A DNA stretch of 64,000 nucleotides from Pontiella sp. (GCA_050290185.1 JBNKHE010000002.1:256001-320000), one strand, 5' to 3'. Counted from the stretch's first letter, positions 1 to 64,000 are shown. The notes: generated by a model from the letters alone, not told the origin. Translations and numbers: made by a program.

Positions 1-1
1 C

Positions 2-232
2 CTTGCGGCCAAAGGGCTTCCATTCACCGTGACGGGAACCATGGGCTACGACTGGGCGGTGGTTTGCGACGGCGGTGTTCCCCTGACTGAGATCGATACG
101 CGGACCATGGCCTCGCGCCTGCATCCCAACCTTTTCGTGGTCGGCGACTTGCTGCACATCAGCCGCCCATCCGGCGGATACTCGCTCCAGCTCTGCTGGA
201 CCACCGGCTATGTCGCCGGAGAAAACGCCTAG
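2..232 (+). CDS. HI0933/BaiN-family NAD(P)/FAD-dependent oxidoreductase, C-terminal part (runs off the window start)
   Basis: C-terminal motifs GGVPLTEID-x-RTMAS, LFVVGDLL and SGGYSLQLCWTTG are typical of the HI0933/YhiN flavoprotein family. Confidence 0.8.
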   Translation, partial: LAAKGLPFTVTGTMGYDWAVVCDGGVPLTEIDTRTMASRLHPNLFVVGDLLHISRPSGGYSLQLCWTTGYVAGENA

Positions 233-243
233 GAGGGCACGCC

Positions 244-632
244 ATGAAACCACACATCTTCATGGCGTCACTTGTTGTTGTTCTTGGATGGCCCTGCAGG
301 GGGGCAGGGAGTTCGCCGGTGCACATCCGTCGCAAACCGGGTACGGCAAGATGGCCACGAACTGGTTTCCGGCCGTGACCGAAGCCATCGTCCGGCAACA
401 GGCGTATCCTGCGCCGCACATTGCATCCATTTCGGTATCGAATAACGCCGTCGTTCTGAATATCAGAAACCTGACCGCTGGCGAAACGGTGGATATCGAG
501 CAATCCCCATCGCTGCTGACCACCCACTGGATCCCCGTGGAACACATAACCCCAACCGATGATTCCGCGACCTGGACCCAAATAATCGAAGAAACAAACA
601 ACACTTCATTCTTCCGGCTGGTGCAACCTTGA
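244..632 (+). pseudogene. Internally deleted, frameshifted remnant of a secreted SGNH-hydrolase-like protein
   Basis: RBS AGGAGG then ATG at 244 gives a signal-peptide-like MKPHIFMASLVVVLGW that stops at 378. A different frame carries HPSQTGYGKMATNWF (resembles the SGNH block V end) and a C-terminal domain ending SFFRLVQP. Confidence 0.5.
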
Positions 633-721
633 AGAAGCGGGGCACGCCGTGAAAACGCGGGCCTTTCCTTTTGGCTATACCTTGCTTTAATATACCTGCC
701 TATACCGATGGAGATTCAACG

Positions 722-1093
722 ATGCCGTTTAAAATCGAACACCACGTGGAACAGGACTACATCGAGTCGACCTTTACCGGGCAGATCACGATGAGTCTGG
801 TGCATGACTATGTAACGGCCTTGCTCCCAATTCTTGAAAAAACCGGTTGCAAGCGCCTGCTAAGTGATTCCACGGAGGCACAGATCTTACTCTCCTCTGG
901 CGATATCCTGAAGTTTCCAAAAATCGTCGCCGCGTCGCCACTGACCGCCGAGCTCAAGCGGGCGGTATTGAAGGCCCCGGGAAAGAGCGGCTACGAAATG
1001 TACGAAATCCTATCGAAAACCATGGGGCAGCAGATTCAGGTTTTTACCGGACGCGATGCAGCGCTGGAATGGCTGCTTGACCAAGACGATTGA
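722..1093 (+). CDS. Small hypothetical protein, STAS/SpoIIAA-like
   Basis: GGAG RBS before ATG 722; about 123 aa; ends F-x-x-R-x-x-A-x-x-WL as in SpoIIAA-like small proteins. Confidence 0.55.
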   Translation: MPFKIEHHVEQDYIESTFTGQITMSLVHDYVTALLPILEKTGCKRLLSDSTEAQILLSSGDILKFPKIVAASPLTAELKRAVLKAPGKSGYEMYEILSKTMGQQIQVFTGRDAALEWLLDQDD

Positions 1094-1144
1094 TCTTGGG
1101 ATCTTTCCGTCCGAACCGTAAAAAACACATTAACGAGGTCACAC

Positions 1145-1753
1145 ATGAAAGTTCTGAAACAGCTTTTTGACAGCAACCGCGAGTGGGCCAAGCGTATTGA
1201 ACTGGAACAGCCCGGGTTTTTCGAACAACTTTCCAAATTGCAAAACCCGGAATATCTCTGGATCGGCTGCGCGGACAGCCGCGTCCCCGCCAACGAAATT
1301 ATCAACCTCCCCCCCGGCGAGGTGTTTGTCCACCGTAACATCGCCAACCTGGTCGTGCATACCGACCTGAACTGTCTTTCCGTCATTCAATATGCAATCG
1401 AAGTGCTGAAGGTAAAACACATCATCGTTTGCGGGCACTATGGATGCGGCGGTGTGCGAGCGGCTATGGACGAAACCAACCATGGACTGATTGATAACTG
1501 GCTACGGCATATACGCGATGTCTATCGCTACCACCGCGACATCCTGGATGCCATCGAAAATCCCGAAAAACGCAAAGATCGTTTATGTGAGCTTAATGTG
1601 ATCGAGCAGGTGTCGAATGTCTGCAATACCACCATGGCAAGAGATGCATGGTTGGCAGGGCAGGAACTGGCGGTCCATGGCTGGATCTACCGCCTTGAAG
1701 ACGGTCTGCTGCGAGATCTGGACGTCACCATGACCGGGGATTCCTCCGTATAA
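1145..1753 (+). CDS. can: Beta-class carbonic anhydrase
   Basis: Zinc-binding motifs WIGCADSRVP, VHRNIAN and CGHYGCGG. Confidence 0.95.
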   Translation: MKVLKQLFDSNREWAKRIELEQPGFFEQLSKLQNPEYLWIGCADSRVPANEIINLPPGEVFVHRNIANLVVHTDLNCLSVIQYAIEVLKVKHIIVCGHYGCGGVRAAMDETNHGLIDNWLRHIRDVYRYHRDILDAIENPEKRKDRLCELNVIEQVSNVCNTTMARDAWLAGQELAVHGWIYRLEDGLLRDLDVTMTGDSSV

Positions 1754-1782
1754 ACAGCCGCTGCTCTACACCCGATCAACAG

Positions 1783-1822
1783 AAAAGCCGCCTCGTTGCT
1801 GATGCAAGGAGGCGGCTTCTCT
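1783..1822. terminator. Probable bidirectional intrinsic terminator between convergent can and the GH2 gene
   Basis: AAGCCGCCTC...GAGGCGGCTT stem with an A-run on the left and a pyrimidine run on the right. Confidence 0.7.
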
Positions 1823-1844
1823 ATTCAGGCAGGAGCTGGCCGGT

Positions 1845-5225
<3,381 letters not shown>

Positions 5226-5230
5226 TTAAA

Positions 5231-6280
5231 CTATTCCCGCACCTTAACCGGAGCAATCCCCGCATGCGTCGGTGTTACCTTTTTAATTTTCCCGGAATCT
5301 TCGAATTCCATCCGGTCGATGCAGACCTCGCGATGAAATCCGCCGGCACCGTTCTCCATGTCGATGCCTTCGGGATAGGTAAAGCGGTGATATACGATAT
5401 ACCATTCGTCCGTACCCGGTACCTGAATCGTGGAATTGTGGCCCGTGGCATAGATGCCGGCTTTAGGATCCTTCTCAATCACAATATTATCTTCGGGAAA
5501 CGTGAGCGGTCCGGTAGGCGACTTGGCCACCGCGTAGCGCACCCGATAGTTCGGGCTGCGGGTATCGTCTTCCGACCACAGGAAATAGTAAACCCCCTTG
5601 CGATAGAATACGTGCGTGCCTTCGCGGAAGGTGGGGTCGGTTTTGATCACCTTAATGGACATTTTCCGGATGGAAACCATGTCCTCGTTCAGCTCGACCG
5701 CTCCCATGTATCCGTTGCCCCAGTAGAGGTAGTACTTTCCGCTTTCCGGATCGAGGAACACATCGGGGTCGATCTCCTGCCCGCCATGGACTCCATTGGG
5801 CTTGAAGTTGATCAGCGGCTCACCGCTGTCCACAAACGGGCCGGCCGGATTGTCGGACACGGCCACACCGATCTTCTGCGCCGCCGTAAAGTAGTAGAAA
5901 TATTTGTACTCCCCGGCGATCTTGCGTTCGATAATGCAGGGAGCCCATGCGTTGCGGTTGGCCCAATCTACATCCTTGTGCAAGTCGAGAATGATGCCTT
6001 CATCCTGCCAGTCGACAAGATTTTCCGAAGAGAAGGTCTTGAAGTAAAATCCACCCCATCCATCAAAACCATCGCTGGTGGGATAGATGTAGAATTTATG
6101 GGTCTTGTGGGAGTAGATAATGTCCGGATCGGCGTAGTATCCATCCAGTGCCCGGTTGTGCCACCCGGCGGAGGCATCTTGTTTTTCAGCGGCGGTTACA
6201 CAGCCAACGAGTGCGATGGCCAGTCCAACCGGAAGAACCCATGCATAAATACCATCACGCTTTGTATTCAACAATCCCAC
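5231..6280 (-). CDS. GH43 glycoside hydrolase, probable lipoprotein
   Basis: Motifs YADPDI, WAPC, IDPDVF, EG, GHNS, YHR; lipobox-like LVGC. Exact start uncertain (6271-6280). Confidence 0.9.
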   Translation of the reverse strand: MGLLNTKRDGIYAWVLPVGLAIALVGCVTAAEKQDASAGWHNRALDGYYADPDIIYSHKTHKFYIYPTSDGFDGWGGFYFKTFSSENLVDWQDEGIILDLHKDVDWANRNAWAPCIIERKIAGEYKYFYYFTAAQKIGVAVSDNPAGPFVDSGEPLINFKPNGVHGGQEIDPDVFLDPESGKYYLYWGNGYMGAVELNEDMVSIRKMSIKVIKTDPTFREGTHVFYRKGVYYFLWSEDDTRSPNYRVRYAVAKSPTGPLTFPEDNIVIEKDPKAGIYATGHNSTIQVPGTDEWYIVYHRFTYPEGIDMENGAGGFHREVCIDRMEFEDSGKIKKVTPTHAGIAPVKVRE

Positions 6281-6371
6281 CTCCTTGGCTACGGACCGTA
6301 AAGACCCGTTTTTGAACTCCTAAACCTAGCGAACAAGGCCCGCAGGGGAAAGCCCATTTAAAGAGATTGTG

Positions 6372-7508
6372 TTAAACTGTCCATTCCTGCAAAAGGATAT
6401 CGGCGGCGTTCCCGGCCGCATTCCGCGAACCCAATAGTTTCCGCACCTCTTCGTAGCCCGCCAGCATTTCGCGCCGCTCCGGCGTATCGGCCAGCAGTTT
6501 GGCCAGCGCATCGGCCATCGCTTCAGGAGAGGCCGCCTGCTGGATTAACTCCGGACAGACGGTGCGCTTCGCCACAATATTCACCAAGCCGATATGCCGG
6601 ATGGTTAGCACCGATCGCGCAAACCAATAGGTCGCCGGGCTGGTTTTGTAGACAATGATCTGCGGAGTTCCAATCAGTGCGGTTTCGAGTGTCGCCGTGC
6701 CTGAAGTCACGATTGCGGCACCTGCCTGTCGCATCAGCTCGCGCGCCTGCCCCCGAACGACGGAAAGCCGGGACGGTTTATCGGTGCTTTGGGCGACCTG
6801 TTCATTCACCATGCGTTCGATGCGCGCATTAGGCGAAGCTATCAGGAAAGAAAGGTCGGGAAAGTGTGCCTCCAATCGTGTTGCGGCAGCAAGAATTGAG
6901 GGAAGGATGCGCTGGATCTCCTGTTTCCGGCTACCCGGAAGCAGCGCAATCCGCCGCTTCGAATCCCAGGGGAGTGCCGCCGCCGGTGTGGCCAGAAATT
7001 CATCGATCTGGGCCACCAGCGGATTACCGACAAAATCAGTCTGAAGCCCTGTGTCCCGGAACAGCTCCACCTCAAACGGGAAAACCACCATCAGCCGGTC
7101 AATAATCTTCGCCATCTTCGGAATGCGCTTCTTGTTCCACGCCCAGACCTTTGGGCAGATATAGTAGTAAACCTTCACGCCGCGCTTCTTCAGCTCCGCC
7201 GCCAGACGCAGGTTAAAGCCGGGATAATCGACCAGCAGCGCAGCATCCGGTTTACGGCGATCCACCTCGGCCAGCACCTGATCAAAAACACCTTTGAGAA
7301 AGCGGTAGTGCTTCAACACCTCGACGATACCCATGACGGACATTTGGTCGGAGTGCTGCAAAAGTTCGACCCCCCCGGCTCGCATATCATCGCCACCAAG
7401 CCCCCAGAAAGAGGCCTCCGGCGCACGGGCCTTAAGCGCCTGCACCACCTTCGCGGCATGCAGATCGCCCGACACTTCCCCCGCCACAACTAAAATCGAT
7501 TTCTTCAT
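6372..7508 (-). CDS. lpxB: Lipid-A-disaccharide synthase
   Basis: Motifs AGEVSGDLH, DYPGFN, PKVWAW, LLPGSR, SGTATLE. Confidence 0.95.
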   Translation of the reverse strand: MKKSILVVAGEVSGDLHAAKVVQALKARAPEASFWGLGGDDMRAGGVELLQHSDQMSVMGIVEVLKHYRFLKGVFDQVLAEVDRRKPDAALLVDYPGFNLRLAAELKKRGVKVYYYICPKVWAWNKKRIPKMAKIIDRLMVVFPFEVELFRDTGLQTDFVGNPLVAQIDEFLATPAAALPWDSKRRIALLPGSRKQEIQRILPSILAAATRLEAHFPDLSFLIASPNARIERMVNEQVAQSTDKPSRLSVVRGQARELMRQAGAAIVTSGTATLETALIGTPQIIVYKTSPATYWFARSVLTIRHIGLVNIVAKRTVCPELIQQAASPEAMADALAKLLADTPERREMLAGYEEVRKLLGSRNAAGNAADILLQEWTV

Positions 7509-7514
7509 TCTGGG

Positions 7515-7579
7515 ACCACGAAATACACGAACCACACAAAACCCAACCACGCGTTCGTGTATTTAGTGTATTTCGTGGT
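7515..7579. repeat. Intergenic palindromic repeat with ~9-nt subunit arms
   Basis: ACCACGAAATACAC...GTGTATTTCGTGGT, perfect 14-bp outer arms with an imperfect extension; fills almost the whole lpxI-lpxB spacer. Confidence 0.8.
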
Positions 7580-8412
7580 TAATCCTCTTCCGTGGTTTTA
7601 ATGGCGACAAAGGCCATGCCAAGTTGATCGGCGAGAGCAATGAGCTTTTCCTTTTCGAGCAGGATGGTTTTGCCGGCTTCGACCGCGAGACACGACACCT
7701 TGGCTTTCCTCATCATCCGGAAGGTTCTGGTACCGACCACCGGAATATCGAAGCGCATGTCATGCCCCTCTTTCGGCACCTTGACAATCACCGTGCCCGC
7801 CTTGCCGACCCGGCCGGCACGCTGGATGGTTTGATTGGTGCCCTCCCAGGCTTCGACGGCAATGATGATGCCGTCCTTGATCGCCACCGTCTGTCCAATC
7901 TCGAATTCACTGGTTCCCTTGACCAGCTTCAGCCCCAGTGCAATGTCGGCCTGTTCGCGTTCCGTCGGAGCACGACGGCTCAACCGGCCGACTTCCGGCG
8001 TGTAACATTCCATAAAGGAATTGCCCGGCAGGACGGTGATTCCGCGCCCCTCGATGGCCGCCACAATAGCGCCAAAAATCGTATGGGCATTCTTGCTCTC
8101 CAGCTCCGCCATCATTTCGCGGGCTAGCTTATCGTAGCGGAGATGGAAGAGATTGCTGGGGGCGATCTGGCCCGCCATAACGCACTGCTTAATCCCCGTA
8201 GACTCCAGTTTTTCGAGAAACGGTTCCATGGCCCCCAGATTGGTCCAGAGCACCTCGTCGGCCAGCGGCAGCACCGCGCGGCTGGTTTCGCCCTTGAACC
8301 CCAGCACCACGATGCGCTTAACGCCGGCGTCGCGCGCCGCCTTCGCCATCATCGCCGGATAAGCCTGCCGCCCAGCAATGATGATCAGTGATTCAGGAAT
8401 ATCCGGTTTCAT
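7579..8412 (-). CDS. lpxI: UDP-2,3-diacylglucosamine diphosphatase LpxI (DUF1009)
   Basis: Motifs IIAGRQAYP, EIGQTVA, AVEAWEGT and DMRFDIPVVG; adjacent to lpxB. Confidence 0.88.
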   Translation of the reverse strand: MKPDIPESLIIIAGRQAYPAMMAKAARDAGVKRIVVLGFKGETSRAVLPLADEVLWTNLGAMEPFLEKLESTGIKQCVMAGQIAPSNLFHLRYDKLAREMMAELESKNAHTIFGAIVAAIEGRGITVLPGNSFMECYTPEVGRLSRRAPTEREQADIALGLKLVKGTSEFEIGQTVAIKDGIIIAVEAWEGTNQTIQRAGRVGKAGTVIVKVPKEGHDMRFDIPVVGTRTFRMMRKAKVSCLAVEAGKTILLEKEKLIALADQLGMAFVAIKTTEED

Positions 8413-8440
8413 AGTACCCCGCACCATGCCAGAAAAACCA

Positions 8441-8470
8441 AACCCTTGGAAAACGTTTTTTCCAAGGGTT
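8441..8470. repeat. Perfect 13-bp inverted repeat (terminator or dispersed repeat)
   Basis: AACCCTTGGAAAA-CGTT-TTTTCCAAGGGTT between the autotransporter stop and the lpxI start. Confidence 0.55.
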
Positions 8471-8547
8471 GGAGTGCAGCGGCCTCGCCTCATTTTCTTT
8501 GAGCGGGAAAGCGCAGCTACGTTAACGACTCGATCCGTCCTTCCTCA

Positions 8548-11500
8548 TCAGAACTCATAGACCATGCGGCCGCTGACGGTATAGGCGTCGTAGTCCTTGC
8601 CGAAGCGCCAATCGACATCCAGCCCGAGCGAAAGCTCATCGTGGAACTGTGCGGTCAGGCCGGCGCCCGCCTCCAGCATGTTTTCCTCCGCCGCCGGCAT
8701 GCTGTAATGATACTCGCCGGTACCGCCTACCAGCGAATAGCTGGCCGATTCGGTATCGGTGTCGAACTCATGCAACCAATGCGCGCGAACCTCGGGCTTG
8801 AGGATCATGATATCGAACTCCTGCTGCACCGCCAGCGTCGCGCCAAGGCTCGAGGCAATGCTGGTGCGTTCATACGCATGGACTTCCCGCGGGAGCATTC
8901 CACCCTCGGTATAGGCATTCTGGATGTAGTCGCTCATCAGCACCGAACCCTCCGGCGTCAAAATAACGCGTCCGTTGCGCGAACGGATTTCGCGGCCGCC
9001 GCCCAGATACAGTGCATAGTTGCTGGCCTTGTGGTCCGAGTGAGTGCCGAACATGGTGCCCGATTCGTCCTTGATGCTGCTGCGGCCGATCGCCAGATTG
9101 ATATCGCCAAACCAGTTTCCCGTCCCGAATGAAACATAACCCACGCCATAACCGGTCTTGGCCACACTGTCGTCGCCATCATCCTGGTTGATTACGGAAC
9201 GGGCATAGCCGCCGGCAAAACCAAGCAACACGTCGTCCCGGAGCCAGTCCACACCGACCAGCGTGCCATAGATGTTGTGGTTATAGCCGGCGAATCCGCC
9301 GTGCGCCGAGTGGTCGGCCCAGCTTCCATACGGCTTAACCCAGCCCCGCATACCCTGATCGGCTCGATGCGGACCAGCTGCCCCTTCGGGCATTTCCGCC
9401 GGGCGTCTGGACGTGTGCTTTGTGAGCTCGCCAAGCCCTTCGGCCATGCCCTGAACATGAAGAAAGGACGGAGCACCACGTTCATACTGCTGCCTCAACT
9501 GGGCATTCTGTTCGTCGCCCGGCAGGGTGTTTAGCAGGTTGATCATGTTGTTGGCGTTGTCGTCGCCCAACAGCGACATGTCGTCGATCTCCTTCGACAG
9601 CCGGGCCATCATGGTGCCGTTGGCAAAGCCGGCGCTGTCGGCCAGATACTTGCGACCGGCCAGAGCATAGATACGCTGATCGTTTTCCCAGAAGATCACA
9701 TCGACGAGCGAACCGGAGGCATCGAGTTTTTCAAGATCCAGCGAGTCCGGATTGTCGATGCCGGCCACCACCAGCGCATCGGCTTCGATCAGCTTGTTGG
9801 TATAGAATCGGCCAAACTGAAGCTCGCCCACATTGCTCGCATACTCGATCTGCGCCCCCTCCTCGAACACCGCCGTTCCACCGACGGAGACCAACGCATT
9901 GACCGGCGCGCCCGCCGAATTGGTATCCACGCCGAAGCGCAGCATGGAAGTGGCATCCTGATAATAGTTGCTCGCCACATTGATCCGGCCACCCGGGTCG
10001 AGGCTGACGGTCGAATAGTTCCGGTTGTGCATATCCTCGCCCACCGATACCAATCCACCGTCGGCGACATAAAGGGAGTTTCCTTGACCACCGGCGCTCC
10101 AGTCGTTTTTCCATCCTTCAGCAGTCATGTAGTATAGCAGAGACATGCGTCCCCCCAGCGAAAGGTCGCGATAGACATTTAATTCGGAATTGCTTCCGAC
10201 TACCGAAACCGCATTACTCCAAGCATTGGAGGTTTCGCCTATAACCACGTTCCAGCCGGAAACCAAAGCACCATCCTCTATATCGAGTGTATTGAACGAA
10301 CCCGCATAACCAACCGCCAGATCGCCAAGTGAACCTTCAAGCATATACTGCGTTACCGGATTATAGTTGCCGTTACTGATGGCGATGCTCGAAACGGGGT
10401 TCGTGTAAATGAAGTTGCTTCCCCCCATCACAACCGTTCCGTCGCTTATATTGATCTGGTTGGAATCGGAGATCATAAGTCCCGATCCTCCAGATGTGAT
10501 GGAGCCTGCATTCCCAACAATGATCGTGTTTCCATTCGTAGAATTTGCTGGAGTCCCGAGGATAGGAGCCCGCCCGACTACGATCACACTACCGCTGGAA
10601 CTTCCGCCAGATCCACTCCCGGGAAACGGCGGATAGATAGGATGTAATACTATGCGCCGCGGCACCACGACTCCAACGCCCCACGCACTATCCCGGCCGG
10701 AAACCACAACCCTGTTTCCGACTGCCCCAACCTCATGGCCGATGCTGGCGCCACCTAATGTTTGGGCTACAGCGCCATTAGTGATGATCAAAGAGTTGTT
10801 GGATCCCGCAAAACCAACCTGAAGGCCGCCTTTATTCAACCAATACGATCCCGGCCCATCAACGATCACAGTATTCTCCACCGCCATTGCATCGACCCCA
10901 ATGTAACCGGTGGCATTTTCAACATACCCAAGATTCGTAATTGCAAGCGTGTTTCTTGAGCCCAGATTGCCAACCGTCAGATCACCAAGATTGATCCACT
11001 CCGATCCGCTCCCGGAAACCGCAACCTTGTTGTCCCCGGCATAGGAAGTCTCCCCGATTATGCCGTTATAATTCGTGGCCAATCCGCCAGATTCCATTTC
11101 AAGGATATTGTCCGAACCCATATAACCTACGACCAAGTCGCTGTATATTGATGTTGCGTCTTCTATAGACGTAAGATTAGCGGAGGCACCGTCCGCGATA
11201 ACAAGCTCACCAGATGATCCATCACCCCCAACCAAAAGATATTTTCCTTCCGATAAAACCAATCCGGATTGAACGGCCGACTCAAGGCGTTCCGCCGTCA
11301 ACCCCTGCACCCAAGAGGTGCCTTCGCCCGTTATGACAACCCGATTACTATTGGCAGTTTCTCCATACCCGATGGCACCTCCCATACTAAAGACCTGGCC
11401 ACCATCCCCGATCCGCAACGCATTCCTCGCCCCATTATAACCAACATAAAGGGGGCCCGTGTTTTCCCATTCAGAACCAGATCCCGAAACCGAGACCAAA

Positions 11501-14500
11501 TTGCCCGCGGCCATGTCCTCATAGCCAATATAGCCGTTGTCGCTTTGAACAAAGCCGCTATTCGTGATGGCCAAACCATTATTGGATCCGTCGAAACCCA
11601 CGACCAGCGATCCGGAATTGATCCAGCGTCCACCAGAAACAGCGACTTGGTTATCGCTCGCAGAAGAAGCAAAGCCGATATAGCTATTTGAACTCACTAC
11701 CGCACCGCCATTTTCAACGGTCAGCGAGTTGCCCGCACCATTGTTACCGACGTATAACTCATCGTTGTTCAAAACAGATCCAACACCAGACACCAGGACC
11801 GTGTTGCTGAAGGAAGTTCCGCCGATAATGGTTTCCGCGCTCTCAACCACACCACCGCCTGCGATCACCAGGCTATTGCCAGCGCCATAGCTTCCAATAT
11901 ACAGGCCATCTGAATTCTCCCAAACCGAGTTGGCTCCGGTTACAAGGGCGCTGTTATTGTCAGAGCTGGAGGAGTAGCCGATATATCCTCGGGTATTTTC
12001 AACACGCCCGCCCCCTTCGATCCGCAAGCTATTGCCCGAGCCGCCGAGTCCGACCATCAACTCAGCCCTGTTGTGCCAAACCGAGTTGGTTCCGGTTACG
12101 AGGGCGCTGTTATTACCTGACGCGGCGTCATCGCCGATATACCCCGCATAATCCTCGACACGGCCACCGTCTTCGATGCTCATGCTGTTGCCGGAACCAT
12201 CGGTTCCGATATATAGCGCTCCCGAATTGGTCCAAACCGAACGGTTCCCGTTCACAAGTACACTGTTATGATCTGATCCAGCGGATCTTCCGATATATCC
12301 CGTTGCATTTTCAACATGCCCGCCATCGACGATGGCCAGGCTATTGCTACTCCCATCTCTGCCAACACTCAGATCGTATGAATTGACCCAGACCGAGTTG
12401 CTCCCTGTTACAAGCACGCTGTTATTTCCTGAAGCAGCGTTGTAACCGATATATCCAAAGTTGTTTTCCACTCGGCCGCCATCTGCGATGCTCAAGTCGT
12501 TGTTCGAGCCGGTAAGCCCGACTCTTAGCTCTCCTGCATTGGCCCAAACCGAATTGATTCCCGTCACGAGTACGCTGTTATGATTTGCACCAGCGGAAAA
12601 TCCGATCGTTCCATAGCTGTTTTCAACACGTCCTCCATCGGCAATGGTCAGGCGATTGCTGGAGCCACTATCTCCAACAACCAATGCGTCCGAACTGACC
12701 CATATTGAATTATCCCCAGCCACCCGGACGCTGTTGTTAACGGCGGAAGAGGCCGATCCGATAAATGCCGATTGATCCTCCACGCGCGCGCCATCTTCAA
12801 CAAGCAGTCTGTTGCCGGAGCCCTTGGCCCCAACGATGAACGACCGTGAATTATCCCAAACCGAGTTGAAGCCCGAGACCGTAACCGATCCGCTGTTGTT
12901 TTCACCCCAACCAATAAATCCGTAATCATCCGCCACTATGGATCCGTTCGCTACGAACATTTCCGGAGTTCCACCGGCATCTCCAACCAGCAAGACGCCT
13001 GAATTTGCATAGCTTGATAGACCACTGGTATCGCCATTGCCCACCAGCACCTTCCCTCCTTTTTCGACCATCAGCGAGTTCCCCGTTCCGCCGTCGATCC
13101 AGTTGGTGCCGGAATAATGCCCACCCAGGTAGAGACCTTCGGTGTTTCGCCAGATCGAGCCGTTTCCGCTCACCACTGCGGAATTATTGTCCGCACCAGA
13201 GGCATAGCCGATGTAGCCTGATTCATCCTCCATGCAACCGCCATCAACAGCAGACAGACTATTATAGGAGCCATGCTCTCCAAGCATGAGAATCCCCCTA
13301 TTGACCCATTGTGAACCTTCGCCTGAAATAGTAACCGCGTTACCGGTAGCATTCGGTCCCTTCCCAATATAGCTATTCCTGTTATACACGCGGCCGCCGT
13401 CAGAAACCTCTAAAAGATTATCATCACCAAAACATCCTACATAGAGCTCGTATTTATTGCTCCAAGCCGATCCCGCACCTTGAACAAAAGAACTGCTACC
13501 AGACTCCGTACTTGATCCAACATAGCCGTTTCCGCCGATTACCAGTCCCCCATCGTCAATGACTAGCCTGCTATCTTTTCCATCAACCCGCACATCCGCC
13601 ATGTTTGCTGTAGATCCAACCCCTGTAACATGGATTAAACCTCCATCAGAAACGGAGACAGCACCGCTCTTCAGGCGAGCTCCACGGGCCAGAATCAACG
13701 TACTCCCGTTGTCATCGACAAGCAGGTTGTAAAATCCGTTATTCCATAGCGCAGCGGAACCATTCAAAATCACAGTTCGCTGATCTTTGATTATTGATCC
13801 CATCCCAGTCAGCTCGCCGCCAACCTCCAGCGTACCGCCGGTGTTGAAATTGAAACCGGACATGGAGGCGTTGAAGTTAGTGTTAACGAAAAGGCGGCCG
13901 CCGTCGTTGAGATCGAAGCTGTTGCCGGAATAGATATTGAGATCGATGGCTGCAACGGTGCCGCCGTTTTCAACCTCGACGCGATTGCCGGTTCCACCGG
14001 TGCCGGCCGAGCTACCGCCGATGTAGAGCTCGGGAGACTCAAGCAACGCTCCGCTTCCACTCACAGTGACGGTATTGCTGGACGAAATGGATTGGACGCC
14101 GACATTAACGACGGGCGTATCAACCATACCATCGTCTCCCACCACCAACTGGTTGCCGGAACCATATTCACCGACGTTGATTTCCATGGAGCTGTTCCAA
14201 GTTCCGTTGCTTTGGACGGTAGCTATGTTTCCGTCCGACCCGATCCAGTAGCCGATGGTTCCGGTATCGCTTTCCACCGCACCATCGCTCGCAACCAGCA
14301 GACCATTGGAAGAACCCTGATGCCCAACGTCCAGTCTAGAGGCACTCAACACCGAACCGTTACCGGTAACCGTTGCTTGGTTCCCATCGGAATTGTTGCC
14401 GATGTAGGCATTGGGCGTTGCCACCGTTCCGCCGTCGGCCACCGTCAACGAATTGCTCGCGCCCTGATAACCAACCGACAACTCAATCGAGTTGCTCCAC

Positions 14501-14769
14501 ACTCCGCTACTGCTGACGATGGCCTGGTTATGGGTCGAGCTAGCCGTGTTGCCCAAATAACCGACCTGACTGTTCACCACCCCGCCGTCGACAACCTCCA
14601 ACGTGTTGCTACCCGAATTGGAGCCGACCATCAACCACGGTAGCGGCACATTCCACTGATTGGTTACCGTCTCCGTCGATCCTCCCTCGATTGGGTTCGA
14701 ATAGCCGAATGCAGATGCGCATGCAAAGAGCACAGCACATGGGATTGCGAGTTTATCTTTTCCTATCAT
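8548..14769 (-). CDS. Autotransporter (type Va) adhesin-like protein with many ~44-aa beta-helix repeats
   Basis: Signal peptide; repeated W-x-N...VG..G..N.L.I..GG.V units; C-terminal beta-barrel ending in YEF. Confidence 0.9.
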   Translation of the reverse strand: MIGKDKLAIPCAVLFACASAFGYSNPIEGGSTETVTNQWNVPLPWLMVGSNSGSNTLEVVDGGVVNSQVGYLGNTASSTHNQAIVSSSGVWSNSIELSVGYQGASNSLTVADGGTVATPNAYIGNNSDGNQATVTGNGSVLSASRLDVGHQGSSNGLLVASDGAVESDTGTIGYWIGSDGNIATVQSNGTWNSSMEINVGEYGSGNQLVVGDDGMVDTPVVNVGVQSISSSNTVTVSGSGALLESPELYIGGSSAGTGGTGNRVEVENGGTVAAIDLNIYSGNSFDLNDGGRLFVNTNFNASMSGFNFNTGGTLEVGGELTGMGSIIKDQRTVILNGSAALWNNGFYNLLVDDNGSTLILARGARLKSGAVSVSDGGLIHVTGVGSTANMADVRVDGKDSRLVIDDGGLVIGGNGYVGSSTESGSSSFVQGAGSAWSNKYELYVGCFGDDNLLEVSDGGRVYNRNSYIGKGPNATGNAVTISGEGSQWVNRGILMLGEHGSYNSLSAVDGGCMEDESGYIGYASGADNNSAVVSGNGSIWRNTEGLYLGGHYSGTNWIDGGTGNSLMVEKGGKVLVGNGDTSGLSSYANSGVLLVGDAGGTPEMFVANGSIVADDYGFIGWGENNSGSVTVSGFNSVWDNSRSFIVGAKGSGNRLLVEDGARVEDQSAFIGSASSAVNNSVRVAGDNSIWVSSDALVVGDSGSSNRLTIADGGRVENSYGTIGFSAGANHNSVLVTGINSVWANAGELRVGLTGSNNDLSIADGGRVENNFGYIGYNAASGNNSVLVTGSNSVWVNSYDLSVGRDGSSNSLAIVDGGHVENATGYIGRSAGSDHNSVLVNGNRSVWTNSGALYIGTDGSGNSMSIEDGGRVEDYAGYIGDDAASGNNSALVTGTNSVWHNRAELMVGLGGSGNSLRIEGGGRVENTRGYIGYSSSSDNNSALVTGANSVWENSDGLYIGSYGAGNSLVIAGGGVVESAETIIGGTSFSNTVLVSGVGSVLNNDELYVGNNGAGNSLTVENGGAVVSSNSYIGFASSASDNQVAVSGGRWINSGSLVVGFDGSNNGLAITNSGFVQSDNGYIGYEDMAAGNLVSVSGSGSEWENTGPLYVGYNGARNALRIGDGGQVFSMGGAIGYGETANSNRVVITGEGTSWVQGLTAERLESAVQSGLVLSEGKYLLVGGDGSSGELVIADGASANLTSIEDATSIYSDLVVGYMGSDNILEMESGGLATNYNGIIGETSYAGDNKVAVSGSGSEWINLGDLTVGNLGSRNTLAITNLGYVENATGYIGVDAMAVENTVIVDGPGSYWLNKGGLQVGFAGSNNSLIITNGAVAQTLGGASIGHEVGAVGNRVVVSGRDSAWGVGVVVPRRIVLHPIYPPFPGSGSGGSSSGSVIVVGRAPILGTPANSTNGNTIIVGNAGSITSGGSGLMISDSNQINISDGTVVMGGSNFIYTNPVSSIAISNGNYNPVTQYMLEGSLGDLAVGYAGSFNTLDIEDGALVSGWNVVIGETSNAWSNAVSVVGSNSELNVYRDLSLGGRMSLLYYMTAEGWKNDWSAGGQGNSLYVADGGLVSVGEDMHNRNYSTVSLDPGGRINVASNYYQDATSMLRFGVDTNSAGAPVNALVSVGGTAVFEEGAQIEYASNVGELQFGRFYTNKLIEADALVVAGIDNPDSLDLEKLDASGSLVDVIFWENDQRIYALAGRKYLADSAGFANGTMMARLSKEIDDMSLLGDDNANNMINLLNTLPGDEQNAQLRQQYERGAPSFLHVQGMAEGLGELTKHTSRRPAEMPEGAAGPHRADQGMRGWVKPYGSWADHSAHGGFAGYNHNIYGTLVGVDWLRDDVLLGFAGGYARSVINQDDGDDSVAKTGYGVGYVSFGTGNWFGDINLAIGRSSIKDESGTMFGTHSDHKASNYALYLGGGREIRSRNGRVILTPEGSVLMSDYIQNAYTEGGMLPREVHAYERTSIASSLGATLAVQQEFDIMILKPEVRAHWLHEFDTDTESASYSLVGGTGEYHYSMPAAEENMLEAGAGLTAQFHDELSLGLDVDWRFGKDYDAYTVSGRMVYEF

Positions 14770-14823
14770 CTCATTTCCCCCTTGAGGATATTCGCCTAAA
14801 TGTTTTCTTCGTCCTTAATTCAT

Positions 14824-17800
14824 TTATTTGAGCTCAACGCCCACCTTGTAGAACCCGCTCTGTTCCACTCGTTCCACCTGATCCGTATAGCTGTTTTGCG
14901 GATAACAAATATTCGTTCCAAGCAATTGAAATGGTGCCGCCAGCGATGGAGCCCAATAAACACTGTAAACACGTCCGGTTACGGAATCCCAATAGATCAC
15001 CATCCGGCCATCGGACAGCGGAACTGCATCGTACATAGCAAAACAGGAATCCGCGGACGTTGGATCGGTACCGGCAATGTACTCATCGATGTTACACACC
15101 CCATCCATGTCGCTGTCCGCATCTTCCGACATTACAGCATTCGGGAAATGCTGTTCCTGCCATTCGGCAAATTCAGGACTCAGAGTCTCCAGCAGCGACG
15201 CGGCCGGCAGCGGCATGATTCCAGAGGTCTCCAGTGAATGCAGTGTTGCCTCGGTGGTATTAAACAGCACCAGCTTAGATTGATCGCCCGAGAACGCCAT
15301 GGCCCGCGAATAAAATGGCAACTCATATACCTCGGCCCCACTGACACCGTCATAGATTCTGGTTTCCGTAACAACGAGGTCTCCATAAGCCGATATAGCA
15401 AAAAACTCCTCATACATCCCGATGCCGAGATTGAGTACCTCATTTAGATTTTCATCATAGATAATGCCGCCCGCGCAAATGCGCGATCCATCGACGCTAA
15501 TTAAAAGATTCCATGCTCCACCGATACTTTTGCGCACCACTTCACTGAATCCACCGCCTGAAACATCATACTTGATAAGCTCATTAGGAGACCAATCTGA
15601 GCAGTGATAGTAGGAAAGCCCATCAAGTGTACACGCTCCATCACCCGCATGGGCAGTGGCAGAACCCAGCTCCACACTGTTGCTCGTACTGAACGCGCTC
15701 AGACGTGAAGAAGAGTAATACTGATTTTCGGTATATACGTGCCCGGCGCGACCTGCAACGATGTGAAAGACATCATTTCGAAGCAACAATGAGTCAAGTT
15801 CCCGTTTGGATGTGCGGTCAAAAACTCGAGTTTCTTCGTACCTATAGTTCGTCACATAGATGCGGTCGTCCTGGTAATGCACTGCCAGATCGGTTCCATT
15901 CGTGCCTGCATCTAGAACCAGTTCAATGCTGTCATTCTGTGTATTATACCAAATTAGTTTCGATCTTCCTGCCGCTCCATTTGAGTCATCTGTGTGCAAC
16001 ATGTACACGTATGGTTTCCCCCAATCGGCCTCCATTTTCACAATGTGCATTTTTTCCACAGAGAGCTTAACCGGAACGGAGAACGACCCGTTTACATCTT
16101 TAAACACCAAATCAGCATCATGGTTCCCCTCGGTAAGACCGGATAGATCCAAACCAAACTCCAGCACATCTGAAGCAATCCCGTTTGTGGCTCCCAGCAC
16201 AACCCAGTCGTTGGTGCAGGATACCGACCATGGCACCGGAGTACCGACCGTACTGTTGATGGCCATATGAACGGTCTGCGTGTAGGTCGCGGCGAGCCCC
16301 TCTACCTCCAGTTCGGAAGGATCAACGACGATCGATGCTGTTTTGAAACTCCAGAGATCACCTTGCTTAAGTTCTCCACTATGGGTGATGGCATCCACAC
16401 GCCAGTAATAGGTTTGGTTCCCGAGCAGTCTGTCCTCAAACAGAGGAACTTTTGTCATTTCGTATCGGCCAAGGTATTCCGCGCTGTCCGAATCAGCCCT
16501 CACCACGGCATTTGAATCGGTTCCAATGTATACGTCGTAAGCGGCTCCACTTACTGCCAGTGTCCATGATATTTCGGACAGGCTGACAGGGCACACTTCT
16601 CCCACACCGGGAGTCGGCATGATGTCTGCCGGGGGAAGCAGCCTGATGGAAACGGTATCCATCGCGCTCAGTGTTGCATCATCCGCATTAAACAACACCA
16701 GTTTTGACTGATCGCCCGAAAACGCCATCACCGTCGAAGAAAACGGCAGGGTGTAGACCTCCTCTCCCGTCACGCCGTCATAAGCCGCGGAATAGGTGAC
16801 CACCATATCGCCATACGCCGAGGCGGCATAGATCTCGGATCCGATATCAAGCAGCTCATTGAGATCCGCATCGAAAACCTTCTTGCCGGAAAAAACACGG
16901 GATCCGTCGAAACTGAGTAACATGACTTTGGAACCGTCGATGTAAACCAGTTTTTCGATGGAGAAGGTATCCCCGGAGACATCGTACTTAATGATCTTAT
17001 CAGCCGTAGTATAACGCTCACAGTGATAAAGATACCGCCCATCAAGTGTGCATTCCGCGTCTCCCTGATAAATGGAATCGGAACTAGCGATACGGGTGCC
17101 CGTGGCTGTGTCATACACAGAATTATATCGAGGATAACTGTATCTTGTTGTATACAACCGCCCGGCTCTTCCCGCATTAATGCGATAAACATCATTATCC
17201 AGCAAAAGCGGTTCGAGTTCCTGTTTTGAATCACGATCGAAAACACGGGATTCCTCTCGATCCAGATTGCTCACATAGATGCGATCTTCGCCGTAGTGAA
17301 CTGTAAGGTCAGTTGCATTTTCGCCGACATTCAACACCTGCTCAATCGTATCGGTATCGGTGTTGTACCAGATCAACCGGGACTTGGTTGGTGCTCCGGA
17401 TGGATCATGAATCATATAAATATAGGGAAGCGTCCAATCCGCCGCCATCTTTACAATTTCCATGCGTTCCACCGATACGGAAACCGGTACCGCTAGCGTC
17501 AAGTCCCCGTCGCTGAAGAGCAGTTCCGAGGCATGGGTGCCGGCTGCAAGAGAGGAGATATCGACACGGAAATCCAGCGACGCAGGTGTTGCGCCGTTCG
17601 TATTTCCCAATAACACCCAGTCATCTCGGCAGCTCACCGTCCAGTTGATCGGCCCGCCTGTCCCGCTGTCAATAGCCACCGAGACTGATTGGGTATAGGA
17701 GGCCTCAACGCCTTCGATGACCACTTCGGGCGGGTCAACAACAAATGAGGTCGTGCGGAAACTCCAGACATCCCCCGCCGAAAGAGCCTCTCCGAACCCG

Positions 17801-19902
17801 ATCGTATCCACGCGCCAGTAATAGGTGGTATTCCCTGCCAACATCCCTTCCTCCAGCGCATAACCGGGCTCGGTCCGACGGCCAAGATAAACTCCGCTGG
17901 TTCTATCGGCATTGGCAACGACATTGGAATCGGTTCCCAGATAAAGGTCATAATACAGCACCACGGGGCCGGCCGACCACATCAGCTCCGGAAGGTTAAT
18001 ACCGACCACTTCTCCATCACGCAGACTGGGAAGCACACCGGGCCTCGGTAATCCGCCGCCAATTGTATCCAGCGGGATAGATTGCAACCCAGCAGTGCTG
18101 GGTTCGAAGCGCAACAGTTTGGATTGATCCTTCGAAAAGGCGGAATATTTACTCGTATAAAGTAGTTCCATAACAGATTCACCGCTCTCGACATTGATGA
18201 TATCCTTTTCCGTTACTGCATACTGGCCATAGAACGACGAGGCGTAGACCTCCTTATCATACCCATGAAAGGCGATTTCTTTGAGATCCGCCGCCTGCCA
18301 AACGGCGCCTATGTTAAAAATGCGCGATCCATCACCGGATAGGACGATATTGGCCGATCCAAAGTTGTGGGTATCAACGCTGACGAGCTTATTGAACGTG
18401 TCTTCCGTGACATCGTACTTGGTGAGCTTGGATCCGGTCGATCCGGAATCGGCCGTATAGTAATAACGACCGTCTGGAGAGCAAGTGCCCCCGCCTTTGC
18501 TGTGGTATATGGATTTCAATAGTTCCTGGGATTCCGTATCCCAAATCTCAAAATAAGTACTATAGTACTCATCGCCTCGCTTCGCATAGATTCTTCCGGG
18601 TTTCCCCGCACTGACGAGTCGAACGGAACTGTTCATTGACATGGGAACCAGCACATCCATTGTGGACCGGTCATAGATGACCGCCTGATCCGGTCGACTC
18701 ACGTAAATCAGGTTTTCGCCATAGTGCACGGTCAAGTCGGACGCGTAGTCCCCGGGATTCACAACCCGCCCAACCGCATCGAAATCCGTGTTATACCAAA
18801 TCAGTTTTGCCCCCGGATCATCAGACCACTGCGGATAATCCGGATCCGGATCCCGATGAAGCATGTAGATGTAGGGCATCTGCCAGTCGGTAACCATCAG
18901 CTTTAGCCGGAGCTTGAAAAGATCGAAATAGGACGACGCCCCGGTATGCCCCTGATTGTCGGAGACCTCCAGCCGTACATTGTTGACCGTCGCGCGATTA
19001 ACGGTCACCGCCCCCTGCCATTGACCGTTCACGAGAGAGATACCGGAACTCGGTGATACAGCCACTGAAGAACCGTTTGACAGTCGCGCGCTCAAGCTGA
19101 CAGCTCCCGAGTAGCTCTCGACCAGCTCTCCATCAATGTTTGCTGCCTCAATGGAAACCAGCAGGGGAACATTGCCCGGCAGGTCGCTCCCCGGGACGGA
19201 GACTGAAAACCCGCTAAACTCGTTGTCGCCGATCGCGATGGAATTCGTGCCGGTAGTGAAGCCGGGGAATTGTGCGGTAACGGTGGGATACTGCCGACCG
19301 TCGGTATCGCTGTCATCCACGACCGTTACGTTGAAAAAGGCATTGGACTGTCCTGCCGGAATGGTCACTGTCATGGGGATCGTAACTTCCGAGGTGTCCG
19401 TCGACTGCAGTAAAATGTGGAGGTCGGTGGCGGCAACGCCATCAAGATAAACCATTCCCGCGTTGGTCAAGGTGCCATGGCCCTCGAAGACGCCGTCCGG
19501 CAGATCTAGAAACAGGGCTTTCAATTCGTTGTCCTGTATGAAGACCGAAGCGCTGCTGCCGGCATATCCATCGGCACTTGCGGTGATGGTCGCGGTTTGG
19601 ATGCCATCCAGCAGGTTGTCGTCAACGACGGACAAACTGAAGGCCGCACTATTTGTGCCTGAGGGGATCGTGACCACCCCTCCAGTAACCTCTGCAGTAT
19701 TATCGGAAACCAGTTCAATCGTCAGATTGCTGGCAACCACCGATGAGACCGCAACCGTCCCCGTGACCTGGCCAGCGCCTTCGTCGATCAACTGCTCCAC
19801 CGACACGTTCAAGGCCGGCAATGCCCCTTGTGCGCATAAACTAATACCAAGAATCGCGGCGGCAAGAAAGCCTCCCGCACCATTCATCTGTGTTACATTC
19901 AT
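14824..19902 (-). CDS. Large secreted modular protein: Calx-beta/Ig-like domains, three beta-propeller (YVTN/YncE-like) modules with FN3- and BACON-like spacers, TSP3-like motif, C-terminal putative sorting domain
   Basis: Signal peptide; KM-x-x-DW...PY-x-YM...LIWYNT...DL-x-VHY occurs three times; TYYWRVD twice; DSDMDG...EYIAGTDP; ends GFYKVGVELK. Confidence 0.8.
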   Translation of the reverse strand: MNVTQMNGAGGFLAAAILGISLCAQGALPALNVSVEQLIDEGAGQVTGTVAVSSVVASNLTIELVSDNTAEVTGGVVTIPSGTNSAAFSLSVVDDNLLDGIQTATITASADGYAGSSASVFIQDNELKALFLDLPDGVFEGHGTLTNAGMVYLDGVAATDLHILLQSTDTSEVTIPMTVTIPAGQSNAFFNVTVVDDSDTDGRQYPTVTAQFPGFTTGTNSIAIGDNEFSGFSVSVPGSDLPGNVPLLVSIEAANIDGELVESYSGAVSLSARLSNGSSVAVSPSSGISLVNGQWQGAVTVNRATVNNVRLEVSDNQGHTGASSYFDLFKLRLKLMVTDWQMPYIYMLHRDPDPDYPQWSDDPGAKLIWYNTDFDAVGRVVNPGDYASDLTVHYGENLIYVSRPDQAVIYDRSTMDVLVPMSMNSSVRLVSAGKPGRIYAKRGDEYYSTYFEIWDTESQELLKSIYHSKGGGTCSPDGRYYYTADSGSTGSKLTKYDVTEDTFNKLVSVDTHNFGSANIVLSGDGSRIFNIGAVWQAADLKEIAFHGYDKEVYASSFYGQYAVTEKDIINVESGESVMELLYTSKYSAFSKDQSKLLRFEPSTAGLQSIPLDTIGGGLPRPGVLPSLRDGEVVGINLPELMWSAGPVVLYYDLYLGTDSNVVANADRTSGVYLGRRTEPGYALEEGMLAGNTTYYWRVDTIGFGEALSAGDVWSFRTTSFVVDPPEVVIEGVEASYTQSVSVAIDSGTGGPINWTVSCRDDWVLLGNTNGATPASLDFRVDISSLAAGTHASELLFSDGDLTLAVPVSVSVERMEIVKMAADWTLPYIYMIHDPSGAPTKSRLIWYNTDTDTIEQVLNVGENATDLTVHYGEDRIYVSNLDREESRVFDRDSKQELEPLLLDNDVYRINAGRAGRLYTTRYSYPRYNSVYDTATGTRIASSDSIYQGDAECTLDGRYLYHCERYTTADKIIKYDVSGDTFSIEKLVYIDGSKVMLLSFDGSRVFSGKKVFDADLNELLDIGSEIYAASAYGDMVVTYSAAYDGVTGEEVYTLPFSSTVMAFSGDQSKLVLFNADDATLSAMDTVSIRLLPPADIMPTPGVGEVCPVSLSEISWTLAVSGAAYDVYIGTDSNAVVRADSDSAEYLGRYEMTKVPLFEDRLLGNQTYYWRVDAITHSGELKQGDLWSFKTASIVVDPSELEVEGLAATYTQTVHMAINSTVGTPVPWSVSCTNDWVVLGATNGIASDVLEFGLDLSGLTEGNHDADLVFKDVNGSFSVPVKLSVEKMHIVKMEADWGKPYVYMLHTDDSNGAAGRSKLIWYNTQNDSIELVLDAGTNGTDLAVHYQDDRIYVTNYRYEETRVFDRTSKRELDSLLLRNDVFHIVAGRAGHVYTENQYYSSSRLSAFSTSNSVELGSATAHAGDGACTLDGLSYYHCSDWSPNELIKYDVSGGGFSEVVRKSIGGAWNLLISVDGSRICAGGIIYDENLNEVLNLGIGMYEEFFAISAYGDLVVTETRIYDGVSGAEVYELPFYSRAMAFSGDQSKLVLFNTTEATLHSLETSGIMPLPAASLLETLSPEFAEWQEQHFPNAVMSEDADSDMDGVCNIDEYIAGTDPTSADSCFAMYDAVPLSDGRMVIYWDSVTGRVYSVYWAPSLAAPFQLLGTNICYPQNSYTDQVERVEQSGFYKVGVELK

Positions 19903-19960
19903 TTCCTCTCCCCCTTGCTCGCCAGCTGCAGCACACCCCCATGATCAGGATCCCGACAGG

Positions 19961-22900
19961 CTATTGCATCTCTACCTCGACCTTGTAAAATCCGTTCTCT
20001 TCGGTCTGATGGACCGTATCGGTGTAGCTTCCCTGCGGATAAACCATGTTGGTTGCCATGGGCGTGAAGTCGTTGGTCAGCGACGGCTTCCAGTGGACGC
20101 TGTAGACGCGTCCTGTAACCGCATCCCAATAGATGATAAACTGGCTGTTCGTCGGGATGGAGGCATCGTTGATCATGAAATATGATGCGGCATTGGTCGG
20201 ATTCATGCCTGAGATAAACTCGTCATAGTCGGACTGTCCATCCCCGTCGGAATCTGCCGATGCACTGGCATTGGTCGAGCCGCCGAAATACAGCGCCTCC
20301 CACCAATCGGGAATTCCATCGTGATCACTATCCGCATCGACAAGCTCCGGCATCTGGGTCGACCAGACCCAATCGGACCATGGCCCGGCATAAACGGTCG
20401 ATGCGTGGGTGATCGATGCCCGAGCCCGGTAATAGTAGGTGACGTTGGTGGCCAATGTGCCGAAGGTATGGTTGGGTGCGCCGATCCAGCCCGACTGTTG
20501 CAGCGCGGAGGAATTGGTGGACTCGGCCACCTCGACTTCGTACTGCACGGGGCCGGCAACCGCGCTCCATGAAACCATGTTGGAGCTGCCGTATGTGAAC
20601 GCCGGCTCTGCATCCATTTCAGGTGCCGGCGGAAGCACCAGCATCGACAACGGAATCGTGTTGCTCGGAGCGGTCGGATCATTGCTCAGCAACGTCAGGA
20701 AACCGGGCACAAAAGGACCCGCCGTCATGCCGCTGGCGTCAAAGGTAACCGTGACCGTCTGGTTGCCGCCGGGAGGAATCACCCCAGCGGTCGCATCCGT
20801 GCCAACCCAGGATCCATCCGAAACATCGATTCCTAAATAGAGTGCGGCAATCGCCGCGGCCGACAATACGCTATCGTACAGACCGAGCTCATCCATGCTT
20901 CCATAGAAATAATCGCTGGTACTCTCGTAGGACCGCCGCCCGATGCACAGGGTTGCGGCCGGACCGGACTGCAGCGGCTGGCTGTACGACTTCGTATCAG
21001 CAAGCACTCCGTTGACATAGAACAGCACCTGCGATCCGTCGTAGGTCATTGCCACATGCGACCAGGCATTCGTGGGCAACGGATCCATTCCCGATGCTGT
21101 CACATGTGTATTGGCCGTGATGGACAGTCCGGAGTCGAAGGCCAAACGGCCATCGGTTGTGATCGTAAAGGCGTATCCATAGAAACTGAGCGCAGAAAGC
21201 TTGCGCATGATGGTGCGCATGCTTCCCGATCCGCCAGCCTTGGTTGCAAACTGCGAAGGATTGATCCAGCCGGACATTGAAATCTGATCAACAATATCCA
21301 CCGAACCGGTGCTTGCCGTGGTGCGGATATAAGTCCCCTCGTCAAACGCGTAGGCTGAGTCTGGGTTGCCATCCCGGTCATCCGTAAGCGTTGCTCCCTC
21401 AACAATGCCATCCGCTCCGTTACCGCTTGAATCGGTCGCGTCGCCATCAAAGGCATAGGCTGCAGCCGCGGGTGTGACCGTCGCTCCCGAACCGCCGCTT
21501 CCTGATGTTCCAGTATCTGCATAAAGCGCTTGGACCTCGGATTCCGACAACGCACGGCTGTATATGCGGATATCGTCAATCGCTCCGGTATAATAGTAAG
21601 TATTGTTTCGGGATCCGATTGTCGGCGTCACGCTGTTGAGAATGGTTCCGGTCAGCGAGTCGGCATATACCGACATACTCTCAGGATTTCCGTCTACATA
21701 CACACTTATTCCCGCCGCCGTCGACGATCCGTCGTATATAACCGCAATGTGGTGCCACTGGTCATCCCTTAGGCTCGTGGTTCCATCCACCCGGATCTTG
21801 TTGGAGGAATTCTGGTCGCTGATCCACTGCATACGGAGAATTCCGGCGTTTATCCCGATCATCAGCCCCCGGTAGGCCCCGGATGACTGCATCTTGGCGA
21901 TAATGTTGTTGCCGGTATCAGTTGCCGTGGTCTTGATCCAGAACGACTGGCTATAAGAATTGGTTCGCTCGACGTTCAGCACGGCTGACGGCAGGTCAAT
22001 GCGGTCATTCACACCATCAAAATAGTAGGCGCTGTCCACATCGCCGAAGCGGTTGGTAATCAATGTCGCATCTACAACCGTTCCGTCATAGCCATTGCCC
22101 GACGCATCGGCCGCATCGCCGTTGAAGGGGTAGCTGGCCACGAGTCCGGCATCCAGATCATTGGTATCCGCAGGATCGGGTTCATTGTAGAGATCCAGAA
22201 TATCTTGATCCGACAACGCATGGTCATAGATATGAATATCATCCACTACACCGGTGAAATAATTGATCAACGTCCCGTTGTTGATTTGAACACCAATATA
22301 AATAATTCCGGGGTCATTGACGATATTTCTAATCATCCCGCTTGCTGTACTTACTAACTGACCATCAACAAACACCTTGGTGGTACTACCCTGTCGCAAA
22401 CAGGAGATCATATGCCATCCCCCATCGGAGAGCCCAATCACATTTTGCTGATTCCATAAGTGTCCATATTGCGAATCATAGGTCGTAAAACTTGTTTTCT
22501 GTGAATCGTTAATCCTTAACCAATACGGACCATCACCCACCTTATACCGCTGGCATAGCATCTGTGTGGATGACGATGCGGTCTTAACCCACATGGAGTA
22601 GGTGAAATCATTGGTTCCGATAACGACAGCCGGCTGATCTTCAAGAATGAGGTAGTCGTTGCCATCCAGAAGATATGCACTATCCGGATTACCAAAACGG
22701 TCTTCCGTCAGCGTCGCACCGTAAACGGTCCCATCATTCCCATTGCCCGTCTCATCGATTGCATTGCCATTAAACGGATAACTCGCCACCAGTCCGGCAT
22801 CCAGATCATTGGTCACCGCGGGAATGCTTTCGTTGACCAACTCCTGAATTTCTGATTCCGACAAGACGCGATTGTAGATGCGGACCTCATCCATCTGTCC

Positions 22901-25900
22901 ATTGAAATAGCGATCCGATCCATAGGGATCCCAACCGATATACAGCGGCAGTGTATTCACGGTCAGCCCATTTGTATATGCGGTTTGAGCCTCCATCTGA
23001 CCGTCGAGGTACAACGTGAGGTTTTCTTCATCATAAGTCGCCGTTATGTGATGCCAGTTTGAATCCAGCACGCTGTTTGTTGACGCCGCTGTTCCCTTAA
23101 CCGCAGGCCAATTCTTGTTAATATTCATCTTAATATCGGCAGATATAGCAGTAAGGTTGGCCGCCAGAATATAGCCATTTCTCGGGGAGCTGCTCTGTAT
23201 CTTTGCCAGCAATCCGCTGGCGGGACTGGTTCCATCTGACTTGACCCAACATGCGATGCTGAATGGTCCATCGAGATTCAAATCATCCGCATGGGGAACC
23301 TGTATCTTAGCGTTCGACCCATTAAATACAGCAGCTCCACCAACAATCCCGTTCGTTTCATAGGTCAGGCCACCGAGCACAGTTCCGTCGTGTCCATTGC
23401 CCGATTGATCGGCAGCATCGCCGTTGAACGGATAGTAGGCAACCAACCCGGCATCCAGAGTGTTGGTTGTCGCTGGATTGCTTTCGCCATAAAGACTCTG
23501 TATTTCCTGGTCAGACAAGACGCGGTCATAGATGCGGATATCGTCAAGATCTCCATTCAGATAGTGTGTTCCGCCCGTCCATCGACCAAGATTAACATCA
23601 CTGATTGATGTCGCGGCAAGCGTTTTTCCAGTCACCGTGGCATTGGTCCCATTGAAATAGACTTTGGAATTGGCGCCATCGCTTACCGCAACCACATGAA
23701 CCCATTGGCCCGCCTGACTATCCATCTGAACCGATGAGGTTAAGCTCCCGGAACCATCGCCAAACGAAAGCCGCCCGTTTTCCACGCTAGAGGCATACAG
23801 CCGGAAATCATTGTGCCCGAAATAGAAATCGAACTCGCTTCTCGAAGCCTGCTTCACCCACATTGATACTGTTTTGAACCCGCCCATGTTTCCTAGGTCG
23901 ATGTAGCTTGAGGATCCATCGAAATGATAGGCGCTGTCGGCATTGCCGAAGCGGTCAGCCGTCAGCGTCGCACCATTGACCGTACCGTCATACCCGTTGC
24001 CGGATTCGTCGGTAGCATCGCCTTTGAACGGATAGTAGGCCACCAAGCCGACATCCAGGGAGTTCGTTTCGGCTCCGCCATCGCTACCCGTATCCGCCCC
24101 CTGGATTTCAAATTCCAGACCGGTGTTGCCGGCGTTGGAGATGACCATCGTGCGGGAGGTGGTTTCGCCGGCCACGACGAGGGTGTTGGTCAGGCTGGCG
24201 GGGGTGAGCACGATCTGCGATCCAAGTACATTGAACACCGTACTGGCTCCTTCAACACCGCCGGCACTTGCAGTCAGCGTCACATCGTTGCCAAGGCTGC
24301 TGAACGATACATCGTCGCTTGCCACGCCGTTGACCATATTGGTCAGGCTGGCAGGGCTGACAGCAACTGGGCCTCGATCCCCGGAAGCAGAGAGAGCTAC
24401 CGCCCCGGAGAACGTATCGAGCAAAATGTCGTCCACCGTTCTAGCGGAAACCGTGATGGAAGCCGAACCGAACAAGGCTACATTGGTAGCACCTTCCACC
24501 AGCAAGTGGTGCGGATCATTGTCCACAATGGATATGTTGCTGGAATCCGGAACATACCCTGGGGCTTGGGCTAGTACAGATATGGTTTTCGTGCCATCGG
24601 CATCCGTATCGTCAACCACGGAAATATTGAAGGCCACCTGGTTGGTTCCGGCGGGAATCGTAACGGAACCGGGCACAACCAGCTCGCTGGAATCGGAATT
24701 ATTCAAGACCACATGAATATCGGAGAGGGAAGCCGCAGATAGCGAGAGCACCCCTCCATTGGTGATCACTCCGTCGCCCTCCCTCAGGGATGCGGGTAGT
24801 TGCAGGCCGAGCGCGGTGGTTTCGTTGTCGAACACAAAGACGGAAGCCGTGCCGTTTTTCCAGTTTTTCACATGCGTCTTGATGGTTGCGGTCTGAACGC
24901 CATCGATAATATGGTCATCCAGTACAGGAAGCGAGAAAGACGCGAAAGTCTGCCCGGCGGGAATGACCACACTACCGCTGCCGATTTCATTCGTATTATT
25001 GGAGATCAGTTCCACCGTCACATCCACATCGGGAGCATGGTCGGATAGAATCGCTCCCGAAATCGAGCCGGCCCCTTCGGCTGTCGTCGAGGGAAGCGAT
25101 ACCGTCAAGGTGGCCGACTCGTTGTCATGGATAAGAATGGAAGCCGATCCCGATACATAATTACTCGCCGATACAAAAACCGTTGCCGACGAAGAGCCAT
25201 CGAGAAGACTGTCGTCGAAAGCCTCTATATCGAATGCTACATTGGTCTCGCCGGCGGGCAGGATCACGCTCGTTGGCACCACAATGTCGTTGGTGGAATC
25301 CGTCTCCAGCAGGATGGGCGCGTCTACTACGTTCGGGAAGTTCGCTATGATCTGGGCAGACAACGCCGTTTCCCCCTCGGAGACCGCTTCCGGCAATATC
25401 AGGGAAAGAGTAAGTGGATGGACATCAAAAGCTGTGCTGTCGCCTGTAACACCCGCTGCATCGGTTGCACGGAGGAACACGTCTTCCAGAGGTGCTCCGG
25501 CTACCGCCGTGCCGCTCCATTCGCCGGAAACCACATTGACCGTTTGAGTCGGAATCGCATCAACCAGAGCCGGACCATCCGGTAGAACCCGAATATCATC
25601 AAACCACACCTTACGCTTGTTATAATTAAACAACGCAATCCGACTGACAGAATCTGCACTGGAACTGAAGCTTGCTCCTCCGCGATAAGCCCCGTCCAAA
25701 TACACCGAAACCCGGCGGGTTGCCCAGTTGAGCTTTAGCTTAACCTTGTACCAATGGTTCCACAAATAAGGATAAGTGACAGACCAGCCATTGATCCTCA
25801 GGTATAAAGAGTCCATGTAAAAGGAGGCTATGTACCCGCCCTGTCCATCGCGAAGCTGAAAATAAGCAGACCCTCCAGGGTTATCAGCCCGCATATAGAA

Positions 25901-27802
25901 CTCCACCTCGCCCGGTTGTCCATACGGCAGGTCGTGGTAATAGTATTTCTCCGAGTTATTGTCATACCCTTGGAGCAACAGGCATTGATCCCCCATGGCA
26001 CTGATATTGTTCGTGATAATAAACGACTGGGTAGTGCCCGGAGTCGAAGACCAGCCCTCGCTGCCGCCATCTTCAAAATTATCCTCAAATACAGGATATT
26101 GTAGCCCGGTAATATCAACCGCATTGGAATAGCTTGGGACCAGAACCCCATTTACATCTACGGCCCGGACCGCGACATTAAACGGGATAGCCATGGGCTG
26201 GTTGGTGCTGGAGAGAGTCCATTCGAAATGGTCTGCAGGGCCATGTTCCCAGGTCGTGAACTGCCAGACAGGGCCCGTTGCGACCCCTATTACGTTACTG
26301 GCAACAACCTGCCAATAATAGGTCTCATCCACATCAAATATTCCAGGATCGTAAACGGTATTGGTCAACCCGGAAGCAACCTCAACCAGATCAGAGGCGT
26401 TCGTTCCGATATAGACGCTATAGCGCGAGGCGGAATCCCAAGGCCCGGGATCATCCCCGCCATTGGTGTGTTCCCACTCCATGGGAGTTGCCGCATTAAC
26501 ATTGACGGCCGTGTTCATCGGAGTCGGGTTCATTGGTGTATCGGGAGCATCCGGCACCGGATAGACCGTCAGTTCAACCTGCCGTTCCTCCTGAATACCG
26601 GATTCGACTTCCACAAATTGTACGGTGCCGGTATAGACTCCGGCTGAAAGGGACAACGCGTTTGAATTGACGGTAACCTGAGCGATCGTAGTCGCCCCGC
26701 CGGAAATCTCCGCTGTGCTCGGAGCCGTCGAAAGCCAGCTTTGGTCAGCAGATGAGTTCCATACAATCGCTTCGTTCCTCAGGTTGTATAAGGCATAGTT
26801 TATGTTTGTCGATTGGTATTCGTACCCTTCATACGCCTCTAGCGTCATCATTTCAAAAGGTGATACACTTAGAGGCCCGACACTCAACGAGGAAAGAGGG
26901 ATACTCTGCACTGCAAGTCCATTGGTCGCTACAGTGGATTCGGTAAAAGTCAGAACATCGTCATCATCGATAAATATTTTGTCGGGCGAATGATCAAGGA
27001 CAATACCGTCTGACAGCGCAGTAGTTGTTGCATATGCATTCAGAGTGCTTCCCTTCAGCAGAATGGAATTTCTTCCGCCATAAAATACCAAATCCGTGAT
27101 TCCGTTTCCAAACGTCCCGAAATGGATCAGGTTCGTGGTGTAATAAATGTTGCCCGAGCTGTCGGCTACGAGGTGTTCATCCGGGAACATCCAGGTTTTT
27201 GCAGCCCTGGCATAGGTTCCATGATAGGGACTGTTACCGCCGGATATAAAGGTTCCGTCATCCCTGTAGTCGAGATACGTAATATCGGCAGGAGAAATGC
27301 CCGATGTCCGCCCCACCAATCTGTTCGCGGAAGGAGCGATCGAAGCGCCAACGAGGGCATTAATGCTGCTGCTGTAATTAGCAACAACCGTGTTGGAATT
27401 CTTGTCAACGCTGGTGAAACGCCCATATTGGCTATTCAGGAACAGGATATTTCCATCCACTAGGATTTGACTGGTGCTCTGCTCGGTGTCTGCTATATGG
27501 ATTTCATTACTTCCACCCAGATCATACCGATACGCTTCGGTCCCGTACGCGGCATAAATCCCATCAGAATCGATCGACCCTGCAGTCAACGTACCATGGG
27601 TTGATGATAAATTTATTGCAAAAAGCCATTGTCTGCTCGCAAGATTGTATTGCTCGATTCTCGACGGCGAATCCATGAAGAAACTCACGACAGAATCATT
27701 TTGTACGGACTGCACAAGACCGGCCTCAACAATCGACCCAATGGTACACAATGTTGAAATCACCAATATCTGTGATCTTCTAAAAAAAACAAAACGCTTC
27801 AC
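19961..27802 (-). CDS. Giant secreted protein (2613 aa): Ig/Calx-beta-like domains, five tandem LamG domains, TSP3-like motifs, C-terminal putative sorting domain
   Basis: GTG start with GGGG RBS; repeated LVA-x-YPF-x-G-x-A-x-D-x-SGNG...W-x-H...DD-x-RIY-x-R-x-L; ends GFYKVEVEMQ. Confidence 0.85.
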   Translation of the reverse strand: MKRFVFFRRSQILVISTLCTIGSIVEAGLVQSVQNDSVVSFFMDSPSRIEQYNLASRQWLFAINLSSTHGTLTAGSIDSDGIYAAYGTEAYRYDLGGSNEIHIADTEQSTSQILVDGNILFLNSQYGRFTSVDKNSNTVVANYSSSINALVGASIAPSANRLVGRTSGISPADITYLDYRDDGTFISGGNSPYHGTYARAAKTWMFPDEHLVADSSGNIYYTTNLIHFGTFGNGITDLVFYGGRNSILLKGSTLNAYATTTALSDGIVLDHSPDKIFIDDDDVLTFTESTVATNGLAVQSIPLSSLSVGPLSVSPFEMMTLEAYEGYEYQSTNINYALYNLRNEAIVWNSSADQSWLSTAPSTAEISGGATTIAQVTVNSNALSLSAGVYTGTVQFVEVESGIQEERQVELTVYPVPDAPDTPMNPTPMNTAVNVNAATPMEWEHTNGGDDPGPWDSASRYSVYIGTNASDLVEVASGLTNTVYDPGIFDVDETYYWQVVASNVIGVATGPVWQFTTWEHGPADHFEWTLSSTNQPMAIPFNVAVRAVDVNGVLVPSYSNAVDITGLQYPVFEDNFEDGGSEGWSSTPGTTQSFIITNNISAMGDQCLLLQGYDNNSEKYYYHDLPYGQPGEVEFYMRADNPGGSAYFQLRDGQGGYIASFYMDSLYLRINGWSVTYPYLWNHWYKVKLKLNWATRRVSVYLDGAYRGGASFSSSADSVSRIALFNYNKRKVWFDDIRVLPDGPALVDAIPTQTVNVVSGEWSGTAVAGAPLEDVFLRATDAAGVTGDSTAFDVHPLTLSLILPEAVSEGETALSAQIIANFPNVVDAPILLETDSTNDIVVPTSVILPAGETNVAFDIEAFDDSLLDGSSSATVFVSASNYVSGSASILIHDNESATLTVSLPSTTAEGAGSISGAILSDHAPDVDVTVELISNNTNEIGSGSVVIPAGQTFASFSLPVLDDHIIDGVQTATIKTHVKNWKNGTASVFVFDNETTALGLQLPASLREGDGVITNGGVLSLSAASLSDIHVVLNNSDSSELVVPGSVTIPAGTNQVAFNISVVDDTDADGTKTISVLAQAPGYVPDSSNISIVDNDPHHLLVEGATNVALFGSASITVSARTVDDILLDTFSGAVALSASGDRGPVAVSPASLTNMVNGVASDDVSFSSLGNDVTLTASAGGVEGASTVFNVLGSQIVLTPASLTNTLVVAGETTSRTMVISNAGNTGLEFEIQGADTGSDGGAETNSLDVGLVAYYPFKGDATDESGNGYDGTVNGATLTADRFGNADSAYHFDGSSSYIDLGNMGGFKTVSMWVKQASRSEFDFYFGHNDFRLYASSVENGRLSFGDGSGSLTSSVQMDSQAGQWVHVVAVSDGANSKVYFNGTNATVTGKTLAATSISDVNLGRWTGGTHYLNGDLDDIRIYDRVLSDQEIQSLYGESNPATTNTLDAGLVAYYPFNGDAADQSGNGHDGTVLGGLTYETNGIVGGAAVFNGSNAKIQVPHADDLNLDGPFSIACWVKSDGTSPASGLLAKIQSSSPRNGYILAANLTAISADIKMNINKNWPAVKGTAASTNSVLDSNWHHITATYDEENLTLYLDGQMEAQTAYTNGLTVNTLPLYIGWDPYGSDRYFNGQMDEVRIYNRVLSESEIQELVNESIPAVTNDLDAGLVASYPFNGNAIDETGNGNDGTVYGATLTEDRFGNPDSAYLLDGNDYLILEDQPAVVIGTNDFTYSMWVKTASSSTQMLCQRYKVGDGPYWLRINDSQKTSFTTYDSQYGHLWNQQNVIGLSDGGWHMISCLRQGSTTKVFVDGQLVSTASGMIRNIVNDPGIIYIGVQINNGTLINYFTGVVDDIHIYDHALSDQDILDLYNEPDPADTNDLDAGLVASYPFNGDAADASGNGYDGTVVDATLITNRFGDVDSAYYFDGVNDRIDLPSAVLNVERTNSYSQSFWIKTTATDTGNNIIAKMQSSGAYRGLMIGINAGILRMQWISDQNSSNKIRVDGTTSLRDDQWHHIAVIYDGSSTAAGISVYVDGNPESMSVYADSLTGTILNSVTPTIGSRNNTYYYTGAIDDIRIYSRALSESEVQALYADTGTSGSGGSGATVTPAAAAYAFDGDATDSSGNGADGIVEGATLTDDRDGNPDSAYAFDEGTYIRTTASTGSVDIVDQISMSGWINPSQFATKAGGSGSMRTIMRKLSALSFYGYAFTITTDGRLAFDSGLSITANTHVTASGMDPLPTNAWSHVAMTYDGSQVLFYVNGVLADTKSYSQPLQSGPAATLCIGRRSYESTSDYFYGSMDELGLYDSVLSAAAIAALYLGIDVSDGSWVGTDATAGVIPPGGNQTVTVTFDASGMTAGPFVPGFLTLLSNDPTAPSNTIPLSMLVLPPAPEMDAEPAFTYGSSNMVSWSAVAGPVQYEVEVAESTNSSALQQSGWIGAPNHTFGTLATNVTYYYRARASITHASTVYAGPWSDWVWSTQMPELVDADSDHDGIPDWWEALYFGGSTNASASADSDGDGQSDYDEFISGMNPTNAASYFMINDASIPTNSQFIIYWDAVTGRVYSVHWKPSLTNDFTPMATNMVYPQGSYTDTVHQTEENGFYKVEVEMQ

Positions 27803-28045
27803 GACGCCCCCCTAAATAAACAACGATTAACAACACCACAGAAAGCTTAGCTTCGGTTACATATCCAGAACCGAAATACAAACGGCAAACAGCGACACTC
27901 CCAGTAAACCATTCTTTTTCAACTTCGTGTCCCCTTTGAGCTAAATAGCCGATTGAAATCACAGGGAAAACGATATTGCAAAATGATGCAATGTCTTATG
28001 CCTCTTGCTGTATTGGTTTTTTTAGTAATATTTACTAGAAATGCG

Positions 28046-28076
28046 CCACATTCCACGAATGGAGCACGGCGCATTT
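28046..28076. terminator. Hairpin downstream of the ankyrin gene, possible terminator (coordinates approximate)
   Basis: AAATGCGCC...GGCGCATTT inverted repeat spanning about 28039-28076. Confidence 0.35.
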
Positions 28077-28108
28077 GCTCTGATGAGGAGGGATATAACT
28101 AGCGCACG

Positions 28109-29422
28109 TCAGCCATCTTTTACATCGTTCAGCAACGATCCCTTGCCTTGCGACTTGATGAGCTTCCTCGGCGTGACGCCGGCATCGTTGGCCACATCCA
28201 GATCTGCTCCGGACTGAACGAGACGGATAACGATCTCATCCTGACCTTCCATCAGCGCCATATGCAGATAGGTATTGCCCTGTTGGTCCACTTTATTGAC
28301 ATCCGCGCCATGCTGAAGCAAATAGTCAACCGCCTTGGTTTGGTTCTTCACAATGGCGCAAGTGAGAGCCGTCTGGGATCGCTTGTTTTCCAGATCCACG
28401 TGTGCATTGGACTGAAGCAGTACGGCAAGCACTGAAAGCGAGCCATTCATTGCCGCAACATGCAACGGGGTCCATCCCTGCATGGAAACAGGCGAAACTT
28501 CCTCCCCAGCCGTAATCAAAGCCTTCGCCGCCACGCAATCATCGTTACTGGCGGCATGATGAAGCGGTGTTTCCCCGATCTGGTCGGCCAGGTTGGGATC
28601 GGCACCATGCATGAGCAGCAGATCCACCCCGCTGCATCCGTTTTTTACCGCCATCAGCAATGGGGTATCGCCCGCGTTGTTTCGGACGTTCATGCGCGCT
28701 CCATACTGAATAAGTAGACGCGCGGACTCCAGCGACTTTTTTTGTATCGCCCAATGCAGCGGAGTCATGCCCTGAATATCCTGAAGCTGGGCATCTGCGC
28801 CCGAAAGCAAAAGATGCTCAACGATTTCCGGATTCTCTATGGCTTGGATCAACGGGGTATGCTGCGCCCGGTCGGGCTGGTTTACTGAAGCTCTATTGGA
28901 AATCAGACATTTAACCATATCAAGCCGCCCAGCTCGAATCGCCAGCATCAACGGGGTCAAACCCTCCCGGTTTTTGTCATCGATCCCCTCGGAATCCCCC
29001 GCTAACCGTTCTTCCAATCCAAGAACTGTTCCGCCTTCAATGAGGTCAAAAATCGAAGGGTTTCGGGTCTGATATACACCGAATGCAATCCCGAGGCCTA
29101 CCACTGCAAGCAGCAACCCACCGAAAGAAATGAATCCGGCAGAAAACGGAATCGTTGCGCTGGGCTGAACAGGAGAAGGAACCCGAGCGGCATTCTGCCG
29201 CTCTTGCATCTCGTCCGAGGACCGGCGGACGAAGAAGTATGCGACCAACAGTCCGCACCACGCGATTCCACCCATCCATACTAAAGTATTCACCAAGATG
29301 CAAAACGGTAGCCCTTCGCTATCGTTGCATGTTGCCAGATCGGCAATGGTCAGCATGATCTCCACAATGCCCAACAACCATAAGCCGGTTACAAGATTGC
29401 TTCTGAGGATCTGATTTAGCAT
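28109..29422 (-). CDS. Membrane-anchored ankyrin-repeat protein
   Basis: Three hydrophobic N-terminal segments followed by about 8 G-x-TPLH/TPL ankyrin repeats. Confidence 0.88.
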   Translation of the reverse strand: MLNQILRSNLVTGLWLLGIVEIMLTIADLATCNDSEGLPFCILVNTLVWMGGIAWCGLLVAYFFVRRSSDEMQERQNAARVPSPVQPSATIPFSAGFISFGGLLLAVVGLGIAFGVYQTRNPSIFDLIEGGTVLGLEERLAGDSEGIDDKNREGLTPLMLAIRAGRLDMVKCLISNRASVNQPDRAQHTPLIQAIENPEIVEHLLLSGADAQLQDIQGMTPLHWAIQKKSLESARLLIQYGARMNVRNNAGDTPLLMAVKNGCSGVDLLLMHGADPNLADQIGETPLHHAASNDDCVAAKALITAGEEVSPVSMQGWTPLHVAAMNGSLSVLAVLLQSNAHVDLENKRSQTALTCAIVKNQTKAVDYLLQHGADVNKVDQQGNTYLHMALMEGQDEIVIRLVQSGADLDVANDAGVTPRKLIKSQGKGSLLNDVKDG

Positions 29423-29931
29423 TCGCGCATCCCACCCCTATAATACATTGTAGGTGGACTGCTCCAGAACAACTACTCTCCAGACCAGCCAACTGAACTA
29501 AGTTATTATAACATTCTGACAAACATCAGTACTGTCTTAACTAACTGCATGCTAGCCCCGAAACCTGGGAACCAATACCCTTGGGACTCGCCGTGTAAAA
29601 CAGTCTGAAAACTTAGCAGATATCACACCAATCTCTTGATAATTATGAATACGATTATAATAATTATCCCGATCTGTACTACAACCATTTACAGATAAAC
29701 ATGATACGTACTGCTCCGTGCGTGCTTGCCGCCCCCTCAGATTCGACAAGTGATGGCATATCCGCCTTTCTTTGTTACAAACATGAAGAAGTAGCAGGGC
29801 AGGCTGCAACAATATCGTCGTCATACGCTTTCCTGCCTGGCAATTCTCCAACTTATCTCTTGCGTTTTGGACGCTGATTCCCATTATTTGCGCTTCATTT
29901 TCAACCACTTGAACCGAAAGGAATTAACATC

Positions 29932-31158
29932 ATGGCTGTTAAGAAAGTTGCCCTGCTTACCGCCGGCGGACTGGCTCCGTGCCTCTCCACCGCTGTTGGA
30001 CGTCTCATCGAGCGCTACACCGAAGTATCCCCCGAAACCGAAATCATCGCCTATGTCGGCGGCTACAAAGGCCTGCTGAAGGGCGAGTCCATCGTCGTCA
30101 CCGACGAAATCCGAAAGAATGCAGCGATCCTCTACAAGCACGGCGGCAGCCCCATCGGCAACAGCCGTGTCAAGCTCACCAACGTAAAGGACTGCGAAAA
30201 GCGCGGCCTCGTCGAGCCCGGCGAAAACCCGCTGGAAGTCGCGGCCAACCAGCTTGTCAAGGACGGCGTTGACGTACTCCACACCATCGGGGGCGACGAC
30301 ACCAACACCACCGCCGCCGACCTTGCGGCCTTCCTCGCTGAAAACGACTACAGCCTCATTGTGGTCGGCCTGCCGAAGACCATCGACAACGACGTCTTCC
30401 CGATCAAGCAGAGCCTCGGGGCATGGACCGCCGCCGAAGAGGGTGCCAAGTATTTTGAAAACGTCGTGGCCGAACACAACGCCAATCCGCGTATGCTCAT
30501 CATCCACGAAGTCATGGGCCGCAACTGCGGCTGGCTGACCGCCTACACCGCCAAGGTCTACCACGAAAACCTCGAAGAGCTCGACTTCCTCCCGCACATC
30601 GGACTTTCCCAGGAGCGCAAGGATGTCCACGCCATCTTCGTACCGGAAATGGAAATCGACATTGCCGTCGAGGCCGAACGTCTCAAGAAGGTCATGGACG
30701 AAGTCGACAACGTAAACATCTTCATTTCCGAAGGCGCCGGCGTTGAATCGATCGTCAAGGAAATGGAAGCCGCCGGCGAAACCGTCCCGCGCGATGCCTT
30801 CGGCCACGTCAAGCTCGACGCCGTCAATCCGGGTGCCTGGTTCGGCAAGCAGTTTGCCAAACTGCTCGGCGCCGAAAAGGTGCTCATCCAGAAGTCGGGT
30901 TACTTTGCCCGCGCCGCTGCCTCCAACGAAGCCGACCTCAAGCTCATCAAGGAATGCTGCGACGTGGCGGTTGATTCCGCCATCGCCGGCATTGGCGGCG
31001 TGGTCGGCCATGACGAAGACAAGAACGACGAACTCCGCGCCTGCGAATTCCCGCGCATCGCCGGCGGCAAGCCGTTCAACATCGACGAACCATGGTTTGG
31101 CGAACTCCTCGCCGACATCGGCCAGGCCAAAGGCGCCAAGGTTGACGTTGCACATTAA
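29932..31158 (+). CDS. pfp: Pyrophosphate-dependent phosphofructokinase
   Basis: LTAGGLAPC, GGDD (Asp diagnostic of PPi use), PKTIDND, EVMGR; strongly biased codon usage. Confidence 0.93.
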   Translation: MAVKKVALLTAGGLAPCLSTAVGRLIERYTEVSPETEIIAYVGGYKGLLKGESIVVTDEIRKNAAILYKHGGSPIGNSRVKLTNVKDCEKRGLVEPGENPLEVAANQLVKDGVDVLHTIGGDDTNTTAADLAAFLAENDYSLIVVGLPKTIDNDVFPIKQSLGAWTAAEEGAKYFENVVAEHNANPRMLIIHEVMGRNCGWLTAYTAKVYHENLEELDFLPHIGLSQERKDVHAIFVPEMEIDIAVEAERLKKVMDEVDNVNIFISEGAGVESIVKEMEAAGETVPRDAFGHVKLDAVNPGAWFGKQFAKLLGAEKVLIQKSGYFARAAASNEADLKLIKECCDVAVDSAIAGIGGVVGHDEDKNDELRACEFPRIAGGKPFNIDEPWFGELLADIGQAKGAKVDVAH

Positions 31159-31208
31159 ACATGAAGCGTGATCCATGGAAATCACGCCTCACTTTTCACC
31201 TATCATAG

Positions 31209-31238
31209 GGCAGGCTTTCGGGCCTGCCTTTTTCTTTA
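31209..31238 (+). terminator. Intrinsic terminator after pfp
   Basis: GGCAGGC-TTTCGG-GCCTGCC followed by TTTTTCTTT. Confidence 0.85.
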
Positions 31239-31350
31239 GATGCTGTCTAATGTTTCGCCTATGCGGCTTCCGGCTTTGGAAATCGGAGTGGCTCCATATA
31301 CTTTCGTCATACGTGTTTTTGAATGGAACTGAAAACCAAGGAGAAACATC

Positions 31351-31926
31351 ATGCCATCGATCAAGGGAACCGAAACCGAAAAGAATCTTCTGAAGGCCTT
31401 TGCTGGCGAATCGCAGGCCCGCAACCGCTACACCTACTTTGCCGGCGTGGCCCGCAAGGAAGGCCTCGTGCAGATGGCCGACATCTTCGAGGAAACCGCC
31501 AACCAGGAAAAGGAACATGCCAAGCGCTTCTTCAAGTTTCTTGAAGGCGGCGATCTGGAAATCACCGCTTGCTATCCCGCCGGCAAGGTCGGCACCACCA
31601 CCGAAAACCTCGAAGCCGCCGCGGCGGGCGAACACGAAGAGTGGACATCCCTTTACCCTGGTTTCGCTGCCAAGGCGCGTGAAGAAGGCTTCGTAGCCGT
31701 AGCCATGGTATTCGAAAAAATATGCATCGCCGAAAAGCAGCATGAAAAGCGCTACCGCGACCTGCTGAAAAACCTGAACGAAGGCAAGGTCTTCAAGAAG
31801 GACGGCAAGGTCATGTGGCGTTGCCGCAACTGCGGATATCTGCACGAAGGCGATGAAGCCCCGCAAATGTGCCCCGCCTGCGCCCATCCACAGGCCCACT
31901 TCGAAGTGCTCGGCGAAAATTGGTAG
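31351..31926 (+). CDS. rbr: Rubrerythrin
   Basis: AFAGESQARNRY, diiron E-x-x-H motifs, C-terminal CRNCG...CPACAHP rubredoxin site. Confidence 0.96.
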   Translation: MPSIKGTETEKNLLKAFAGESQARNRYTYFAGVARKEGLVQMADIFEETANQEKEHAKRFFKFLEGGDLEITACYPAGKVGTTTENLEAAAAGEHEEWTSLYPGFAAKAREEGFVAVAMVFEKICIAEKQHEKRYRDLLKNLNEGKVFKKDGKVMWRCRNCGYLHEGDEAPQMCPACAHPQAHFEVLGENW

Positions 31927-32012
31927 GAATAAATCCTCCACCCGCTACGGTGAACCATGCCTGAAAGGCATTATTTACTGCGTAAATTATCATTCACGAT
32001 GTTCATGGGAGG

Positions 32013-32054
32013 TCACGGAGTACACAGAGGATTTCCCTCCGTGTTTCTCTGTGA
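32013..32054. repeat. Intergenic palindromic repeat (~9-nt subunit family)
   Basis: TCACGGAGTACACAGAGG-ATTTC-CCTCCGTGTTTCTCTGTGA between convergent rbr and the aminopeptidase gene. Confidence 0.7.
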
Positions 32055-32070
32055 TAACAATCCTTACCCG

Positions 32071-33855
32071 TCAGCAGATAGGTCGCGTTTTGGCCTCGAG
32101 CCAAGCGGCTTCGTCCGCATCCAGATGCGGCGACAGTTTTTCGAACACGGTCTTGTGGTAGTCGTTCAACCATTCGATTTCTGCGGCTGATAGCAGTTCC
32201 AACTTCAGCGGCGTGGTGTCGATCGGACAGAGGGTAAGCGTGCGGAAGCGGTAGAAGGAGCCGGATTCGGTTTCGCGATCCTCTTCGACAACGACCATGT
32301 TTTCGGTGCGGATACCGTGGCGGCCTTCCTTGTAGACGCCAGGCTCGATGGTCAGGATCATGCCGGGCTCAAAGGGCGTATCGCTGCGCTTGTGCTGGCT
32401 GAAGTTCTGCGGACCTTCGTGCACGTTCAGGTAACAACCAACGCCATGACCGGTACCGCATTTGTAATCAAGCCCCTGCTCCCAAAGCGGTTGCCGGGCG
32501 AGAATATCGAGGTTGTTGCCGGCGGCCCCTTTCAAAAAACGCACGCGGGAAAGGTTGATGACGCCTTTGAGCACCAGCGTGTAGTCCGTTTTTTGTTCTT
32601 CCGACAGCTCGCCCAGTGCAAAGGTGCGGGTGATATCAGTGGTCCCGCCGAGATATTGTCCGCCTGAATCAATCAGGTAGAATCCTTGCGGCTCCAGCGT
32701 GGCGCAGGTTTCCGGCTTCGGGAAATAGTGCATCATGGCCGCGTTGGAGCCATAGCCCGAGATGGATGTGAAGCTCAGGTCGACGCAGTCGGGACAAGCC
32801 CGCCGGAAAGCTTCGAGGCGATCGGCCGCCGAGCATTCCGTAACACCACCTTGCGGCACTTCGGTCTCAATCCACTTCCAGAAACGCACCATGGCCGCGC
32901 CGTCGAGTTCCTGCACCTTACTCCAGTTTTCCAACTCGGTTTCATTTTTGCACGCCTTTGGTAAATCCGTCAGGTCCTTTCCGGAAACCACCTTGCAGGA
33001 GACCTTGGCGTGCAGACTGGCGCTTACCCGTTCTTCGCAAAGATAGAGCGAAGCATCTTCCGGAAGCGCTTCCAGCGCTGACCAAACGGCATCGTACGAC
33101 GCGGCTTCGGCGCCAGCGGCGGCCAGTGCGGTGCAGACTTCATCCGTCAGCTTGGCTTCGTCGACAAAGAGGGTCGCCTTTTCGTTTTCCACCAGTGCAT
33201 AGGCGGTCAGGATCGGGCACATTGGCGTATCATCACCGCGGATATTGAAGAGCCAGGCAATATCGTAGAGCGAAGAGAGCAAATAAGCGTCCGCCTCCTG
33301 TTCACTCATAGCCTCGCGGATCTCGGCGAGCTTTTCGCCGGCAGAACGGCCGGAATAGGACAAAGGATGCAGTCTCGCCGGATTCACCGGAAGCACTGGA
33401 CGATCTTTCCAAAGGCCGGAAATGAGGTCGAGATCGGTTACGACCCGGATGTGTTTCTTCTTGAGTTTCTTTTCCCACGCCGCGACCTGCGCCGTGGTTA
33501 CCAACCGTCCATCAACCCCTACCGCGCCGCCTTCGGGCACCTTTTCAGCAATCCAATCGATCATCTCCGGCACACCGGGCATCAGCATCTTGAAGAGGTC
33601 GATTCCAGAGCCTTCCAGTTCTTTTTCTGCCTGGATGAAATAGCGTCCGTCTGCCCACAGCCCCGCCTGTTGCGGGAGGACGGCGACCGTTCCGACGGAC
33701 CCCGTAAAGCCGCTGAGCCATTCGCGGCATCGCCAATGGGGATGCACATATTCGGTCTGATGCGGATCGGCACTCGGAACGATAAAGGCGTCCAGCTTGA
33801 ATTGCTCCATTAACACGCGAAGCCGGCGGACGTTTTCAGATGCAGGTGTATTCAT
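32071..33855 (-). CDS. Xaa-Pro aminopeptidase (M24B, aminopeptidase P family)
   Basis: Motifs DPHQTEY, SGFTGS, DGRY, DSGGQYLGGTTDITRT, GHGVG...HEGP, EPG-x-Y, RTEN. Confidence 0.93.
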   Translation of the reverse strand: MNTPASENVRRLRVLMEQFKLDAFIVPSADPHQTEYVHPHWRCREWLSGFTGSVGTVAVLPQQAGLWADGRYFIQAEKELEGSGIDLFKMLMPGVPEMIDWIAEKVPEGGAVGVDGRLVTTAQVAAWEKKLKKKHIRVVTDLDLISGLWKDRPVLPVNPARLHPLSYSGRSAGEKLAEIREAMSEQEADAYLLSSLYDIAWLFNIRGDDTPMCPILTAYALVENEKATLFVDEAKLTDEVCTALAAAGAEAASYDAVWSALEALPEDASLYLCEERVSASLHAKVSCKVVSGKDLTDLPKACKNETELENWSKVQELDGAAMVRFWKWIETEVPQGGVTECSAADRLEAFRRACPDCVDLSFTSISGYGSNAAMMHYFPKPETCATLEPQGFYLIDSGGQYLGGTTDITRTFALGELSEEQKTDYTLVLKGVINLSRVRFLKGAAGNNLDILARQPLWEQGLDYKCGTGHGVGCYLNVHEGPQNFSQHKRSDTPFEPGMILTIEPGVYKEGRHGIRTENMVVVEEDRETESGSFYRFRTLTLCPIDTTPLKLELLSAAEIEWLNDYHKTVFEKLSPHLDADEAAWLEAKTRPIC

Positions 33856-33864
33856 GCGCAAAAG

Positions 33865-34635
33865 CTAACAATCCAAATCCTTCTTCGCAATCCCGTCCCA
33901 ACAGGAAGTTGCCCGGAATAATTCAGCCTCGTCACTCAGGATGGAGTGGGCAAAACCTTGCGGCCCGGTTTCCTCAACATACATGGAAACCGTTTTCCCA
34001 TAGACCGCTTCGGCGAGATAGTTGACTTCCAGTTTCGTTAGCGTGTGCTTTTGATGGAACTCCAGCGGCAGACTGTTTAATACCCATTCGATGTAGCGCA
34101 CGTTGTTGACATGCCCGTTCAGGTCGAGGTCGCCATAGGAGACCAACACCGACCCGACCCCCGCGCCGCCACAGCTCTTCAACCGGCGCAGCTTGGATTC
34201 AAACACACCGGGACTCACCGGCAGGTCGACGGAAAGATAAATTTCCGGAGGCATGCGTTCGCGCTTTTTGATGTCGATCAGCGACCATCCATTTGCCGCC
34301 AGCAGTACGCGATTCCCATTCCCATCGGTGATCTCGAAATCGCGATAGAAAAACAATTTGTCCCGGCCCGACGGCCAGGTTCGGATATTTACCGTATCGC
34401 CCCACTTCGGCAACCGGTCCACCTCGATCCGCTGACGGGCCAGCACCCAGGTCATGCCGCGCTCGGCCAGAAAAGAGTGTCCAAGCCCAAGGTGTTCGGC
34501 ATGGTGATATGCCGCCTCCTGCATGAAACGGCACAGTGCCGGCAGGCGCGCCGCCTGATGGGGGTCTACATCATACGAGCTGATCGCATGCTCCGTCCGC
34601 CATTCCGGTTTTACTGCTCTCGACATGCAAGACAT
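33865..34635 (-). CDS. Acyl-ACP thioesterase (double hotdog fold)
   Basis: MQEAA..H and catalytic DLDLNGHVNN-x-x-Y; start may be 34626. Confidence 0.9.
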   Translation of the reverse strand: MSCMSRAVKPEWRTEHAISSYDVDPHQAARLPALCRFMQEAAYHHAEHLGLGHSFLAERGMTWVLARQRIEVDRLPKWGDTVNIRTWPSGRDKLFFYRDFEITDGNGNRVLLAANGWSLIDIKKRERMPPEIYLSVDLPVSPGVFESKLRRLKSCGGAGVGSVLVSYGDLDLNGHVNNVRYIEWVLNSLPLEFHQKHTLTKLEVNYLAEAVYGKTVSMYVEETGPQGFAHSILSDEAELFRATSCWDGIAKKDLDC

Positions 34636-34847
34636 TTAACACGAAGCGCGCAAAAAACGCGAAGACCGGAAACGGAAATTCTTCGCTGTTACCATGATAT
34701 AAACTGGGAAAGCAAAATACCGCAATCTTCAACTTGATTGCCCGGCGGCCATGGTACCAAATATTTCTTTTTGATTATTGATCGCTTTAAGAAAAGCCGG
34801 TTGCACAAAACCATGTCTTGAAATTCCGAACAGAGAGGAAGAGACCG

Positions 34848-37800
34848 ATGAGAAAAGTAACACAGGTATTCACCGTATTGGCATGGGCAGCCCTGCTACT
34901 GGGAACGGCAACCGCCGGTACATCCACGAACCGGGTGCTATTCATCGGGAACAGCTTCACCTACTACAACGACATGCCGAACATGTTCGGCACGATTGCC
35001 GCCAACCGGGGGCATACTGTGGAGGTGGCCCAATCTACCGAGGGAGGCTATTTCCTTTCCTACCACGTTGCCGACTCCAATACGCTGGCACTCATCGACC
35101 AGGGCGACTGGGATTTTGTAGTGCTTCAGGATCAGAGCACCTGGCCGAGTGCCTGTGCCGTCTATCCGGATGTTATGGACTCGGAAACCTCCGTGGTGGA
35201 AATCCTCTACGACCGGGTCAAGGCGACCAGTCCGAATGCCTCAATTGTGCTGTTCGAGACCTGGGCGTGGGATGAAGGCCGAATCATCAGCAACTACAAC
35301 CAAGACACGAATTCGGTTATGGGCCCGGACGCTGCCACGATGCAGGCGCGTACTTCCTATACCTACCATTACCTGGCCGATTATCTTCGAGGCGTTGGCA
35401 AAAACGATGTCCGCGTTGCCCATGTGGGCGATGCGCGCGAAGTCAACCGTCTCGGACAAAACTACAACATGTTCCATGATGTCTCCCACCCCAATGCGGC
35501 GGGCAGCTATCTCGCCGCACTCGTCTTCTATTCCACGATTTTCGAAGCAGATCCGCTCGAAGTGACCTACAACCGGCTCAGCGCCACCGATAGCGCCTAC
35601 GTCCGTAGCATGGCCCGATACTCAGCGTATATTTCCGCTCCAAATCCTCCGCGGAATCCCACGGCAAGCGTGACCGATACCAATCAGGTGATAGGATGGG
35701 ATGAACCCATCTTTGCTCAAATGACCGGCACGAACGGCCTGGCTACCGGCTATGTGGTGGAACGGGCGCTCACCAGCGGCGGCCCCTATGCGGTGGTCGG
35801 AACCGTGGCGACAAACCAGTTTTCCGATACCGATATCAGCGCTGACGGTCCATACTACTATGTAATCAGCGCAACCAACAGCTCCGGCACCAGTCCCGTA
35901 TCCAAGGAACTTCTCGTGGTGCGAACCGCTCCTGCTACACCGACCGGACTTGTCGCCCAGGGAGGACATGCCAAAGTTTGGCTGACATGGAATGCCGTGC
36001 CGGGGGCAGATGGCTACGCCATCAAACGGGCCACATCCAGCGGAGGGCCCTACACCAATGCGGCGACCGGAACCACCGGGACGAACTATGTCGACACCGG
36101 GCTGATTGACAACACGGACTACTACTATGTCGTCAGCGCAACCAATGCATATGGAGCAAGCCTCGATTCCACGGAAGCTTCCGCAACGACGGTGGCACCG
36201 GCACTGGTGGCGCACTACGCAATGGATGGCGACGTAACCGACAGCTCCGGAAACAATCTCGATGCGACCGTCACGGGAGCGCCAACCTACGTCCCGGGTC
36301 ATTCCGGACAGGCGATTGCTCTAAACGGCTCCAGCGACTATGCCCAGGCACCTGCGGGCATCGCCGATTCGGACGACATCACAATCTCGGCCTGGGTCTA
36401 TTGGGACGGCGACAGCAATTGGCAGCGCATCTTCGACTTCGGGAACGACACCAGCCACTACATGTTTCTTTCGCCGAAAAGCGGCAACGGGACGCTACGT
36501 TTCGCGATCAAGAACGGGGGAAGCGAGCAGATTGTCGATACCACGGCACTCGCTACCGGCGTGTGGACACATGTGGCCGTGACGCTGGAACAGGATATCT
36601 CAACGCTCTACATCAACGGGGCGGCGGTGAGCGCGAACACGGCGGTCACCATCAATCCGTCCGACTTCAATCCGGTAGTCAACTATATCGGCAAAAGTCA
36701 GTGGCCGGACCCCTTGTTCAACGGGCGCATCGATGATTTCCGCGTTTATAACGGCGCACTGTCGGCGGCCGAAGTGAACTCGTTGATCGGCAGTGCGACG
36801 GAAGCCTACTGGAACTTTGAGGAAGGTACGGCGGATGCCTACGTGACCGGTCCGGCTACCGACGGTACATATATCGGCAGCATTCTGGATGTTTCCGGTA
36901 ACGGAAACAACCTGTCGCCCTGGGCGGCGAACTGGGAGTGGTATCGTGCCGATGCAGCCGCAGCGGCGACTCCGCAAAACGAAGTCGCCAATCACCTGAG
37001 CGTCCAGAATGCCAATAACAACAACGCCATGTCGGCCATCGGAACCTCGTTGACAACCTGGAATCCTTCGGCATGGACGATTGAGGCCGCCTTCAAAACC
37101 GATCGCACAACCGGTACCCAGACGATCGTCGGGCGCGACAGCCAGGGAGCCTATGCGGGCGACACGAGGGTGTCGGCGCTCTACTTCTCGGTGCGCGGAT
37201 CGGCCATGGCAATCCAGTTCACGGATACAGCCGGCAACAACTGGAATGTAGCCTCTGCGGCTGGTGTGGTTGCCGCAGGCAACTGGTACGCGGTTGCAGC
37301 AACATCCGATGGTTCAACGCTGTCGCTATACCTGAAAAACGTGACCGCCGGCGATGCGTCCTACACCCTGCTAGGCAGTCTGAATATCTCCAGCAGTGCG
37401 AATCCAGCCCTTTCGGTTGGCGCAGGCGATGGTGCCGATTGGGATGCCGGTGTGTTCTCGGTAGGCCGCGGCCTGTATAATGGCGGTCACGCCGACCGCT
37501 TCTTTGGATACCTCGATGACATCCGCCTTTCCGCGAAAGCGCTTAACCCCGACGAATTTCTGTACAACACGCCTACGGCTCCGTCATCCCCGACGGGTCT
37601 GAACGCAACAGGTGGCGATGGAAATGTGGCGCTCGACTGGGCCGACAATGCAGAACCTGATCTGGCAAGCTATAATGTGTATCGCTCAACAACCTCCGGA
37701 AGCTATGGCCCCGCGTTGGCAATAGGCATTGCGGGCAGCAGCTATACGGATAATACGGTTGGCAACGGCACCACCTATTACTATGTGGTGACCGCCGTGG

Positions 37801-38105
37801 ATACCGATGCCAACGAATCCGGCTTCAGCAGTGAAGCCAACGCGGTGCCCTCCATCGCTATAGCACCCGGAGAATACGCAATTTCCGAAAGCGCTATTTC
37901 CTCCGGAACGAATCTGGCGCTGACGGTTTCTTCTTCCGTACCGGGGCACCTTTACCGGGTGCTGGCCACCGACAGCCTCGTGACCCCGGACTGGCAACCT
38001 GCCGGAACCGCTCTCGCGGGCAACGGCACCAACCTGCTCTTTTCCATTCCCGTCGCCCCCAGCCAAACCAATCGCTTCTTCAAACTCAACGTGCAACGGC
38101 AATAG
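34848..38105 (+). CDS. Secreted SGNH/DUF4886-like esterase with FN3 and LamG domains and a C-terminal putative sorting domain
   Basis: Signal peptide; VLFIGNSFT and D-x-SHPN-x-x-GSY; FN3 YYYVV-x-A repeats; LamG WQRIFDFG...IDDFRVY; ends RFFKLNVQRQ. Confidence 0.82.
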   Translation: MRKVTQVFTVLAWAALLLGTATAGTSTNRVLFIGNSFTYYNDMPNMFGTIAANRGHTVEVAQSTEGGYFLSYHVADSNTLALIDQGDWDFVVLQDQSTWPSACAVYPDVMDSETSVVEILYDRVKATSPNASIVLFETWAWDEGRIISNYNQDTNSVMGPDAATMQARTSYTYHYLADYLRGVGKNDVRVAHVGDAREVNRLGQNYNMFHDVSHPNAAGSYLAALVFYSTIFEADPLEVTYNRLSATDSAYVRSMARYSAYISAPNPPRNPTASVTDTNQVIGWDEPIFAQMTGTNGLATGYVVERALTSGGPYAVVGTVATNQFSDTDISADGPYYYVISATNSSGTSPVSKELLVVRTAPATPTGLVAQGGHAKVWLTWNAVPGADGYAIKRATSSGGPYTNAATGTTGTNYVDTGLIDNTDYYYVVSATNAYGASLDSTEASATTVAPALVAHYAMDGDVTDSSGNNLDATVTGAPTYVPGHSGQAIALNGSSDYAQAPAGIADSDDITISAWVYWDGDSNWQRIFDFGNDTSHYMFLSPKSGNGTLRFAIKNGGSEQIVDTTALATGVWTHVAVTLEQDISTLYINGAAVSANTAVTINPSDFNPVVNYIGKSQWPDPLFNGRIDDFRVYNGALSAAEVNSLIGSATEAYWNFEEGTADAYVTGPATDGTYIGSILDVSGNGNNLSPWAANWEWYRADAAAAATPQNEVANHLSVQNANNNNAMSAIGTSLTTWNPSAWTIEAAFKTDRTTGTQTIVGRDSQGAYAGDTRVSALYFSVRGSAMAIQFTDTAGNNWNVASAAGVVAAGNWYAVAATSDGSTLSLYLKNVTAGDASYTLLGSLNISSSANPALSVGAGDGADWDAGVFSVGRGLYNGGHADRFFGYLDDIRLSAKALNPDEFLYNTPTAPSSPTGLNATGGDGNVALDWADNAEPDLASYNVYRSTTSGSYGPALAIGIAGSSYTDNTVGNGTTYYYVVTAVDTDANESGFSSEANAVPSIAIAPGEYAISESAISSGTNLALTVSSSVPGHLYRVLATDSLVTPDWQPAGTALAGNGTNLLFSIPVAPSQTNRFFKLNVQRQ

Positions 38106-38129
38106 GAAAACGCGGTCGCAGCTATTCCG

Positions 38130-38166
38130 GGTCATGGAGCAGCACAAAAGTGCTGCTTCCGTGACC
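38130..38166. terminator. Long hairpin between convergent genes (terminator or repeat)
   Basis: GGTCATGGAGCAGCAC-AAAA-GTGCTGCTTCCGTGACC. Confidence 0.5.
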
Positions 38167-38242
38167 TTCGAGTCTGCGGGAGTTGTTAGGTTTTAGAGAT
38201 GGCGTCCTTCCCGCTAAAGACGGGACACTCGCTGAGCGGGGC

Positions 38243-38268
38243 GGGCAACGAGGACGTTGCCCCTCCAC
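38243..38268 (-). repeat. REP-like hairpin
   Basis: Minus strand GTGGAG-GGGCAACG-TCCT-CGTTGCCC: short 5' leader plus GC-rich palindrome. Confidence 0.45.
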
Positions 38269-38290
38269 CAAAACCATTCTGCAAACGGTA

Positions 38291-38803
38291 TTAAATCGTT
38301 TTGGCTCGGAGTTCTTCGGGGAGCGAAAGCTGGTGATGGTGGCAGATGGCAATGGCCAGCGCGTCGGCTGCATCCTCCTGCGGCTGCTCGGTAAGATTGA
38401 GCAGGCGCATCACCATCTTCGCCACCTGATCCTTCTGCGCCGCGCCGGTGCCGACCACAGCCGATTTCACACTACGAGGCGAGTGTTCCGTGAGTACCAA
38501 TCCCTTTTTCGCGCAAGCCGTAATGGCCGAGCCGCGGGCCTGTCCCAACACCATGGCCGTCTGGGCATTCTTGGCAAAAAAGGCCCCCTCGATCGCCGCG
38601 CAGTCGGGTGCGTGTTCTTCAATCAGATCCGTGATCGAATTGAAGATGTTTTCCAGACAAAGCGAATGCGGATCCTTCGGCTTGTTTCGGATGCGGCCAT
38701 AGGCAACCGCCCGCAGATCGGATCCCCGTGCCTCAATAATTCCCACGCCCGTCGAACGCAGCGACGTATCAATCCCCAGAATTCGGATAGTCTTCTTTGC
38801 CAT
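38291..38803 (-). CDS. ruvC: Holliday junction resolvase RuvC
   Basis: RILGIDTSLRSTG, AIEGAF, LGQARG, VK-x-AVVG-x-G-x-A-x-K-x-QV, DAADALAIA. Confidence 0.95.
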   Translation of the reverse strand: MAKKTIRILGIDTSLRSTGVGIIEARGSDLRAVAYGRIRNKPKDPHSLCLENIFNSITDLIEEHAPDCAAIEGAFFAKNAQTAMVLGQARGSAITACAKKGLVLTEHSPRSVKSAVVGTGAAQKDQVAKMVMRLLNLTEQPQEDAADALAIAICHHHQLSLPEELRAKTI

Positions 38804-38859
38804 GACGAACAGACTACCCTGGGCGCAGAAAGTGGAAAGAAAATTTTCCAGTCCTGCCC

Positions 38860-38890
38860 AAAACAAAAAGCGGCCCGTTTCCGAGCCGCC
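38860..38890 (-). terminator. Intrinsic terminator after acnB
   Basis: Minus strand GCGGCTCG-GAAA-CGGGCCGC followed by TTTTTGTTTT. Confidence 0.85.
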
Positions 38891-38928
38891 TTCCACTTGC
38901 ACCAGAAACCTAGTGCCTCTTGCCTAAA

Positions 38929-41487
38929 CTATACCGAAAACTCCGTCATCTGATCGAAGTTGAGGTATTTGTAGACATTGTCGGTCTTGCCTTTCAGCTT
39001 CGGCCCGACGATCTCGACGTATTCAGCCGGAGTCGGCAACGCGCCCTTGAGCGCGACAACGGCGGCGAGCTCGGCCGAACCCAGATAGACCTGGGCATCC
39101 TTGCCCATGCGGTTGTTGAAGTTGCGCGTGGAGGTCGAGAACACGACGGCCTTGTCGTGGACGCGCGCCTGGTTGCCCATGCAGAGCGAGCAGCCCGGGA
39201 TTTCCAACCGCGCACCGGCGGCACTGAATTTCGCGTAGTAGCCCTCTTTCGTCAGCTGCGCCTGATCCATCTTGGTTGGCGGGCAGATCCACAGGTTGAC
39301 GTTGGCGAAACCTTCGCCATCGAGCACTTCGCCGGCGGCGCGGAAATGGCCAATGTTGGTCATGCAGCTTCCGATGAACACTTCGTCGACCTTGGCGCCC
39401 TGCACATCGGACAGCTTCTTCACATCGTCCGGGTCGTTCGGGCAGCACAGCAGCGGCTCCGTGATTTCGTTCAGGTCGATTTCAATAACCTGTGCATATT
39501 CCGCGTTGTCGTCGGCGCTCATGAGTTCGCCGTTTTCGATCCAATCCTTCACAGCATCGATGCGCTTTTGCAACGTCTCGGCATCGCCGTAACCGCCCTT
39601 GATCATCTCTTCCATCAGCTTCACGTTGGAATTGAGATATTCAACAACCGACTCACGACCAAGTTTAATGCTCGCTGCGGCCGCGGAGCGTTCGGCGGCA
39701 GCATCGGTCAACTCAAAGGCCTGTTCGACCTTCAGATCCGGCAGGCCTTCCATTTCCAGAATGCGTCCGGCAAAGACGTTTTTCTTGTTCTTCTTTTCAA
39801 CCGTAAGCAGGCCTTCCTGAATGGCCTGGTACGGAATGGCGTTCACGATGTCGCGCAGGGTTACGCCCGGCTGTAGTTCGCCTTTAAAACGAACCAGCAC
39901 CGATTCGGGCATATCCAGCGGCATCACACCCAATGCGGCGGCAAACGCAACCAGACCGGATCCGGCGGGGAAGGAAATGCCCAACGGGAAACGGGTGTGC
40001 GAATCGCCGCCGGTTCCCACGGTGTCCGGGACCAGCAGGCGGTTGAGCCACGAATGGATCACGCCGTCGCCGGGACGCAACGAAACACCCTTGCGGTTCA
40101 TGATGTAATCGGGAAGCGTGGCGTGGGTGATCACATCCGTCGGCTTCGGATAGGCCGCCGTGTGGCAGAACGACTGCATCACCAGATCGGCATTGAACTT
40201 CAGGCAGGCCAGCTCGGTGATTTCGCCGGCGGTCATCGGCCCGGTCGTATCCTGCGATCCGACCGTCGTCATTTTCGGCAGGCAGGAAGTGCCCGGGAGA
40301 ATGCCTTCAACGCCGCAGGCCTTTCCAACCATCTTCTGGGCCAGCGTGTAGCCCTGATGGGCTGCCGGCTTCGGATTATCCGGTACGACAAAAATGCCGG
40401 ATTCGTTGATGGAGCTCATGCCCAGCGCAGCCCGCGCTTTTTCAGTCAGCTGTTTACCGATGATCAGCGGCACACGTCCACCGGCACGATACTCATCAAG
40501 GATCGTGTCAGGTTTGATGGCGTAGGTAGAGATCTCGTTCCCTTCAGCATCGGTGATGAGCCCTTTGGTCGGATAGATTTTGATCACCTTGCCTGTGGTG
40601 AGCCCGCTCACGTCGGTCTGAATCGGCAGGGAACCCGAATCTTCCGCAGTATTGAAAAAGATCGGGGCAATGGTGCTGCCGATAATGATTCCTCCGCGGC
40701 GCTTGTTCGGGATGCACGGAATATCATCGCCAATATGCCAGAGTAGCGAGTTAATGGCCGATTTGCGCGATGAGCCGGTACCCACCACATCGCCGACAAA
40801 GGTGACAGGCAGGCTGGTCTTCTCCTTGAGTTCCGCGATTTCCTGCGGTCCGTTCGGGAACAACGTTCCGCCCATACAGGTGGAGTGCAACGGAATGTCG
40901 GCGCGGGTAAAAGCAAAGGAAGCCGGAGAGAAGTCATCGGTATTGATCTCGCCGTCTACCTTGTAGACGACCGTTTCAATCTCCTCTTCCACTTCGGGAA
41001 GCGACGTAAACCATTCGCCATTGGCCCAGGACTCCAGGATATCCTTTGCAATGGCATTCCCCTTGTCGGCCAGCGCCCGGACATCTTCAAAACGGTTAAC
41101 GGTAAGTACCATGTGTTTCAGTGCACTACCTGCCGTGCCCGCCAGCGGGCCCTGTTCATCCACCAGACGAATCAGACCATCCAGGTTGTAGCCCCCGACC
41201 ATCGTTCCGAGCAGTTCGACGGCGCGTTCCCGCGTAATGAGCGGAGTCGATTCCTCGCCATGTGCAACCTTGAACAGGAACTCGGCCTTAACCTGCGCCG
41301 CTGGGTCAACCCCCGGATTCACTCGATCTGTAATGAGTGCCACAAGCTCGTCTTCTTTACCGGCCGGCGGGTTCTTCAGCAGTTCAATGACTTCCACGGC
41401 CTGCTCCGTGCTTAGGGCTAGCGGCGGGATTCCCTTCTCTTCGCGGTCCTTGACATGGGCGTAATACGTTTCAAAAAAATCGGCCAT
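38929..41487 (-). CDS. acnB: Aconitate hydratase B / 2-methylisocitrate dehydratase
   Basis: N-terminal HEAT-like domain; [53 protein letters not shown]. Confidence 0.97.
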
Positions 41488-41579
41488 AACATGATCATCC
41501 TTATATTAATTCGCTAATGGGACTAAATTAGTATCTGGGACGCGGGGTGTCAATGTAGATGACGCCCTGAGGCTGGGCG

Positions 41580-42662
41580 CTATGCAAAGTCTTCGTCGCG
41601 CGTGCAGCAATAATCGATGATGCTGGAAATCGTGTCGGTCGATACACCCCGCCAGAAGATCTGCCACTTGCCGGAGAGGTGGTGCCCGTCAGCCTGCTGG
41701 TGGTACCACGAGTTGAAGGGGTTTGCCACGTTGGAGCGCCAGAAGAGCGCCGGGTGGTTTTCGCAGACTTCACGCCAGAGTTCCAGCGCCAGTCCTTCGC
41801 CGCGAGCCTCACGTCCAACAGCAAACTTGGAGAGATAGAGTCCGGCCGGATGCTTTTCGAGGAGTACGGCACCGCGATAATCCTTCTCGATGTAGGCCTC
41901 GCCCACGTTGTCCATGAAGGACTGGCTTTTCAGTTTCTTGCCGAAGCTGGCCTCAAGTAGGCCAACCATGCGGGCATGGTCGATTTTTTCCGCATCATGG
42001 ACGTGCTGGATTTCGCTCCCCTTGCGGAACAGTGTTCCGGCCCCTTTTACGGTAAATATTTCCTGCAGCAGGTTGATCGGCGAGGTAATGGAAAGGTGCA
42101 GTCCCGGCCGCGCTTCAAGCAGTTTTCCGCCCAGCGAAGGATAGTCGACCTCAAGGCTTTCCAACGGTTGCTGGTTTTCCTTGTGCGTATAAACGTAGGG
42201 CATCAGCTCCCCGGCCGTGTTCTTCAGCCCTCCGGCGGCACGAACGAAATGCACGCGCTTGGCCACATCGGGAACAAGCTGAAGCAAGGCGGCGTCCCAA
42301 TCCATGTTTTCGGCCACCAGCACCGGCACCTTGTCATCCAGCTTGGCCTTTTGAATGAAGGCCTTGGCGTCGCTGCCGGCAAGGGCATGAAACTCGAATA
42401 TCGGCTCCCTAGACAAGGAGTCGCGCATTTTACCGGCCTGTTCCCCGCAGAGCAGGATCGCCGGAACCAGTTCGAGCCGCAGCAGGAAATGCAGATCGAA
42501 TGCCAGCACCTCGGACCCGGCCTCGATGCTGCCCGGGTCCGGGCATAGCAATGCAAAGCAGGACGAATGCTCCGACTGGAACTTGTTCAGGTAGAACTCG
42601 TATTCGTCCCGCCGCCCGATGCTATCGAGAAACAGCCGTATCGTTTTGCTTAGCGTGATCAT
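41580..42662 (-). CDS. N-acetylglutamate synthase-like protein (degenerate kinase-like N-terminus plus DUF619-type NAT domain)
   Basis: EIFTVKGAGTL, LLE-x-SFG, YLSKFAV...GEGL, LFWRS...N-x-WY...ADG. Confidence 0.75.
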   Translation of the reverse strand: MITLSKTIRLFLDSIGRRDEYEFYLNKFQSEHSSCFALLCPDPGSIEAGSEVLAFDLHFLLRLELVPAILLCGEQAGKMRDSLSREPIFEFHALAGSDAKAFIQKAKLDDKVPVLVAENMDWDAALLQLVPDVAKRVHFVRAAGGLKNTAGELMPYVYTHKENQQPLESLEVDYPSLGGKLLEARPGLHLSITSPINLLQEIFTVKGAGTLFRKGSEIQHVHDAEKIDHARMVGLLEASFGKKLKSQSFMDNVGEAYIEKDYRGAVLLEKHPAGLYLSKFAVGREARGEGLALELWREVCENHPALFWRSNVANPFNSWYHQQADGHHLSGKWQIFWRGVSTDTISSIIDYCCTRDEDFA

Positions 42663-42673
42663 TGAAAGGATTT

Positions 42674-42840
42674 AGCCACAGATGAACACGGATTGACACG
42701 GATTTTCTTTGGGGGAATTTAGAAAACGAAGCGCTTAAACTTTACCCCATCGCGCCCAAAGTTGATCAGCAAGCCAACCTTGTGATTGGAAGCCCGGAGC
42801 TCGTTCAGCCATCCGAGTTAATCCGTATTTGTCCGTGGCT
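42674..42840. mobile_element. Degenerate element: 30-bp imperfect inverted repeats enclosing a GxxExxY-like gene remnant
   Basis: Arms at 42674-42703 and 42811-42840 (24/30 complementary) around a 107-nt spacer. Confidence 0.65.
42719..42808 (-). pseudogene. C-terminal 29 codons of a GxxExxY-like protein
   Basis: Translates to LNELRASNHKVGLLINFGRDGVKFKRFVF*, matching my recollection of the GxxExxY C-terminal pattern (L-N-x-L-K-A...GLLINFG...KR); no in-frame start. Confidence 0.7.
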
Positions 42841-42841
42841 A

Positions 42842-43393
42842 CTACAAGGCTTGCTTGGTTTCCTTGACGAGGCGTTTGAGCTTGCCGCCAAGTGCGACCT
42901 TCTTGACGTGCGACATGCGGTCGACGAGCAGAACGCCATCCAGATGATCAAGCTCGTGCTGAATCGCACGGGACAGCAATCCCTTGGCATGGATTTTCAC
43001 GGTGTGGCCTTCGAGGTCCATGTATTCCGCATCGACCTCATACCAGCGCTCCACGTTGGCAAAGATTTCGGGGAAGCTAAGACAGCCTTCGGGGCCGACC
43101 TGCACGTCCTCCGTATGGCCGGTGATCTTTGGATTGATCAGGATCATGGGCATGGAAATGTCCGGATTCTCGCGCTGGCCGGCTTCATCGGTATCGCTTT
43201 CCGGCGGAATATCGATCACGAACATGCGCTCGGTGCGGCCGACCTGCTCAGCGGCGAGGCCGACGCCACGCTCCTCGTACATGGTTTCGAGCATGTCCTT
43301 CGCCAGCTCGTGGATTTCGCCGGTTATTTCAGTAACTTCCTCGGCCTTCTTGCGAAGGATCGGATTTCCGTATGTGCAAATGGATAAACTCAT
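42842..43393 (-). CDS. def: Peptide deformylase
   Basis: GVGLAAEQVG, EGCLSFP, QHELDHLDG. Confidence 0.96.
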   Translation of the reverse strand: MSLSICTYGNPILRKKAEEVTEITGEIHELAKDMLETMYEERGVGLAAEQVGRTERMFVIDIPPESDTDEAGQRENPDISMPMILINPKITGHTEDVQVGPEGCLSFPEIFANVERWYEVDAEYMDLEGHTVKIHAKGLLSRAIQHELDHLDGVLLVDRMSHVKKVALGGKLKRLVKETKQAL

Positions 43394-43427
43394 AGGCGCT
43401 AGGTTTTCGTTAAGATGGCGCGGGATG

Positions 43428-44432
43428 TCAATTGAATTTGAATGGAGGCCGGTGCAACCCGTTTTCCGTAACGATGCCGGCAATCAGCTCGTTCGGCGTT
43501 ACGTCGAAGGCCGGGTTGTAGCCCCGAACGCCCTCCGCCGCCCCGATTTCCGCAGGGTCGCGCTGCTCGATGGGAATTAGATCGCCGGTCGCCAGCGAGG
43601 TGTCGATGGTCGAGGTCGGCGCGGCCACATAAAACGGAATGTTATGGTACTTTGCCAGCACGGCCAGCCCGTAGGTGCCGATCTTATTGGCGGCATCGCC
43701 GTTGGCTGCAATCCGGTCAGAACCGACGATAACCATATCGATCTTCCCCTCCTTCATCACCTGCGCCGCCATGCTGTCACAGATCGTCACTACGTCGATG
43801 CCGCCCCGTTGCAGCTCCCAAGCGGTCAGGCGCGAGCCCTGCAGTAACGGCCGGGTTTCGTCGGAATAAACCGTAAATTTCCGTCCTTCGGCATGCGCAA
43901 CATACATCGGCGCAAGTGCGGTACCGAAATCGCCCGTCGCCAACGCCCCCGCGTTGCAGTGCGTCAGAATGCCCAGTCCTTCCTTGATCAAGGGCGCGCC
44001 ATGCTCGCCAATGGCCTGACACATTTGAATGTCTTCTTCCAGAATCGACAACGCCTCCCGAATTAAATCATCCATGCAAGTGCACTTCCGACAGCGGTCC
44101 AACGCCCAAAACAGGTTTACCGCCGTTGGACGCGAAGCCGCGAGCTGATCGGCCAATGCGTTGATTCCTTCGGAGAAATCGCCATCCAGATGCTGGGCGC
44201 AAGCCGCCAATCCCAGCGCGGCGGCGCAGCCGATGGCCGGGGCACCCCGAACCGAAAGCCGCTTGATCGCTGAAACGATTTCTTCGACATCGTCGAGTTC
44301 GAGATAAACCAACTCCTGCGGCAGGCGGGTTTGGTCGATGATCCGCAGCTTGCCGGGCAACAGCTTCACGCCCTCTTCACTGCCAGCGAGCACCTGTCCT
44401 TCGGTAGTTATCCAGCGTACGGTTTCCAACAT
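43428..44432 (-). CDS. mtnA: S-methyl-5-thioribose-1-phosphate isomerase
   Basis: IIDQTRLP, VRGAPAIG, RPTAVNL, THCNAGALAT, ETRPLLQGSRLTAWEL, ANKIGTY, NPAFDVTP. Confidence 0.95.
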   Translation of the reverse strand: MLETVRWITTEGQVLAGSEEGVKLLPGKLRIIDQTRLPQELVYLELDDVEEIVSAIKRLSVRGAPAIGCAAALGLAACAQHLDGDFSEGINALADQLAASRPTAVNLFWALDRCRKCTCMDDLIREALSILEEDIQMCQAIGEHGAPLIKEGLGILTHCNAGALATGDFGTALAPMYVAHAEGRKFTVYSDETRPLLQGSRLTAWELQRGGIDVVTICDSMAAQVMKEGKIDMVIVGSDRIAANGDAANKIGTYGLAVLAKYHNIPFYVAAPTSTIDTSLATGDLIPIEQRDPAEIGAAEGVRGYNPAFDVTPNELIAGIVTENGLHRPPFKFN

Positions 44433-44501
44433 AGAGATATTCCTTTCCTTACGGAATCGCGCTATACCATTCCGCAAAGCGCAAGCGAAGGAAAGGGAGA
44501 A

Positions 44502-45134
44502 ATGAACGAGCAAAAACAAGCCGTAGCCGACTGCATGAACCGTCTCTACCGGCAGGGGCTGACCACCACCTCCGGCGGCAACATTTCCCTGCGCCTTTCC
44601 GAAGACCTCATCCTGCTCACCCCATCCGCCACCGACAAGGGCAACATGACGGCTGACCAGATTGCCGAGATCAGCATGGACGGCACGAACTATACTTCGC
44701 ACCTCAAACCCAGCGGCGAAACCTCGATGCACCTGGAAATCTACAAGCGCCGTCCCGATGTGCAGGCCATCGTCCACGCCCATCCGCCGATGGCCAGCGT
44801 GTTTGCCGTGATCGACAAACCGCTCAATGTCCGCCTGATTGCGGAATCGTACGCCATTCTCGGCACGCCCGCCATCGCGCCCTATGCGCTGACCGGAACG
44901 CAGGAGCTGGCGGATGCCGTGGCCGCTTGCCTAACCGGAAACACCGCCTGCGTCCTGATGAAAAACCATGGAGCTCTGTGTGTTGGCGGCAGCCTCCTCG
45001 AAGCCTTCGACCGCATGGAAGTGCTGGAAAACGCCGCCAAGATCAACCTCTTCGCCGCTCAGCTTGGCGGGGTGCATGAACTGAACGACGCGCAGTGCGC
45101 CGCGCTCGACGATTGGGTTGGACGCCATGGCTGA
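44502..45134 (+). CDS. Class II aldolase/adducin family protein (FucA-like; candidate (methylthio/5-deoxy)ribulose-1-phosphate aldolase)
   Basis: GGNIS, TPS, KPSGE-x-x-MH, VHAHP, NHG; GGGAG RBS; divergent from mtnA. Confidence 0.85.
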   Translation: MNEQKQAVADCMNRLYRQGLTTTSGGNISLRLSEDLILLTPSATDKGNMTADQIAEISMDGTNYTSHLKPSGETSMHLEIYKRRPDVQAIVHAHPPMASVFAVIDKPLNVRLIAESYAILGTPAIAPYALTGTQELADAVAACLTGNTACVLMKNHGALCVGGSLLEAFDRMEVLENAAKINLFAAQLGGVHELNDAQCAALDDWVGRHG

Positions 45135-47502
45135 CATCGTCCTCGCCGCGTTCAACGCCCGCTATGCGCACAGCTCCTTCGGCGCGCGCTACCTGCTCGC
45201 CAACCTTGGCGAAATGCAGGAACAGTCCGAACTGTTGGAGTTCGATCTCGCCGTCCAGCCGCGCATCGCCGTAGAAAAGATCCTCGCGCACCACCCGCGC
45301 ATCGTCGGTATCGGATGCTACATCTGGAACATTGACCTCGCCACCCAAGTCGCCGCCCTGCTTAAAGCCATCCGGCCCGACATCGCCCTCGTTCTCGGCG
45401 GCCCCGAAATCAGCTACGAAACCGAGCAGCAGGAAATCTTCACCTATGCCGACCACGTCATCTGCGGCGAAGGCGAAATCGAATTCCCGAAACTGTGCTC
45501 TGCTCTTTTATGCAGGCGGAACGCCTGCAATACAACGGATGTACCGCAGGCGTCCCGCCTGCCCCGCATCATCCACGCCGAGCCGGTGGATGTATCGCAG
45601 ATCGAGATGCCGTACGAGCTCTATACCGACGAAGACATCGCCCATCGAGCCATCTATGTCGAGGCCTCGCGCGGGTGCCCGTTCCGGTGCGAATACTGCA
45701 TGTCGTCGCTCGATCCGTGCGTGCGCTATTTCCCGAAGGAGCGGTTTCTCGCCGCGATGGGAAAACTGCTCGACCGTGGGGCCCGCACGTTCAAGTTTGT
45801 CGACCGCAGCTTTAATATCGACATCCCCTTCGCGCTGGAAATCCTCGCCTTTTTCCGCGAGCGCTACACGCCGGACATGATGCTCCATTTCGAAGTCATT
45901 CCCAGCCACCTGCCGGACGAACTGATGAATGCCGTCAAGGAATGCTCGCCCGGCATGCTCCAGTTCGAGATCGGCATCCAGACCTTCAACGAAGAGGTCG
46001 CCCACCGCATCCAGCGCCCGCTCAACATCGCAAGGGTCGAAGCCAACATGCGGCGGTTGCGCGCGGAAACGGGCGTGCATATCCATGCCGACCTGATTGC
46101 CGGCTTGCCCGGCGAAGATATGGAAAGCTTTGAAGACGGCTTCAACCGGCTGCTGTCGCTCAATCCACAGGAGATCCAGCTCGGCATTTTGAAGCGCCTG
46201 CGCGGTGCGCCGATCGACCGGCATACCCGTGACTGGGACATGGTCTACAGTCCGCACGCGCCCTACGAAATCCTGCAAACCAGTCTGATCTCCTTCGAGC
46301 AGATGCAACGCATCCAGCGTTTCGCGCGCTACTGGAACCTCACCGTCAACAACGGTCAATTCATCCAAACCGCCCCGCTGATTTGGCAAACCGTACCGCA
46401 GGCGTCCCGCCTGCCCGAGGAAGCCGTACCGACAGGTGATTGCGCGCAAGCAAGCAATCTTCGCCTGCCTCCCGAAACAACCGGATTCAATCCGCACCGG
46501 GAAATTCACCAAACTCGACGCAAACACTATCCCCACTGGACGCAGGATGATTCCACCTATTTCGTGACATTCCGGCTGGCTGATTCGATACCGCAGTCCC
46601 GCATAAAGGAATACGAGGAATTGCGCCGCAAATGGGAAGAACATCATCAACCGCCCTATTCGGAACAGGAACAGATCCGGTTTAACGAGCTGTTCTCAAA
46701 CCGAATCAATGAATGGCTGGATGAAGGCGCCGGCTCCTGCTGCCTGCGTGATCCGGAAATTTCGCGGATGGTGGCCGATACGCTGCGTCACTTCGATGGC
46801 GACCGCTACGACCTGGATGAATGGGTGGTCATGCCCAACCATGTTCATCTGCTGGTACGTCCCCGGGCAGGGCATGAACTTCCGGACATCCTGCATTCTT
46901 GGAAATCGTTTTCAGCCCACGCTATAAACACTTCTCTGAAGCGAACCGGAAAACTCTGGCAGACCGAAAGCTACGACCACATCGTTCGAAACATGGAAGA
47001 ACTGCACCGGATTCGAAGCTATATCCGGAAAAACCCGGAAAAGGCCGGCATTCGTGTTTCCCATGCGGGAAGCAGGCGGGACGCCTGCGATACAGCCCCC
47101 GAGCTGCAGGACGCCCCAGCCGTACCGACAGGTGATTGCGCGCAAGCAAGCAATCTCCGCCTGCCAGAGCAAACCGTACCGCAGGCGTCCCGCCTGCCAC
47201 AGGAGTCATCCCCATTCGCGGCCTTCATGCAGTGGAGCGACTGGCTCTATGCCCAAACCAACACCACCGGTAACCTGCACATGCTGCGGCTCGCCAAATT
47301 GCTGATGCAGTTTCTGACCAAGGAAAAAGGATTGGATCCACAAGCCGTGGCCGAAGCACTCTGGAACGACTACCAGCGTGGAAACCGCCCCGATATTCCC
47401 GGCTTCCTGAAAAAGTTTGGGTTTGGACAAGGCCGGCAAGATGCCGGCGGTACCAACGAACCACAGGCGTCTCGTTTGCCTCGTCAGTCGCGGCACTTGT
47501 AA
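45127..47502 (+). CDS. B12-binding radical SAM protein (DUF4080-type) with an in-frame RAYT transposase insertion
   Basis: N-x-RY-x-HS, YIWN, LGGPE, GEGE, EASRGCPFRCEYC (CxxxCxxC), FEIGIQT, HADLIAGLP; the host C-terminus resumes after the insert at SPFAAFMQWSDWLY. Confidence 0.88.
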   Translation: MADIVLAAFNARYAHSSFGARYLLANLGEMQEQSELLEFDLAVQPRIAVEKILAHHPRIVGIGCYIWNIDLATQVAALLKAIRPDIALVLGGPEISYETEQQEIFTYADHVICGEGEIEFPKLCSALLCRRNACNTTDVPQASRLPRIIHAEPVDVSQIEMPYELYTDEDIAHRAIYVEASRGCPFRCEYCMSSLDPCVRYFPKERFLAAMGKLLDRGARTFKFVDRSFNIDIPFALEILAFFRERYTPDMMLHFEVIPSHLPDELMNAVKECSPGMLQFEIGIQTFNEEVAHRIQRPLNIARVEANMRRLRAETGVHIHADLIAGLPGEDMESFEDGFNRLLSLNPQEIQLGILKRLRGAPIDRHTRDWDMVYSPHAPYEILQTSLISFEQMQRIQRFARYWNLTVNNGQFIQTAPLIWQTVPQASRLPEEAVPTGDCAQASNLRLPPETTGFNPHREIHQTRRKHYPHWTQDDSTYFVTFRLADSIPQSRIKEYEELRRKWEEHHQPPYSEQEQIRFNELFSNRINEWLDEGAGSCCLRDPEISRMVADTLRHFDGDRYDLDEWVVMPNHVHLLVRPRAGHELPDILHSWKSFSAHAINTSLKRTGKLWQTESYDHIVRNMEELHRIRSYIRKNPEKAGIRVSHAGSRRDACDTAPELQDAPAVPTGDCAQASNLRLPEQTVPQASRLPQESSPFAAFMQWSDWLYAQTNTTGNLHMLRLAKLLMQFLTKEKGLDPQAVAEALWNDYQRGNRPDIPGFLKKFGFGQGRQDAGGTNEPQASRLPRQSRHL
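45512..45563. repeat. Intragenic inverted REP doublet
   Basis: GCAGGCGGAACGCCTGCAATAC (45512-45533, minus) and GTACCGCAGGCGTCCCGCCTGCC (45541-45563, plus). Confidence 0.85.
46386..47198 (+). mobile_element. REP-flanked RAYT (TnpA-REP, IS200/IS605-superfamily Y1 HUH) module inside the radical SAM ORF
   Basis: PHW...YFVTFRL, MPNHVH (HUH, 46840-46848), WK-x-FS, WQ-x-ESYDHIVR, YI-x-x-NP (Tyr 47020-47022); flanked by identical 30-bp and near-identical 48-bp direct repeats. Confidence 0.9.
47432..47480. repeat. Degenerate REP doublet at the 3' end of the radical SAM ORF
   Basis: GCCGGCAAGATGCCGGCGGTAC (minus) and GAACCACAGGCGTCTCGTTTGCC (plus, degenerate). Confidence 0.7.
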
Positions 47503-47532
47503 TGCCCGTTCATCTCATCTAGAAAGAACATC

Positions 47533-48393
47533 ATGACCGAAGAAAACAAGAACAGCGGCGGGCAACTGAGTCTACTGGTCGCCATGCAGAACGTTGAGCC
47601 CGTGTGCGAATGGGTGCGCGAAGCGCTGTGCAAGGAACCGATCGAAATGTTGCGACCATTGGCTGATGAGGCGCAGATCGAAGTCTATTTCGACTCCCTG
47701 CTCGAAGCGCAGATTGCGCAAAAGGCCCTACCGCCGGAACTGAACATTCTCGCCGCCGAAGCCAAGGAATATCTGGAGCAGGACTGGACCACCTTCTGGC
47801 AGCACCATTTCAAGACCATGGAACTGGGCCATAACCTGCGGATCGTGCCGGAATGGGAAGAAGCGCCCGAGGATGAGCGAATCAATATCATCATCAATCC
47901 CGGCCTAAGCTTCGGTACCGGAGGGCACTTTACCACCAAATTCTGTCTGGAGGCGCTGGAGCAGGCGGTACAGGAACTGAGGCCAGAAACCATGATCGAC
48001 GCCGGCACCGGCAGCGGGATCCTTTCCATCGCCGCCATCAAACTCGGCATCCCCGACATCGTGGCATTCGACTACGACCCGGTCTGCGTGGATCAATGCA
48101 ACGAGAATGCCGAACGCAACGGTGTGGAGGGAATGATCCACTTTTTCCAGGTCGACGTGCTGGAGCCGGGATGGAACGCCAAACCGGCCGATATCGTCTG
48201 CGCTAATATCCTGACCTCGGTGCTGCTCGACGCCGCGCCGCTGATCAAGCGCGCCGCAAAGAAACGTATCCTGCTCAGCGGCATCCGGGAAATCGAAGCC
48301 GATGCCGTTGCAGAAACCTTCATCCAGCTCGGAGGTCGCGAGGTCTCGCGCGATGGTGACGGGCAATGGTGCGGGCTGGTGATCGATGTCTAA
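47533..48393 (+). CDS. prmA: Ribosomal protein L11 methyltransferase
   Basis: DW-x-x-x-W, INPGLSFGTGGH-x-TT, DAGTGSGILSI, ANIL, LSGI. Confidence 0.9.
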   Translation: MTEENKNSGGQLSLLVAMQNVEPVCEWVREALCKEPIEMLRPLADEAQIEVYFDSLLEAQIAQKALPPELNILAAEAKEYLEQDWTTFWQHHFKTMELGHNLRIVPEWEEAPEDERINIIINPGLSFGTGGHFTTKFCLEALEQAVQELRPETMIDAGTGSGILSIAAIKLGIPDIVAFDYDPVCVDQCNENAERNGVEGMIHFFQVDVLEPGWNAKPADIVCANILTSVLLDAAPLIKRAAKKRILLSGIREIEADAVAETFIQLGGREVSRDGDGQWCGLVIDV

Positions 48394-49342
48394 AAAACGC
48401 AAAAATAAAATCAGCAAGCGGACGCGTCTCGATGGCTATCTGGATCTTTTCATACTGGGTATTTTTACCGCCAGCCTGCTCGGACTCCTTGGACGGCTCA
48501 ACTGGTTTTTCGACCTGTTTTCGCACTTCCGGGTGCAGTACCTGCAACTTTGCCTCATCCCGTTTATCATTGCACTTTGGACACGGCGAAACAAACAAGC
48601 ATTGGCGCTGGTGGTGCTGGTGTGCTTTAACTATGTCTTTGTCCTCCCGCTCTACTTCGGCAAGCCTGCTCCGGCAACAGAGAAACCGATCCGTGCCATG
48701 TTAATGAACATCAACGCCGGCAACGGCAATACGGAGCAGGTGCTGGCGTCGATTGAAGGATTCGCCCCCGATGTCCTGCTGCTGGAGGAGGTGACCCCGA
48801 AATGGGTGCACGAGCTGGAATCGCTGAACGCGACGTATCCCTATCGCATCGCCGAGCCCCAGGAGGGTTGTTTCGGCATGATGCTGCTCAGCAAATATCC
48901 GCTCGAACACGGCAAAGTCGAGCTGATCGGAACAGCCGGTGTTCCTTCGGTCGTTGCCGAGTTGTATTCCCCTCAAGGCGTGATTTCCATCATTGGAACG
49001 CATCCCCTTCCGCCCGTCGGCGCCGAAGGTTCCCGGCAACGAAACATACAGTTGGAAGATCTTCCACGTATTGTGCATCAGCAAGAATATCCTGTACTGC
49101 TCATCGGTGATCTGAACACGACGCCGTGGTCGTCCCACTTTAAGAAACTACTGAATGAATCCGGCCTGAAAAACAGTATGAAGGGATTCGGGCACCAGCC
49201 CAGCTGGCCGGAAAACATGTGGTTCATGCGCATTCCGCTCGATCACATGCTGTATTCCGACGGCATCAAGATCCACAACCGTATGATTGGCCGTGATGTC
49301 GGTTCGGATCACTTTCCAGTGATCGTGGATTTTTCCCTATAG
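48386..49342 (+). CDS. Membrane-anchored endonuclease/exonuclease/phosphatase (YafD-like) protein
   Basis: N-terminal TM helices with LFSHFR-x-QY; DVLLLEE, GDLN-x-TPWS, LDH, GSDHFP. Confidence 0.88.
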   Translation: MSKKRKNKISKRTRLDGYLDLFILGIFTASLLGLLGRLNWFFDLFSHFRVQYLQLCLIPFIIALWTRRNKQALALVVLVCFNYVFVLPLYFGKPAPATEKPIRAMLMNINAGNGNTEQVLASIEGFAPDVLLLEEVTPKWVHELESLNATYPYRIAEPQEGCFGMMLLSKYPLEHGKVELIGTAGVPSVVAELYSPQGVISIIGTHPLPPVGAEGSRQRNIQLEDLPRIVHQQEYPVLLIGDLNTTPWSSHFKKLLNESGLKNSMKGFGHQPSWPENMWFMRIPLDHMLYSDGIKIHNRMIGRDVGSDHFPVIVDFSL

Positions 49343-49405
49343 CAAGGCGCCTCAATAAGATTCCATCTAAAAAGAGTGCATGGCTCCCTTTTCCTGTACA
49401 TGCCA

Positions 49406-49419
49406 TTGAACATGATTAA
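49406..49419 (+). promoter_or_regulatory. Possible Crp/Fnr-family operator upstream of the cytochrome operon
   Basis: TTGAA-CATG-ATTAA versus FNR consensus TTGAT-N4-ATCAA (8/10). Confidence 0.3.
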
Positions 49420-49521
49420 AACTATCACGTTGTAGGACGTGACGGGCGGCCATTCCGCCTGACGTGTTAATCGACTGCGGCCCATCCGCCCATCCTGCAT
49501 GCGTTAGCACCGGGGAAAAAC

Positions 49522-50454
49522 ATGAGTGGGCAACATCAGGGAAGCGGACCTCCGCGCGCGGACTATCGGCATGCATATCCGGTTTTTGTGATCGTCATTA
49601 TCCTGGCGATAGCAGGTCTGGCCGTACGGGCGCATCTTGTTCCGAACACGTTTGGCGAGACCGGATTCTACCGTGGTGGTGATATCACCGATGAACAGCA
49701 GCGCCAACCCCGCTATGCCGGGCAGGCCGCCTGCGAAGAATGCCATGACGATGTGACGGCCATACATGCCAAGGATGTGCACGCTTCCGTTCAATGCGAG
49801 ACCTGCCACGGTCCGGGTACAGCCCACATTGAAGATCTGGATAATACAATGTTTCCAGCCAACCGGAAAGAAGACTGCCTGGTATGCCACCGCCAGCTGG
49901 ACGCCCGGCCGGGCTCATTTCCGCAAGTGGTCTGGACCGAGCACTTCAAGTTTGTCGGTGTCACGGACACCAACATTGCCTGCGTACGCTGCCACTCTGG
50001 CCACGAACCGCTCTTCACGGACCATGATCTCCGCCAGGCACGCCTCCATCCGCTCATTCAGGACTGTGCCGACTGTCATATTGGCCTGACGGATGAACAG
50101 CTCAAGCAACCGGCCGATCATCCGCGAATCTTCCATTGCGCGGACTGCCATCCCACGATTTATGCTTCGTTCATGAAGGACGAACATCGCAGCATCTCCT
50201 GCACCACATGCCATCTCTTCATCAAGGAGAACAACTTCTCCGGACGGATTGTCCGCAACGCCGATCCGCGTTTCTGCCTGCTCTGCCATCGCAAGACCGA
50301 TTTCAAAGTCGAATCAGGCACGCCCAAGATCGACTGGCCGGACCATCTCGGAGAGGTATCGGACGATCCGCCCGACCCGAAGCGGTCCTGCGTGGACTGC
50401 CACATGTTCAACATCCACGACCTCTATCCCAAGGAGAACTCCCATGCCATGTAA
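49522..50454 (+). CDS. Membrane-anchored multiheme cytochrome c (9 CxxCH motifs)
   Basis: N-terminal TM segment; CEECH, CETCH, CLVCH, CVRCH, CADCH, CADCH, CTTCH, CLLCH, CVDCH. Confidence 0.9.
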   Translation: MSGQHQGSGPPRADYRHAYPVFVIVIILAIAGLAVRAHLVPNTFGETGFYRGGDITDEQQRQPRYAGQAACEECHDDVTAIHAKDVHASVQCETCHGPGTAHIEDLDNTMFPANRKEDCLVCHRQLDARPGSFPQVVWTEHFKFVGVTDTNIACVRCHSGHEPLFTDHDLRQARLHPLIQDCADCHIGLTDEQLKQPADHPRIFHCADCHPTIYASFMKDEHRSISCTTCHLFIKENNFSGRIVRNADPRFCLLCHRKTDFKVESGTPKIDWPDHLGEVSDDPPDPKRSCVDCHMFNIHDLYPKENSHAM

Positions 50455-51190
50455 CTGCAACTTGAACCGACGGAATCTGCTCCGGCGGACGGCGACCAGC
50501 GCCGGGGGACTGTTCATCCTGTGGACGCTCCCCGCTCTGGCATCCTTTAAGACCAACAAGAACAGGAAGGGCCCCTACTACGCCTATGCGGTAGATACCT
50601 CCCGTTGCATCGGCTGCTGCGCATGCATGCGCGCGTGTCGCGCGGAAAACGATGTGCCCGACAGCTACTTCCGGACCTGGGTCGAACGCTATCGTGTTCG
50701 TGCGAACGGCGAGGTCGAAGTCGATGTGGCCACGAAGGATGATTTTATCTTCAAGGAAGCAGAAAAGGAACATGTGGCTAAAGCCTTCTTCGTGCCCAAG
50801 CTATGCAACCACTGCGAACAGTCGGTCTGCGTCCAGGTCTGCCCCGTTGGAGCCACGTACAACACGCCGGACGGGGTGGTGCTGGTGGACCACAAACGAT
50901 GCATCGGGTGCGGATATTGCGTACAGGCCTGCCCGTACGGTTCCCGCTTCATCAACCCGGAAATCCACATGGCGGATAAATGCACCCTCTGCTACCACCG
51001 TATCAAGCGGGACTTGAAACCAGCCTGCGTGCAGGCCTGCCCCAAGCAGGCCCGCATCTTCGGAGACCTGAACAATCCGGACGACCCGCTCAGCATCATG
51101 CTTAAGCAACGCCGGTTTCGCCTATTGAAGCCGGAGATGGGCACCCATCCCAAATGCTACTATCTGGAACTCGACTTCGAGGTCGTATAA
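50444..51190 (+). CDS. NrfC/DmsB-like 4Fe-4S protein with Tat signal
   Basis: AAGGAG RBS; NRRNLL twin-Arg signal; CIGCCACMRAC, CNHC...CVQVCP, CIGCGYCVQACPY, KCTLC...CVQACP. Confidence 0.9.
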   Translation: MPCNCNLNRRNLLRRTATSAGGLFILWTLPALASFKTNKNRKGPYYAYAVDTSRCIGCCACMRACRAENDVPDSYFRTWVERYRVRANGEVEVDVATKDDFIFKEAEKEHVAKAFFVPKLCNHCEQSVCVQVCPVGATYNTPDGVVLVDHKRCIGCGYCVQACPYGSRFINPEIHMADKCTLCYHRIKRDLKPACVQACPKQARIFGDLNNPDDPLSIMLKQRRFRLLKPEMGTHPKCYYLELDFEVV

Positions 51191-52341
51191 TGAATTTTGT
51201 GTTCCCCAACGAACTGCATGTCACCTGGTCGGTGATGATTGTCCTCTACCCCTATATCACGGGCTTGGTTGCGGGGGCGTTTATTGTCTCGTCCCTCTAC
51301 CATGTTTTCGGCAAAAGCGAACTGCGGCCGGTGGCCCGTTTTTCGCTCGCATCAGCCTTCGTCTTTTTGCTGTTCGCGCCGCTCCCGTTGCTGATCCATC
51401 TCGGCCAGCCGGAGCGCGCCTTCAACATCATGATCACACCGCACTTTACCTCCGCCATGGCGGGCTTCGGCTATATTTACACCCTATATCTCATTCTGGT
51501 CATGCTCGAGATATGGTTCGTGATGCGATCGGATTTTATCGCCCGCGCCCAAGGGCACGGCCCCATTGCCTGGCTCTGCCGCTGCATCGTCCTGTTCAAC
51601 TACCGAGAAACCACTGCCACCCGGTTGGCCGACCACCATATTTCCCGCTTCCTGGCGGCCGTCGGCATTCCACTGGCCTGCGTGCTGCATGGCTATGCGG
51701 GCTTCCTCTTCGGCTCACTCAAAGCGAATCCATGGTGGTCCACACCGCTCATGTTCGTGATCTTTATCTTTTCAGCGATTGTGTCCGGCATTTCGGTATT
51801 GATCTTCCACTATTTTGTGGTTTCGAAAGTCAACCGCTGGAAAGTAGATGCGCCCTGCGTGCAATGCATGGCACGGTATCTTTGGGGATTCATGATTATC
51901 GCCGTTTCGCTGGAGATGATGGAACTGCTCTCCATCGTCTACGAGCAGACCGACAAAACCGAAGTACTAGGCGAACTGATTCGCGACAAACTGTTCATCT
52001 CCTACGTAGTTCTGCAGTTCTTGGTCTTCTCGCTTGTGCCGTTTTTCATGCTTGCCGCAAACGCCCTGCTGAAGCTGCGCCAGCGAACCTCGCATCTGCT
52101 GATTTGGCTTTCATCGGTCATGCTGCTCGTACAGGTGTTGCTGATGCGCTGGAACGTCGTGATCGGCGGGCAACTCATTTCCAAATCGATGCGCGGCTTC
52201 ACCAGCTACTTCCCCGGCATCTGGGATCGCGAAGGCCTCATCGCCGCGTTCGTTCTGCTCACCCTGCCCTTCCTGATCCTCTACGTCTTCCACCGCGTGG
52301 TGTCGCTCTTCCCCGATGCTGAAATAGCGAAGAAGGATTGA
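51190..52341 (+). CDS. NrfD/PsrC-family membrane quinol-interacting subunit
   Basis: TAATG overlap with the preceding gene; W...IVLYPYITGL-x-AG, HLGQPER, multiple TM helices, RWNVVIGGQ. Confidence 0.9.
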   Translation: MNFVFPNELHVTWSVMIVLYPYITGLVAGAFIVSSLYHVFGKSELRPVARFSLASAFVFLLFAPLPLLIHLGQPERAFNIMITPHFTSAMAGFGYIYTLYLILVMLEIWFVMRSDFIARAQGHGPIAWLCRCIVLFNYRETTATRLADHHISRFLAAVGIPLACVLHGYAGFLFGSLKANPWWSTPLMFVIFIFSAIVSGISVLIFHYFVVSKVNRWKVDAPCVQCMARYLWGFMIIAVSLEMMELLSIVYEQTDKTEVLGELIRDKLFISYVVLQFLVFSLVPFFMLAANALLKLRQRTSHLLIWLSSVMLLVQVLLMRWNVVIGGQLISKSMRGFTSYFPGIWDREGLIAAFVLLTLPFLILYVFHRVVSLFPDAEIAKKD

Positions 52342-52369
52342 CCAGCAATTGGAGCACGGTCAGCAAACA

Positions 52370-53230
52370 TTAGGGGCTTCCATCCGTGTCGAAATAGTCA
52401 ACGCGAAGCGCCTCTTTATTTTGAGAGTACCATGTGGTCCACTCATCCAGGGTATCAAATGACTCGCCAGTCATGACCTCAAGATCCCAAAGGATATTCC
52501 CTCGCTCCTCCCCATTCGACGAAGAGGCCATGTCATGCATTAGCTCGAAGGCAATATAGGGATGAAAGCCCAAAAGCTCTTCAGCAATGCGAACATTCTG
52601 GGTTTTATCGGATTCGGAAATCGTATTCAGCAACTTAAGCTTGGCTTGGTCGTTCGGAAGATCGCCCAGACATGCCCAAAAACTTTCGGTTGCTTCTCGG
52701 GCAAGATCACTGTCAGCATCCCGCATCATGTCCGCCAAGTCGTAAACGGCTTCAATACCGATCCAATCCAATGTTTCGTAAACTTGCCAGCGGACAGCAG
52801 CATTGGAGCTGGAAATCAATTTTCTGGCTTCAGCAAGCGCAGCAGAGAAGTCGCCATCGTCTAGACAGCTTGTCATATCTGCGCAGCGGTCCATCGCCTC
52901 TTTGAGATTGGCCAACTCTTGCTCTGAGAGCACATGCGTCCCTCCCTCCGACATTTCCCGTCGGGTCTTTATTTTATCTCGAAACGCCGCTTTGACCACT
53001 TGTTTCTTTGCAAGATTATGCCTCGACTGCGCGTTCACATCCGACTGATGAAAGGGTGGTGATTGCAAGGAATACCGGTTCTCCCCAGATTCCGGGAGTC
53101 TTTCCATAGTTGATTGGGAGGGAGGTTCAGAGGGGAAACTATTTTTCCGGCTCAAAATCATTAAGGCAATCGCCGCCCCTCCCAGAATCAACAGAACCGC
53201 GATTCCAACCTGGAACCTTCGTATTCGCAT
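52370..53230 (-). CDS. Hypothetical protein with N-terminal membrane anchor and HEAT-like helical region
   Basis: MRIRRFQ plus hydrophobic segment; helical repeats; ends W-x-x-W pattern. Confidence 0.55.
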   Translation of the reverse strand: MRIRRFQVGIAVLLILGGAAIALMILSRKNSFPSEPPSQSTMERLPESGENRYSLQSPPFHQSDVNAQSRHNLAKKQVVKAAFRDKIKTRREMSEGGTHVLSEQELANLKEAMDRCADMTSCLDDGDFSAALAEARKLISSSNAAVRWQVYETLDWIGIEAVYDLADMMRDADSDLAREATESFWACLGDLPNDQAKLKLLNTISESDKTQNVRIAEELLGFHPYIAFELMHDMASSSNGEERGNILWDLEVMTGESFDTLDEWTTWYSQNKEALRVDYFDTDGSP

Positions 53231-53297
53231 GCAGACCTTTCGAATAAAAAAGAGGGCTGGAATAATCCAACCCTTCCACAAACACGGAATAAATCGA

Positions 53298-53918
53298 TTA
53301 CTCTCCGCCCGTAGTCCAGCCCCAGTTGAAATCGACTTCGCTAACCTTTGACTTGGCCGCAACCACCTGCTCCATGAAGATTTGTGCATCTTCTGCCGCA
53401 TTAATTTTCTCGGTCAGCGTCTTGTTCTGCTTAATGATGACTGAACGAGCATATCCTCCATAGAACTCACCGACCTGAACCTGTCCGGCTCCCTTCGCGG
53501 TAACCCGCCAGTTGCTCGTGTGTGTTGCGTAGTATGAGGTTAAGGTGTATTTCCCGAGAGTGGATCCCCAAATATTCAGGTCTCCTTGGAAGATATCGAA
53601 CCAGATCTCCATAACACCGGATTCCCAAGCGCCAGATTCATCTTCGTTGAAGGTATTGGCATAGGTGTAGATCTCCACTTGGCAGTCATCCTGCAGGTAC
53701 AAACCTTTCTCATACCCGATAAAGGTTGCATTTCCAGAACCCTCCTCAAACACCAAGAACCCGTGGAGGGAGCCCGATCCGATTATGTACATTTCTTTGT
53801 TGTTCACGTCCACGGTTTTGCCGCCAATCCTGACATCGAATACCTGATAAGATAGCGGTGCCGCGAGCGAAACTCCGGCGATAGCTGCAACAACCAAACT
53901 AGCCAACCATTTTTTCAT
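53298..53918 (-). CDS. Hypothetical secreted protein
   Basis: AGGAG RBS; signal peptide MKKWLASLVVAAIAGVSLA. Confidence 0.65.
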   Translation of the reverse strand: MKKWLASLVVAAIAGVSLAAPLSYQVFDVRIGGKTVDVNNKEMYIIGSGSLHGFLVFEEGSGNATFIGYEKGLYLQDDCQVEIYTYANTFNEDESGAWESGVMEIWFDIFQGDLNIWGSTLGKYTLTSYYATHTSNWRVTAKGAGQVQVGEFYGGYARSVIIKQNKTLTEKINAAEDAQIFMEQVVAAKSKVSEVDFNWGWTTGGE

Positions 53919-54197
53919 TCCAAAATTCTCCTATTCCTGACCGACCAGAGATTCGCCAGAATGCCCCTAGCAATCCTGAATGAACGCTTCCCTGAAATTA
54001 AAAAGTTACCCGCACCCTTGGAATTATCAACCCAAATACATTAAAAACCCAATAATTGCTTCATTTCAGAGGCGCATCTGTGACTTATAGATCCACCCCG
54101 CTGCTTGGGTATTATCCAATTGATCCCGAAATCCTGTCAGACATGATCTACACCAAATGATAGAGGCGCTTCAACTGATCGCGCGGGACGCGCCGCC

Positions 54198-54309
54198 CTA
54201 AAAAAATCCGCCGGCGTTTTGCAATAGATTTTCGGGAATCTCCGCAAGGAAGCGCGAGGGATCAAGGAAGATCATGCCGCCGTCGCGTTGGCGGCGCACC
54301 ATCGTCGAG
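54198..54309 (-). pseudogene. Orphan copy of the last ~36 codons of the UvrD/PcrA helicase gene (direct repeat of 63169-63280)
   Basis: STMVRRQRDGGMIFLDPSRFLAEIPENLLQNAGGFF* versus SPMVRRQRDGGMIFLDPSRFISEIPEDLLQNDGGFF*. Confidence 0.9.
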
Positions 54310-54408
54310 AGCGCCCTCGCAAAACGGAGCGGCTTGGCCGCGCGAGGCTTCTTGTGGCCCAAAGCCCTTTCTTCTGGTTCTCGATAGTTAATGGCCGGAA
54401 AATACATA

Positions 54409-56376
54409 TCAGGGTTCCGCGCGGACGCGGAAAAATTTATTGCTGGAATCGACCGGGAAGGTCCATGAAACGCTGTCGCCGGCATTCGTCCAGTTGTTCA
54501 GGTCGTTGGACGCTTCCATCTGAAGCGACAGGTTGGCCGTTCCGTTGGAGACCGCCATGCCGATATCGCCGACATGCAGGTCCAGCACGCTGTTGGTGTC
54601 GTAGTATCCGTAGGCATTGGCATTGCTCTGGACATAGGCGCCGAGAAAGGCCGTGTTGTTGATGGTGGGCGACAGGCCGAGCTGCACTTCGTAGCCGTCG
54701 TCATAGCCATCGCCGTCTGAATCGGGAACTTCCGGGTCGGTTTCAAAGACCATCCGTTCCTGGGCATCGCTGAGTTGGTCGCCATCCGTATCGATCATTT
54801 CGTATGCGCCCATGTCCACGGTGCTGTTGATTATCCGGCTGAGCCCGTCGAGGTCGGGGCCGACGGTCGCGCCGTTGAGTCCTGCATCTACGCCGGGAGA
54901 GCCGTACGCAAGGCGGTAGTTGCCGTGTTTCTCATCGGCAAAGACCGGTGCATTCGTGATGTTTCCATTCACGCCATGCGTCGCGCCTGCGTAGCAGGAG
55001 TTTACCAGCGTGCTGCCTGAGACGGTATTCCCGTACACCACACAATTGGTTAGTACAGATGAACCGACCCCCCACGACGTTGGCGTTGGGCCATTCCCAA
55101 CGATTGTGCAGTTCACAGCAACAGAATTTGCAAGTCCTCCTGCTGCAGAATAGGTGGCTTTGTTGTTCAGGATAAGGCAATTGTAAAGCCAACTATCAGA
55201 AACCGCGGCTCGATTAAAGGTCTCGCCATCCTGAATAACGCAATTGAAGAGGCTTACCCCGCTGTTAAGATCGCCAGCCCCGCCAACCAGTGAGGAGCCG
55301 GCGCTTGCGCTTCTGCAATCTCGAATGACGCAGTTGGATACAATGTTATCCGACTCATTTGCGTTAACGGCATAGACACTGGCTTCTATTATGGACACGC
55401 CCTCCAGTTTGGCCTGCCAGTCCATCTTTAAACCGGGATACGTGTATGAAACGCCATCAAGAATCGTTGCGTCTGGCCCATTCACGCTCTTGACCGTCAC
55501 CATTTGAGGAATAGTGAGGTATTTCAACCCCGTTTCGCCTTCATTTGGGTCCACTGAGAATGTGCCGTTGGTCATCAGCACGGTATCGCCTGCCTTTGCC
55601 TCGAGGAGAGCATAAACGAGGTCTTGCGCTGCCGATGCCCAGCTGGTGTAGGGGGCTGTACCGTTGCCAGCTTTTGATACATAAATCGTTTTCGGATTCG
55701 GATTGCTGGCTACCAAGAGCTCTAGCCGTTCCAATGGGCGGTTATAGAAGCGCAGCTCTTTCAATGCGCCCTTCAGATAGCCATCCACATCCCACGCCGA
55801 GCGGCCTAGAAAATTATTCGTGCGGGTGATGTAAGTCGGCAGGGTCCTGTCACTGCTTCCTATGTGTACCCCGTTTCGGTAGAGCGTTACATGACCGTTG
55901 GATTCTTGCACCAACGCGATATGATCCCATTGCCCCTGTACATAAACGCTGGGCACTTTCCATCCCCCGGGGCCGGGACGCACGTCATAAACCAGTGAAT
56001 TGATGAATCCCTCATGGCCTAAGATAATGTTGTTGTTGTCCAGCCCGAGGCTGAAATCAAACACGCGGGAATAGTTCTCATTGAACGAATCATAGCGCAC
56101 CCAGCCCGTGAAACTGAACCCATTGGTGAAGTTGTCGAACCCATCCGGCAGATCGATCCACGCATTGGTGGTCCCATCAAAGACGGCCGCGCCGTTGGCG
56201 AAGGTCACGCCCGACATCACGGTTCCATCCATGCCGTTGCCCGAAGCATCCACGGCATTGGTCGTTAACGGATAATAGGCAATCAGCCCTGCATCCAGGT
56301 CAAACGCACTGGAGGTCACGCACGTGAACAGGAATGCCGATATCGTGGCACAAAATAGGCGAATCTGTATTTTCAT
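54409..56376 (-). CDS. Secreted protein: LamG domain, beta-helix/choice-of-anchor-Q-like region, TSP3-like motifs, C-terminal putative sorting domain
   Basis: GAGG RBS and signal peptide; LamG; YRL...SP-x-x-DAG...DLDG-x-x-RI...VDMGAYE; DTDGD; ends KFFRVRAEP. Confidence 0.8.
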   Translation of the reverse strand: MKIQIRLFCATISAFLFTCVTSSAFDLDAGLIAYYPLTTNAVDASGNGMDGTVMSGVTFANGAAVFDGTTNAWIDLPDGFDNFTNGFSFTGWVRYDSFNENYSRVFDFSLGLDNNNIILGHEGFINSLVYDVRPGPGGWKVPSVYVQGQWDHIALVQESNGHVTLYRNGVHIGSSDRTLPTYITRTNNFLGRSAWDVDGYLKGALKELRFYNRPLERLELLVASNPNPKTIYVSKAGNGTAPYTSWASAAQDLVYALLEAKAGDTVLMTNGTFSVDPNEGETGLKYLTIPQMVTVKSVNGPDATILDGVSYTYPGLKMDWQAKLEGVSIIEASVYAVNANESDNIVSNCVIRDCRSASAGSSLVGGAGDLNSGVSLFNCVIQDGETFNRAAVSDSWLYNCLILNNKATYSAAGGLANSVAVNCTIVGNGPTPTSWGVGSSVLTNCVVYGNTVSGSTLVNSCYAGATHGVNGNITNAPVFADEKHGNYRLAYGSPGVDAGLNGATVGPDLDGLSRIINSTVDMGAYEMIDTDGDQLSDAQERMVFETDPEVPDSDGDGYDDGYEVQLGLSPTINNTAFLGAYVQSNANAYGYYDTNSVLDLHVGDIGMAVSNGTANLSLQMEASNDLNNWTNAGDSVSWTFPVDSSNKFFRVRAEP

Positions 56377-56392
56377 GTCTCTATTCCTCAAT

Positions 56393-56499
56393 GGTCAATG
56401 CCGCGCTGAGCTGCGCCCGGAACGAAGCTATGTGGCGCACGCCAGCTTGTGTCCACACAGTGGAATGAGTGGTCCGTCAGTTCAAGCACAATGATCTCC
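56393..56499 (-). other. Degenerate attC-like imperfect palindrome
   Basis: Minus strand GGAGATC-N5-GCTTGAAC...GCTCAGC-N5-ATTGACC, 107 bp; box spacing and extra-helical base resemble attC, but the AAC and GTT triplets are each mismatched. Confidence 0.3.
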
Positions 56500-56608
56500 G
56501 GCGAAGCCGGAGGGCAATGGCTTGAAGCAGGGCAGCGAGGCTGCCTTATGGGATAGTCAAAATACCGGGCCAACCCCATTTCGGAACAGTCACCCTACCC
56601 ATGCCATG

Positions 56609-59600
56609 CTAGTGCAAAGAAACCTCGACCCTGTAGAAACAGGCCGGTAGCTGGTTGGTATCCGAAAGCATGGTGCCGGGACCGGTACCGGGGAAGAAGG
56701 ACTGGCCTTGAACCGGTTGCCACCCCGTCGAATTCGCCAGGTTCGTGCTCCAGTAAAGCGTATAGAAGCGCGCCGGGGAGCCGGTAAAGGTAAAGGTGTT
56801 GCTGGAACCCAGGATCGCTTGTTCAATCCGGAAGCGATCGCCCGGATTCTGCGGATCGGTATCGGCCACATATTCGGCGTAGGCGTTCGCGCCATCCCCG
56901 TCGACATCGAGCGCGGCATCGGCCGAATTGGTTGGGTTCAGGCTGTGGGCAACCTCCCACCCATCGGGCAACCCATCCGAATCCGAATCGGGATTCAGCG
57001 GGTCCAACGTTGCGGAGAGCGCCAGACTGTGCCCCGTGCCGGCGGAGATGGCTATTGCATGGGTCGCGGAGGCAGGAATCGTGGTCTGGCCAGTGGTATC
57101 ATCTCCCCATCCGACCACCGAACCATCGGCCAGCAGCGCCAGATTGTGATAAAGTCCGGAGGCGATAGCCACCGCGTTGGTCACGGACGCAGGCACAGTG
57201 GTTTGACCGTAGGAGTTGTCTCCCCATGCAATGACCGAGCCGTCGGCCAGCAGCGCCAGACTGTGAAATAATCCGGCGGAGATGGCTTCCGCGTTGGTCA
57301 CGGAGGCGGGAATCGCGGTTTGCCCAAAATCATGCCGGCCCCATCCGATCACCGAGCCGTCGGCCAGCAGCGCCAGACTGTGTCCTGATCCGGCGGCGAT
57401 GGACACCGCGTTGGTCACGGAGGCGGGAACTGTGGTCTGGCCATAGCCATTATATCCCCATCCGATCACCGAACCGTCGGCCAGCAGCGCCAGACTGTGA
57501 CTTCCTCCGGAGGTAATGGCCACCACGTTGGTTGCTGAAGCGGGCACATTGGTCTGGCCATTGAAACCATATCCCCATGCGATCACCGAGCCGTCGGCCA
57601 GCAGTGCCAGACTGTGAAGTCCTCCAGCGGCGATGGCCACTGCGTTGCTCACGGAGGAGGGGACGTTGGTTTGACCGTTATCATTCCAACCCCATGCGAT
57701 CACAGAGCCGTCGGTCAGCAGCGCCAGGTTGTGATTCCATCCCGCGGCAACGGCGACCGCATGGGTTGCGGAGACGGGAATCGTGATCTGGCCAGCGCTA
57801 TTATCGCCCCATGCAATGATCTCCGGCATCTCAAGCAGGTCGTCAAGGCCATCGGAATCGCTATCTGCCTTGAGTGGATTCGTTCCAAGGTAATGGATCT
57901 CCATGTAGTCCGTAATCGTGTCGGAATCGCTGTCGGCATTCAGCGGATCGGTTCCGTATTTGTTCACCTCATCGATATCACTTAGCCCATCTGAATCGGA
58001 ATCCAGCCCGACGTTGCTTACCAGAGGATCGAGTCCGGAATTAACTTCCTGGCCGTCGAGCAACCCATCGGAATCCGAATCGGAATTCAGCGGATTGGTT
58101 CCAACCGTGTTGACTTCCGCGCCGTCGGTTAAGCCATCTAAATCAGAATCAGAATCCAGCGGATCGGTTCCGTAGGTGTTCACCTCATCCAGATCACTTA
58201 GTCCATCCGAATCGGAATCCAGCCCGACGTTGCTTACCGTTGGATCGAGTCCGAGATTGATTTCCTGTGCATCGGACAATCCATCGGAATCCGTATCCTC
58301 CTTCAGCGGATTGGTTCCATACGTGTTGACCTCCGCGCCATCGGACAACCCATCGGAATCCGAATCGGGATTCATCGGATCGGTACCGTAGGCGTTAACC
58401 TCTTCGCCATCCAGCAATCCATCTGAATCCATATCGGCATTCAGTGGATCGAATGTTGCGGAGAGCGTCAAGCAATGGAATTGTCCAGCGGAGATCTCCC
58501 GTGCATTGGTAACGGAGACGGGTACATTGGTTTGGCCATAATCGTTCCGTCCCCAACCGATCACCGAACGGTCAGCCAGCAATGCCAGACTGTAATTTCC
58601 TCCGGCGGCAACGGCCACCGCATTGGTCACAGAAGCAGGAGACGTGTTCTCGCCATACCCATTATAACCCCATCCGATGATCGAACCATCGGCCCGCAGC
58701 GCCAGACTATGATTCTTTCCCGCGGCAATGACCACCGCGTTGGTTGCGGAGACGGGGACGGTGCTTTCGCCATTGGCATTAAAACCCCATCCGATCACCG
58801 ATCCATCGTCCAGCAGCGCCGCGCTGTGATATCCGCCAGCGGCGATGGCCACGGCGTTAGTCACGAAATCGGGCACATTGGTCTGGCTCTGGGAACCACC
58901 TCCCCATCCGATCACCGAGCCGTCGGCCAGCAACGCCAGACTGTGATATCCTCCGGCGGAAATGGCCACTGCATTGGTCACGGCGGCGGGGACGTTGGTC
59001 TGCCCATCATTATTTCGACCCCATCCAACCACCGAGCCGTCGGGCAGCAGCGCCAGGTTGTGATACCATCCGGCGGCAATAGCTACTGCGTTGGTCACCG
59101 AGGAGGGCATATTGGTCTGTCCATAGGTGTCATCTCCCCATGCGGCCACCGAACCGTCGGCCAGCAGCGCCAGACTGTGAGAAAATCCGGCGGCAATGGT
59201 CACCGCGTTGGTCACGGAGGAGGGGACGTTGGTCTCGCCATGACTATTGTTGCCCCATGCAATCAGTTGCGGCAACTCAAGCTGATCGTCAAGGCCATCG
59301 GAATCGCTGTCTACCTTGAGTGGATTGGTTCCAAGATTATGGATCTCTATGTAGTCCGTAATAGTGTCGCCATCACTATCGCGCTTCAATGGATTGGTTC
59401 CATAGGTATTAATTTCCGAGTCATCGTCCAACCCATCCGAATCCGTATCGGGATTCGCCGGATCGGTGCCAAACGTGTTGACTTCCGTACCATCAAGCAA
59501 TCCATCCGAATCGGAATCGACATTCAATGGATCGGTTCCGTATGTGTTCATCTCATCAATATCACTCAATCCATCGGAATCGGAATCCTGCCCGACGTTG

Positions 59601-62600
59601 CTTACCGTTGGATCAAGTCCGGCATTGACTTCCTGAGCATCGGACAATCCATCGGAATCCGTATCCTCCTTCAGCGGATTGGTTCCATATGTATTGACCT
59701 CCGCGCCATCGGACAACCCATCGGAATCCGAATCGGGATTCAGCGGATCGGTTCCATAGGTGTTGACTTCCGCGCCATCGAGCAACCCATCCGAATCCGA
59801 ATCGGAATCCAGTGGGTCCTGCGTTACGGAAAGCGTCAAGCTATGGTAGCTTCCGGCAGCGATGGCTATTGCATGCGGTACAGCAGAGGGCCCCGTGATC
59901 TGGCCATAGTTATCCTTTCCCCATCCGATCACCGAGCCGTCGCCCAGCAGAGCCAGACTATGCGTTTCCCCGGCAGCAATGGCCACCGCATTGGTCACGG
60001 ACGCGGGCACCGTGGTCTGGCCATCGGAACCATATCCCCATGCGATGACCGATCCATTGGACAGCAGCGCCAGGCTGTGCAGTTCTCCGGCAGCAATGGC
60101 CACCGCATTGGTCACGGACGCGGGCACCGTGGTCTGGCCGTTGAAACCATATCCCCATGCAACCACCGTGCCGTTGGACAGCAGAGCCAGGCTGTGAACT
60201 CTTCCGGCGGCGACAGCCACTGCATTGGTCACCGAGGAGGGCACCGTGGCCTGACCATAGTCACTCTGCCCCCATCCAACCACCGAGCCGTTGGACAGCA
60301 GCGCAAGACTATGATATCCACCGGCGGCAATAGCCACCGCATGGGTCACCGAGGCGGGCGCACTGATCTGGCCATAGGTATTATCTCCCCACCCAACCAC
60401 CGAACCGTCGGCCCGTAACGCCAGACCGTGAAAAGATCCGGAGGAGATGGCCACCACATTCGTCGCAGACGCGGGTATGCCTGCATTATCGCCCCATCCG
60501 ATTAGCGACCCATCGGACAGCAGTGCCAGACTTTGATCTCCTCCGGCGGAGATGGACACCGCGTTGGTCACGGAGGCAGGCACATTGAGCTGGCCTCTCC
60601 CATTGATACCGGCTCCAACCACCTGCGGCATCTCAAACTGATCGTCTATTCCATCGGAATCGGAGTCTGCGCTGAGTGGATTCGTTCCCAGATAATGAAT
60701 CTCCATATAGTCTGTAATGGTGTCCCCATCACTATCACGATTCGCAGGATTGGTTCCGTAGGTATTCACCTCATCCAGATCACTCAGCCCATCCGAATCC
60801 GAATCCGCCTTCAGCGGATTGCTTCCGTAGGTGTTCACCTCATCCAGATCACTTAGCCCATCCGAGTCCGAATCCGCCTTCAGTGGATTCGTTCCATACG
60901 TGTTGACTTCCGCACCATCGGACAATCCATCCGAATCCGAATCGGCATTCAGCGGATCCGTTCCAACCGTGTTGACTTCCGTGCCATCGAGCAATCCATC
61001 CGAATCAGAATCAGAATTAAGCGGATCGGTTTCGTAACTGCTCACCTCGTCAATATCACTCAGGCCATCCGAATCCGAATCCAGCCCGACGTTGCTTACC
61101 GTTGGATCAAGCCCGGCATTAACTTCCTGACCATCAAGCAACCCATCCGAATCCGTATCGGGATTCAGCGGATCCAGCGCTATGTTGAGCATCAGGTTGT
61201 GATAGCCTCCGGCGGAGATGCTCATCGCATTGATCACGGAGGCGGGGATGTTGGTTTGGCCATAGTAATTCCATCCCCATCCAAGTACCGAGCCGTCGTC
61301 CAGTAAAGCCAGACTGTGAACGGCTCCGGCGGAGATGGCTGCCCCATTTGTCACCGAGAGCGGGACCGAAGTCTGACCTTGATTATTCTGTCCCCATCCG
61401 ATTACCGAACCGTCGGCCAGCAGCGTCAGATTGTGATTTAATCCTGCGGAGATCGCCACTGCATTGGTCACGGACCCGGGCACAGCGGTTTGACCGTAGG
61501 AGTTGTCTCCCCATGCAATGACCGAGCCGTCGGCCTGTAACGCAAGACTGTGTGACAATCCGGCGGAGATCGCCACGACGTTGGTCACGGAGGAGGGAAT
61601 CGTGGTTTGGCCATAATTATTCCGTCCCCATCCGATCACCGAACCGTTGGACAGCAGCGCAAGACTGTGATTTCCGCCGCCAGCGATGGCCACCGCGTTG
61701 GTCACGGAGGCGGGAACCGTGGTCTGGCCGTCGCCATTCGATCCCCATCCGATCACCGAGCCGTCGCTCAGCAGGGCAAGACTGTGATATCCTCCGGCAG
61801 CGATGTCCACAGCATTGGTCACGGAGGAGGGGACGTTGGTCTCGCCATGACTATTGCTGCCCCATGCAATCACCTGCGGCAACTCAAGCTGATCGTCAAG
61901 GCCATCGGAATCGCTGTCTGCAAGCAACGGGTCCGTTCCTAGATAATGGACCTCCATATAGTCCGTAAGCGTGTCGGAATCACTGTCGCGCTTCAACGGA
62001 TCGGTTTCATAGGTGTTCACCTCGTCTATGTCGGACAGTCCATCCGAATCCGAATCCAGCCCAAGGTTGCTGACGGCCGGGTCCAGCCCATTATCCAGTT
62101 CCTTCTGATTGGTAATTCCATCCCCGTCCATGTCGGCATCCGGATTCAGCGCGGCCACTTCCGATGTACCCAGTGCCCGATTGTAGAAGCGCAGCTCCCT
62201 CAGAGCACCCTTCAGGTAGCCATCCACACCCCACGCCGAGCGGCCCAGAAAATTATTCGTGCGGGTGATGTAAGCCGGTAGGGCCAGCGTGGTACTCGCT
62301 CCTATGTTTACCCCGTTTCGGTAGAGCGATATCTGACCGCTGGATGCTTGCACCAACGCGATATGATCCCATTGCCCCTGTACATAAAAGCTGGGCACGT
62401 CCCATCCCCCGGTGCCGGGACGCACTTCATAAATCAGTGAATTGTTGAATCCCGTATGCCCTAAGAGGATATTGTTGTTGTCCGGCCCGAGGCTGAAATC
62501 AAACACGCGGGAATAGTTCTCATCGAACGAATCATAGCGCACCCAGCCCGTGAAACTGAAACCATTGGTGAAGTTGTCGAACCCATCCGGCAGATCGATC

Positions 62601-62812
62601 CAGGCATTGGTGGTCCCATCAAAGACGGCCGCGCCGTTGGTGAAGGTCACGCCCGACATCACGGTTCCATCCATGCCGTTGCCCGAAGCATCCGAGGCAT
62701 CCGTAGCCAACGGGTAATGGGCGATTAGGTCCAGATTCAGATCCACTGCTGCGCTTGCCGCTCCGCACAGAACAAGTGCGAGCGAAGCCGTATGTATAAA
62801 GTTTTTACTCAC
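56609..62812 (-). CDS. Giant secreted protein: LamG domain, four RCC1/BLIP-II-like repeat blocks alternating with bacterial TSP3-like Asp-rich repeat blocks, C-terminal putative sorting domain
   Basis: Likely GTG start at 62812 with GGGA RBS; 37-aa AIAAG-x-x-HSLALL-x-DGSVIGWG-x-N-x-x-GQ repeats; DSDSDGL-x-D-x-x-E repeats; ends CFYRVEVSLH. Confidence 0.88.
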   Translation of the reverse strand: MSKNFIHTASLALVLCGAASAAVDLNLDLIAHYPLATDASDASGNGMDGTVMSGVTFTNGAAVFDGTTNAWIDLPDGFDNFTNGFSFTGWVRYDSFDENYSRVFDFSLGPDNNNILLGHTGFNNSLIYEVRPGTGGWDVPSFYVQGQWDHIALVQASSGQISLYRNGVNIGASTTLALPAYITRTNNFLGRSAWGVDGYLKGALRELRFYNRALGTSEVAALNPDADMDGDGITNQKELDNGLDPAVSNLGLDSDSDGLSDIDEVNTYETDPLKRDSDSDTLTDYMEVHYLGTDPLLADSDSDGLDDQLELPQVIAWGSNSHGETNVPSSVTNAVDIAAGGYHSLALLSDGSVIGWGSNGDGQTTVPASVTNAVAIAGGGNHSLALLSNGSVIGWGRNNYGQTTIPSSVTNVVAISAGLSHSLALQADGSVIAWGDNSYGQTAVPGSVTNAVAISAGLNHNLTLLADGSVIGWGQNNQGQTSVPLSVTNGAAISAGAVHSLALLDDGSVLGWGWNYYGQTNIPASVINAMSISAGGYHNLMLNIALDPLNPDTDSDGLLDGQEVNAGLDPTVSNVGLDSDSDGLSDIDEVSSYETDPLNSDSDSDGLLDGTEVNTVGTDPLNADSDSDGLSDGAEVNTYGTNPLKADSDSDGLSDLDEVNTYGSNPLKADSDSDGLSDLDEVNTYGTNPANRDSDGDTITDYMEIHYLGTNPLSADSDSDGIDDQFEMPQVVGAGINGRGQLNVPASVTNAVSISAGGDQSLALLSDGSLIGWGDNAGIPASATNVVAISSGSFHGLALRADGSVVGWGDNTYGQISAPASVTHAVAIAAGGYHSLALLSNGSVVGWGQSDYGQATVPSSVTNAVAVAAGRVHSLALLSNGTVVAWGYGFNGQTTVPASVTNAVAIAAGELHSLALLSNGSVIAWGYGSDGQTTVPASVTNAVAIAAGETHSLALLGDGSVIGWGKDNYGQITGPSAVPHAIAIAAGSYHSLTLSVTQDPLDSDSDSDGLLDGAEVNTYGTDPLNPDSDSDGLSDGAEVNTYGTNPLKEDTDSDGLSDAQEVNAGLDPTVSNVGQDSDSDGLSDIDEMNTYGTDPLNVDSDSDGLLDGTEVNTFGTDPANPDTDSDGLDDDSEINTYGTNPLKRDSDGDTITDYIEIHNLGTNPLKVDSDSDGLDDQLELPQLIAWGNNSHGETNVPSSVTNAVTIAAGFSHSLALLADGSVAAWGDDTYGQTNMPSSVTNAVAIAAGWYHNLALLPDGSVVGWGRNNDGQTNVPAAVTNAVAISAGGYHSLALLADGSVIGWGGGSQSQTNVPDFVTNAVAIAAGGYHSAALLDDGSVIGWGFNANGESTVPVSATNAVVIAAGKNHSLALRADGSIIGWGYNGYGENTSPASVTNAVAVAAGGNYSLALLADRSVIGWGRNDYGQTNVPVSVTNAREISAGQFHCLTLSATFDPLNADMDSDGLLDGEEVNAYGTDPMNPDSDSDGLSDGAEVNTYGTNPLKEDTDSDGLSDAQEINLGLDPTVSNVGLDSDSDGLSDLDEVNTYGTDPLDSDSDLDGLTDGAEVNTVGTNPLNSDSDSDGLLDGQEVNSGLDPLVSNVGLDSDSDGLSDIDEVNKYGTDPLNADSDSDTITDYMEIHYLGTNPLKADSDSDGLDDLLEMPEIIAWGDNSAGQITIPVSATHAVAVAAGWNHNLALLTDGSVIAWGWNDNGQTNVPSSVSNAVAIAAGGLHSLALLADGSVIAWGYGFNGQTNVPASATNVVAITSGGSHSLALLADGSVIGWGYNGYGQTTVPASVTNAVSIAAGSGHSLALLADGSVIGWGRHDFGQTAIPASVTNAEAISAGLFHSLALLADGSVIAWGDNSYGQTTVPASVTNAVAIASGLYHNLALLADGSVVGWGDDTTGQTTIPASATHAIAISAGTGHSLALSATLDPLNPDSDSDGLPDGWEVAHSLNPTNSADAALDVDGDGANAYAEYVADTDPQNPGDRFRIEQAILGSSNTFTFTGSPARFYTLYWSTNLANSTGWQPVQGQSFFPGTGPGTMLSDTNQLPACFYRVEVSLH

Positions 62813-62956
62813 TTCAATTTCCCTTTCAATTCCGCTTGGAAAAGCATGTTCTATTCCTGTTTCCAGAAAATTAGCCATCAATAACGGTTCTGGATCGAAT
62901 GGCACCCAGTCAAGGCGTATTGAATGGATTTTCCAAGCATTCAGCTCCTCGTCCGG

Positions 62957-63058
62957 GCAGGCGAGCCGCCTGCGATACGTCTACCGTACCGCCCGCTGCC
63001 AGCGGGCTTCGGAGCCGCTAGGATGGCGGCGATACAAACTGTACCGCAGTTCCGCGGT
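62957..63058. repeat. Cluster of four REP-like hairpins in alternating orientation (same family as those in the radical SAM gene)
   Basis: Units at 62957-62978 (-), 62986-63007 (+), 63014-63035 (-) and 63041-63058 (+, degenerate), each GTA(C/T)CGC plus hairpin. Confidence 0.8.
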
Positions 63059-63083
63059 CCGATCCGGTCACCGAGGTCGGCGG

Positions 63084-63158
63084 CAACGCCAAGATCGCAG
63101 AGAGAGAATACAAAAAACCTGCTTCGCGAATCTTAGAGTCCTATGCGCCTTTGCGTTG
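63084..63158. repeat. Degenerate palindromic repeat (~9-nt subunit family)
   Basis: CAACGCCAAGATCGCAGAG...CCTATGCGCCTTTGCGTTG just after the helicase stop. Confidence 0.55.
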
Positions 63159-63168
63159 AACCGTGGAA

Positions 63169-64000
63169 TCAAAAGAACCCGCCGTCGTTCTGGAGCAGGT
63201 CTTCGGGTATTTCGGAAATGAAGCGCGAGGGATCGAGGAAGATCATGCCGCCGTCGCGTTGGCGGCGCACCATCGGCGAGCAGAGAAACAGCTCGTCCTC
63301 GGCGCGGGTGACGGCGACGTAGAAGAGCCGGCGCTCTTCGGCATCGCCCGATTCCTCGATCGACTTCTTGCTTGGGAACATGTCCTCGTTGACGAACAGG
63401 ATGAAAACCGCCTTCCACTCCAACCCCTTGGCCTGGTGGACCGTGGACAAGCGGATGGAGTTGCGGCTGTCTTCGTCGGACGGCGCCTTGCCGCTCTCGG
63501 CATCCAAATTAGTGAGCAGGGCAATCTCCTGGAGGAAGGATTCTGCTGAATCAAACTTCACGGTGAAATCGATCAAACCATCAATATCCTCCTGCCGGAA
63601 TTTATGGTTATCGAAGTTTTCAACCATGTATTCTTTATAGAACGCCTTCACAAAACGGAAGATGACTTCCCCCGGATCGTTGGAAAGATTTTCTTCGCGA
63701 TAGGCGATGAAAATATCCTGAATCTTATGCCACTCGTCCTTCGCCGCCGCGGGCAATGCTGAAAGTACCGCCTCGCAAGTTTCGGGACGCTGTAAGTTTA
63801 CACGGCTTCCAAGCTTCTTGAAAATTTTAACCGCGGTTTTGGCTCCAACCTTTGGAAATAACTGAACGAGGCGGGAGAAAGCCATTTCATTGGCCGGATT
63901 GACCAGAAGTTGCAAGAGACAGCAGACATCCTTGATATGCGCCTTCTCGAAAAAGCGGACGCCTGATGTTAGCGCATAAGGCATGCCCGCCCGATTGAGC
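63169..64000 (-). CDS. ATP-dependent SF1 DNA helicase (UvrD/PcrA family), C-terminal part
   Basis: G-x-RFFE-x-x-HIKD, LSTVHQAKGLEW (motif V), EERRLFYVAVTRA (motif VI), PSRF; runs off the window end. Confidence 0.92.
   Translation of the reverse strand, partial: LNRAGMPYALTSGVRFFEKAHIKDVCCLLQLLVNPANEMAFSRLVQLFPKVGAKTAVKIFKKLGSRVNLQRPETCEAVLSALPAAAKDEWHKIQDIFIAYREENLSNDPGEVIFRFVKAFYKEYMVENFDNHKFRQEDIDGLIDFTVKFDSAESFLQEIALLTNLDAESGKAPSDEDSRNSIRLSTVHQAKGLEWKAVFILFVNEDMFPSKKSIEESGDAEERRLFYVAVTRAEDELFLCSPMVRRQRDGGMIFLDPSRFISEIPEDLLQNDGGFF

Follow-up and report, generated by a model that had tools for sequence, protein, structure and literature searches.

An in-frame REP-RAYT-REP insert in a B12-radical-SAM/DUF4080 gene of Pontiella sp., a probable selfish passenger of its host protein

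Introduction

Among bacterial transposases, RAYTs are the standard example of a 'domesticated' one that is kept in single copy. A RAYT (TnpA-REP) gene flanked by REPs, e.g. E. coli yafM (PDB 4ER8), is denoted as a REPtron (Nunvar 2010; Ton-Hoang 2012; Messing 2012; Bertels 2017; Quentin 2018; Corneloup 2021). In a 64-kb stretch of DNA from Pontiella sp. (GCA_050290185.1, JBNKHE010000002.1:256001-320000), called the window in the following, one open reading frame combines such a transposase with an unrelated enzyme. The locus raises the question of how a transposase comes to reside within a host gene, and whether it does so as a selfish element, as a domesticated domain, as a protein of its own, as an insert that is removed before the enzyme is made, or as an artefact. 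A preliminary description, made from the sequence alone, had proposed an intact RAYT inserted in frame inside a B12-radical SAM enzyme. The following sections address the host gene, the inserted unit, and its relatives in other genomes and genes.

The host gene

The frame runs through 791 codons without a stop, and Pfam detects B12-binding, Radical_SAM, DUF4080 and Y1_Tnp families in it (Table 1), which confirms the proposed arrangement. It is also open from a TTG at 45118 (45118..47502, + strand, 794 aa, no stop); residue numbers given here count from the ATG at 45127. With a B12-binding domain, a radical-SAM (rSAM) core with the CxxxCxxC motif and a C-terminal DUF4080 domain, the host part shows all features of its class, and the frame has a GC content of about 59%. 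Uninterrupted orthologues share 70-82% identity with the protein outside the insert. It is the sole orthologue in its genome, and dN/dS values of the host segments are 0.10-0.26 (radical-SAM core, 0.10-0.11); the single copy and the purifying selection together indicate that the host gene is still needed.

The insert splits one continuous DUF4080 domain between profile positions 56 and 57, as follows from the two Pfam halves and the alignment to uninterrupted orthologues. Taken alone, the C-terminal piece (47200-47499) matches profile positions 57-125 weakly (E 0.007, 17 bits), a match that is backed by this alignment. The interruption after TAPLIW and the restart at SPFAAFMQW, both noticed before, thereby proved to be the exact split. 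The earlier estimate of about 270 residues for the insert was accurate, as the protein exceeds clean orthologues by 270 aa (282 versus 12 residues at the insertion point in the DUF4080 loop, site b). Inside the insert, the RAYT lies between two sets of REP hairpins, and the whole unit keeps the frame. A model of the full-length protein packs the two DUF4080 halves together (pLDDT about 78-96), gives the RAYT lobe only moderate confidence (pLDDT about 50-75), and predicts disorder (pLDDT <50) in the linkers that flank the RAYT, each about 50 aa long.

The fused ORF is not an artefact, since contigs from four runs (X1-X4) of one study bridge every junction, 10 of the 33 related species genomes that possess this gene harbor it in fused form, and the cultured Pontiella sulfatireligans carries one as well (WP_136063453.1). 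The same architecture is found in dozens of independent assemblies, including isolates. Contigs of run X3 skip 54 or 79 nt at the second copy of a longer hairpin, T2, and one X3 contig joins 46388 to 47209 in frame. In this joining contig, 10 other letters stand at the joint, the depth is low (2.9) and one side measures just 30 nt; an insert-free join was not seen in runs X1, X2 and X4. Excision within the population was rejected as its source, as it looks like the clean allele of another strain.

Table 1. Features of the fused gene (positions in the window; aa, residues of the fused ORF)
Feature	Position	Strand	Basis and remarks
Fused ORF, B12-binding radical-SAM/DUF4080 enzyme with REP-RAYT-REP insert	45127..47502	+	791 codons from ATG
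Host B12-binding domain	45151..45492, aa 9-122	+	Pfam PF02310, E 8e-14
Site a REP hairpin, reverse, foot GTATT	45512..45533	-	pattern match; translated ..RRNACN..
Site a REP hairpin, forward	45541..45562	+	pattern match; translated VPQASRL
Host radical-SAM core, intact CxxxCxxC (CPFRCEYC)	45661..46137, aa 179-337	+	Pfam PF04055, E 3.9e-17
DUF4080 part 1, profile 2-56, end ...TAPLIWQ	46231..46395, aa 369-423	+	Pfam; pLDDT ~90
Left linker REP hairpin, forward, GTACC GCAGGCG TCC CGCCTGC	46393..46414	+	pattern match
Left linker T2, longer hairpin, 48 nt, same GTACCG foot	46422..46469	+	repeat search
RAYT (Y1 HUH) domain, ~197 aa, motifs PHW, YFVTFR, NHVH, WQ..DH..R, YI..NP	46480..47070, aa 452-648	+	profiles and fold
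Right linker REP hairpin, reverse, directly 3' of RAYT	47072..47093	-	repeat search; translated RRDACD
Right linker, second T2 copy, 47/48 nt identical to first	47118..47165	+	repeat search
Right linker REP hairpin, forward	47176..47197	+	pattern match
DUF4080 part 2, profile 57-125, restart at SPFAAFMQWSDWLY	47206..47409	+	Pfam and orthologue alignment; pLDDT 78-96
C-terminal REP doublet	47432..47480	.	read from sequence; translated ..GRQDAGGTNEPQASRLP..

The RAYT domain

The hallmarks of a Y1-HUH enzyme listed in the preliminary description (YFVTFRL, MPNHVH, WQTESYDHIVR, YIRKNP) are all present, and sequence and fold agree on the identity as a RAYT. Pfam Y1_Tnp matches aa 560-635 with 35.1 bits, above its cut-off of 23. 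The best-scoring family is NCBIfam REP_Tyr_transpos (NF047646; E 7.4e-21, profile positions 27-136 of 146), although its 74.6 bits remain under the cut-off of 80. E. coli TnpA-REP (4ER8) is the sole PDB sequence match, with an alignment spanning HUH and YI..NP, and 4er8_A is also the top Foldseek match of the RAYT model (pLDDT 84; E 3.8e-7, TM 0.62 on the target). Motifs and model thus point to a Y1-HUH fold with the HUH motif and a Tyr on the C-terminal helix, by which RAYT/TnpA-REP proteins are recognized.

Embedded relatives keep the HUH histidines and the Trp in 73 of 73 cases and the Tyr of YI..NP, which we take from the family literature to be the catalytic one, in 72 of 73. The dN/dS of the RAYT is 0.067 in one of three pairs, synonymous sites being saturated in the other two. 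The genome harbors this one copy and one weak, distant match.

Dependence on the host frame

The domain departs from free-standing RAYT genes in that it is embedded in a 791-aa ORF and has no start codon of its own. As had been suspected, no ATG, GTG or TTG occurs in the 45 codons before PHW, which applies to the window and to seven other rSAM-embedded loci. An ATG within 25 codons upstream was found at 2 of 37 embedded or long-frame loci versus 13 of 14 free-standing ones (L040, where the PHW motif was not found, was left out); the embedded relatives L033 and L052 have an ATG 7 codons before PHW. A consensus scan for an internal promoter yielded 0 sites versus 1.5 expected in shuffles, a weak result as the promoter types of the phylum may differ.

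The position of the insert had been called intein-like but devoid of intein motifs, and this description stands. Among the four families that Pfam reports at E<=0.01, none is Hint or intein, and the REP-coded junctions vary in length and sequence among orthologues, with no conserved residues. An intein was rejected on these grounds. A self-splicing intron or IStron was likewise rejected: the Rfam E-value scan of 44500-48000 gave spurious miRNA-hairpin matches on the REP doublet only. Translation as one fusion protein is what we infer from the sequence. A search for sequencing runs containing the stretch turned up no RNA run, and the literature searched yielded no usable proteome or transcriptome of a cultured carrier.

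The REP hairpins

The preliminary description had contrasted the insert with RAYTs flanked by extragenic REPs. Flanking REPs are indeed present, but the extragenic premise fails here: they lie inside the ORF and would be translated as linkers. The pattern GTAYC-GCAGGCG-NNN-CGCCTGC has seven matches in the window versus 0.04 expected, five of the seven inside the fused gene. Inverted REP hairpins with a conserved foot (GTAC/GTAT) bracket the RAYT, and direct repeats around it are spaced 783 nt (REP) and 696 nt (T2), both multiples of 3. T2 occurs in two copies genome-wide, both at this locus. The in-frame REP bracketing, two extra REP doublets and the recurrence in many genomes are features that the earlier account did not contain.

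One of these doublets, at site a in the B12/rSAM linker, is REPIN-like and folds as one long hairpin (dG -23, DNA parameters); aa 133-142 in this region have pLDDT <50. The other lies at the C-terminus (aa 770-791, pLDDT <50) and combines an intact variant hairpin in reverse orientation (47432-47453, GCCGGCA AGA TGCCGGC + GGTAC) with a degenerate forward REP (47460-47480). Both doublets, predicted to be disordered, are missing from some orthologues (e.g. P0031).

The bracketing layout recurs in 11 of 11 related loci. In each of them the REP directly after the RAYT lies in the same position and forms a 7-bp stem without mismatches; three of its seven base pairs are altered on both sides. The right linker shows dN/dS values of 0.45-0.73. 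Judged from these sequence comparisons, the REPs are kept by selection as hairpins and not as peptides, the linker peptides being free to drift. Genome-wide, 10 REPs match the strict pattern (five in the fused gene) and 19 a loose one, counts that come from a 163-contig draft in which repeats may be under-assembled. With so small a REP family, the enzyme has little to act on in its own genome, which would also fit a decaying or domesticated element.

Distribution in the radical-SAM gene

The rSAM gene is unfused in 20 of the 33 related species genomes, and both states occur in both families. Empty alleles and the junction, which the preliminary description had suggested seeking among relatives, were thus found, and some empty alleles retain REP scars. 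Neither a stop nor a frameshift separates the parts, Y1_Tnp is matched and REPs are present, so that nothing named beforehand as speaking against an embedded RAYT was encountered. Across relatives, the RAYT occupies three positions: the B12/rSAM linker, the DUF4080 loop and the C-terminus. Other lineages bear a RAYT at site a, where the window has its REP doublet; P0010 and P0022 have it fused at their C-terminal end. On the host tree, sites a, b and c, scars and clean alleles are interleaved, and sister alleles differ in state and site. In two families the RAYT lineage keeps to this one gene. The idea that the fusion is stable in the distant family, taken from a protein-database tree in which 21 of 21 distant-clade members carry a RAYT, was rejected, as 4 of 14 species genomes of that genus are fused; the 21 of 21 reflects ascertainment bias, since a list of the best 120 proteins favours long fused ones.

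In a quick tree, copies embedded in Fic and HypF genes branch within the rSAM RAYT clade or next to it. Two protein pairs have inserts that are 97-100% identical and host parts that are 77-93% identical; they stem from metagenome assemblies and could be chimeras. The ten loci with DNA contain no within-family pair whose RAYT is closer than the host core (L008/L057, near-identical throughout with 99% in the host core, was left out of the pair count), so the mosaic rests on the two protein pairs. The metagenome scan gave only four close relatives, and L045 (stop in the extended slice) was left out of an alignment. RAYT distances are correlated with those of the host (Mantel r 0.28; 1 of 2000 permutations reached this value), as would also be expected if a domesticated domain were inherited vertically. 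Divergence of the RAYT is lower than that of the host gene when the two families are compared, although within families the RAYT evolves faster.

Related RAYTs in other host genes

The search for further hosts, also suggested beforehand, was productive: in-frame RAYTs were found in many unrelated genes. Related RAYTs are embedded in PriA, XseA, HypF, ValRS, LeuRS, AlaRS, CarB, UvrA, and restriction-modification enzymes (40 of 49 long metagenome ORFs scanned, without L087 for an internal TAG and without L125, L127, L129, L132 and L133 for size). Further hosts include a Mur ligase, CCA enzyme, MVD, and others. At 26 of 30 loci, a repeat of 15 nt or more occurs in both flanks of the RAYT, and the feet of paralogues in other hosts read GTAG or GTGG. 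The RAYT of the window is a member of a large clade that occurs in PVC bacteria but is not confined to them, and that is mostly embedded in housekeeping and DNA/RNA-enzyme genes.

Proposed mechanism and alternative explanations

The locus is probably best explained as a complete REPtron that is a translated, non-splicing in-frame passenger of the DUF4080 B12-radical-SAM gene, a tolerated selfish element and not a new function of the host enzyme. Lacking its own promoter and start codon, the RAYT would be made solely within the host polypeptide. The REP hairpins would be read as long disordered linkers, so that the DUF4080 halves pack normally and the RAYT forms a separate lobe, as the model predicts; bearing on the feasibility of such a lobe, E. 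coli TnpA-REP is described as a monomer (PMC3479197). Going by what holds for the family, the RAYT should remain catalytically competent on ssDNA REP hairpins with a GTAY foot. Its activity would keep the flanking and nearby REPs as hairpins and, over evolutionary time, could let the unit be lost leaving REP scars, move among the REP-marked sites in the B12/rSAM linker, the DUF4080 loop and the C-terminus, and occasionally enter other genes, e.g. Fic or HypF. The in-frame seat in a needed single-copy gene would provide expression and may guard the element against sloppy deletion. More tentatively, and with somewhat more doubt than trust, such units may be seen as a distinct class of mobile elements, obligately in-frame REPtrons with an intein-like ecology that are never spliced out and whose transposase is an extra lobe on REP-coded tethers. 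They would persist in needed genes and re-enter the same genes in other lineages via previously seeded REP copies that act as in-frame landing pads, with homing-like gain, shift and loss. This would explain why a single RAYT lineage is found, across two families, at three sites of the same gene, why some near-identical inserts occur in more diverged host alleles, and why the RAYT diverges less than its host between families despite evolving faster within them.

Among the alternatives, a domesticated fusion deserves most attention, unlikely as we consider it. The RAYT lobe and REPs would have been taken over by the host, e.g. to regulate or protect the locus or to maintain useful REPs, and be kept for their benefit to the bacterium. 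RAYTs are generally described as housekeeping-like, single copy and mostly vertical (PMC5581495, PMC8266576), and the single copy, the strong purifying selection on the RAYT, the correlated distances and the loyalty to one gene in two families fit this picture. The patchy presence in both families (10 fused versus 20 unfused), with sister alleles differing in state or site, does not; linkers that are not conserved as peptides also count against it, and a host-specific function is hard to reconcile with one RAYT clade in many hosts of unrelated function. Given the patchiness, the use of three sites within a single gene and the unrelated hosts, a selfish element is more likely than a domesticated one. 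It is more improbable still that the RAYT, though in frame, acts as a separate protein through non-canonical internal initiation or linker proteolysis, with the host fragments reassembling: the disordered linkers, the packing of the DUF4080 halves and the ATG in L033 and L052 would permit it, but both the missing start codons at the window and the seven other loci and the empty promoter scan speak against it.

An uninterrupted enzyme would result if the insert were removed beforehand, whether the RAYT excised it from the DNA in some cells of the population or a new type of RNA or protein splicing took it out. The in-frame X3 join, the direct repeats at multiples of 3 and the empty alleles with scars could be read in this way. 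We give this little credence, as the X3 contig resembles another strain's clean allele and has no counterpart in the other three runs, neither Rfam intron nor intein/Hint families are found and the junction residues are variable, and strong selection on the RAYT in the host frame would be needless if it were spliced out as RNA. Least credible of all is a dead host gene or an assembly chimera with a coincidentally open frame. Its sole points are that the host is known by domain families alone and that the genome is a 163-contig draft; it is already contradicted by a 791-codon frame at this GC content, by purifying selection on a single-copy gene, and by bridged junctions and the recurrence of the architecture in independent assemblies including isolates.

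Comparison with known systems

Like known REPtrons, the unit in the window encodes a Y1-HUH enzyme of the same fold, with the HUH motif and the Tyr of YI..NP; short, GC-rich hairpins that share a conserved foot flank it in inverted orientation, and it is present once per genome. Unlike them, it lies wholly inside a host ORF, in frame and without its own start, its REPs translated as linkers; its foot is GTAC/GTAT instead of GTAG, and the genome-wide REP population is very small.

IStrons consist of a group I intron and IS200/IS605-type genes, lie inside ORFs and are spliced out as RNA. The window resembles them in having an IS200/IS605-family relative within a protein-coding gene that is not destroyed, but differs as Rfam detects no intron-type RNA and the insert is kept open in the host frame. 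Inteins, too, are selfish elements of about 200-300 aa that keep the frame of the conserved proteins they occupy, differ in presence between close relatives and recur at the same sites, whereas the insert described here has no Hint domain, conserved junction residues or sign of removal, and its enzyme is an ssDNA transposase, not a homing endonuclease.

Intragenic REPs and Rickettsia palindromic elements (RPEs) are in-frame palindromes in functional genes, often of DNA repair or replication, and are described as most abundant in a verrucomicrobium (Di Nocera 2013, PMC3733652). The doublets of the window (45512-45562 and 47432-47480) belong to the same category. As far as the accessible part of that account goes, its elements concern solely 7-80 aa encoded by repeats and its supplementary list contains no transposase entry, whereas the window ORF contains the transposase itself. 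In subclass 2.4 tnpA-REP genes, REPs lie in frame inside the RAYT gene (NH[IFV]H, WQ, YIxNNP, ~194 aa; Quentin 2018, PMC6006769). They share with the window the tolerance of in-frame REP hairpins in coding sequence and similar motifs, which does not imply membership of the window RAYT; there the RAYT hosts REPs, while here an unrelated enzyme hosts both REPs and RAYT.

Significance

No description of a transposase living in frame inside host genes was found in the literature searched. A large clade of RAYTs appears to persist by being translated as part of other proteins, of which many are essential (PriA, aminoacyl-tRNA synthetases, UvrA, CarB). Beside inteins and self-splicing introns, this would be a third route for a selfish element to reside in a gene and leave it functional: passive, in frame and on flexible tethers. 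The loci also provide natural cases of domain insertions of about 270 aa that are tolerated at defined sites of many enzymes. For annotators, they mean that RAYTs flagged as 'fusion or annotation error' are real. As a cultured carrier, Pontiella sulfatireligans makes expression, activity and mobility of such a unit accessible to direct study.

The radical-SAM host gene and its insert

The gene of the B12-binding radical-SAM (rSAM) enzyme is a single open frame on the forward strand (45127-47502), in agreement with the preliminary description, which had read it as one frame of 791 codons devoid of stops. The interruption of the host by about 270 residues was likewise borne out. Pfam recognizes only profile positions 2-56 of DUF4080 before the RAYT (a Y1-HUH transposase of the TnpA-REP type), and the last 100 residues of the fusion, searched alone, yield a weak match to positions 57-125 (E 0.007) that was confirmed by alignment with uninterrupted orthologues. 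Since the two matches together read 2-56 and 57-125, the insert falls precisely at the boundary between adjacent positions of a single domain; the spacing at this site is 282 versus 12 residues. The fused gene has ordinary neighbours, a class II aldolase gene on the upstream side, overlapping the rSAM start by 8 nt, and prmA downstream; it is the sole orthologue in its genome (next match, 23% identical).

Features of the fused gene (nucleotide positions in the window; residues of the fusion counted from the ATG at 45127)
Feature	Position	Strand	Basis or remark
Open frame	45118..47502	+	794 aa from TTG; 791 aa from ATG at 45127
B12-binding	aa 9-122		Pfam
Radical_SAM	aa 179-337		Pfam
DUF4080, profile positions 2-56 only	aa 369-423		Pfam
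Y1_Tnp	aa 560-635		Pfam
REP around RAYT	46393	+	sequence pattern
REP around RAYT	47072	-	sequence pattern
REP around RAYT	47176	+	sequence pattern
Inverted REP doublet, B12/rSAM linker	45512 / 45541	- / +	sequence pattern
C-terminal tail, intact variant hairpin and degenerate one	47432-47480		read from sequence

The proposed identity of the insert holds as well, its RAYT lobe occupying aa ~452-648. Next to the Pfam match, the best NCBIfam family is REP_Tyr_transpos (74.6 bits, under the cut-off of 80), and the sole sequence match in the PDB is E. coli TnpA-REP (4ER8), the alignment spanning the HUH and YI..NP motifs. For a model of the RAYT domain alone (pLDDT 84.4), Foldseek ranks 4er8_A first (E 3.8e-7) and the TnpA proteins of ISDra2, IS200, and IS608 next. 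All 73 embedded or long-frame relatives retain both HUH histidines and the Trp, and 72 retain the Tyr. Selection acts on the RAYT protein: in the three site-b loci compared, the RAYT segment shows a pN of 0.15-0.19 with saturated synonymous sites, and the one pair with computable dS gives a dN/dS of 0.067 (host segments, 0.10-0.26). In the codon alignments of loci L001, L003, and L007, all three pairs have a higher pS in the RAYT segment (0.72-0.78) than in the host segments (0.47-0.62), which points to different codon constraints or to a coalescence of the insert older than that of the host gene.

The RAYT has no start codon of its own, as had been noted: ATG, GTG, and TTG are all missing from the 45 codons before the PHW motif. 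Of 14 free-standing relatives, 13 have an ATG in the 25 codons upstream, versus 2 of 37 embedded or long-frame relatives. A scan of the rSAM gene for sigma-70-like sites gave none, although this test is a weak one. Judged from these sequence features, the RAYT appears to be a maintained enzyme relying on the host frame; it would be translated with its host as one fusion and is presumably active in catalysis. It is the only RAYT of its kind in the genome. The only other Y1_Tnp-like match, weak and distant, lies outside the window (G000:C2:67708-67986, in the same genome) in a 163-codon open frame with 32% identity to the C-terminal half of the RAYT.

REP hairpins and linkers

The insert constitutes a complete in-frame REPtron, a RAYT together with its REP hairpins. 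The REP is a 22-nt hairpin at the DNA level, composed of GTAYC, a 7-bp stem (GCAGGCG/CGCCTGC), and a 3-nt loop; its core pattern occurs 7 times in the window (0.04 expected). T2, a longer hairpin of 48 nt on the same foot, is found once on each side of the RAYT and nowhere else in the genome. All REP and T2 hairpins of the rSAM gene lie in the translated frame, forward REPs being read as VPQASRL and reverse ones as RRDACD. The REP family of this genome is tiny, with 10 matches, 5 of them in the rSAM gene (none for the pattern read backwards, which served as control), and 19 with a loose pattern, most of the others at gene edges. One further intact REP of the family (GTATC GCAGGCG GCT CGCCTGC, 62957-62978, minus strand) marks the extreme upstream edge of a 2123-codon minus-strand open frame.

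Selection also acts on the hairpins. In 11/11 loci of the lineage, the RAYT is immediately followed by a REP with a fully paired 7-bp stem, a 3-nt loop, and a GATAC-type foot, 3 of the 7 stem pairs being altered on both sides (e.g. GCAGGCG/CGCCTGC, GCCTGCT/AGCAGGC, GCCGGCA/TGCCGGC), and the encoded peptide varies freely among them; the dN/dS of the right linker is 0.45-0.73. In the AlphaFold model of the full-length protein, the host domains are confident (both DUF4080 halves at pLDDT ~80-96) and the RAYT lobe is of moderate confidence; the linkers (aa 425-473 and 636-692), the doublet in the B12/rSAM linker, and the C-terminal tail all stay below 50, so that the REP tethers on both sides of the RAYT are predicted to be disordered. 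For the linkers, the DNA hairpin comes first and the peptide second.

Length variants of the REP/T2 array were seen in the right linker (47094-47174) in sequencing run X3, where contigs skip 79 nt (4 others between) or 54 nt and keep the frame. Four orthologous proteins (P0027, P0051, P0042, and P0008) carry another repeat-like peptide (..HEDTKNSK...SCSSSLRG.., ..RRKDAKKENLAVCNLGDFAPLRE..) in the B12/rSAM linker (alignment A1, columns ~449-500), a sign that small elements of a second family may also enter the frame at this hotspot.

Reality of the join and unfused alleles

An assembly chimera was considered. Four runs of one study, which may include the source sample, yielded Logan contigs that cover the stretch, and separate contigs bridge host-REP-T2, T2-RAYT, and RAYT-REPs-host C-terminus. 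The recurrence of the architecture in many independent assemblies is more telling than these contigs, and the fusion is real. A RAYT is found inside 44 of the top 120 relatives of the full protein, which by our own classification carry it in the B12/rSAM linker (site a, 28), in the DUF4080 loop as in the window (site b, 14), or as C-terminal read-through fusions (site c, 2); carriers include the cultured Pontiella sulfatireligans, whose fused protein is WP_136063453.1 (776 aa), and two isolate-named Pontiellaceae. The rSAM gene is present in 33 of 41 species-representative genomes, RAYT-fused in 10, unfused in 20, and cut by contig ends in 3. Site b is occupied in G000 (the window's own genome), G006, and G017, and site a in G009, G010, and G015 as well as, in another family, in G029, G030, G037, and G038. 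An apparent fixation of the RAYT in a distant clade was due to sampling bias and was corrected by the use of species-representative genomes.

The orthologue alignment, proposed earlier as a way to find empty alleles, revealed clean ones (e.g. P0027, P0031, and P0042) and unfused proteins with REP-coded scars at the RAYT sites (P0029, P0045, P0051, P0061, and P0117). One low-depth X3 contig joins 46388 to 47209 in frame, with 10 other letters between, and is probably a clean allele from a related strain.

RAYTs embedded in other genes

The suggested search for other in-frame hosts was productive, and the RAYT of the window exemplifies a widespread habit. Relatives in the 40 related genomes occupy open frames of up to 1043 aa, the hosts recognized by Pfam being PriA (9 loci), XseA, HypF, a Mur ligase, CCA/poly(A) nucleotidyltransferase, diphosphomevalonate decarboxylase, TatD, Fic, and a VF530 protein. 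Both RAYT flanks carry the same repeat (15 nt or longer) in 26 of 30 embedded loci; it is usually a hairpin, with a foot (GTAG, GTGG, or GTAC) that varies between host lineages. A search limited to long proteins returned 1736 matches, including ValRS of Chthoniobacterales-type Verrucomicrobiota, AlaRS of a planctomycete, Eco57I/MmeI-type enzymes, a dGTPase, and a cyanobacterial protein. An independent metagenome scan of 80 loci placed 55 RAYTs in open frames of at least 330 aa and 24 in short frames away from contig ends (1 was cut). A host domain was recognizable in 40 of the 49 long ORFs scanned, among them ValRS, LeuRS, AlaRS, CarB, UvrA, restriction-modification enzymes and methylases, helicases, UDPGP, Fic, and the rSAM enzyme. 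In a quick tree, the embedded RAYTs group together (SH-aLRT 96) in a single clade that holds few free-standing members; free-standing RAYTs are mostly basal.

Two polypeptides contain two RAYT domains each, P0126 (AlaRS, Planctomycetota; aa 29-228 and 662-861) and P0121 (Eco57I-type enzyme; aa 274-471 and 1137-1332). The metagenome locus L087 has a lone in-frame TAG at codon 945 of a frame otherwise open for 1256 codons, which could reflect a pseudogene, a sequencing error, or recoding; single TAGs also occur in the matches of four relatives. Genome G031 has an unfused rSAM gene (G031:C19:18012-19232, 504-codon frame) and a RAYT of the same lineage in HypF (L012), between the YrdC-like and Kae1-like domains, 65% identical and with the same GCAGGCG REP.

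Gain, loss, and movement

The fused anatomy is recurrent and patchy. In a FastTree phylogeny of 118 host proteins, the Pontiellaceae part shows the a, b, c, scar, and clean states intermixed, with neighbours of different state such as P0011 (a) and P0001/P0002 (b), P0010 (c) and P0003/P0006 (b), or P0040 (empty) and P0018 (a). Among the 26 fused Pontiellaceae proteins, host and RAYT distances are weakly correlated (Mantel r 0.28, reached by 1/2000 permutations) and the RAYTs cluster partly by site, contrary to the host tree. In the quick tree, Fic-embedded RAYTs of the rSAM lineage nest within the site-b group, and HypF-embedded ones are sister to the site-a group.

The pair P0005/P0026 is a mosaic, 77-87% identical in most host windows versus 93-100% across REP-RAYT-REP, and P0020/P0025 shows a similar pattern. 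These pairs suggest that the insert recently moved into a diverged allele at the same site, yet they may be chimeras, because they stem from metagenome assemblies. The RAYT has diverged more than the host core within families (amino acid identity 0.72-0.88 versus 0.77-0.97) and less than it between families (0.63-0.73 versus 0.54-0.59), a pattern that would fit RAYT transfer between families and could also arise from rate heterogeneity. We infer that the unit may move between landing pads in a homing-like manner.

Relation to known systems

REPtrons, RAYT biochemistry, and the monomeric TnpA-REP are established (PMC3479197; PMC8266576). In-frame REPs inside genes, most abundant in Opitutus terrae, are described alongside Rickettsia RPEs in PMC3733652; these differ from the present case in being short REP-coded stretches, and the supplementary list of that paper contains no transposase among its intragenic REPs. 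REPs in frame within RAYT genes are known for subclass 2.4 (PMC6006769). The words "fusion" and "fused" do not occur in Bertels 2017, and full-text literature searches turned up no account of a RAYT lying within a host ORF; Figure S1 of Quentin 2018, which shows the long proteins, may bear on the point.

The observation of the preliminary description is confirmed, and its interpretation, a translated passenger that borrows the expression of its host, is supported; what was a curiosity of one gene widens to a clade-wide lifestyle.
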